A DNA stretch of 62,927 nucleotides, counting the filler, from Octopus bimaculoides (Eukaryota): the NCBI RefSeq assembly GCF_001194135.2. It is 8 parts of 6 records of this genome, joined end to end, with 100 filler letters (N's around TTAATTAATTAA, not from the genome) between each part and the next. Parts side by side here need not be neighbours in the genome. Positions count along the whole stretch, not along the records: positions 42,186 to 52,992 come from NC_068986.1; 7 more parts are not named here. One strand, given 5' to 3'. Position numbers and translations under genes: made by a program. Shown piece after piece: positions 1 through 62,927 of this stretch. Position 1 is the first letter of the stretch. The number at the start of each line of letters is the position of its first letter. The notes below the pieces were generated by a model. It saw only the letters and a list, made by a program, of their open reading frames with translations, made no database searches and was not told the DNA's origin.

Positions 1-12139: not shown

Positions 12140-12930
12140 AAGCGCTATTATTCGCAAAAAAGTAACTTCAACCTCACTAGAGACGAAATAGTTATGATTG
12201 CAGCGGCTATGAGTACTGCAGTAGAATATAGAGGCGAACTTTGGACTCGACCAGAGAGGGAAGATGCATTCAACATAACAATGGGATCTAGCGACTCAAC
12301 ACAAGTAATGGATATAGTAGGAATATACTTATTATCACAAAGAGAATCTAGGTTCCCGAACTTAGTGGGTAGGGGATTATACAGAGATGACGCATTATTT
12401 ACAGTACACAGAAGTAGTAACGTAGGAATAGTAAGATGAAAGAAAAAACTTATTAAATTCTTTAAAAACTTCAGATTGGAAATAGAAATAGAAAAAATTA
12501 TAGTGTTGTAAAATTCCTGGATGTAAAGCTTAGCATCAACGATGGAAAGTTCGAACCGTTCCGTAAGCAAAATGAAAACTTAAAATATGAGAGCTACAGA
12601 CTCACGCATTTTCAATTCACAAATAAAATCCAAAATAGGTCAGGAATTCTTCTCGGCGTTAGACAAGCACTTCTCTAAATCTAACAAATACCACAAGATC
12701 ATCAACACACATAATGTGAAATTAGCATAATCTAGAATACACAAATTAAATAACACAAAACTCAATAAGAAAAAAATAAAGGGGGGGCTAACGGAAAAAC
12801 TGTAGATCAAAACAAAATACTTCTTTATTGAGGCAGGACCTGCTGTGACTAAGGTCAAACCAATGAACTACACTACCTATCCCAACGTGTGCACACACAA
12901 ATATCAAAACAAGTATAGCCTCACCACACT
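12140..12930 (+). mobile_element. Penelope-like element, RT remnant with deletions
   Basis: FNITMGSSDSTQVMDIVGIYLL...GLYRDD, FLDVKLSINDGKFEPFRK, and IGQEFFSALDKHFSKSNKYHKIINTHNVKIS (PLE RT and linker motifs). Confidence 0.85.
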
Positions 12931-13278
12931 CTTCTCTCGTTTAGCATTACCATTCCTTTCTTTTCATCACCTTCTATTCTTCCCTACCAAATACACACAG
13001 AACTGCCCACATATTCCAATGAACCTTTTGATTGGTGAAAACTGATTAACATCCTTTGTTACTTCCAACTTTAATGCCATATCGTCAGATGAAATGAATG
13101 CATGAACTAAGATTCACATGATGTCCATGAATATTACGGATTGTACTCTAATTATCCCAAGGATATGGGCTATGATTGTAAGAAGCATGTGATTTGTAGA
13201 AAGGCGCGTAGAGTGGGATTAACATATTTATAAATTCCATCCATTATTATTATTATTATTATTAATATTATTATTATT

Positions 13279-13337
<59 letters not shown>

Positions 13338-13449
13338 TATTATTATTATTATTACGATATCTATCCTAAAATACGTTTCCTGTAAAGAAACTTCAAGGAT
13401 ATGTGCCCGCGTGTGTACTTGCGTATGTGCGTGTATTGCGCGTGTATGT

Positions 13450-13640
13450 CTTTGTGCTTGTGTTTGTCACCCACCTACTGATAACTGGTATTGGATTGTT
13501 TGCGTCTCCACGACTTAGCGGTTTGGCATAAGAGGCAGAGAGAATAAGTACCGGGCTAGAAAAAGAAAAAATTAGTACTGAGGTCGATTCGTTCGATTAA
13601 AACCTTTTAGGGTGGTGCCCTAGCATGGCTCAAGTAAAAG
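13450..13640 (+). mobile_element. SINE family A, 3' part, diverged
   Basis: CTTAGCGGTTTGGC...GAATAAGTACC...GGTGGTGCCCTAGCATGG..CAAGTAAAAG. Confidence 0.75.
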
Positions 13641-13754
13641 TTAATTAAAATAAACGATTCAAAATATAACTACCAGAGGTCAGTGCCGTTTCAGCAGCAT
13701 TATAAACTCCAGGACAAATGACTGTACTGGGTCCTTATAATGCTTATTTATTGA

Positions 13755-13961
13755 TTTCAAATTTTTTGCACAAGGTCAACGATTTTGGTGGAGGGGACAA
13801 GATGATTAAGTATCAGTGCTCAACTGATATTTATTCTATCACTCCCAAAATGATGAAAGGCGAAGTTGACCTCGGCAGAACTTGAATTCAGAACGTAGAC
13901 AGACGAAACGCCGCTAAGCATTTTTCCCGGTGCGATAACGATTCTGCCAGCTCACCGCCTT
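13755..13961 (-). mobile_element. tRNA-type SINE family B
   Basis: Minus strand: GGCGGTGAGCTGGCAGAATCGTTA...CTGAATTCAAGTTCTGCCGAGGTCAACTTCGCCTTTCATC...AAATTTGAAA. Confidence 0.85.
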
Positions 13962-13970
13962 AATAATAAT

Positions 13971-14182
13971 GGTTTCAAATCTTAGCACAAGGCCAGCATT
14001 TTTGAGGGAGTTGACAAGTCAATTACATCGGCCTCAGCGCTCGACTGGTACTTATTTTATCGATTCCCGAAAGGATGAAAGGCAAAATCGACCTCGGTGG
14101 AGCATGAACTCAGAACGTAAAGACGGACGAAATGCCGCTAAGCATTTTGCCCAGCGTGATAACGATCTGCCAGCTCGCAGCC
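13971..14182 (-). mobile_element. tRNA-type SINE family B, tandem second copy
   Basis: Same motifs as 13755-13961, separated only by (TAA)3. Confidence 0.85.
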
Positions 14183-15696
14183 ATCATAGTATTTATTTAT
14201 TGACAGCATGCCACGGTATACATAGATCAGAACTGGGCATCTATGCTGGTGAGGCTCTCGGGTAACTGCCCTGTGTGCCTATTCCTTAAAATAGCACAGC
14301 CAAAAGCTACTTTTTTTCTGGAAGAATGCTTGGAAATAAATACAAGAATAGGCACAACAAGGAGAGGAGGAGATACAACAACAAAGAGATGTAGAGAAAA
14401 ATGAAGAAAATGAAAATTGTAGAGAAATCTCTTGCAGTTCATTAACTGTGAGAAAGTTATGTGGATCGTCGCAAAACGGATAAAGATATTTCACTAAAAG
14501 ATTTTGCTCAGCAACAAGTAGAGTACGGATGGATCTAAGAAATAAAAAAAAGTACCTATCTCTCTCAGTCTTTCTCCCTCTCATTCTCTCTCTCTCTTTC
14601 ACCCTTTCTCTCTCATTGCCTCTGTTTTTCCCTCTTTTTCTACTTTCTCGCTCTGTTTTGCCTGTTCTCCCTTCTTCACTCAGAAAATATTCAGCTGTTC
14701 GTAAATTGTTGTCGCAATAGAGCATCTACGAGTCGCAACAGATCATCTCGTACATGTTATTTTCAGTAGGATCGACTGAAAGGAGGTGAAATAAAAAGCT
14801 TTTCCAAAGGATATAACATGCCGCCTGCTAACAGCATTGAATCCTAGTTCTTCCTATCATAAGACCAACAGTCAAACCACCAGTCCACGCTCCTTCGCAA
14901 GCCAATTTATAGTCCATCAGGAACTAATGAAACTAACGGTCACCAGCACTCCAAAATAAATTTAAATGTAATATGCAGAATCATGAGTTAGAGAGATTTA
15001 AACAAATACATTCTGTTTTTTTATGTGAGTATTCGTTTGTGTGTTTGCATGTATGTATGTATGTATGTATGTATGTAGGTAGGTAGGTAGGTAGGTAGGT
15101 AGGTAGGTAGGTAGGTAGGTAGCTAGGTTGGTAGGTGCATGCATACGCCAGGACGAAGAAATACTCGGTGTCCAAAGGTGCAGTAAGCCCATTGGGAATA
15201 AAGGAACGTCTAGAACAGCGGTTCCCAACTTGGTGGTCTGCAAAGGTAGTACTGGGGTCCGTGAACTAAATTCAAAATTTCAAATATATATACATAAATA
15301 CATACATACATACATACATACAACTGAGAGGTACGTTTGTACCACATTCAGAGCAATAATGGCTGGTAACTTTCTTCCAGACATTCCATTTACAACAGTT
15401 AATAGATTTTGGTGCCATAACAGAGATTCTTCTAAGAGCTAAAAGTACAGACGTAGAGCGTGAAGAGTAGGAATCACCTCAGTTAACTTTGATACGAGCC
15501 AAAGAGGATTTCTTTACGCCTTCTCTGTATTCAACTCCTCACTTCTATATTCTTCTTTCTTTTACTTGTTTCAGTCACTGATCTGCGGCCATGCTGNNNN
15601 NNNNNNNNNNNNNNNNNNNNNNNNNNNNNNNNNNNNNNNNTTAATTAATTAANNNNNNNNNNNNNNNNNNNNNNNNNNNNNNNNNNNNNNNNNNNN

Positions 15697-15745
<49 letters not shown>

Positions 15746-16397
15746 TACATATATAAATATTTATATATGCATATATATGTATACATATATATACATATAT
15801 TTATACATATATATATACACACATATATATATATGTACATGTATGTGTATATATATACATATATATATGCATGTATGTGTGTATATATGCACGTATGTAT
15901 GTTTGCATGTATGTATGTATGTATGCATGTATATATGTATGTATGCGCGTATGTATGTTTGCATGTATGTATGTATGTATTTATGTATGTACATATTTAT
16001 ATTACATATGATAGCCATACTGACTTAATCACACCTATACGCATGCATATGGTATTTAATACATACAACATGATTCACATCCTGTTTTGAACGCATTTTT
16101 ATATACTTCTTTAGCCTGCTAGTCTCTCTTTTTGCTTTTTTTGTTGGATCATCGTTTTTTTTTGGGGGGGGGGATCTTTTTTGGGGGGGCTTATTTTATG
16201 TTATCCCACCACCCAACCCCTCACTGGTCGTCTGAAAATCAAAACTTGAATTTATATATTCAGTCGACATCAGAATATTTGTATTAATGGTGCTATTAAA
16301 AAAAAAAATAATAAAAAAATTGAAAATTATGATCAGACATAATTTACGTATATACACTTAAGACGAAACTCAATAATTAATTTTTAACAACAACAGC

Positions 16398-16466
<69 letters not shown>

Positions 16467-16579
16467 GATGATGATAATGATAGTAATAGCGACAGTAACG
16501 TTAAGTATTATAACTTTGAAAAGTATTTACATTGACTGATTGAGTTTCGTTGTAGTCACTGCTGTTGTTGTCTATCCTC

Positions 16580-16775
16580 AAATGTTCCCTGATCGATCAG
16601 ACTGAAGATCAAAGAGGTACCGGCCGTACCATTCCATGTCGTCTTCATTCATTCAAACACTTTACAAGGGAGCACACTATTCAATGCGTTTCCTCAAAAA
16701 TAAAATTAATTAAATCAAATTAAATCAAATTAAGGCATGATTTGAGGAAGATATGAAGGCACTGTTTTTTTTAGA
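16580..16775. mobile_element. Interspersed repeat family G, diverged (also about 49435-49605)
   Basis: Shared motif order CTGAT..A.CAGA.CT..GAT.AAAGA...G..TGA/AATTT.AG.A.AT...CTG.T.TTT in both copies. Confidence 0.5.
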
Positions 16776-17027
16776 AATTCGGTGTACCACGTAAGAAACT
16801 CTCATTCGTTAGCTCATTATACTGAACAATTACAAATACTAATTTATCGAGGTACTGATTAGCAAGCAATAGTACGTTTTCAAGCAGATACCTGATCTAT
16901 ACCTATAGCTTACTTAGAATTTCGAGTTAGATTACTAGTGGAATATCCTCAGGAATGGCTAAAATCCTATAGAGTGAACAATGACCGTTGACAGTGTATT
17001 AAAATTATGAATACTAATAAATATGTA

Positions 17028-17232
17028 TAATATTCATAAATTGCATAATATTCATGTAATATTCATAAAGTAAATAATATTCATGAAATATTCATAAAAT
17101 GCATAATAATATTCGCGTAATATTCATAAAATGGATAATCTTGATATAATGTTCACAAAATGCATAATATTCATATATTATTCATAAATTTGATATAATA
17201 TTTATATGACATTCATTAAATGATATATAATA
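17028..17232. repeat. AT-rich minisatellite of TAATATTCATAAAA(TGCA) units
   Basis: About 10 degenerate copies of TAATATTCAT seen directly. Confidence 0.8.
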
Positions 17233-17340
17233 CAGAACGAAATAGCTTTTATAATCCACGTATTCGGAAAACTCAACATAATTTCCCTATGTATAATGAA
17301 TAGCCATTTTTACTTAATGAATATAATAAATATGTACATG

Positions 17341-17400
<60 letters not shown>

Positions 17401-17644
17401 TATATGAAGGGTCATATACACGTATATAATAGTACTTTTAGTCATAGGGCTAGGGTATGGGTAAACTCTGCTCAACACGTTTGAGGAAAAAGTTTTTAAT
17501 TTTATATTGCAGAGTTTATTTACAACATTGCAAAACGTCTCATCAAGAGAACGGCGAAGCGACTTCTAAATTCATCAGTGCTTTCAGGGAACATCGCATA
17601 TGATAAAAGTAAACTTTGTATCACAGAATATATATATATATATA

Positions 17645-18909
17645 CAGAGTGCGATGGGTAAATTGTCGCCATTTTATATCTTTAATTTCGCGCATGCACA
17701 TTGTATTTAATTTTGTCGACTATACAGTATACTAGGGTCAGATGGGCACCGTTTATGAGAAAAACAGCACCATGACACAATTCACTCTGCCAGATATTTA
17801 GAAACGAGTTGCTGTAATGTTTGGCATTCGCGCCGGAAGCTCCAATGTGAACATTTCACAGTGTTTGGGTGCCAATCTGAGAACAGTGCAGAGGATTCGG
17901 AAAGAGTTGGATGAGTCTAATGGTGATTACGAAGGTACGGCAGCTCGCAAGACTCACTCTGATCATTCTGATAAGAAAAGAACTCCTGAATTTGTTGGTG
18001 AGATCCAGACCATGATTGACAACGATACCCCCAACTCAATCAGATCCATTGCCAGGGACATGGGAGTGTCTGAGTTTCTTATCAGGCAGTGAGTGCATGA
18101 AAACATTCGGTATTCCTCATACGAGATGAAAAAGGGTCAATTTTTATCCCAAGCCGTCAAGGACAAGAGGAAAGACTGCGCTACGAAACCTTTAAAGAAA
18201 CTCAAGCATCCCCTCCGACCGAACATGCTTTGGTTATTCTCTGACGAGAAAAATTTCTGGCAGGGTCAGATGGTGAACTCAAAAACAACCGTTGGTTTGC
18301 TGTGTCCTCAAAACATATACCAAGAGTGATAAAAATCAAACATCCAATCAACATCATAGTGTTTGGAGTGATCACTAGCGATGGTCTCAGACTTAACATG
18401 AAGGCCTACATCAGGTGCCTGGTGGATGTAGTTTTGCCCTGGGTCAAGAGGGTGGCTGCTAGTAGACCCTATGTCTGACAACAGGACTCTGCACCGTGCC
18501 AAACAAGCAGGAGAACCTAGTCATGGCTGTCTGACAATTTCTGAGACAACATCATCCGTAAAATCTGGCCACCTAACTCCCCAGACTGCAACCCCTTGAT
18601 TTTTATATGTGGGGCGCATTTGAGCGAGAGACCACCAAAACTCCTTGTAACACCAAAGATGAAATGAAGTCAAGGATTATAGCAGTATTCACCAACTTAA
18701 ACAAGGAGACCGTCTAGAAGAGTTGCAGGAGATTCCGAAGTCGTCTGAAAGCCGTGGTTGAAGCCAATGGCGATTTTATTGAATAAATTTACTCCTTACT
18801 ATTTCAAAATATTTTTATGTAATTTTGGTAAATATATCTGTTAAACTGAAATGTCAGTGCTCCTTTCCCTTTTGCGTAATTTAGGGTTCAATTTATTCAC
18901 CGCATCCTG
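17645..18909 (+). mobile_element. Full-length maT/DD37D (Tc1/mariner superfamily) element, inactivated
   Basis: Flanked by TA. Imperfect TIRs CAGAGTGCGATGGGTAAATTG / CAGGATGCGGTGAATAAATTG. Transposase has FSDEKNF, QQDSAP and WPPNSPDCNP(L)D, with 37-residue D-D spacing once a 1-nt deletion is restored. Several stops. Confidence 0.88.
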
Positions 18910-19380
18910 TATATATATATGTATGTAACGGTGTAACACTAAAGGAAATAGANNNNNNNNNNNNNNNNNNNNNNNNNNNNNNNNNNNNNNNNNNNNNNNN
19001 NNNNNNNNNNNNNNNNNNNNNNNNNNNNNNNNNNNNNNNNNNNNNNNNNNNNNNNNNNNNNNNNNNNNNNNNNNNNNNNNNNNNNNNNNNNNNNNNNNNN
19101 NNNNNNNNNNNNNNNNNNNNNNNNNNNNNNNNNNNNNNNNNNNNNNNNNNNNNNNNNNNNNNNNNNNNNNNNNNNNNNNNNNNNNNNNNNNNNNNNNNNN
19201 NNNNNNNNNNNNNNNNNNNNNNNNNNNNNNNNNNNNNNNNNNNNNNNNNNNNNNNNNNNNNNNNNNNNNNNNNNNNNNNNNNNNNNNNNNNNNNNNNNNN
19301 NNNNNNNNNNNNNNNNNNNNNNNNNNNNNNNNNNNNNNNNNNNNNNNNNNNNNNNNNNNNNNNNNNNNNNNNNNNNNNNN

Positions 19381-19422
<42 letters not shown>

Positions 19423-19482
19423 TATATATTTAATATATATTATATATACATATATACTTATATATGCGTGTGTGAATGTATA

Positions 19483-19515
<33 letters not shown>

Positions 19516-19628
19516 ATGCATATACATAGTACATGCATTTATGCACATACATCGGTATAAAGAGACAGACAGACAGATCCACAAACAGACAAACACACAA
19601 ATAGATAGACAGACAGACAGACAGACAC

Positions 19629-19720
<92 letters not shown>

Positions 19721-21147
19721 GTAATCAATGTGTCTCTCGAATATGACACATAGTATAAATAATGTCTTCTGCATACTATTTTAGTATATTTAAATAATTT
19801 TTCTAACATGTATTTTGAATATTCAATAATATTGAGCAGAATGTAGATGAAGTAAAGAAAGATAGAAAGAAAGAAATTTAAATTATTAATTTTCGGTGTA
19901 ATATTTTACAGCTAGAATGAGAGTTTGTGAGAGTACTGTGATATTTATTACAAGAATTAAATAAAATTGACATTCAGTACTGAGATATAATACAAAGACG
20001 AAATATTGAAAGATGCTTTCATAAGGACAACCAATCCTTCAGCTCTATGTATGTATGTATGTATGTATCTGTGTATGTATTATGATGTAAACATGTATGC
20101 ATATAAAGATGTATGAGTGTGTGTGTCGAAACTGTGATGATTTTAGTCGATAACTGATGATAAAGTGAGCGCCTCCATGTCCGTATTGAATTTTTTATTA
20201 TATGTTCCTTTGTTTTTCTATGTTACTTGATGTCCTCCTGCACCACATTTCATTATTATCATTAGTAATATCATTATTATTTCTATTATTATTATCATTA
20301 TTGTTGTTGTTGTTGTGTTTTGTTATTATGCTGCTGATGATGCTATGTTGTTATTACATGTATATGTATATGTGTGCGTTTGTATGTGTGAGTGTGCATG
20401 TGTGTGGATGTATGTATGTGTTTGTGTGTGTGTGTTTGTTTGTGTGTATGTGTGTGTGTGTGTGTGCGTACGTGTGTGTGTGTGTGTATGTGTGTGTGTG
20501 TGTGTGTGTGTGAATGTTTGTATGTATTTACAAGGTGGAAATCTACCTANNNNNNNNNNNNNNNNNNNNNNNNNNNNNNNNNNNNNNNNNNNNNNNNNNN
20601 NNNNNNNNNNNNNNNNNNNNNNNNNNNNNNNNNNNNNNNNNNNNNNNNNNNNNNNNNNNNNNNNNNNNNNNNNNNNNNNNNNNNNNNNNNNNNNNNNNNN
20701 NNNNNNNNNNNNNNNNNNNNNNNNNNNNNNNNNNNNNNNNNNNNNNNNNNNNNNNNNNNNNNNNNNNNNNNNNNNNNNNNNNNNNNNNNNNNNNNNNNNN
20801 NNNNNNNNNNNNNNNNNNNNNNNNNNNNNNNNNNNNNNNNNNNNNNNNNNNNNNNNNNNNNNNNNNNNNNNNNNNNNNNNNNNNNNNNNNNNNNNNNNNN
20901 NNNNNNNNNNNNNNNNNNNNNNNNNNNNNNNNNNNNNNNNNNNNNNNNNNNNNNNNNNNNNNNNNNNNNNNNNNNNNNNNNNNNNNNNNNNNNNNNNNNN
21001 NNNNNNNNNNNNNNNNNNNNNNNNNNNNNNNNNNNNNNNNNNNNNNNNNNNNNNNNNNNNNNNNNNNNNNNNNNNNNNNNNNNNNNNNNNNNNNNNNNNN
21101 NNNNNNNNNNNNNNNNNNNNNNNNNNNNNNNNNNNNNNNNNNNNNNN

Positions 21148-21183
<36 letters not shown>

Positions 21184-21203
21184 CGTGTGTATATGCATTT
21201 TCG

Positions 21204-21265
<62 letters not shown>

Positions 21266-22839
21266 TGACCATATGTGTACACGTATAATACGCATATATA
21301 TTTATATATATACGCATATATGTTTTGTGTGCGTGTCTGTGTGTTTGCGTGTGGGGATTGATGGCTAGTTATGAGCGCGTGCTTGTGCATATATATTAAC
21401 CGAGAACGAGTGGTGTGAGAAATTGCATAGATGGACGTACATAAACACAGACACAAACGCACAAACGCAAACAAATATGTACACGCATATACATACACAA
21501 ACACATAGTCAAACACACACACACACACACACGTACACATATGCGCGCGCGCACCCACGCACACACATACACTGCTGCCATATGGTCGGATACATCCAAT
21601 GTTCCCTTGTTAACAATGAGGTCCGGTGTTCAACTGCACTTCATGGCAACAAGGACAAATATCGTTTTCAAACATCACTGTTTGACCCATAATTTGCGGG
21701 TTAAATTGGGGTAGACGTAAATGTATAGAAGCTTTTCGGGTGGATGATAATTATAATTCAAAAGGTACAATTTTGTCGCAAGTTTTTATCACACTAAATT
21801 TGCCTAAGTATTACGTTACGGATAAACGTAACATTGAAATACCTAACCTCTTCAACGTAAATCAGGAGCACGTAGTCAGTTGAATAACACAACTGAATCA
21901 TCCTCACCGAAAGACGGAGATTCACTACTGCTTGTGTGTGTGTGAGTTTCTGTTTCTGTGTGTATCTCTGTGTGTGTATGTATGAGTGTGCGTTTCCGTG
22001 AATGTATGTACGTGTCCCTCTTTTAATACATTCAAATATATAATATCTATTTACATTTTTATTGGCATGTGTGTCTTTGGGAATTAATAATTATATTATT
22101 GGTCAAAATGAGTATATAGCGACATAATGATGTGCATATATANNNNNNNNNNNNNNNNNNNNNNNNNNNNNNNNNNNNNNNNNNNNTTAATTAATTAANN
22201 NNNNNNNNNNNNNNNNNNNNNNNNNNNNNNNNNNNNNNNNNNTATATATATACAGTTTGTATAATGTAAGCGTAGCAATCAACATGAATTCTGACAGAGA
22301 ATAAAACGAGTAGCTCAAATTTATTCAAATATAACATTACATGTGAAAAGCAAAGTTCTTGAATGACAGAATTTCTCAAATATGTTTTCTTTTTTGTTTC
22401 TTTCTTTTTTTGCTTATATGACTATTTGCGTTACGTAACATTCACTACATCTCTTTTAACAAATCAAATCCCTTGCTGCAGTTTACTCGATATGCTTTAT
22501 ACGTTTCAACAAGTCACATGTATTGTTTTGTTTCTGTTTCAGAAATATCCGACATGTGTATAAAACACGTTGATGTATGAGTTGTGGTTCATGATTATAT
22601 AAAATTGTACACGAGATGGTAGGCTGTGATTCTCAAATAAATAACTGCAGTATTATCTACTTTATATCTGTTTCACGTATTTTCGATTTACGATGTGTTC
22701 TACATAAATGATACCGTTCTTCGTGTCTGACGATGATGGGGAAGAGCGGTTACCTACGTGCAGAGCTGAGGCTGTAAGTGAGCGTCAGTCCTTCTCAGCC
22801 GAACACCAAGGAGACAAAACATAACACCACACCTCAGCT

Positions 22840-23440
22840 CAAAACACTACTGTATATATCAACTCACAACCCTAGAAACAAGGAGGCATACAACACTATA
22901 GTGTAAAATCTTCCTTTACTAACTAGAGACCCCCAAAAGGAACAACATCCTGAAAACACATAGATTCATCAAATGCAAAAAGCAACACAAATCGCTGAAG
23001 AGACTTCTAACAAATACGAAACTTTACACAACAACCTCGAAACCAACAGTCAAAAAATGTGGACGCCAAACTTGCTCCAACCTATTTGAAGGCTCGGATT
23101 TCCTTTGCAAACAAGGAGAGAGGTTCACAATTAAAACCAGCTTCACTTGTGCTTCTGAGAATCTAATTTATGTAATAACCTGCTCGGGTTGTGGACATCA
23201 TTATATAGGACAGACGAGTATGACATTGAGAGGGAGAGCCACTCTGTATAAAGAGCAGATCCGGTTACCGCCATACAGACCGATTCCTTTAAGTGAACAC
23301 ATAAAGAGATGTGCAGGTAACATCAAACCAAATTTCACAGTCTTCTCTTTACACCAGTGCAAATATACAATTTCTGTACAATAACGTTTAAATAAAGAAA
23401 ATTTATTCACTAAAAATACAGAACACGTCTAAATATGCAC
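22840..23440 (+). mobile_element. Penelope-like element, GIY-YIG endonuclease with Cys-rich linker
   Basis: STHNPRNK...NLPLL...KSLKRLLT, then FTCASENLIYVITCSGCGHHYIGQTSMTLRGR...IPLSEHIKRC. Confidence 0.85.
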
Positions 23441-24214
23441 GCATAACTAACTTTGATCTCTATACATATTTTTATTCACGATTACATACATATTTCTCCC
23501 CACTACTGTAGATTTTGAATTTTTGTGTATATTCCCCCACCCCCGAAAGATGAACAATTATCTCCCCTGTCCACAATTATAACGATCACCAATTATCTCC
23601 CCTTAGTTTTTTCTGCTTGTTGAGTCATTCATTCATAAACTCCACACATGGACAAACAAATTTTTCTTATGAAAATACGTAATTAAAATAATTTTAATAT
23701 CATGATTAGCGAAAGCGAAACCGTTCGACAAACAATATAAAATGTATTATAAAATGTATCACGTGACCAAACAGGCTATTAGATATTGGTACACATCACT
23801 GATGACAATGCGCTTTGGACTGTTTTAGCCTTCGAAAGAAGTCACCCCTCTGGCTAGGGGAGCAGGCCAACTTCTACCCCCACCCCACCCCGCCCCCCAC
23901 ATGATCAAAAGGGAGACTGGAGCAATGTGAAATGAAGTGCTTTGCTCAAGAACACAACGCAACGTCTGGTCAGGAATCGAAACCTCGATTCAAATTTTGC
24001 AGGTCCCTAACGGAAACTATCTCCTCAGGCCGATGGAATAACGGAATCTAGGAGTAATACATGTAAATCCGAATAAATGTGGTGAGTGCACTTTTCTGTC
24101 GTTTGTCCACTCACTCTTATATATATATATATATATACATATAAGATGTGTGTGTGTGTGTGTGTATTCTATTTTTACATAAACACACATATTCTGTCAC
24201 AGATGCGTACATTC

Positions 24215-24415
24215 ATGCGCCAAGCTAGACCGCTGAACTCTACATGTTTTTTTTTTCTTTTTATCTCTATTTATTTCCTCTCGTTCCTTTCTGTTGAAGA
24301 GCGTAGGCTCGAAACGTTAAAGACTTTTTCATCTTCCAGAGCGTCAAACTAATACACCTGCTTGTTGTTTATACACCTGTCTTCGTCTTTTGTTTTTCTA
24401 TATATTTCAACTACT
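24215..24415 (+). mobile_element. Short non-autonomous repeat carrying a degenerate hammerhead-like motif
   Basis: CTGTTGA-A-GAGC-GTAG-GCTC-GAAA-CGTTA at 24291-24319. Hammerhead position A6 is U. Confidence 0.45.
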
Positions 24416-25069
24416 TATATATGTGTCTGTATTGTGACATAAACACGTGAATATGTATATGTATGTGAAAGACTGTCGATGTTTCTATGTATGTGTGTGT
24501 ATATGTGTGTGTGAGAGAGGGAGACAGAGAGAGACAGAGAATGTGTGTTTGTATGTGTTTGATCGAAAGACACCTGGCCACCGCTTCATAGTTGAACCGT
24601 TTCTATGCTCTAAAGGATTCTTTGTTTAATATATAAGAGCGAGCACCATCCGCTTATTATGTTAAAGGAGCAAGCACTACAACTCTGTAGCTTTGTATTT
24701 TCGACTATTCAGAGTGTTATCCATAATTTTAAGGTTATTCAGTGGGGCGATATGTGAGTGGTTTTACATTAAAAAAAAAGGTGCCACAAAGAATGGAATC
24801 GACAATTGGTTTCTATTACAGGTTACCATTAGAGATGGATATAAACATGTGACAAACTAGTCGCAATCATATATCCATCCCTAGAGTGGTGCATTTTACT
24901 GATCTACATTAATTACTAACACTCAAAAGTTTCATGCCATCGATTCAAATCTGATGCAGACATCATATGTGCGTATATACATATATACGCACACATCCAA
25001 AGACACGCACAATAAAAGCATAGATGTGCATACAAATACATATGCACATTTATATGTATGTATACCCCC

Positions 25070-25137
<68 letters not shown>

Positions 25138-25494
25138 CACACACACGTATAGATATATGCATATATAATTATGCATAAATAGGCAAACATACATATTTAT
25201 ATATGTAAATATAAATATGTACCACTGCATAGAATAACCATTTGGATGTATGTCACATCATCTTATATATTCTGTTTCATTCGTTTATTTATTAATTTTT
25301 TTTATTTGGATCCGATTTCATTCCATTGTTCCGCAAATCCTGTTTTGTTTTGTAATCTCTCTCGTTCCCTCGTGGGCAATATATATAAATAAATAAATAA
25401 AAATCATTATTGTTAACTTACACCGTTTTTTTTTATACATTTGTAATTTATCTTCGTAATTTTCCTCAAACCAACACCCATGTGGCTACAAAAC

Positions 25495-25526
<32 letters not shown>

Positions 25527-25556
25527 ATCATCATCGTCATCATCATCATCCTCATC

Positions 25557-25615
<59 letters not shown>

Positions 25616-25617
25616 CA

Positions 25618-25681
<64 letters not shown>

Positions 25682-25715
25682 GATAGTTATCATCATCGTC
25701 ATCATCATCATCATC

Positions 25716-25765
<50 letters not shown>

Positions 25766-25806
25766 CATCATTATTATTATTATTATTATTATTATCATTA
25801 TTATTA

Positions 25807-25876
<70 letters not shown>

Positions 25877-25895
25877 CACCATTATAAACGTTATT
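25495..25895. repeat. (ATT)n array with an internal ~160-bp duplication
   Basis: ATAGTTATCATCATCGTCATCATC occurs at 25521 and 25683. Confidence 0.9.
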
Positions 25896-25964
25896 AGTAT
25901 TGTTATTATTACAACCACTTATAGTTGTATTGTTAATACTAAACCTATTATTGTTATTAAATGC

Positions 25965-26019
<55 letters not shown>

Positions 26020-26020
26020 A

Positions 26021-26079
<59 letters not shown>

Positions 26080-26381
26080 ATAGTAGTAGTAGTCTCCAGC
26101 ATCATTGTTTCCATCGCCTCAATTTCATGGTATACCGGATATTTGTTCCTTTTCTTTAGAAAAAAATTCATTGGAATTGGTAATCTTGTGTCCCAACAGA
26201 TTTTTCAGATTTTCCTCCACATTTCTGAAGTTGTGTGGTGGTGTAGAATGGAATAACAACAAAAGCAAATTGTGATTTTTGCGTTCAAATAACAACCTAT
26301 CAACTATATTTTCCTTTATATCCCTCCGGGGGTTTGTACCCGTCTATCGGTCATACCGTGGTTCTTGCAACAATATAAGGA

Positions 26382-26425
<44 letters not shown>

Positions 26426-26473
26426 CATTTCTACTACTACTACGACTACTACTACGACTACTACTACTACTTA

Positions 26474-26554
26474 GGCGGCGAGCTGTCAGAATCGTTAGCA
26501 TGCCGGTCTAAATGTTTAGCAGTCTTTTGTCCGTCATTACATTCTGAGTTCAAC
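26474..26554 (+). mobile_element. SINE family B, 5' head
   Basis: GGCGGCGAGCTGTCAGAATCGTTAGCATGCCGG...CTGAGTTCAA. Confidence 0.8.
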
Positions 26555-26646
26555 TATATTATGGTTGCGAGATAACAGGGATGTTATTTTGACGTTTCTG
26601 ACATTCCCTTTTCATTCTCTTTTCATACCACATAATAATAATAATA

Positions 26647-26703
<57 letters not shown>

Positions 26704-26879
26704 GCTGCTACTACTACTACTACTACTACTACTACTGCTGCTACTACTACTACTACTATTCGTCTATCGACAAGTGTTGCACATCTCCGTAAGTTTTGTT
26801 GCTATTCATATTGTTACACATTGTTTATACATTGTAATTCTGTTATCGTTACTTAGTTAAACTAACCAGAAACTTGGGG

Positions 26880-29095
26880 AGTTGGTTAGTTCTCAATATT
26901 TATTCTTTGGGGGTTATTTTGGTGTTTGTTTGGGCTGAGACATCTATCATTCTTTTGACAAAAAAATGGCGAATGCGAATTGTCCGTCCGCCGAAAGGAA
27001 TAGCCGGTCATCCGGAAAAGAGAACAACCAACTTGTAAAGGACAATGGCTGCTGTAGCAGCAGCAGGAACAACAACAACAACAACAACAATAGCGCACGT
27101 GAAGCTTATATGAAAGCAAATTCCCTTGCTTTTACCATCCTCTCCATCATCGCAGGAACAAAAGAAATCAATGACAAAAAGCGATAACATAAGCAAGAAC
27201 ACTGCCTTCTCCACGGTCACCGCCGGTGGCAGCAGCAGGCCCACCGTCATCACCACCAACAATGTCACTAATGAAAACGACAACAAATGAAAACGAGACA
27301 TGCAAATCCTGTCGAAACGAGTTCGACTTTGCGAGAGCAACCAGAGAAGTAAAGACATTTTTTTATATACGAAAATAAATTCAAGATTGCGAAAAATGTG
27401 TTGGAGAAATGTGAGAGAAACGTGGTACCAAACATTCCTAGAACTGCCCAGTAAGGAATTAATTTGCAGACAGCTCTATATAAAATTACTGGAACCAAAA
27501 GTAGGAAAATGGAGTGGGCAATACAGCAGCAAATAGAGAAATGCTTAAAACCAGTTTGGAAAAACCAATGTAACCAGGGGAAAGAAATATGGGACTGTAG
27601 AGGTGAGGTTCGCCTCAGAAGGGGAGGCCAAATATCATTCGACAGCTACCCTAGCGAGTTACGGGCTCATTCTCATCCCCATCTACCTCGGTCGAAGAGT
27701 ATTCTAACTCTGAATACTCAGCATCCTACCAAAGATAAATATCTACTAGTTAGTAGCTGCAATTCTCCTCGACATAGAAGAGAAATCTACGATTCTGCAA
27801 ATGCAGAAGATACATAAGTAGAACTGGTTGGGCGAGGGGATGCAGTTACTTATACAGGCAGACAAAGGGGCGTGGAGGTTATCCCGGACTATAAAATCCT
27901 ACCGGGTGGCACAAGGCTTCATGTGGCTGTTGGGGCAGAAAGCCAAGATGCCGCCTGTGCGGGGACAAAAATCATCTTCAATCTTTCTGCCCACAGCAAA
28001 AGAGAGAAGTGAGCTCCCACCCATTTTTGCTGACATCAACATCACCATCACAACAACAGCTGCAGCAGAAACAGGTGACTACAGCTGCAGAAAACAATAG
28101 TAAGAGTAGTAGCAGCAACTTCAAGCACAGAAACACCGACAGCATTTGCAGCAACTACAAGAATACATGCACAACCCAATTCACACACAACTTTCAGATC
28201 GCACATCTCAACACCAGCAAAATTCAAACATTTTGAATTGGAGAGCAATAGACACCAACAATAAAAAAGTAATGGATTACATACACAACCATACATACAT
28301 TACACACATGCCGATTTTATCACAACAAGAAAGAACCCAGCAACATATCTTAAAGTCATGCAAACATCACAACACCCATATAACACTCTCAAAACAAAAT
28401 ACCCAGAAGAAATAGGGGATTTCCAGAGAGACATAAACTGACGAATATATAAAGAACTGCTCGTGGAAACGTCCACACATACCTATGAGGACGGAACATC
28501 TGCCCCCTCCTCGCCAACTAAATCACAGTAAGTAGCCTTTTCCGCTTCTATACTTTTATCTAACATGACCTTGCTCAGAGTAGGCAGTATACATGCACGT
28601 CGCCTGAGGTCGCCTTGGAAACAAGGCCATCTACTCAAAGAACTCAGGTCACTAAGTGTTGATGTAGTGGCCATCAGGGAAACCAGACTCTCCGACAAAC
28701 AAGCTTTCATGCCCATTTTCGGGCATGTCAACTGAGAATGGAAGATAGAATGGTTGTGTTGGTACGGAGAAGTCTGAATCTCAAGATAAGGACTATCTTC
28801 CTGGAACCAGAAGGTAATGTGTGGTTGTATATGCTCCGACAGGAGCAGGACAGCCGGATTTCTTCAGACGTCTTGAGGTTTTCCTATTAACGACTCGCCT
28901 CGTAGTGTTACTGGGCGACTGGAACGCCGTTTAAAGCCACGTTTGGACTATGTAGGAGAGGGAGTGGTAAAAGTCTCGCAAATCTGCTAAGACATTTCCA
29001 ACTGTCTGACAGGTACTGACAGGGTTTCCTAGATGTGACAATGTGAACACGAACGAATTGCATAAGGTCATCCAGGTTGTATTATTGTCTTTGCA
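26880..29095 (+). mobile_element. Tx1/L1-like LINE, 5' portion (ORF1 plus APE endonuclease), decayed
   Basis: CCHC knuckle CRLCGDKNHLQSFC at 27949-27990. ORF2 from ATG 28565 reads MTLLRVGSIHARRLRSPWKQGHLLKELRSLSVDVVAIRETR, with VVLLGDWNA at about 28902-28928. The 5' limit is inferred from ATG 26966. Confidence 0.8.
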
Positions 29096-29099
29096 CAGC

Positions 29100-29335
29100 T
29101 TTCTAACGCTGGAGATGTACTATAGTACCAGCTGTTCTCTACCAGTGAACTAAGGTAACACCCCTTAGTTTTCGAGCACCTTCCGGAATATTCGAGCAGT
29201 TCCAAGCAGTGCTGTTTTCTGCAAGTGCTCCACCCTTATTGCAGCCCCTATTTGTTCCATGTACTTCTCAAGATTTTTGTTCACTGTTCCCAGGGCTCCG
29301 ACAATTATTGGTACTACTACCACCTTTTTCGATTA
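29100..29335 (-). mobile_element. R4/Dong-like RLE LINE 3' end
   Basis: Minus strand reads KKVVVVPIIVGALGTVNKNLEKYMEQIG...LQKTALLGTARIFRKVL. Its 5' junction is in (AAT)n. Confidence 0.8.
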
Positions 29336-30282
29336 TTATTATTATTATTATTCAGTAGTTTTATTTTTATAACGTGCTTTCACTTCACTACCGAGCGCAG
29401 CTCTGTGCGCCTTGGGTATGTGCTGTGGTTTGCTGTGGTGCTCTTATGTTTACTGTATTGAAAGTGTTTTGCGTAGAATGTGTGCAGNNNNNNNNNNNNN
29501 NNNNNNNNNNNNNNNNNNNNNNNNNNNNNNNNNNNNNNNNNNNNNNNNNNNNNNNNNNNNNNNNNNNNNNNNNNNNNNNNNNNNNNNNNNNNNNNNNNNN
29601 NNNNNNNNNNNNNNNNNNNNNNNNNNNNNNNNNNNNNNNNNNNNNNNNNNNNNNNNNNNNNNNNNNNNNNNNNNNNNNNNNNNNNNNNNNNNNNNNNNNN
29701 NNNNNNNNNNNNNNNNNNNNNNNNNNNNNNNNNNNNNNNNNNNNNNNNNNNNNNNNNNNNNNNNNNNNNNNNNNNNNNNNNNNNNNNNNNNNNNNNNNNN
29801 NNNNNNNNNNNNNNNNNNNNNNNNNNNNNNNNNNNNNNNNNNNNNNNNNNNNNNNNNNNNNNNNNNNNNNNNNNNNNNNNNNNNNNNNNNNNNNNNNNNN
29901 NNNNNNNNNNNNNNNNNNNNNNNNNNNNNNNNNNNNNNNNNNNNNNNNNNNNNNNNNNNNNNNNNNNNNNNNNNNNNNNNNNNNNNNNNNNNNNNNNNNN
30001 NNNNNNNNNNNNNNNNNNNNNNNNNNNNNNNNNNNNNNNNNNNNNNNNNNNNNNNNNNNNNNNNNNNNNNNNNNNNNNNNNNNNNNNNNNNNNNNNNNNN
30101 NNNNNNNNNNNNNNNNNNNNNNNNNNNNNNNNNNNNNNNNNNNNNNNNNNNNNNNNNNNNNNNNNNNNNNNNNNNNNNNNNNNNNNNNNNNNNNNNNNNN
30201 NNNNNNNNNNNNNNNNNNNNNNNNNNNNNNNNNNNNNNNNNNNNNNNNNNNNNNNNNNNNNNNNNNNNNATTTTCTTCATGT

Positions 30283-30637
30283 CGAGTAGCCCATTCCGCT
30301 TAAAAGATCCCTGAATAAGGTTTGTTTAAGGATGTTGAGCAAAACACCTATGTTTCCAAAGGTGAATTATCCAAACCCCAAAGAATTCCTCTCAACACAT
30401 GGCTACAATGCTCCCCCACTACTTCTGCTCATGATCAGAGATGCACATATCATCAGCCACCAAGGGACATGCTCAACTGGTTAAGGTCAAATAACTGACA
30501 AGCAAATCTGTGGTATTAAGCAGAATATTTGCTGTAGCCCATCTTTTATACCAAGACAAAACAACGTACATGATAACACTTCCAATCAATTAAGATCAGA
30601 AGCCATGAGAGCCACTGCCTGGTACTGAATCCGGGCA
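30283..30637 (-). mobile_element. Interspersed repeat family C
   Basis: Near-identical to 10150-10303 and extends further. Confidence 0.8.
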
Positions 30638-30700
30638 CAACAACAGCTACTATACCATACCTCTACTACTACTATACTACTACTATACTACTACTACTTC

Positions 30701-30750
<50 letters not shown>

Positions 30751-31123
30751 TTAATGTTGTGGGTGTGAAAAAATCTCTATAAATTTCACAACAGATTTAT
30801 AAAGCTGTTATTTTTTTTCCTTTTAAGGAATCTGCAGCCATTGTTAAAGAACTGCAAGTAAGATGCAGTTGTGCTGCAGTTTGTTATAAATATAATTAAG
30901 TTCACAAATTGAATCATGAGTGAGCCGTTAACACGCCAGGGACATGGCAATTATCGACCAAACTACATTATGTAATGAGAAGACAAAAAGAAAAAACAAA
31001 AACCAGCGTGATGATAATAACAGTACCTCCGCCTTCGCTAAGGCGGAGGTAATAAAGATAACAACAGCAGCAACAACAAAAACTACAACAACAACAACAA
31101 CAACAACAACGATAATAATAATG

Positions 31124-31187
<64 letters not shown>

Positions 31188-31431
31188 GATAATAAAAAAA
31201 GAGGATGAGGAGTGGGGAAGGAGAGGAGGAGATAAGTGGAAGAGGAGGTGGAGGCGAGGAGGGAGAAGAAGAGGAAGGTGAGGAGAGGCGGAGGAGTAAG
31301 AGGAGGAGTAAAACGAGCAGGAAGAGGGGGAAGGGAAGTGGTGGTGGTGGTGCTGCTGCTGGTGATGGAAGAAGAAGAAGAAGAAGAAGAAGAAGAAGAA
31401 GAAGAAGAAGAAGAAGAAGAAGAAGAAGAGG

Positions 31432-31620
31432 CCTGAAATGTTGGGGGAGGGGGTCTAGTCAATTACATCGACCTCAGTACTCAAAATGTTTTATTCTAAT
31501 CGACTCCGAAAGGATGAAAAGCAAAGTCGACTTCAGCAGAATTTGAACTCAGAATGTAAATATGGAAGTAATGCTGCTAAGCATTTTGTCTGGTGTGCTA
31601 ACGATTTTGCCAGGTCACCA
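31432..31620 (-). mobile_element. SINE family B
   Basis: GTCAATTACATCGACC.CAGT...TTTTATT...GAAAGGATGAAAAGCAAAGTCGAC...GAACTCAGAA. Confidence 0.8.
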
Positions 31621-31680
31621 ATAACAACAACAACAACAACAATGATAATAATAATAATAATAATAATGATAATAATAATA

Positions 31681-32205
31681 AAGATAGACGCAAATAGGCC
31701 AGACATCATACTGAAAGACTTCAGACAAAAATCATGCCTCCTCATTGATATGACTGTCCCAATCGATATAAACGTATCTGTCAAGACCTACCAAAAACTG
31801 AGCAAATATAAAGATCTTGAAATAGAAATTAGCAAAATGTGGAATCTGAAGACGAAAACAATACCTATTGTCATAGGTGCCCTGGGAATGACAGCGAAAC
31901 GGGCTGATTACTACCGAGCTCAGATACCAGGAAACCCCAAAATGGCTGAAGTTCAAAAGATAGTGCTCATGGGAACTGCCCATATCCTACGTAAAATAAT
32001 GTCTATGTGATCTCAAATTTTAAAGCAAACACATAATTTTCTTATGGTTTCTTAAACATTCACTTGAACAAAACTGTACAAATCCAAATATATGGTACCC
32101 TAGGCATAACACCTACATGAACTTCTAACTTGTTGTCTCTTGAGGTCTCTGGGTGAGACTTGGATCCAACTTGTACAAATGCAAGACAAAAGTCAAACAT
32201 AAAAT
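31681..32205 (+). mobile_element. R4/Dong-like RLE LINE 3' end embedded in (AAT)n
   Basis: ANRPDIILKD...LLIDMTVP...KLSKYKDL (PD-(D/E)xK nuclease) and IPIVIGALG...QKIVLMGTAHILRK* (stop at 32010). About 190 nt of 3' UTR follows, with (AAT)n at both ends. Confidence 0.88.
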
Positions 32206-32223
32206 AATAATAATAATAATAAT

Positions 32224-32380
32224 GAGCACAAACCGCAGAGAGTTGAAGACTAGCAAAATCCTCTGGGATCAAGTGCTAGAGCATAACGTACCGGATCTGG
32301 TGGTGGTGGTGGACAAGATGCTCCACATGTGCTACATTGTTGATGTTGCATGTCCCTTTGACCCTCGAATATTCAAAAGG
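32224..32380 (+). mobile_element. Second RLE LINE family fragment
   Basis: ILWDQVLEHNVPDLVVVVDK...CYIVDVACPFD. Confidence 0.7.
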
Positions 32381-33382
32381 TTTGGTGGTGGTGGTGGTTG
32401 TGACGGCAGCGATGATGAAGTTGTAGGAGGAGGAGGAGGAGGAGGAGGAGGAGGAAGGACAGGAAGAAGAAGAAGAAGAAGAACAACAACAACAACAACA
32501 ACAACAAGAACAACAAGAACAAGAACAAGAAGAAGACTGGTTGTGTACAGACCGTTAAACTACTCTTCCATAAATTATCCGTGTGTGTGTATATATACAC
32601 ACTTACATAAATACATATATATATANNNNNNNNNNNNNNNNNNNNNNNNNNNNNNNNNNNNNNNNNNNNNNNNNNNNNNNNNNNNNNNNNNNNNNNNNNN
32701 NNNNNNNNNNNNNNNNNNNNNNNNNNNNNNNNNNNNNNNNNNNNNNNNNNNNNNNNNNNNNNNNNNNNNNNNNNNNNNNNNNNNNNNNNNNNNNNNNNNN
32801 NNNNNNNNNNNNNNNNNNNNNNNNNNNNNNNNNNNNNNNNNNNNNNNNNNNNNNNNNNNNNNNNNNNNNNNNNNNNNNNNNNNNNNNNNNNNNNNNNNNN
32901 NNNNNNNNNNNNNNNNNNNNNNNNNNNNNNNNNNNNNNNNNNNNNNNNNNNNNNNNNNNNNNNNNNNNNNNNNNNNNNNNNNNNNNNNNNNNNNNNNNNN
33001 NNNNNNNNNNNNNNNNNNNNNNNNNNNNNNNNNNNNNNNNNNNNNNNNNNNNNNNNNNNNNNNNNNNNNNNNNNNNNNNNNNNNNNNNNNNNNNNNNNNN
33101 NNNNNNNNNNNNNNNNNNNNNNNNNNNNNNNNNNNNNNNNNNNNNNNNNNNNNNNNNNNNNNNNNNNNNNNNNNNNNNNNNNNNNNNNNNNNNNNNNNNN
33201 NNNNNNNNNNNNNNNNNNNNNNNNNNNNNNNNNNNNNNNNNNNNNNNNNNNNNNNNNNNNNNNNNNNNNNNNNNNNNNNNNNNNNNNNNNNNNNNNNNNN
33301 NNNNNNNNNNNNNNNNNNNNNNNNNNNNNNNNNNNNNNNNNNNNNNNNNNNNNNNNNNNNNNNNNNNNNNNNNNNNNNNNNN

Positions 33383-33437
<55 letters not shown>

Positions 33438-34049
33438 TGCTTTGTGAGACTATGTGCATATGTGTGCATGTGTCTGTGTTTGCGAGAGCGTGTGTATACG
33501 TGCTTGAGTGTCTATCTGTGTGTGTGTATGTGTGTCTGCGTGCGTCAGTGTGCGCGTATGTATGTGTCTACGTTTCAGACGCTTCTGTAAATGTGTGTGT
33601 GTGTGTGCATGTCTTTATGTGTGCGTATTATGTGCCTACATTTTAGAAGCTGTGTGTGTGTGTGTGTGTGTGTGTGTATCTGTGTGTGTGTGTGTCTGTA
33701 TCTGTGTGTGTGCATGTGTTTATGTGTGCGTATGTACGTGCCTACATTTAAGATGCTTCTCTATATGTGTTTGTGTGTGTGTGTCTGTGTCTGTATTTGT
33801 GTGTGTGTGTGTGTACGTGTGTTTATGTATGCATATGTATATGTCTACACTTCAGATGCATCTCCTCCAGATATGTCTATGTGCGTATATATAAATATGT
33901 GTAGATACGAGTGTGTAGGTGTAATTGTGTGAACATGTGTGTGTTACGATGTTGCTGTGTGAATTCGTTAATATGAGAATGCGTATTTGTGTATGTAAAA
34001 TAATGTCTTAGGTTATAAGGCCCAACCTTTACAGATTCGGCTATGTCGG

Positions 34050-35130
34050 ATGAATGAAACTAATACGACCTCCGGCGTTTTTTGATGATAAGCAGGTGTG
34101 CTCGCTGTTTGTCAGATATACTTTTCTACAGCTCGTCTCTTTGACAGACCTGCTGTCCTGATTCGGGCGTAGACCGAAGGACGGTGCCTGGCACCAAGAA
34201 TACCGATAGGAGCTTATTTATATCTCTCCACCTGTCGGGCAATGCTGCCGGTGGAAATTCCACTTTGGCGTTCTATAGAGGTTTTGTGGCAGCCAAAAAG
34301 TGATGACATTTTCGGGAAAACTCTGGGCGTCGACTGAAATCAACTGTCTGGTCTGTTCCGTAGAACATTCGGCCTGGGGTTCGAGGATGATTACAGGAAT
34401 TTTTTCGCATGGCAGAGCTAATGAGAGTCTTTACCTGTTCGAGATAAATTCTACAGGCATGGAGGTGCCGTAGCCAGGCATGTCCAAGATGCACACAGAG
34501 CGACGAGACTATCCTCCAGGCACGCGTCCAGTGCTTGAGCATTGCTGACATCTGGGTTTATGTTGAACTCTTATTGTATCGTATAAGACGGACCAAACAA
34601 TCAACTAAGTCCATTGTGAAGATTGTCCCGCCGCCTACCTTTATAGCATAGACTGACAGGCAGTCTTTAACTATCTGGTGGCTTTAACAAAAAGCAGTTG
34701 TGTGGTGGACCAGATTGAAAAGGCTTAAATCAAAGACCTTTCTGATTGATCAAGCTCTCATCAATTCTTTTCAAGTTCGATTTGAAAAGAAAATTAAGGG
34801 TGAAGAAGAAAATTCTGCTTTCCAGTAAATTCGTTGAAAGGTGGAAGAACGTGGCAAGGAAGATACGAATGAACGAGCCTGCTTTACGCATGCGCCAATA
34901 GTTTGAAGGAGGAGAATTAGAAAAGAACACTCGATCTAGTAGTCAGCGTGGACATGGTCATGTTGGGTTTCTTCGAGAAACCCTGGAAAATCTCACGGCT
35001 TTTAGGAAATTATCTCGTTAGAATTTTTGTTTCCTTGTATCATGCTGTTTTACTGATTACACGCTGTCATGTAAAACCCCCAACGCACATCATATCACTT
35101 CATACCACAATATACCTTCCTTCACCGTCC
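34050..35130 (+). mobile_element. Tx1/L1-like LINE ORF2 C-terminus and 3' UTR
   Basis: STLAFYRG...LPVRDKFYRHG...CPRCTQSDETILQARVQC (RT-associated Zn-binding region), followed by the same C-terminal block as 9404 and 41049. Confidence 0.8.
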
Positions 35131-35177
35131 TGGATATACTTGTAAACCCTTAGAGATTAATTAAGAAATCATCATCG

Positions 35178-35234
<57 letters not shown>

Positions 35235-35247
35235 CCATCATCATCAT

Positions 35248-35289
<42 letters not shown>

Positions 35290-35307
35290 TGTCTTTTATT
35301 TTCTCTT

Positions 35308-35465
35308 AAGGCTGCAAGCAGACAGAATTGTTAACACGCCAAACAAAATGGTTAGCGATATTTCTTCCTTTGCGTTCGAAGCTGAAATTCCGCCGAGGTC
35401 GACTTTGCCTTTCATCACTTCTGGCTCAATTAAATAAGTACCAGTTGAACACTGCGGTCGACACT
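35308..35465 (+). mobile_element. SINE family B
   Basis: AAATTCCGCCGAGGTCGACTTTGCCTTTCATC...AAATAAGTACCAGTTGAACACTG. Confidence 0.85.
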
Positions 35466-35564
35466 GCGCAAGCGTGCACGACTGCGTGGGGGCGCGCGTG
35501 TATGTGTGCTCGTGTGTCTGTGTGTGTGTGTGTCTTTGTGTGTGTTTTGTATGTCTATGTGCAG

Positions 35565-35604
<40 letters not shown>

Positions 35605-36078
35605 GACAGACACAAAGAGAGTGTAGATCTGTGTTTGTTGATGTATAGCTCTCTATGGAGACAGTGTCAATATGTCTGCCGAAATCAAATGATTATTTGT
35701 TTCAAAAACAAGATACCCGCCACAGAAGTAAATAAATGAATACACACACACATACATACATACACACACACACATACACACATATGTGTGTGTGCATGCA
35801 TGTGTGAGTATGTATGTGTATGCAAGGACGAACTCCGGTCATTTGATAAACATCAATATCGATTTCACATGCAACTGGGAATTTAATACGATATCAATAT
35901 ATTTTCAATCGTATATTTCTATATTTCGTCTCAGTTAAAATTAGACCTGCGAGACCTTTAAAGATTTTCATGAATAAGATGTGCATATGTATACACGCAT
36001 GACTGGATGGGTGTGTGAGTGTATGTCTGTAGGTAGGTGTGTATGTATGTTTTTATTTATGTGTACATGCTTGTAATC

Positions 36079-36136
<58 letters not shown>

Positions 36137-37173
36137 NNNNNNNNNNNNNNNNNNNNNNNNNNNNNNNNNNNNNNNNNNNNNNNNNNNNNNNNNNNNNNNN
36201 NNNNNNNNNNNNNNNNNNNNNNNNNNNNNNNNNNNNNNNNNNNNNNNNNNNNNNNNNNNNNNNNNNNNNNNNNNNNNNNNNNNNNNNNNNNNNNNNNNNN
36301 NNNNNNNNNNNNNNNNNNNNNNNNNNNNNNNNNNNNNNNNNNNNNNNNNNNNNNNNNNNNNNNNNNNNNNNNNNNNNNNNNNNNNNNNNNNNNNNNNNNN
36401 NNNNNNNNNNNNNNNNNNNNNNNNNNNNNNNNNNNNNNNNNNNNNNNNNNNNNNNNNNNNNNNNNNNNNNNNNNNNNNNNNNNNNNNNNNNNNNNNNNNN
36501 NNNNNNNNNNNNNNNNNNNNNNNNNNNNNNNNNNNNNNNNNNNNNNNNNNNNNNNNNNNNNNNNNNNNNNNNNNNNNNNNNNNNNNNNNNNNNNNNNNNN
36601 NNNNNNNNNNNNNNNNNNNNNNNNNNNNNNNNNNNNNNNNNNNNNNNNNNNNNNNNNNNNNNNNNNNNNNNNNNNNNNNNNNNNNNNNNNNNNNNNNNNN
36701 NNNNNNNNNNNNNNNNNNNNNNNNNNNNNNNNNNNNNNNNNNNNNNNNNNNNNNNNNNNNNNNNNNNNNNNNNNNNNNNNNNNNNNNNNNNNNNNNNNNN
36801 NNNNNNNNNNNNNNNNNNNNNNNNNNNNNNNNNNNNNNNNNNNNNNNNNNNNNNNNNNNNNNNNNNNNNNNNNNNNNNNNNNNNNNNNNNNNNNNNNNNN
36901 NNNNNNNNNNNNNNNNNNNNNNNNNNNNNNNNNNNNNNNNNNNNNNNNNNNNNNNNNNNNNNNNNNNNNNNNNNNNNNNNNNNNNNNNNNNNNNNNNNNN
37001 NNNNNNNNNNNNNNNNNNNNNNNNNNNNNNNNNNNNNNNNNNNNNNNNNNNNNNNNNNNNNNNNNTATATATGTATGTATGTATGTACGTATGTATGTAT
37101 GTAGTATGTGTGTATGTATGTATGTATGTATGTATGTATATGTATATATTATTATATGTATATATACACATAT

Positions 37174-37753
37174 GCACGGCAAACATTATACTGCGATGCT
37201 GCAAGAGACATCAGCTACATCAGAACGCTTTGTATTGTGAGCGTTCTGTGGATTTTATCTTTTATGTCGCAAATAAATACAGCATTGTTTTATTATTTTC
37301 TTTAATTGCTCGAGAATCGGCAAGATACGAAAATCTGATGGATTTAAGCTCTCGATGAAATTTATAACCTTGCTCTTCGGCGTCAAACGAGTTCTATATA
37401 CCTGAATTTATTTTACATCGTTATGTGTATTTATATTTGTAAATATACATATATATGTATATAGATATATACATGTAGATTTATATACATGCACATGTAT
37501 ACAAAACGGTGTAAAAAAATGCGGAGGTATATAAAACTTGAATGGTGTTGAACAGCAAAGCTATAAATTTTATTGAAAGCTTAACTCCTACACATTTTCG
37601 TATCTCACCGATTCTTTATCAATTAAAGAAACGAATAAAACAATACTGTATTTATTTACGACATAAAAGATACAATTCATAGAATGTCGCAATATAAAGC
37701 CTGGTATTGTAGCTGATGTCTCTTGCAGTATCATAACACGCTGTCTGTCTTGC
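37174..37753. repeat. Long imperfect inverted repeat (arms about 250 bp, TA-rich spacer about 85 bp)
   Basis: 37194-37422 matches the reverse complement of 37505-37735. Example: CTGCAAGAGACATCAGCTAC / GTAGCTGATGTCTCTTGCAG. Confidence 0.85.
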
Positions 37754-37929
37754 TTCCTTCAACATTTTCAATATTCAATGGCAATTATATATGTAACAGA
37801 TATTTGACTTATGTTATTTGAAGAAAAAAATTTTATTTGTTTAAACCATGGATTATATGACTATTTTATGACTGTTCGGCTTTCAGCAGATCGTTGGTCA
37901 TTTTGCAATATTTCAACAAATATTTTGAT

Positions 37930-38260
37930 TTGTATCAACAAGAGGTTAACTCTCTACACGTGAACGTGAAGGCTTCTGTGAAACAATGTGTTTACTTTTC
38001 TCTGAGTGACAAATCGCAACCATCTTTAACCTACTGATAATGTTTGGAATGTTGACGTTGATAATGTATTGCGGAAAAGTAATTACAACTAATTGTTCAG
38101 ATTCTGAAGACTGTATCGGATTACCTGAGAATAGTTTTAAGTCAAGATTCAATCAACATCAATATTCTTTAAAAATTCTGGAAAGGTTGTTTTTGAATAC
38201 AAGTTTGTTGAAATACATATGATTTGTCAAAGATGACAACGATACTAAAGTAAAATTACT
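37930..38260 (+). mobile_element. Penelope-like GIY-YIG remnant
   Basis: CIGLPENSFKSRFNQHQYSL...NTSLLKYI*FVKD, matching YIGxTExxFKxRYxxHxxSF...TxLSKYIWxLKD. Confidence 0.7.
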
Positions 38261-38640
38261 TGGAATATATATGTTTCGGTGCGGTTGAGTTTATGTTTGT
38301 CGTAAGAGAAAGAAACGAGGAGGAGAGATATAGAAGATATAGAGAGAGATGAATAAATAGGATTGAGTGGGAGGTAATAGTTTGATAATAATGTGTGTCC
38401 GTATATGTATCTTTTTTTTTTTTACTGTGGATTTATGTGTGTTTATGTATGTGTATACGTTGCGTGTGTGCGTATATGTGAGCGGGAAAAAGAATGAAGT
38501 TGGAAGGGAAAAGTATGTGAAAGAGGGAAACAGGGAGTAAAAGCGAGTGTGAAAGTAAGAGTAAAAGAAAGTGAGACGAGGAAATTAGAAGGGAATTGGG
38601 AGGCGGCGAAGGGGAGAGAAAGGATGATTGAGAGTGCATA

Positions 38641-38691
<51 letters not shown>

Positions 38692-39388
38692 NNNNNNNNN
38701 NNNNNNNNNNNNNNNNNNNNNNNNNNNNNNNNNNNTTAATTAATTAANNNNNNNNNNNNNNNNNNNNNNNNNNNNNNNNNNNNNNNNNNNNTGAAGGTGA
38801 TGATGAAGAATTTACGTAGCTGGAAATATTTTCAGAGAAATAAAGAAAGTGAATGATTAAGAGTTGGAAGGTTAGAGATATTTATATATGATTAAAGTTA
38901 ATCATAAAAGTACAATTACAAGATTGATGTTTGGCATTCAACGTCGATCCAGAGCTAAAGACAGTAAATGTTATACAGGCATGAATACAATTTGATACAC
39001 TAGTATTGAACCACCCATACACAAAACATTAACAAATGTATACACATACATAAAATGTGCTGCTTGAACAATCGCATGTGCATATGTACTAACACACACT
39101 CATAATGTCTCACAAACACACACACTCACATTGACAGACATTCAAAGTCAATCACATACAGCTCTGGAAATGTTATGAGAATGCAGAGAGAGAAAGAGGT
39201 AGACCGTTATAGAATGGGATGGCAATCAGAAATTATGAATATGATGGCAATGAAAAACTATCAAGAATGATCCAAATTACAATTCTGTTAATGCAGAAAA
39301 GTTCTGGAAAATTCCTCCTCTAATTTTCTTGATAGCATTGTTATACAAAGTCCTGCAAAACGAAAACTTAATTTTAGAAGTATATGTA

Positions 39389-39790
39389 TTGTGTCATCCC
39401 ATAAATAATGCGGCTTTTTACACTTCTTTCATAATTAAGGTAAACAAAGTTCTTTTTTAATCTAAAATATAGTCTCCTTCATTCTCTACAATGTTCTTCC
39501 ATCTATTTGGTAGACTCGTAAGGCTCCTCTCCCAAACTCCACTTATCTATAACGAAGAACACTCCTCCACTACTGTTCAGAAATGATCTACCAAATTCAT
39601 ATTCTTTCCATCCAAATGAGTTAGAAGACTGCAGAAGAATTGATAATCAGATGTGGATATGTCCCGCAAATTTGGTGAGTGGGACTTCGTTTCCCATTCA
39701 GACTGGTCTAGCCTTTGGGATGTCACCCTGGCCGTATGTGGCCAAGTATAATTATATTGATAGAAGAACGCCTTTCGACTTGATAACAAA
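39389..39790 (-). mobile_element. Mariner 3' end with TIR
   Basis: Minus strand reads NYTWPHTARVT...STSDYQFFCSL...LPNRWKNIVENEGDYILD*. TIR TTGTGTCATCCCATAAATAATGCGG follows TA at 39387-39388. Confidence 0.8.
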
Positions 39791-40548
39791 GATGGTCATT
39801 TTTCTTTTAGAGCTGACTTTAGCCGCTCAAGCAAATGCAAAAGAAATCGAGTAGAAGTACAAGAATTATTAAAGCGAATGAAGAAAAAGAAGTAGAAGCT
39901 GAAGGTGGAGGAGGAAGAGAAAAGGGGCGAAGAGAAGGAGGAGGAAGACGGCGAAAAGGATGAGAAAAGGAGGCGAAGGAAAGAAGAAAATTACAAGCGG
40001 CAGAAGTCGCAAAAGAATAAAACAGGAAGCGAAAATTGATGATGAGGCGAAGGATGTGAAAAGAAGGAGAAAAAGAATCGATGGTGATGGAATTGATTAT
40101 AATAATGATGGTCATCACCATGATAGACATGACGAACGAGAATAAAATAAGTAGGAACAGATGAGAGAGACAATAGGGAAAAGTGGAGGGGAAAATGGAG
40201 AAAGTTTAGGAGGACGGGCGAACGGGCGTACGGACCGCAATCTTCAAAACCGTCATCTTCATCATCAACAGAGTGCATCACCATCAGCATCAACAGAAAT
40301 ATAATTTTCATCATCCCAACAAAATTCTAATCACCATCATTATCAGAATAATCAACATTAACAACATCACTGTCATCATCAGCATCATAACACCTTCGCC
40401 ATCAACACTCCCACAATAAATTCTGCCTCACCATCATATTCATCACTGCCCACACACCAACCCAACATTATCAACAATATCGTCATCTACTTATCATCTC
40501 TTCCATCATCCAATTCTATGGCCAAAATATTTAATATTCCCTCACGAA

Positions 40549-40583
<35 letters not shown>

Positions 40584-40929
40584 TTATCAGTTCTGTTTGT
40601 CTTACGTTTTTAAACCTTTCCTGTTCCTCCCACCTAAACTCAACCGGCTATATTTGTTTCTTTTACTCCTTCTTCTTCTTTATTCTCTTCTTTTACTTCT
40701 TTTCCTTTTCTTCATATTTATCTGCCTCTACTTCGTTATTTCCTTCTTCTTCTTCTTCTTCTTCTTCTTCTTCTTCTTCTTCTTCTTCTTCTTCTTCTTC
40801 TTCTTCTTCTTCTTCTTCTTCTTCCTTTTCTCCTCTTTTCTTCACCTTTTTCTCCTTCTGCACTAACTTTTTCCTCACGTTATTCGCCCTCTTCATTTTG
40901 CCCTACTATTTTTTGTTTTACGGAAGTGC

Positions 40930-41460
40930 TCTAACACGAATCAGCCCTAGTTTCACGCAAACCGACAAAGCCGTTCTGTACGCACTTGGTCAATGTCATG
41001 CATTACTGACTTCTGGAGTTATAGCGAACAGTTTTTGTAGCGTCTAGGATGGATCCGGCTATCGACCGAGTACATAGAGAAGATCGACCCGCCGCCTACC
41101 TTGGCCAGGAAGGGCAGGGAATTTTCCTCCGACTGGTAGCACTAGAGAAAGATGGGTGTTGGACCATGCTGCAAGGAGTGAACACCGACTTTCTCTTCGG
41201 CCAATCACTCATCAACTGTTTCAGATTTCACTTGGAAAGGAAGAATAGGCTGGAGAAAGAATTGATACTACGCCGTGCATTTGCTGAAATGTGTGTGAAT
41301 GTCGCGAAAATGGCCCGTGTAAGTGGACCTGCTATGATAATGCGTCTGTAGGCTGATGAAGTTGAGGAGGAGAGATGTACCCTTCCTGAGTACCATCGAA
41401 GAATCGGGTGGTTCGGGATTAAGGGCTACTTGAGCCAACCCTGGGTCGTAATCACCCCCA
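40930..41460 (+). mobile_element. Tx1/L1-like LINE 3' end
   Basis: DKAVLYALGQC...GIFLRLVAL...FLFGQSLINCFRFHL...CVNVAKMARVSGPAMIMRL*. Confidence 0.75.
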
Positions 41461-42357
41461 TTGGGAAATCTCATTGCAATATTTTTCTTGTCTCATGATT
41501 TACGTTATCGTTTTCGTAACTGTTCACTCGTTGTTTTGTGTAAAATCCCCACGGTCCCCGTCTAATGTATTGTCCCCTATACGCCGGCACTAGCGGCCAA
41601 TATATTAAATTATTATTATTAGTAGTAGTAGTAGTAGTAGCAGCAGCAGTTTTTCTTGCTGCGGTTGCCTTTGCCGCAGTCATTGTTTTTTTTGTGGTTT
41701 GAGAAAAAGAAAGAGGAGAATGTAGTGTTGAAGAGGAGGGGAGAAAGAGAAGGACAGAAAATAATGAAGAGAAAGGAAGAAATTTATGCAGACGCATCTC
41801 TCGTGTGGTAGGAGTAAATGATAGAAAAATAGAAGAGTGTAAAACAAGTTACTCTGAGTTGAAAAGTGTAGCAAAATCTAAACAAAAATAATGTCATTCA
41901 CAATTTATAATTAGAACGGAGAGCCATGAATGGTAATCAGCGTTGCTCGAGGAGTAAATATAATAAATAATATACAAAAGGAGGTACAAATCAAGTCGAT
42001 ACACTCATGTACGTTCACTCATCCTGCATGACACAGACTGACATATGCATAATCATGCACAAAATCATATGCAGTAATTATCAGANNNNNNNNNNNNNNN
42101 NNNNNNNNNNNNNNNNNNNNNNNNNNNNNTTAATTAATTAANNNNNNNNNNNNNNNNNNNNNNNNNNNNNNNNNNNNNNNNNNNNCTCTTTATATATATA
42201 TATATATATATATATAACTTGGACAGGTATTTTTTTTACCATAGACCATAATCGACCAAGCCAGGTGAGTGATATTAAATAGACAGAAACTGTAAAGAAC
42301 TACCTTTTTGTATCTGGTATGCAATATACTTTATGTGAATTCGTGTGTTGAAATAAA

Positions 42358-43335
42358 TTTTGTTGTGTCTAGGGAGATACAATATTATTAACATACGCAC
42401 TGGTTCAATTCCACTCCTTTATTATTAGTCAATTGGTTAAATATCCAGCTAACTAATCGATTGCTTGTTTAATTTGGTTAATCAGAAATCATTTGCTTTG
42501 TTTTTATTTGTCAAAAATCTTTCGTTATTACTTGCAACTTTTCAATGACTTTCACCTTAGTCCATTACGGAGGCTGCGTTTGTCTGCTTAAGACCTTGAT
42601 TCGAGCGTGCATGTATGTGCGCACCAGTGTGCACGTGTGCTTGCGTATGTATATATGTATGTGTTCTACGTATTCATGTGTCGGTGTGTACGTACTTGTG
42701 TGTTTGTATGTATGTGTGAGTGTGTCTGTGCGTGTACTTCTGCTTCCTTGTGCATGGGTGCTTGAGTGTGCCTAGGCGTATGAGTGTGTGCGTATGCACG
42801 TCCACCTGTTTTGTGTGCATATGTGCCTATACATGTGTGTGTATGCGTGTGTGTGTAGAGTGTGTGTGCATAGTCATGTGTTTCAGGCACACGTGTACAC
42901 ACAGACTTATACGCATAGGCACACTCAAGCATGCATGCACAAGGAAGCAGAAGTACACTTACAAATACACATACATACATACATACATACATACATACAT
43001 ACATAAGCACAAGCACGCGCACACTCTGACGAATGAATACGTAGAATACATACATACATACATACACAAGCACACGCGCACACTGGCACGTACACACACG
43101 CTCAAAACAAGGTCTCAAGCAGACAAACGCAACCTCCGTAACGGACTAGGACGAAAGTCATTGAAAAGTTTGCAAGTAGCAACAAGAGAGCTTTGACAAA
43201 TAAAAACAAAACAAATATTTAAACAAATTAAACAAGCAATCGATTAGTTAGTTGGATATCCAAGTGACTAATAATATAGGAGTGGAATTGAACCTGTGCG
43301 TGTGTTAATAATATTGGCATAATGACACAACAAAA
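42358..43335. repeat. Long foldback palindrome (arms about 450 bp, spacer about 70 bp)
   Basis: 42358-42815 matches the reverse complement of 42883-43335. Examples: GGTTCAATTCCACTCC/GGAGTGGAATTGAACC, TAACTAATCGATTGCTTGTTTAATTTG, GTGTACTTCTGCTTCCTTGTGCATG. Confidence 0.9.
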
Positions 43336-43459
43336 CTATGTAGAAGCCAATCAGATAGATCTTACTTGTCATATGTTGTGCTATACCGATTGTTTGAGAA
43401 TTAAATAAATGGGTACATACGTCTGTCGGATACTCAACCACTCGTTAATTTGATGAGAC

Positions 43460-43745
43460 AGCTCAGCTTATTGAACAACTGAATACATATTGCTGAAACG
43501 ACAGTGGAATTTGAACTCCGGACCCAAAGAGCCGAAACAAATACCGCACAGCACCCAGACTGACGTTCCTACAGTTCCGCCATGTTCCGTCCTGGATTGT
43601 TACTATTTTTTTAAAGATCCCCGAAAGCATGAAAGACAAAGTTGACCTCACCGGTATTTGAACTTAGAGTGCAGAGAATCAGAACAAATACACCGAGACA
43701 TTATATCCGATGCTCTAACATCTCTGCCAATTCACTGCCTAATAC
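43460..43745 (-). mobile_element. Two adjacent tRNA-type SINE fragments (family B at about 43600-43745)
   Basis: GGAATTTGAACTC box-B complements at about 43506 and about 43655. GAAAGCATGAAAGACAAAGTTGACCTC is a family B motif. Confidence 0.65.
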
Positions 43746-45128
43746 GATCGACTGCTTCCTCTCTTAAAATTTTTAATCGTGTGTTTAAATTAGGAATCAT
43801 TATTAACAAGGCCAGTGTACTGGGGGAATCAGTAGAGTGTCTGACTTACGATATTTAATTACAGTTATGAGGTCATATCCTACATTGGGTTAGCTATCTT
43901 TAGTCCTCTGGGGATCGATACCAGTCAGATACTAGGGATTGGTTTAACCGATTATAATCTCTCCTAATCAGCTTTCGATTGTTTTTTTATTTGCCGATTG
44001 TCTATGAAAAGTCATTAATTAGTATTATAATTATTATTATTAGTAGTATTAGTATTTTAATGTCCGTGGAACGTTAAATAAGAAATTAGTCGAGTCAAAT
44101 AATGAGTTTTTAATAATGTGGGCGGAACGTTTTCGGTTGTTGTTCTTATTCTTAGTTTAATAACATTTATTTTTAGTTATATTTATTGTTGACTTATTTA
44201 CAGTTAGTGTTCAGGGGAGATAAAGAGACCAAATAAATAAATAAATGAATAAATAAATAAATAAAAGTGGGAAGGAAAGACTGCATGAGGCACCCCGTTT
44301 GAGTTATGTAGGCGGGGTTAGCGAATTCTCTCGTTCACTGACCCCAGTAACCTGTTTAGTTTTGTTTCCATGCACACTTAACCCAATCAAACGACCTCCA
44401 TTTCTGTAGATGCACAGTAACATTGACTGTTGTTACAAGTCCTTCTCTCTTTCCGTGAGTTAATCACTAATTGCCTTGCAGATTGTAATTAAATGTCTAT
44501 GATCACTCATAGATGTTATTGCATTAATATTTCATAATACGTCTACTTCCCTCCAATTGAACGCTTCCCTGCTCTTTATTTAGCTTAAAAGCTAAAACTA
44601 GAACCAAAACCATCTCGACTCTTCCCCCCTCTCTCTTTCTTTCTCTTTCTCTTTCTCTCTGTCTTATGTTAATGGTAAGAACAGCAGTGGCGATGTAACG
44701 GCAATGTGACGATGTGGCACAGACTCTTCTAGTACAAGCAGAACTGTGGAAGGTAGAGGTGGTGATGGTGGTGTCGGTGTTGTTGTGACGATAGTATGGT
44801 GGTGGTGGTGGTGGTGGTGGTGGTGAAGGTAGTTGTGATGGTGAAGAGAGTAGTGAATGACTGTGGTGGTGGTAGTGGCGATAGTGTTGATAGGTTGTAA
44901 TGGTGATTAAGGTAATGGTATTCATAGTGTGGACGACAGTTGTGGTGATGGCAGCCGTGTTGCTGCTGCTGTTGTTGTTGTGGTAGGCAATATATAGGTG
45001 ATGGTGCTCCTGGTGGTGATAGTCGTTGCGATGGTGGTGACGGCGGCGGGCTGGTTTGCAGTGGTGGTAGTTGCATTGAAAAAGCGAAGATAGCATTGGT
45101 TGGCAGCGATGTAGATAGATAGATATAT

Positions 45129-45209
<81 letters not shown>

Positions 45210-48079
45210 TGGGGTAGGTAAGGTAAATGGGTGAGAAGTAACAGACATGATGCTCGGGAGGGCGGAGGCGGGGGCATTGACAATCTTCAATTGACTGGAC
45301 GTAGTCAGCACGCGAACTCTTTATGTCAAGTTCTGGAGATCGGAGTTCTGGCGGGGGGCGTGTTTCTTCAAACGGCTTTTTCTGTGGTTTGTTGCTTTAG
45401 TTATAGTCGTTTTTGTTGTCGTTGCCGTTGTTGTTGTTGTTGTTGTTGTCTGGGCGTTCTTGGCCAGCCCGTGTTAAACACTGTTCACGTTATTGCGATG
45501 ATGACGATAACGAAGATGACTATGATGATGATGATGGCATTCAAAGAAGGTATGTTGGTGGTGGTGTTGGTGTTGGTGGTGGTGTGCCAGTTTACTGCTG
45601 ATTAAAGGATATTTCATTGTCAAACATCACGAATCGAAGATCTATCGTGCCAAATGACCCTAACATGTGTCCACTGAAGCCCGTACAAGCGTTGAAGAAC
45701 AACAGATGATTAAGTTGGCTTCTTGATAGTGGAAAGAGAGTTTGATCGAAATAGAGAGTGAGGAAGTGGGGCAGGAAGAATAGGTTTAGGTAGGCGCATG
45801 GTGTGGTTGAGAGAATAAACGAAAAGCATGTAGAAACAGCAACAATATAAATGAAATATCAATTGTTTAAATTATTTGTTTGCTATTTTCAGCTTTTATT
45901 TGTGAAACAAAGAAAAATTATTCAATATTTTTATATTTTTAAAGACATTTTTTATTTGTTTGTTTTCTTTTACTCCCTTCCTTCACTCTTCTTCTTCTTC
46001 TCTCCCACCTCTTCGCAATTCTTGTCAAATTTTCTGATTAGAATCTAAATTGTTAACTTACATCTCCAATTTCGATTGATGCTAGCGAATCGATGCGTGC
46101 CCCGATGTCATAAGTATCACCCTCCGCCTTTCTCTTATACAATGAATAGCTTTCCGCATGCACGATTCGAAAATGTGGTAGAGCAGTCATATATTTATCT
46201 GGCGATGCACCAGCATATTTGGTCTTTCTTCGAATGAAACAGCATAGATGGGGTAGTGGTCTTATTGTTATTATTATTAATTACATTTTGTTCTTTAAAG
46301 CTACGGGTCATCACGAGCTGCCATATATCTCTATAGAATTGTAAAATAATTGACTAAGGTATAGAAAAATGAAATTAAACGAAATTTTATTGATAAAACT
46401 CGAGAGAAACGACCCCGTTTCGCTATGAGCCCCTCTAATCCTGAAGATAAAAATCGGATGATCAGCAGCAATTGTATTCCCTTAGTTCCAAATGGTTGGC
46501 CACCAAACTGGAATCCCTTGCTTATCAATATTAACCATTTATCTACAATACTAATAGAAACGATTAGAATTCCCTGTGATAAATGACATGTTATGTAAAA
46601 TAACAACAACACATGTTAAATATGCCGAATCATGTTTCGTATGTTCATTGATTTCATGCATTCAAAAATAGCGAATTATAAATATTTAGTCACATATGAC
46701 TACATCAGACGACACAGAGTCCAGTGCTATTTGTTTCAATAATTCACCCGCTATAATTTTTATCGTCTTTCTTTAAAAGTAAAATACATATTTAGTCATA
46801 TAGATTAATTTGATATGTAAAGTTTGGACGCTCGAGTTAGTTGGTACATACAATGATAGAAAAAGCGATTAGATTATTTCATGATAGGATAGATAACACA
46901 TTTGGTGCTTAACGGTTGTGATTTCAGATCTCACCGAGATCGGCTATGAATTTCGTCCCCCTTTCCCTGATAGCTTAAAAAAAAAAGAACAGTTTATATG
47001 AGAGTTCTAGAATGTTTTTCTTTCCAAATAGAGGCCTTTTGGTTTTTTTTTTTGCAACAACACCAACAGCACTTCAAGCATGGTAAGCTGCTTAAAATAA
47101 AATGCAGCTTATATCAAGCATTGACTGATATACCGTTTAATATCCATTTTAATTCACTTGGAAAAGAGTATAAATGGTGTAAGTGAAGTTAACAACTTAC
47201 TTTTTTCTACTAAAGGGGGAAAAAAGATAGAAAACAAGGGATAGAATCATTTCACTTATAATGAATTGTCAAAATACCCGATAACTAATTTAAATCAAAT
47301 CAACAGATTTGATTTAAATTAATTACAAATTACTCAAAACTTTAAATGAGGTTTTCTTCCTTAGTATTGCTGAAGTTTAAAAAGGAACCTTATCTTTACC
47401 AACATAATAAACTATTTAAATTAGCAAGGAAGTTTAAAGCAAACAAACAGGAAGAGAACTAGAAAATTAAGGAGCTAACTACTTAAATTAAGTGGATCTG
47501 CAATCAGAAATCGAAAGCAGGCGCGAACTGTTTTGTCAAAATCTTATTGCTCTGTCACGGTCGTCACCATTCACGGAAAAATAACAACTTTACATAGATG
47601 TATAAAATGTTTAGGAGAGAGAAGAAAACAATAAGTGAGGTTTCTGTGATGTTCACACATTTAAGAATGGTTTTAGTAACTGGGAATCAAACCCCAGGAG
47701 CGAAAACAAAAGATAGAATTAATTATAAAATAAAATGAAATTATACTGTTGTTTAATTGACTTTTCCCGCAAAAGTTTACTATAAAGAGAAGTAAACTAT
47801 TTGTTCCAATACAAACCTCAATGTTTGGCTTATTCCTGATTACAATAACGAAAATACTTCGAGCTGTATAGTTTACCTACCATTGTCATTGGCAAGCAGC
47901 ATTTATTAATACTGACACTATTTCACCTAAAGCAAGAATGGAGGATCGAGGGTAGATGTTCATGTTTTTTTTTTCTAAATATCATTACTGAACTTTTTCT
48001 TATTTCATAGTCACGTTTACTCTGTTATTGATACTGTTTTTTTTTTATTTCGACTATCTTTTGTGATATGAATTTTGTT

Positions 48080-48664
48080 TTAGAGCAAATTTCTGAGATC
48101 AGCTGGTAAAGGAAGATCAATGAATGGCTGCACTCCTGAAGCTATAGCAAATTTGTCGGCTCTAGTCTTTATGAATATAAGGAGTCGATTGCTTCTAAAT
48201 CGATTAACAGTGGATCGGTCAGAGTCTTTTTCCGCTAATAGGGTATCGTAGCGTAGCCACGAATAATTATTTGGATAGGTATTCGTATACAAATAGATCC
48301 GGCAATTCAGCAACGTAGCGAGAGCTTGTAAGATAACATCTAAATCGATTGTTTTCCCAGAGCTAAGATTTTTCAATACAGTGTTAGGATTCATGCGATG
48401 CCAGTTGAAATTGAGGTTTCGAAAGATGTCCACAAATGTTGTTAGCAATAGACGGAATTTGAGGAAATGATCTTCGTTTCCCGTCAAAATTTTGCTCACA
48501 ACGCGAAATAGTGAATTCACGCCGGTGACCTCGGCATACGTAACCGTTCTGTCCGATAAATCTATACGAGTGCGTCCAATTGTAGGGCATATAATGAAGT
48601 CAGTGAATTGTTTTCTTTTTCCTCTCCGATTTCTCGCTGTTTGATAAGGTGTAGTAGTATCCAT
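48080..48664 (-). CDS. 194-aa OTU-fold protein lacking catalytic Cys/His (candidate pseudo-deubiquitinase)
   Basis: Uninterrupted high-complexity ORF. EVTGVNSLFRVVSKILTGNEDHFLKFR aligns to the OTU Cys-loop xGDGNCLFRAxSxxLxGxExxHxxxR. ILQALATLLNCRIYLY aligns to the helix/strand EIxALAxLLxxxIxxY. IFIKTRADKFAIA aligns to the His-loop IxxxxxxxHF/Yxxx. Confidence 0.75.
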   Translation of the reverse strand: MDTTTPYQTARNRRGKRKQFTDFIICPTIGRTRIDLSDRTVTYAEVTGVNSLFRVVSKILTGNEDHFLKFRLLLTTFVDIFRNLNFNWHRMNPNTVLKNLSSGKTIDLDVILQALATLLNCRIYLYTNTYPNNYSWLRYDTLLAEKDSDRSTVNRFRSNRLLIFIKTRADKFAIASGVQPFIDLPLPADLRNLL

Positions 48665-48682
48665 CGATTTAAAGAATGAAAT

Positions 48683-48851
48683 CTGTAGTTTCTCGCAATT
48701 ATTTAAAATAATAATAATAATAGATTACGAAGCTTTGTTTAAAAAAAAAATTAACCTTTGAAAACTACTGATCTTGATGCAAACAGCATCAACAACCTTC
48801 AAGAATTATTACTTTAAACAAAACTGTTGCTGTGGTCGAAATTTCGCTTAC
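48683..48851 (-). other. Putative 169-nt intron upstream of the OTU-like ORF
   Basis: Consensus donor CCGAG|GTAAGC at 48852/48851 and acceptor CTACAG| at 48683, 18 nt before the ATG. The interior is AT-rich. Confidence 0.45.
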
Positions 48852-48883
48852 CTCGGCAAAGATTCAAAAAGCAGGTTTGTCTT

Positions 48884-48950
48884 TATGACGTCATAGTGAT
48901 CAGTTTCTCCTTGTAACATTTTAATTAATAAAGGAAGCTGATAGATTGGC
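48884..48950 (-). promoter_or_regulatory. Candidate promoter: CRE palindrome plus CCAAT box
   Basis: TATGACGTCATA at 48884-48895 (core TGACGTCA 48886-48893) and GCCAATC on the minus strand at 48950-48944, just upstream of the putative first exon. Confidence 0.45.
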
Positions 48951-49056
48951 TTGAAATTTAAACCTAAGCTTTATAAATAATGATTTCTTATATTGGTACA
49001 CGGAGTATCGTTGATTTACTCGATTTCCTCCTTACTCTAGTGGAATATGTAAGATT

Positions 49057-49272
49057 GGTTTCAAATTTTGTCGCAAGATTTGCAATTTGGTGGTGGTGGT
49101 GGTGGTAAGTTGATCACATCGACACCAGTGTTCAACTGGTACTTATTTTATCGACTCCGAAAGAATGAAAGACAAAGTTGACTCCGGCAGAACTTGAATT
49201 CAGAACTTAAAGCCGGACGAAATACCGTTAAGAATTTTGTCCGGTGTGCTAATGATTCTGCCAGTTTGTTGC
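49057..49272 (-). mobile_element. SINE family B
   Basis: GGTTTCAAATTTTG...ACTGGTACTTATTTTATCGACTCCGAAAG...GAATTCAGAAC...GATTCTGCCAG. Confidence 0.85.
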
Positions 49273-49952
49273 TTTAGTAGAGTGTAAGATATTAAGTGAA
49301 GTCGATCCTGGTGGTTTTGTAACTTGAGAATATAGAAATACGAAAGAAATTCACCTTGCGCTTTTCTATTTCTAGTAAGTCACCACTTACCAAACTATTA
49401 TAAGTGATTTCGATTTGTATTTTTTTTATCGTGGTGTAGTCCCGGGTCACGTCTGATTAAGCAGATCTATGATAAAAAGATATTGCAACATCGACTATTT
49501 CGTCCTATTTCTTTTCGATATACAATATATTTAAGATCATATTCATGTTTTTAAGGTGGTAGGGTGTAATTTAAGATATATTGAACTGCTATTTCGAGCA
49601 ACAACGTAGAATTGTGATGACGAACCTGTACTCCGCATGTTGGCTGTCACATGCCATAAATTTTTAGGTAATACGTAATGGACTTTGAAAAAGAATTTCT
49701 TGCAATGTAGAAAGTTTACTTAAAACCAAAATACATGCCTACACGCAAGTGACACTGTAATATCAGGATTATTAAAGAAACTAAAATTTCAGCATGTTGG
49801 GCTAAAAGGTTTTGCCATCGTCGGCGTAAAGTCTCCTCCATTCTGTATTTATAATTGCTTGCATTCAACGTTATGTTGTATCTTCATGCAAAGAAATTTA
49901 GAATTACCTCACAAATTGCGCAAGATCTCTGTTGCTATGGGCAACTCTGACT

Positions 49953-50160
49953 CTTTCTTTTGGCTTCAGTCAGCCGACGGCAGCTATGCTGGGAAACCGT
50001 CTTAAAGGGATTTTAGTAAGTAAAATCGACTCCTGTATCTATTAAAAAAAATTCTGGTGCATATTTCATCGGCCACTATTTCGCTGAACCACTAAATTAC
50101 AGCGCGTAAACAAGCAAACATGGCGCCAAGCGGTGATACGCAAAGACTACACACACACAT
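49953..50160 (-). mobile_element. SINE family A, 3' part, diverged
   Basis: CAGTCAGCCGACGGCAGCTATGCTGG...GCTGAACCACTAAATTAC...CGTAAAC. Confidence 0.6.
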
Positions 50161-50483
50161 GTATGTGTGTGTGCGTGTGTGTGTGTGTGTATAAATATAT
50201 ATATATATATATATATTGTTGTACTTGGGGATGGTCATGTTGCCAGTTTAGCCAATAAAAACACACGCACTGTATATTTGGTGTTANNNNNNNNNNNNNN
50301 NNNNNNNNNNNNNNNNNNNNNNNNNNNNNNNNNNNNNNNNNNNNNNNNNNNNNNNNNNNNNNNNNNNNNNNNNNNNNNNNNNNNNNNNNNNNNNNNNNNN
50401 NNNNNNNNNNNNNNNNNNNNNNNNNNNNNNNNNNNNNNNNAGAATGCAACAGAAATATAGTTTTAATATAAAAATTACTTCAA

Positions 50484-52735
50484 TTATACATGAACCTCAG
50501 TCGTTTTGGTTTCATGGCGAACTCGTGCAATATTGTCATGCAGCTCCTTCTTGTTGTCCAAGTCGTTCAAAATGCTTTCCTCGAAGGAAATACGACCCAG
50601 TGAAGACAGCCGTTTTTGGGCCATTGTGCTTCTCAGATATGAGCGGATTCTATCCACCTTTGGGAAGCTTCTCTCATTAGCGACTGATGTTAAGGGGATG
50701 GTCAGCACTAGCTTAATTAGTTTAATGAATTCTGGTATAGCGGAAGTCAATTCCAATTTATACAGTAATTCTAAAATGGAATTGATTGACTTGCACTTTT
50801 TTGAAATCACTGGCAAAATATATATATATATATATATATANNNNNNNNNNNNNNNNNNNNNNNNNNNNNNNNNNNNNNNNNNNNNNNNNNNNNNNNNNNN
50901 NNNNNNNNNNNNNNNNNNNNNNNNNNNNNNNNNNNNNNNNNNNNNNNNNNNNNNNNNNNNNNNNNNNNNNNNNNNNNNNNNNNNNNNNNNNNNNNNNNNN
51001 NNTATTAGCTCGTTCACTAAGCTCTTACAGTCAACAATATATGGATACTAGTTTTCTAGAGAGTCTATATGTTGTATGGGAAACGAATTAGCAAACTCTT
51101 CAAACTTATTAATGTCTAGTAATTCAAAAAATGCATACTTCTGAATGCCAGAAAATCTCTGTCATAAGGACATTAGAATGTTATCAATTATTTCAAAATA
51201 AGTAGTTTTGTAATTAATTTGTGAACCTCTGACTCTTTATCTAGGAGGAGGATCGGACTCATCTGCCTATTCAATGACAGTAGCTGTATCGCGCAGAATG
51301 TTTTTATGTTAGTCTTTACGATAACCTTCAACACAATGAATGAAGTGATTTACTTTACTCTGACCATGCTTTATGTCGAGTAGCTTACACTGTAGGACAT
51401 CAAAGACATTTCCAGCCAGGGAAAGAATGTTATGAAAGCAATTGATAAAAATATGAATGTGAAATCATTCAATTTTGGCAATAGATTGTCTGTTTGACAT
51501 GTGTAGCTTCATCCCAAGAGCCTAGAATACTTGTGAAGGCATTTTTCAAGCTTTCATGCAATAGTTTTATGGATGACACAGTTCTTGATCTATAGCACCT
51601 TATTGTTTCGCACAGTGATGGAATACTGACATTAAATTGCTTGAAAACGTTTTTCTGCTCGGTACTGGAAGATGTAAATTTACTAAATGAGAAAAAAAAA
51701 ACAAAAACATTTTTACTCCACTTACCTTCTCGGCACTTTTACTCAAGACTAAGTTAAGTTTATGCGCACAGCAGTTAATGAAATGCGCATGTTTAAATCC
51801 TTTATCCTTAGCTTACTCTGTACTCCGTTTAACGTTCCTACCATTACCATTACAGCTGCTCCGTTGTAAGTCTGGCTCACTAATTTATCTGTAGCGTCAC
51901 TGAAGGAGTTCAACGCAGTTGCGATCACATCGGACAGTCGTGTAGCACTTTTATCATCACTGACTTCATAGAATCCAAGAAATCGTTAACATGTTTTGTT
52001 TTCATATACATATCTTATGATCGACAGTTGGGCATGCATTGCACAGTCTGTGGTTTCGTCGGCTTGTACAGATATAAGCGGAACTTTATCAATTTCGCTT
52101 TTAATTTCATCAGAGATGACATTTCCAATCGCTTGTATTAGGTAATTTCGTATTGTACTTGAGATTCATGAAAACTGTTTTGACCCTTCTTTAGTAGAAA
52201 GTCTAGAAGAAAACACTCTGTCAATTTCAGCAAAGGGTTGCAATAATTCACGGTAATTTCGTCTAAGGCTGTCACTTCCTTCATCATGTCCACGTAAAGG
52301 CAACTCTTGTTTACACAGGTATAACACTGCATTTGTTGGCTGCTTTAAATATTGTCTATTTTCTTCAGCTACTTTGCAATGCTGTTCTTTTTCCAGTTTA
52401 GCAGACACACTAGTAGCTGTCACAGACTCACTGATTTACTGTGATACTTACGGCCACTCAGGATGTTTTTATAACTGTTATAACCTCCATCTGTCCACGA
52501 CTGATTAGCTTTTGGCTGAAACAACAAACATGGCCAGCAGTTGAGTTTCTCTGTGCGCTACTTGCACAAAAACAATCAATCTGTTCATGCCATATCTGAA
52601 ATGTTCGAGTTCCAACTTTAGTTTTCAATAAAGTCGTTGGCCTACCTGCTCGAAGAATTTCACATTTTGCCGCAATATTCCTAGCCCAAAATGCCTTATT
52701 TTTTTAATATCATTTTTATATCTTTCTCCATTTCT
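50484..52735 (-). mobile_element. hAT transposase pseudogene (ZMYM1-like/DUF4371 type)
   Basis: N-terminal CWPCLLF...WTDGGY (TTF-type Zn finger), then LYLCKQELPLRGHDE...NYRELL, and C-terminal dimerisation domain LIKLVLTIPLTSVANERSFPKVDRIRSYLRSTMAQKRLSSL. Many stops and an N gap; TIRs not visible. Confidence 0.88.
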
Positions 52736-53132
52736 AAGTTAAGGGTAAGAATAAGGCAACCATGCAAAACACAACTGATCTTTACACACAGACGCACAGA
52801 ATAACAACAATCAAATAATGAAAGCGGAGTGCACAACAAACATCAGCGATCTGACTGTCGCCTGTACTCTTGACAAGACATGCCAGTTAGTCTTCTACAC
52901 CTACCAGGCTCGTTCGTATTAGCCCGAGTTTCCGGTTAATTTTTCGTTCCTTTAAGAATATTGTAGAACAGAAACTTTTCATAGATTGGAGTNNNNNNNN
53001 NNNNNNNNNNNNNNNNNNNNNNNNNNNNNNNNNNNNTTAATTAATTAANNNNNNNNNNNNNNNNNNNNNNNNNNNNNNNNNNNNNNNNNNNNATATATAT
53101 ATATATATATATATGCAGATAGATAGATAGAT

Positions 53133-53183
<51 letters not shown>

Positions 53184-56100
53184 GAGAAAGAGAGATAGAG
53201 AGTTAGAATGAAATATTTTGATAGATATAATAAAATAGTTTTACATGCCTACAACGAGAAGGCAGAGACAGACTGAATATTTCAACGTAAACATCATCTT
53301 TGTGCAGGTACCAAATGCCTGAGTGTGTTCCTATGAGTTCCTTATATCATGTTCAAGAATTATGAAGCAACAGATGTCTATGAACAATAACAGGTTGTAA
53401 TCATGTTGTAAATGCGATATTAAAAATGCGTTCTATGACCTTTTAATATGTCTTATTTATTAATCGGTAATACAGGCCATGTGATAGTGAGAAAAATACA
53501 CTATGATTTATGTAAGTAGCATATATTTATCGAAATGTATCTTTTGCATTGACATGTGTGAAAATATTTGTTTAGCGGTATTACATTTATGAGATTTCGT
53601 AGAAAGTAGTTCCATGAATATTCTAATAGCATATGTCAAAAAATAGTGAGAATGTAGTAAGCTGTTCCTAAGATTATGGGATAACAATGGCGACAATTCT
53701 TATACAAGCAAGAACACTGCTCAGAAACTAGAATTATACTTTCGTTCACATTATTAAGGAGCTCTAGTTCAGGCTATTTGGCAATGTTTCATGATTTTTT
53801 TCGAATTAGACCTTGCTTTTCGTCTTCTCTTCTCTGTGAATCCGTCTAAGCTAATGGGTTGTGTTGCTCAAGCAGAGATAGGAGTCTGTTTCGTAGATGT
53901 GGACAAATAGTGATTCTGTTCGAAGGGCCGCATTGGAAAACTCGGCAATATACCGATAAATGGGGAAAGCAAAAAAATATCCCACAACTGGCATGGATAC
54001 ATATAATACAATATTTAAAATGTGTGAAAAATATTGCATGTAAACAATGCGTGTATGCTTCGCAGTGCGTACATCACATATCGTCGTAAATGTTGGAAAT
54101 ATATTCAGTAAGATAAATTAGCGCAAAGCCATGTCGTGTGCAACAGCCTCATAATTCTGCGAAAATTTGCTGGTGACGCTGTTGGGGCAATAATTCTACA
54201 GGAATTAATATATGGTCGAATATTTTCTAGGACGTTTGAGGAGACAATTTGGCAGAAAGATCGTTGCTGCGTTGGTTACAACTTATTTGCTTTGACTGGG
54301 CGAGTTATGCTTTTGTAGATGTGGATGTCCTTAATGGCGAAACGAGTTGACATATCCAAGCTCGTCATTTATCGCAAGATAGTAGTATAACGAATTCGTT
54401 GTTTCGCATGCTAAGAAGAATCACTACAATGCTCACTTACTAATTTATTATAATACCGTATCTATTTATTCTTAATACATTTACATTCTTACAGTATCGA
54501 ACTTGAATATCTACCCGTCTTTGATTTTCCTCATTAGAGTATTCATCCTATCATTACTATATATATGTTGCTGCCAGAAAACGTCAGCGGAAACTACCTC
54601 CGCCGGATCTATGAATCTAACAATGGCATTAGCTTTCGTTGCTTTAGGTATGAGTGAACTATTTTGGGACCTTGATTTCTGCCATGAGGCAGGAAAGTAT
54701 ACTAGTCCTTATATATTTAATACTCTATATTTAATACTCAATATTTCATACTCAATATTTCATATATTCAATAAGACATTCAATACGTCATTTCATTTTA
54801 CTATTTATATTATATATTCCATATTCTATATCCCACTTTAATTTTATAAGAATATAAATAAAACACAAAAAACAGACAGAGCTGGAACTCTTTCAAATAA
54901 TATATTCCTCTATACACGATCGTACAAAACCCTTTTTTATATTTAAAATAAATTTTATTCATATATATGTATATATATATATATNNNNNNNNNNNNNNNN
55001 NNNNNNNNNNNNNNNNNNNNNNNNNNNNNNNNNNNNNNNNNNNNNNNNNNNNNTATATATATAAATGTATGTATGTGTGTAATACTGATTCACGGGATTC
55101 GAGAGAACTCCAAGAATTCATCCGTCCGGACACAAGAATATCGTCAGACTTTGAAAATCTTTTAGAAATTTATACTTTCATTTGAGGGAAAATATTTGGG
55201 CTTGCATCGGAAACCATAGTTTACGTGCTTGTGCCTGCCATCATAAGGGCACAAGTCGCCGTTGGACAGTAACTAATCGCATTAAAGATGAGAATTTGTG
55301 ATCGCACATTCGGCATCAATAAGAATTTTGCATTTGAGGCTCATCAATTATTTACATATATTTCACTTGCTTTTGCAAACAAAATGCTGGGCTATTTAGT
55401 TGTGTACATTTAGCGTGTTGTTTCTGTGATAATAATTAACACTTGCTGATCTTTGTGTGACCTGCGTGATGATCTAGGTATCATGATTATATGACTGGCA
55501 ATTCTGCAATTCAATTAGGCCACAGTAAATATCCAGTATAATAGTGGCGAATGTCATGAAAATTTTCAACAGAGCAATATAAAACGAAATGTCGCTCATC
55601 TGAAAATGGATACTGCGGCTTTGTGCATCATTGTGTTTTCTCCCAGAAGCGACCATTGCAGTTGAGTGATCCAGGTGAATAACGATAGAACCAATAACAT
55701 ACCATTTATGTAATTTTGGAAAGACCTTTCAATAGTTCTCGCGTCACCAAATGACTGGGGTTGCTGAGAGACCGAAAGCGAAACTTTTAGAGTTGAAAGA
55801 GTTGATCAATATCTTTTATTATCCCTTCCCCGCAAAGTTACAGCATGAAACAATACTTGTGGTGTGTAGAGCGAGGTGGAATTTGTATTGACATATGTTC
55901 ATTACTGGATCAAACCTTTTCTTATTTAGGAATAATTGTATCCCCGCCTTTATTAAATTTCCAATCCATTAACGTTATATCGTACGACAAAAATCTCACA
56001 CTGTTTTGGTTGTTAGTCTAGGCAGATTCAAGAGTGCCGAAATGGAGCTGACATAGCCGCATGTGTCTTGAACGTATTTTACAACAGATGGCGTATACTA

Positions 56101-57117
56101 TTTTGTTGTGTCAAGGGAGAGTCATGTTGTTTTTATGCCTTATTATCTAACACATTCACCGGTTCCTTTTGTATGCGCAGTAATAAAGACATGGAACGCA
56201 GCTCCGATTAAAGACTGAGTCAACAAGTATTGCGAAGGTTGCAAGAGGCAACGAAAACTCTAGAAGAAGCTAAAATCAATATGTAAATAAATTGAGTGGA
56301 AATCGAACCGGTGAGTGTGTTATTTAATAAGGTGTAAAAAGAAAATGATTCTCCTCAGACGTAACAACAAATTATGCTTCAACTCATGAATTCACATACA
56401 AAATCTTGGAAACCAGATTCAAATACGCACAATATACTTACATTTTAACTTATTATTTTTGTCTTAAACATGAGTATATCTGCAGTAAAGTTTGGTGGAT
56501 ATAATAATAATGATAATTTAGAGCTGGACCAACTTCGTAATATTAATATATCCAAAACTGTAATATGCAGCATCAGGCCATGTGTGAAATCCTACACAAT
56601 AAAACTGCATGAACGTTAAACAGGTACGACAGAATATGTCATGTCGTTTTAAGCATCCTGGTAGTATGTGAGAAAAATAAAAATTCAGAGTCGTAGACTA
56701 CATGATGAAGAGTGGGTATATGTTTAGGAGTTTGCTTGCTTTCGTACCATATAATTCCACCCTCGATTCTACGGCATAGCAACTTCAGCTTTTGTTTTTT
56801 CTACTAGAAGTTTTTATCGTGCAATTAATTATCAGAACTCAGTTAATGAGAAACAATAGTAAAAGGAGGCAAACAATACGTTAAGGAGCATACTTTCTTT
56901 ATTTGAAAAAGAATATTTTCGTCAGGGCCGCACAGTTGAATATGTTTTAGGAACCAGCCTGGAAAACGAAAATATATTTGTACAAGAATTTCGGTATTGA
57001 GTTGAAATGAAAATAAGTTTCTAATTACGAAATTTATATTACTGTTTAATCAATAAGATTCATTTTATTGCAAAATAATTGAGGTTCATAAACAAATTTT
57101 AATACTCCTCTCTACTA

Positions 57118-57326
57118 TAGGCACAACATCTCAATTATTGTGATAGTGGTGAGGATGAGGGTCAATCGATTACATTGATCCCCAGTGCTGTTCATGTTTT
57201 AACGACCTCGGAAGGATGAAAAGCAAATCAAACCGCGTCGGAAATTCAAGCTCAAAATGTAGCGATGGACGAATTGCTCCTGGGCAGTTTTCCTGTCGTG
57301 TTAATGACTCTGGCAGCTTGTTGCCT
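57118..57326 (-). mobile_element. SINE family B, diverged
   Basis: GTCAATCGATTACATTGATCCCCAGTG...GGAAGGATGAAAAGCAAATC...AATGACTCTGGCAGCTTG. Confidence 0.75.
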
Positions 57327-57954
57327 GAAAGGATTGTAATACTGATAATATAAATATAATTACAAATACACAGTATCAGGTATCATTCAAGCGCCACATT
57401 ATTTCTAGCCAGAAAACCCTATTTATCATAGTATTTTAGCAATATCCCATAGTATTGTACTGTATTTTACTGGCTGTTAACTAAATGAGTACTAAAATGA
57501 TACAAAAATCCTTACGTCATATCATTAACTATAGCAAAGTTTATGTTGTGGTGACAAACATTTTTAAGCTGATGAAACTATTCGAGTGTTAGTTACCTGG
57601 TGATACATGGTATTCTCTTGCAGAGAAACAGTGTTACAATTGAAGAATACGACAATGTATAAGCAAGATCATTATAGAAGCAGAACAGTATACGTTAAAG
57701 AAATACCGAACGGCATCCTGTTTAAAATTCACATTCATAGAAATTTTACTACGAAAAGTCGTAGTAAAATTTTGAAACCAATTGACACGAGACCGTATGT
57801 GGTATTATTCTCATTGCAATGTTCCTTTTGTGATGCTGCGAGATGATCTAAATTATATTACATACCTTAGTGACGTCTTATGCTGTGGTCGTCGTAAACT
57901 CCGATGTTTTGCGCTGGAAATGAATAAGTCATATATATATACACACACACACAC

Positions 57955-58097
<143 letters not shown>

Positions 58098-58343
58098 AGA
58101 GAGAGAGAGAGAGAGGGGAGAGAGAGAGAGAGGGGGAGAGATGTGTGTGTACTGTTCCCCTGTTAACAGTTAACACGGAAAAAATGGATAAATAGTTACC
58201 AGGGTAGTAAAAAATCACACAAATAAAAAGTTTGTAACTCCTTGTTTATAAAGGTAGAAACTCAGGGTTTACGTGAAATATTTAGTATAATATATATAAA
58301 TAAATAAATTGAATTAAATGCAGGTGTAATTCAAATTCTTTTA

Positions 58344-58430
58344 CTTCCGACACATGTTTCGAAGATATCCCTGGTATTATTCGAAAGGAAGAAAATAGTG
58401 TAAAGCAGTGTAATCTTCTCTTCAGGGAAA
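58344..58430 (-). ncRNA. Minimal type I hammerhead ribozyme (Penelope pLTR-associated)
   Basis: UUUCC-CUGAAGA-GAAGAU(46-nt loop)AUCUUC-GAAA-C-AUGU-G-UC^GGAAG. Core is complete, stem I is 5 bp, stem II is 6 bp, and stem III is minimal with the palindrome ACAUGU. Confidence 0.7.
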
Positions 58431-58748
58431 TGAAGAAATGAAACTCGTCAAGAAGACATCTTAACAGAAAATGATGGATATGTATTGTGATTAACTGAAC
58501 GCTATTACGTTTGTTTTATAAAAAACCGTTAGAGGATATAACGTGAAAGGTAGCCTATAGAAAGAGGAGGAATAAATGAAAGAAAAAATAAATAAATGAG
58601 AGGTATATAACGATATATATATAATAAATGAAACCCTATAGTCTTGGAAAAAGATATATCTAGTGAATGTGAAATGTAAGAAGAAAATTAATGTTTAAAC
58701 TATATATAATGATAGATATCACTTATATGAACTAAAGATGTGTTTCTG

Positions 58749-59100
58749 CTAATGTTTGCATCGGTATGCATGCTCTATAACCGTGTTTAGAAGGGGATTT
58801 ATAGATAAAAGAATAACAAATAATTCAAGATTACAGAAAAAATAGAATTCCTTGCCTTTATCATAAGGTATCGAAATAGAGAGAATAAACCAATCTAAAT
58901 TAAATTGTTCATTGTGGTCTTTCAGATACCAAATTAATTTACTAAGTCCTGTACTGTTTATTCGTGTTCTTAAATGTAGAGTAATTCTTATCCTTATATG
59001 TAGAGTAATGATAAGAAATTCTTTCAGATAACTGAGATGAGCTACGTATATAAAAAAAGTACTTAATTACCAGAAGTAATTTTATAAACCAGTGTAAAAT
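58749..59100 (-). mobile_element. Penelope-like GIY-YIG endonuclease C-terminal remnant
   Basis: LVYKIT...STGLSKLIWYLKDHNEQFNLDWFIL...PY...FCNLE...LN...CKH*. It lies upstream of the hammerhead on the same strand. Confidence 0.75.
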
Positions 59101-59239
59101 TGATGCTTCAAACGATTACTAACTTACATGCATGTATGAACGATATATTTCAGTTAGTTAAGAGCACAATGCACTAAGAATTAAGAGATAACATTATTGA
59201 AACAAATGCATTGCATTTACGTCACTAACAAAGACACAT

Positions 59240-59592
59240 ACATTGCTGTGTGATCAAGAAGCTCGTTTTCCAACCACGTGCAGAATCTCGTGGAAATATA
59301 TTTTGCTACAATCCCGGACTAACCGAGTCTTTTTAAGTGAATTTGATGAAGGGAAACTGTGTGGAGGCCCGTCAAGTATATGTGTGGGTGTTTGTATATT
59401 ATGCGCTTTTGCGTTTATTTTTGTCACCTACCATCGTTTGACATCAAGTGACTCTCTGTTTACCTCCTTGCAACATAGTGGCTCTGGAACAGAGACTGAT
59501 AGAATAAAATGAAATTTAAAGGGATTCGGCTAAACACTTCGTAGCAGTGCCCCAGAATGGCCGCTGTATAATCAATGGAGCATGTAAATGAC
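59240..59592 (+). mobile_element. SINE family A, full-length, old
   Basis: Head GCTGTGTGATCAAGAAGCTCGTTTTCCAACCAC, GGAAACTGTGTGGAGGCCCGTC, and 3' GTGCCCCAGAATGGCCGC. Confidence 0.7.
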
Positions 59593-59960
59593 ATGGATGC
59601 ATTGCAAAATACAAAAGAAACTTACGATCGCACAGCACAGCAAATTTGAGGTTGAAGTATTGAGAACAATCTTGACTATGAGCCATTAAGCAATTCTCCC
59701 AATAAACGTAACGCCTGCAACATAAATGAATAGATTTGTATTGTGTAGAAAATTCATTAACATTATTGCCATGATTTCTGTAGCCTACCTAACAGATTTT
59801 TTTTTTACCTCTAGTATGTTAATCCCATGCATATATATATCTATATATATATATATATATNNNNNNNNNNNNNNNNNNNNNNNNNNNNNNNNNNNNNNNN
59901 NNNNTTAATTAATTAANNNNNNNNNNNNNNNNNNNNNNNNNNNNNNNNNNNNNNNNNNNN

Positions 59961-60238
59961 TTTATTGAGCGAAAATACCTAAAGCTCCACGAGGTTCCGG
60001 CTGGGGATGGTGGTGAACCCTGCTGTACTCTTCCACCACAACTTTCTCTCACTCTTACTTCCTGTTTCTGTTGTGCCTGTAATTCAAAGGGCCAGCCTTG
60101 TCACACTCTGTGTCACGCTGAATATCCCCGAGAACTACGTTAAGGGTACACGTGTCTGTGGAGTGCTCAGCCACTTGCACGTTAATTTCTGATCGGATCA
60201 ACTGGAACCCTCGTCGTCGTAAGCGACGGAGTGCCAAC
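59961..60238 (-). mobile_element. Interspersed repeat family D, longer copy
   Basis: Matches 8815-8995. The minus strand ends in AATAAA at the gap edge. Confidence 0.85.
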
Positions 60239-60759
60239 ATAACATAAGATCTGTGTTTAAGACATCTGCGTCGGGTTTGCGTGTTTAAGGCCTTTGAGCT
60301 TCATATATGAATGTCTGAAGCTTCAACACACAGGGTTTACCCTACATGTTGAAGACGTATATATAGTCTCTCTGTGCTTGAGGCCTATATGTATAATACC
60401 TGTACGTATGTAGTGACATTTCTAAATTATACTGTGTATACGTATGTTAAACGTAACTGACGTAATGTATTAAAATATCCGAGTTTTCTAAAGAACGTAG
60501 CATTTACCAGTTCGCTTGTAAAAAATTGCGGCACATCTGTGTAACATATGATGCAAGAGAAAACTATGAACTATAATATAAGCTAAAGAATCGTTTAGAA
60601 ATGTATACCTTATGCGACATTAACACTGCTGAGAAATAAGCGATCTTAAAAAAGTCAGTAAAATCAAGAAAATATTTAAATACAAAATCGGAGATGATCA
60701 ATAAATGTTAACAAAATTAAGGTCGATACCAGTCAAGTACTAGGGTATATGTTATCGAC

Positions 60760-61725
60760 TAGTCCTCCCTTTAAAATTGCTGGCATTCCTTCACAGTCTC
60801 TTTCATCTTGTCTTTGTCACAAAATCGTTGTATCCGAAGACTGTCCTTCATTGAATAGTGAAAGCTGGAGGGCACCAGATCTGAGCTGTACTCGGATAGA
60901 GAAATCACTGACCGGCCCATTTTTGCCGATTGCCAGATTTATTGTCAGGGTTGCGTTTGATCACACATTGTTATGAAGTGTATGGATAGTTTTGAAATTC
61001 TTATTCGGCCTTTTCCTCCAAATGGCTTCTCTAAGCTTTTTGAGTATTTCAATGTACCACTCACCGTCCAAAGTACGAGCACGTTCAAGAAAAAGAAAAA
61101 AAAAGAAGGAAAATGATGCCCCCTACCGTCCTGCAAAAAGTGATCACGACTTTCAGTGATGATCGTTAGCGCTTGGAATTCTTAGGCTTTGGCGAAGAAA
61201 TGCGATGCCATTACATAAACTGAGCATTCGTTTCCATATCATAATAATACGGCCACGTTTCATCCCTTAGCAACAGATTCGTGAAAAAAACAAACCCTGT
61301 TTTCTTTGACTTCAAATGCTTCAAGCAGATAAGAACAGACTCCCATCTGCTTCTTCTTCAAATTGGGTGTTAACTACCGAGGTACCCATTTTACATACGT
61401 TTTCTGATATCCAAAGTTCCACCGTCTTCGATTATGATAAGAGCAAGTTCACAAATTGTGATTAGTCTGTTTGCGCGAAACAAATCGTCCGTTCGCATTG
61501 GTCACACCTCATGGCCTCCTTCCGCGTGATTTGACTTCAATGTCGGTTTTACCCCTCTTTAAACATCTTCATTCATCTTTGCACATTGATTTTGTTCGTG
61601 GTATCATTTTTGTTAGCAGCACGTAGCTATCTGTGCATATCAGATAATCCGCACCGCTCCTTCGTCAAGAACTCACTGTTGATATGTTGTCCCCGTTACA
61701 AATCCATTATTTGCCTGCAATGAAG
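60760..61725 (-). mobile_element. Mariner transposase pseudogene, same family as 6120-7420
   Basis: KWVPR*LT (WVPxxL), LLRDETW, YIEILKKLREAIWRKRPNK, and EYSSDLVPSSF (YSPDLAPSDF-like). Confidence 0.85.
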
Positions 61726-61849
61726 AACAGGAAGAAGATTGATTACTGAGAAGAAACTCTACTAATGTGTAATTTGAGTGACCTATGTCAGTTATTAAAA
61801 AGGTGTTGAGCCCATTTTCACAATACTACCGAGCCAATTCTCTTATACA

Positions 61850-62240
61850 CACATACATACATACATACATACATACATGTATACACAAACACACACAACG
61901 ACATACATACACGCATGCATTCATGCATTCATGCATGCAGTCATGCATACATACATACATCCATACATACATACATACACACATACATACACACACATAC
62001 ATACACACATAAATACATACATACATACATACATATATGTATACACAAACACACACAACGACATACATACACGCATGCATACATGCATGCAGTCATGCAT
62101 ACATACATACATACATACATACATATACACACACATACATACATACGTACATACGTACATACACGCATACATACACGCATACATACATACTCGCATACAT
62201 ACATACATACATACATATATACATACATACATACATACAA
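61850..62240. repeat. (TACA)n microsatellite with a 160-bp tandem duplication
   Basis: ATGTATACACAAACACACACAACGACATACATACACGCATGCAT occurs at 61877 and 62037. Confidence 0.9.
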
Positions 62241-62895
62241 AAATACCAAGTTGTTGATGTCAAGAAATCTTGAAATAAAACTGAATAATACACACACACA
62301 CGCACACACGCCCCCCCCCCACATATCTTACACACATACGTACACACATGTATATAAAGTATATATATATAGATAGATATAGATATAGTTACCAGGTGAG
62401 ATCTAGAGGTGTCTAAGATACAAAACACATAGTGCTCAAATTATTTGAATTTAGACGCCGAACACTTAGCGATGCAGATAAATATGATTAGGCTTCATAT
62501 ATATATAGATCTACATACATATACACATATATAGAGAAGTAAATGTAAAGATATGCAAGTTAGGCAGGTTAATATACAAAGTATATTAAATATATGGAAT
62601 ACATATATGAACTATACACACACAAACAGACACACACACACACAGACACATCCCGTCACATACAAATATATATTGAAAAAATGGAAGGGGTAAAGTGAAT
62701 TTGCCGTGAGGAGTAGAATGGCCAACGTTTCGGATTCAATCTTTCGTCAGGGGGAAGAGAAAAAGAGAAGAGATAAAAAGAAAAATGTCAGAGTTTACAT
62801 CCTCTCAACTGCGTAAGTATATATGCATGCATGTATGTATGTATGTATGTATGTGTGTATGTATGTATGTATGTATATATAAATATGTATGTATA

Positions 62896-62927
<32 letters not shown>

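What the first reader, a model, noticed from the sequence alone, without database searches (positions are those of the whole stretch)
48080..48664. Intact stand-alone OTU-fold protein with a fully substituted catalytic site (candidate pseudo-deubiquitinase)
Seen: this is the only long stop-free, non-repetitive ORF in 63 kb, while every transposon ORF around it is riddled with stops. Established: OTU proteases use a GDGNC Cys-loop and a C-terminal His-loop. Seen by manual alignment: the Cys-loop reads TGVNS (Ser51, codon TCA at 48514-48512; the Asp is also missing), the His position is Lys171, and the usual GxWG Trp is absent. The surrounding structural motifs (LFRxxSxxLxGxExxH..R; LQALATLLNCRIYLY; WxRY) are kept. 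TCA is two changes from a Cys codon and A-to-I editing cannot restore Cys. A basic RNRRGKRK segment at residues 11-18 resembles a nuclear localisation signal. Inference: a retained, catalytically dead OTU acting as a ubiquitin binder or scaffold, possibly a cephalopod-specific gene or one domesticated from a Helitron-type OTU domain. Known pseudo-OTUs such as OTULINL/FAM105A have different architectures.
Basis: partly seen in the sequence, partly recalled or inferred. Interest (0 to 1): 0.75.

Follow-up and report, generated by a model that had tools for sequence, protein, structure and literature searches.

The report
Conserved catalytically dead OTU-fold gene
This is a real, conserved cephalopod gene for a small protein that keeps the fold of an OTU deubiquitinating protease but has lost all three catalytic residues; its closest active relatives are OTU domains carried by Mutator-like (MULE) transposons.

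Summary
The 194-codon ORF at 48080-48664 (minus strand) is present as described. It is a gene, not a chance ORF or a decaying transposon fragment.

- **Orthologue.** A 93%-identical orthologue lies in a locus whose flanks also align. The ORF is better conserved than those flanks and has no indels.
- **Second clade.** A 46%-identical clade, found in cuttlefish reads among others, has dN/dS 0.057.
- **OTU homology.** Direct Pfam and PDB sequence searches fail. Homology is established through intermediates: an exhaustive phmmer search reaches Pfam-valid OTU proteins, and hhalign of the dead-only profile against the active-only profile gives 98% probability (E 1e-13). All top 50 Foldseek PDB hits to the AlphaFold model are OTU domains.
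- **Catalytic site.** In every member the triad reads Ser/Lys/Ala (Ser at the third position in one orthologue) instead of Cys/His/acid. The Ser and Lys codons change synonymously between loci.
- **Origin.** The nearest active relatives are OTU domains fused or adjacent to MULE transposases, not Helitron proteins. No transposase remnant adjoins the gene.
- **Regulatory signals.** A TGACGTCA site sits 170-232 bp upstream of the ATG in all loci examined.

Ubiquitin binding, nuclear localisation and expression remain untested. This is a new member of the pseudo-deubiquitinase kind, of moderate interest.

The parts
48080..48664 (-). Complete single-exon coding sequence, 194 aa plus TAA stop
   Evidence: It is 95.6% nt-identical to the sister-species locus with no indels.
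48125..48535 (-). OTU-fold core, about residues 44-180
   Evidence: hhalign covers residues 33-143. AlphaFold pLDDT is about 80 over residues 50-145, with 43 over 151-160 and 79 and 68 for 161-180. The top 50 Foldseek PDB hits are all OTU domains.
48512..48514 (-). Ser51 codon (TCA) at the catalytic Cys position
   Evidence: The codon is TCG or TCC in the second clade.
48152..48154 (-). Lys171 codon (AAA) at the catalytic His position
   Evidence: The codon is AAG in L005.
48146..48148 (-). Ala173 codon (GCT) at the position of the third triad residue (Glu in NHYE relatives)
48611..48634 (-). Basic segment RNRRGKRK (residues 11-18) within a predicted disordered N-terminal tail
   Evidence: Clade B has RKRNKH or RKRDKH here. 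pLDDT is below 50 for residues 1-43.
48104..48118 (-). C-terminal DLPLP motif (residues 183-187), invariant in both clades
48886..48893 (.). TGACGTCA palindrome (CRE/ATF-type site), 222-229 bp upstream of the ATG
   Evidence: It is the only copy in the window and occurs at a similar distance upstream in all loci examined (in one search the only two copies in L005 both lie there).
48665..48960 (-). Upstream region alignable with the sister species; putative promoter and 5' UTR
   Evidence: 90.5% identity. In clade B, conservation upstream begins at the TGACGTCA site.
48044..48049 (-). AATAAA, putative polyadenylation signal about 30 nt after the stop codon
   Evidence: Read from the sequence. 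AATAAA is also conserved downstream in clade B.

Best explanation
Window 48080-48664 (minus strand) is a single-exon gene of a cephalopod lineage. It encodes a protein of about 190 aa with three parts:
- a disordered, basic N-terminal tail;
- an OTU-fold domain;
- a short conserved C-terminal DLPLP motif.

The OTU domain descends from the type of OTU domain carried by MULE (Mutator-like) DNA transposons. It now stands alone, with its own conserved promoter-proximal TGACGTCA site and AATAAA signal.

All three triad positions are replaced: Cys to Ser51, His to Lys171 and the acidic residue to Ala173. The conserved Trp of active relatives is also gone. The protein therefore cannot work as a cysteine isopeptidase.

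**Shown:** the gene is real; it has the OTU fold; the triad is lost in every member; it is under purifying selection; its closest active relatives are transposon OTU domains.

**Inferred:** it acts by binding rather than by cleavage. It could hold a ubiquitin-like modifier, or the former substrate of the transposon OTU, as an adaptor or competitor. The basic tail suggests it may act in the nucleus.
For: **The gene is real**
- The sister-species contig aligns over 1357 nt at 90.7% identity.
- Identity is 95.6% in the ORF with 0 indels, against 90.5% and 85.7% in the flanks with 41 gap columns. Fisher p = 1.6e-7.
- dN/dS is 0.40 for the close pair (p = 0.024).
- dN/dS is 0.057 between two clade-B species (dS 0.95, p = 7e-26). 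Differences by codon position are 16/9/64.
- Between the two clades, synonymous sites are saturated, yet the proteins are 46% identical.

**OTU homology**
- phmmer against 1.84 billion representative proteins finds P0005 (E 2.6e-5) and P0006 (E 3.3e-4). Both pass the Pfam OTU gathering score.
- hhalign of the dead-only profile against the active-only profile gives 98.1% probability, E 1.2e-13.
- The top 50 Foldseek PDB hits are all OTU domains. The best is OTUD1, E 1.2e-4, TM 0.59.

**Triad loss**
- The Cys and His positions read Ser and Lys in all members examined; the third position is Ala, or Ser in P0002.
- The Ser codon is TCA, TCG or TCC, and the Lys codon is AAA or AAG, depending on the locus.

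**Transposon origin**
- P0021 carries a Pfam MULE domain and an OTU domain in one protein.
- In L012 a MULE gene lies directly upstream of the OTU gene.
- A profile of the dead members alone finds no OTU in the PDB. The family is therefore closer to these transposon OTU domains than to any OTU with a solved structure.

**Stand-alone status**
- No transposase remnant lies beside the gene in the window or in L005.

**Regulatory signals**
Against: - The direct Pfam OTU hit is below threshold (12.2 bits against 23.3), and phmmer against PDB sequences finds nothing.
- The structure model has only moderate confidence (mean pLDDT 63). It was built from an alignment that includes true OTU proteins, so the fold match is not independent of the sequence link.
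- There is no evidence of transcription. All public contigs that carry the gene are colinear with genomic DNA.
- dN/dS for the window's own close pair is only moderately below 1 and rests on 26 differences.
- Binding of ubiquitin is an inference. The one characterised OTU-class pseudo-DUB, FAM105A, does not bind ubiquitin.
- Copy number in the window's genome could not be measured directly.
Confidence: 0.75

Rival explanations
1. The protein is a domesticated repressor. The dead OTU domain competes with the active OTU domain of MULE transposons for the same host or transposon partner, and so dampens transposition. This would be a dominant-negative derivative of a transposon protein. It is a specific version of the binding model, not a contradiction of it.
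For: The closest active relatives are MULE-linked OTU domains. All catalytic residues are lost while the fold is retained. Purifying selection has lasted a long time.
Against: MULE-OTU elements have not been shown to exist in cephalopod genomes; the active relatives come from unlabelled metagenome contigs. No interaction data exist. The function of OTU domains in transposons is itself unknown (PMC2836005).
Confidence: 0.1
2. The protein is a re-tooled hydrolase. Ser51 and Lys171, at the old Cys and His positions, form a Ser-Lys dyad, so the protein is still an enzyme with a changed chemistry or substrate.
For: Ser and Lys are kept in both clades through synonymous codon changes. Ser51 lies at the N-terminus of the helix where the OTU nucleophile sits, and Lys171 lies in the strand of the His loop. 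Several proteins once labelled pseudo-DUBs later proved active (PMC10919355; PMC12037411).
Against: About 46% of all positions are identical between the clades, so conservation of these two residues is not significant on its own. The Asp of the Cys loop and the conserved Trp are also lost. No Ser-Lys OTU is known to me. The side-chain geometry could not be measured with these tools.
Confidence: 0.06
3. The ORF is an accessory gene of a low-copy transposon, or a young pseudogene that has not yet acquired stops, and not a host gene.
For: Its relatives are transposon proteins. A decayed hAT transposase lies 1.8 kb upstream on the same strand. The gene has no intron.
Against: dN/dS is 0.057 at dS 0.95. 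The frame is intact at nearly the same length (188 aa in the three clade-B species/variants examined, 194 aa in the two clade-A loci). The flanks are orthologous in the sister species. In clade B, conservation stops at the edges of the transcription unit. Only three protein clusters were found among about 15 billion proteins. No transposase remnant adjoins the gene.
Confidence: 0.04
4. The ORF is a chance open frame, and the resemblance to OTU is spurious.
For: The Pfam hit has E 0.26. No direct hit was found in PDB sequences.
Confidence: 0.01

Closest known systems
FAM105A/OTULINL, the OTU-class pseudo-deubiquitinase of vertebrates
   Same: It has an OTU fold with a disrupted catalytic triad, is retained as a gene and lacks isopeptidase activity (PMC7862380).
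   Different: FAM105A is a paralogue of OTULIN. It keeps the His (triad Asp139/His350/His352), carries a membrane-localisation motif and sits at the ER. The present protein has Ser/Lys/Ala at the triad positions, a basic N-terminal tail and a DLPLP C-terminus. It is related to transposon OTU domains. Profile searches of the PDB reached OTUD5, OTUD1, OTUD3 and nairovirus OTU domains, not OTULIN-type chains.
OTU domains fused or adjacent to MULE (Mutator-like) transposases (P0021, P0008, P0007, P0010/L012)
   Same: These are the closest sequence relatives: 31% identity over the core (E 3e-09 in the pairwise BLASTP) and hhalign E 1.2e-13. They share the LFRxxSxxLTGxE, ASLLxCxIYxY and WLR motifs.
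   Different: They have an intact GDGNC loop, the TWxT Trp and NHYEPV, and they are linked to a DDE transposase. The window gene has none of these and stands alone.
OTU domains of Ginger1 transposases and animal Helitron proteins
   Same: These are transposon-borne OTU cysteine protease domains (PMC2836005).
   Different: No direct comparison was possible, because no Ginger or Helitron sequences were at hand. The relatives actually retrieved carry MULE domains, not integrase or Rep/helicase domains.
Cellular OTUD-type deubiquitinases (OTUD1, OTUD3, OTUD5)
   Same: These are the best structural matches to the model (TM 0.54-0.60 normalised to the target). A profile that includes the active intermediates reaches them (E 1.2e-5).
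   Different: They are active Cys/His enzymes. Sequence identity is 16-18% in the structural alignments. A profile of the dead members alone does not reach them.

Membership tests
OTU superfamily (Pfam PF02338) | Direct match to the Pfam OTU model at or above the gathering score | tested here: not met
   12.2 bits against a cut-off of 23.3, E 0.26. P0002 and P0003 give no OTU hit.
OTU superfamily (Pfam PF02338) | Significant homology to bona fide OTU domains by transitive or profile-profile search | tested here: met
   phmmer gives E 2.6e-5 and 3.3e-4, in a library of 1.84 billion proteins, to proteins that pass the Pfam OTU cut-off. hhalign gives 98.1% probability, E 1.2e-13.
OTU superfamily (Pfam PF02338) | OTU fold | tested here: met
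   The AlphaFold core has pLDDT of about 80. The top 50 Foldseek PDB hits are all OTU domains (also with the shallower model). Confidence is moderate, and the alignment used for the model included true OTU proteins.
Active OTU deubiquitinase | Catalytic Cys in the Cys loop | tested here: not met
   Ser51 (TCA) in the window; Ser in all five other loci examined.
Active OTU deubiquitinase | Catalytic His in the His loop | tested here: not met
   Lys171, or Gly177 under the alternative alignment. There is no His in either case.
Active OTU deubiquitinase | Third triad residue (Asp/Asn/Glu, two residues after the His) | tested here: not met
   Ala173; Ser in P0002; Ala in clade B.
Active OTU deubiquitinase | Cleavage of ubiquitin or Ubl conjugates | not testable with these tools
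   Requires recombinant protein and assays.
Pseudo-deubiquitinase (pseudoenzyme of a DUB fold) | DUB fold, catalytic residues absent, gene retained under purifying selection | tested here: met
Pseudo-deubiquitinase (pseudoenzyme of a DUB fold) | Demonstrated lack of activity and a non-catalytic function | not testable with these tools
   Biochemical work is needed.
MULE-transposon OTU proteins | OTU domain fused or adjacent to a MULE DDE transposase inside a mobile element | tested here: not met
   tblastn with the MULE parts of P0021, P0007, P0008 and P0010 finds nothing beside the ORF in the window piece or in L005.
FAM105A/OTULINL orthologue | Closest similarity to OTULIN-type OTU domains | tested here: not met
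   No OTULIN or FAM105A chain appears among the PDB sequence hits or the top 50 structural hits.
Helitron or Ginger1 OTU | Closest similarity to the OTU domains of those elements | not tested
The literature only was consulted.

The most novel reading that the evidence does not exclude
The replacement of Cys/His by Ser51/Lys171, kept in both clades through synonymous codon turnover, is not a loss of function but a change of chemistry. On this reading the OTU fold works as a Ser-Lys dyad hydrolase, or forms a stable ester-trapped complex with a ubiquitin-like modifier, in a cephalopod-lineage gene domesticated from a transposon.
Probability: 0.06. Interest if true: 0.85.

Novelty: new member of a known kind. 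Interest (0 to 1): 0.45.

Why it matters
Pseudo-deubiquitinases are a small and poorly understood class, and the OTU family has few clear examples.

This gene would be an independent case. It is a stand-alone OTU fold with all three triad positions replaced. It has been held under strong purifying selection across deeply diverged cephalopod lineages. It most likely derives from a transposon-borne OTU domain whose own role in transposition is unknown.

It is small and single-exon, so it should be easy to express and test. It could serve two purposes: showing what a dead OTU fold does, and giving a handle on what transposon OTU domains bind. It also adds to the list of lineage-restricted, transposon-derived genes in cephalopods.

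Tried and rejected
**Direct searches that found nothing useful**
- Pfam scan of the ORF: only OTU at E 0.26.
- phmmer of the ORF against PDB sequences: no hit.
- Profile of the three dead members against the PDB: no hit.
- Exact look-up of the window protein on public contigs: nothing on record.
- Third homology search, using the clade-B protein: no new family members.

**A hit that was rejected**
- P0004 (968 aa, E 7.6e-8) consists of tandem 60-residue repeats matched nine times over 40 residues. I rejected it as a score inflated by the repeats.

**Context searches that were negative**
- Synteny between the window piece and the 20-kb clade-B locus L005: nothing beyond the ORF itself.
- MULE transposase remnants near the ORF: none.
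- Evidence of splicing or poly(A) tails in the Logan contigs: all contigs are colinear with genomic DNA, so there is no expression evidence either way.
- Rfam and tRNA scans of the piece and of L005: empty.

**Attempts to identify the source species**
- Paper searches for the read-set accessions identified only ERR12945500, which is Acanthosepion esculentum.
- The species of the window, of SRR11869391/4, of ERR14857105 and of ERZ21867824 remain unknown.

**Unverified gene-structure features**
- A possible 5'-UTR intron in the window (GAG|GTAAGC at about 48852, CAG at about 48684) and an acceptor-like CAG directly before the ATG in clade B are unverified.
- The indels in the conserved upstream block argue that this block is non-coding.

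Full report
**1. The observation**

The piece 42186-52992 contains one long, non-repetitive open frame, at 48080-48664 on the minus strand. It runs 194 codons from ATG to TAA, or 214 codons from stop to stop. The other ORFs of comparable length lie in microsatellite or low-complexity DNA at 42.2-45.6 kb, or run across stretches of N.

In 1000 dinucleotide-matched simulations of the 4.2-kb neighbourhood, the longest open frame averaged 97 codons and never exceeded 189. GC rises to about 0.40 inside the ORF, against about 0.30 on either side.

- Ser51 is TCA at 48514-48512.
- Lys171 is AAA at 48154-48152.
- Residues 11-18 read RNRRGKRK.
- TCA cannot become a Cys codon by one change or by A-to-I editing. 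This follows from the genetic code.

Upstream on the same strand, at 50487-52703, lie fragments of a hAT-type transposase. They match DUF4371 weakly and the hAT dimerisation domain at E 9.5e-8. They are broken by stops, frameshifts and two N runs.

**2. It is a gene under selection**

*The close orthologue.* The large protein collection holds a 93%-identical protein, P0002, on 1395-nt contigs from two read sets.
- The whole contig aligns to window 47601-48960 at 90.7% identity, so the locus is orthologous and not a dispersed copy.
- The ORF is 95.6% identical with no indel. The flanks are 90.5% and 85.7% identical, with 41 gap columns. Fisher p = 1.6e-7.
- Nei-Gojobori dN/dS is 0.40 (15 non-synonymous and 11 synonymous differences, p = 0.024).

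*The second clade.* An exhaustive phmmer search of 1.84 billion representative proteins added P0003, at 46% identity.
- Its cluster holds variants from several read sets, and P0020 lies on a 406-kb contig.
- Under the standard code these ORFs are 188 aa long. The longer database versions read through a TGA stop.
- Between L003 and L005, dS is 0.95, dN is 0.054 and omega is 0.057 (p = 7e-26). Differences by codon position are 16/9/64.
- Between the two clades, synonymous sites are saturated (pS about 0.9) while pN is 0.39.

*Species.* One read set that carries the clade-B protein, ERR12945500, is described in a preprint as short reads of the cuttlefish Acanthosepion esculentum. The family is therefore present in cephalopods. 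I could not identify the species of the window.

**3. It is an OTU-fold protein**

Direct tests fail:
- The Pfam OTU hit scores 12.2 bits against a cut-off of 23.3.
- phmmer against PDB sequences finds no hit.
- A profile of the dead members alone finds nothing in the PDB.

The link comes through intermediate sequences:
- The single-sequence phmmer search reaches P0005 (E 2.6e-5) and P0006 (E 3.3e-4). Both pass the Pfam OTU gathering score and carry GDGNC and NHYEPV.
- I compared a profile built only from dead members (A5) with a profile built only from active, Pfam-valid OTU proteins (A4). The result was 98.1% probability, E 1.2e-13, over 106 columns.
- An AlphaFold model built on 14 sequences has mean pLDDT 63. 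Blocks covering residues 51-140 average 72-86. Its top 50 Foldseek PDB hits are all OTU domains. The best are OTUD1 (E 1.2e-4, TM 0.59) and OTUD3 (TM 0.60). A shallower model gave the same picture.
- Viral structure hits are also largely OTU-bearing proteins.

The fold result is not fully independent of the sequence link, because the alignment used for the model included true OTU proteins.

**4. The active site is gone in every member**

The alignment with the active relatives shows the following:

| Active relatives | Window protein (clade A) | Clade B |
|---|---|---|
| GDGNC (Cys loop) | TGVNS | T-DNS |
| Trp of TWxT | Ile106 | Cys or Ala |
| NHYE (His loop) | DKFA | HKFA or QKFA |

The triad Cys/His/Glu has therefore become Ser51/Lys171/Ala173. 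In P0002 the third position is Ser instead of Ala.

The model places Ser51 at the start of a helix and Lys171 in the second strand of a hairpin. This matches OTU topology. An ungapped alternative would put Gly177 at the His column, which also gives no His.

The Ser codon is TCA, TCG or TCC, and the Lys codon is AAA or AAG, depending on the locus. The residues are therefore kept at the protein level. However, 46% of all positions are conserved between the clades, so this has no statistical weight on its own.

Framework motifs are retained: LFR, LTGxE, Arg71, Ala116, Leu119 and Trp136. Features specific to the dead family are the block TF(V/I)DIFRNL(N/D)F(N/R)W, a basic N-terminal tail and an invariant C-terminal DLPLP.

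**5. Origin**

- The best active relatives share a segment before the OTU domain.
- P0021 has a Pfam MULE transposase domain (43 bits) and an OTU domain (54 bits) in one protein.
- P0007, P0008 and P0010 carry the same inter-domain region.
- In L012 a 388-aa MULE gene lies directly upstream of the OTU gene P0010.
- The literature at hand lists OTU domains in Ginger1 and Helitron elements, and Ulp1 domains in Mutator elements (PMC2836005).
- No MULE remnant adjoins the ORF in the window or in L005.

**6. Transcription-unit signals**

- TGACGTCA occurs once in the whole window, 222-229 bp upstream of the ATG.
- The only two copies in the 20.6-kb locus L005 lie 169-192 bp upstream of its ATG.
- L001 and L003 have one copy each, at -232 and -180.
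- In clade B, upstream alignability between species begins at this site. It continues to the ATG with indels, which fits a promoter and 5' UTR.
- AATAAA follows the stop codon in both clades.
- No contig shows splicing or a poly(A) tail, so expression remains unproven.

**7. Mechanism**

The protein cannot act as a cysteine isopeptidase. The best-supported reading is a pseudoenzyme that works by binding. The target is unknown. Ubiquitin or a ubiquitin-like modifier is the obvious candidate. However, the characterised OTU pseudo-DUB FAM105A binds neither ubiquitin nor LUBAC (PMC7862380), so this step is an inference.

The basic tail suggests nuclear import, and the DLPLP motif suggests a partner-docking site. 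Neither was tested.

The variants I considered are a dominant-negative regulator of MULE-OTU transposons and a Ser-Lys re-tooled hydrolase. Some proteins once labelled pseudo-DUBs later proved to be active (PMC10919355).

**8. Verdict**

The gene is a new member of the pseudo-deubiquitinase kind, with a probable MULE-transposon origin. Interest is moderate.

Noticed in passing
window 50487-52703 (minus strand): A decayed hAT-type transposase. Fragments match DUF4371 (52169-52423, weak) and the hAT dimerisation domain (within 50487-51017, E 9.5e-8). They are split over several frames by stops. Two N runs interrupt the region, at 50287-50440 and 50841-51002. The remnant ends 1.8 kb upstream of the OTU-like gene on the same strand.
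   Followed up: partly
window 42186-45600: Microsatellite and low-complexity DNA (ACAT, AGAG, TAGA, TGG and GTT arrays). It produces long spurious ORFs on both strands.
   Followed up: partly
L003:1244-1309 and L005:10568-10594: The database proteins P0003, P0017 and P0020 carry false C-terminal extensions because the gene caller read the TGA stop as Trp. Under the standard code the ORFs are 188 aa. P0018 is an N-terminally frameshifted or extended call of the same gene.
   Followed up: yes
window 48004-48018 (minus strand); L003:1412-1426: A 15-nt motif, AAACGTGACTAYGAA, lies shortly after AATAAA in both the window and the cuttlefish-clade loci, even though synonymous sites are saturated between them. 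It is only partly kept in L001 and L005. It may be part of a 3'-end element, or it may be coincidence.
   Followed up: partly
L012:618-2690; protein P0021: MULE (Mutator-like) transposase followed by, or fused to, an active OTU domain, on unlabelled metagenome contigs. The transposon paper consulted lists Ulp1, not OTU, for Mutator elements, so this pairing may be under-described.
   Followed up: partly
L005:9301-9480 and the 3' ends of L006-L011: Repeat-like sequence (for example ...ACCCTTGGGACAGGTATGAA...) flanks the clade-B gene, and the short-read contigs end there. ARAGORN finds no tRNA gene in L005.
   Followed up: partly
window 48384-48590 (minus strand, other frame): A 68-aa ORF lies inside the OTU-like coding sequence in another frame. 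No evidence suggests it is anything but a by-product.
   Followed up: no
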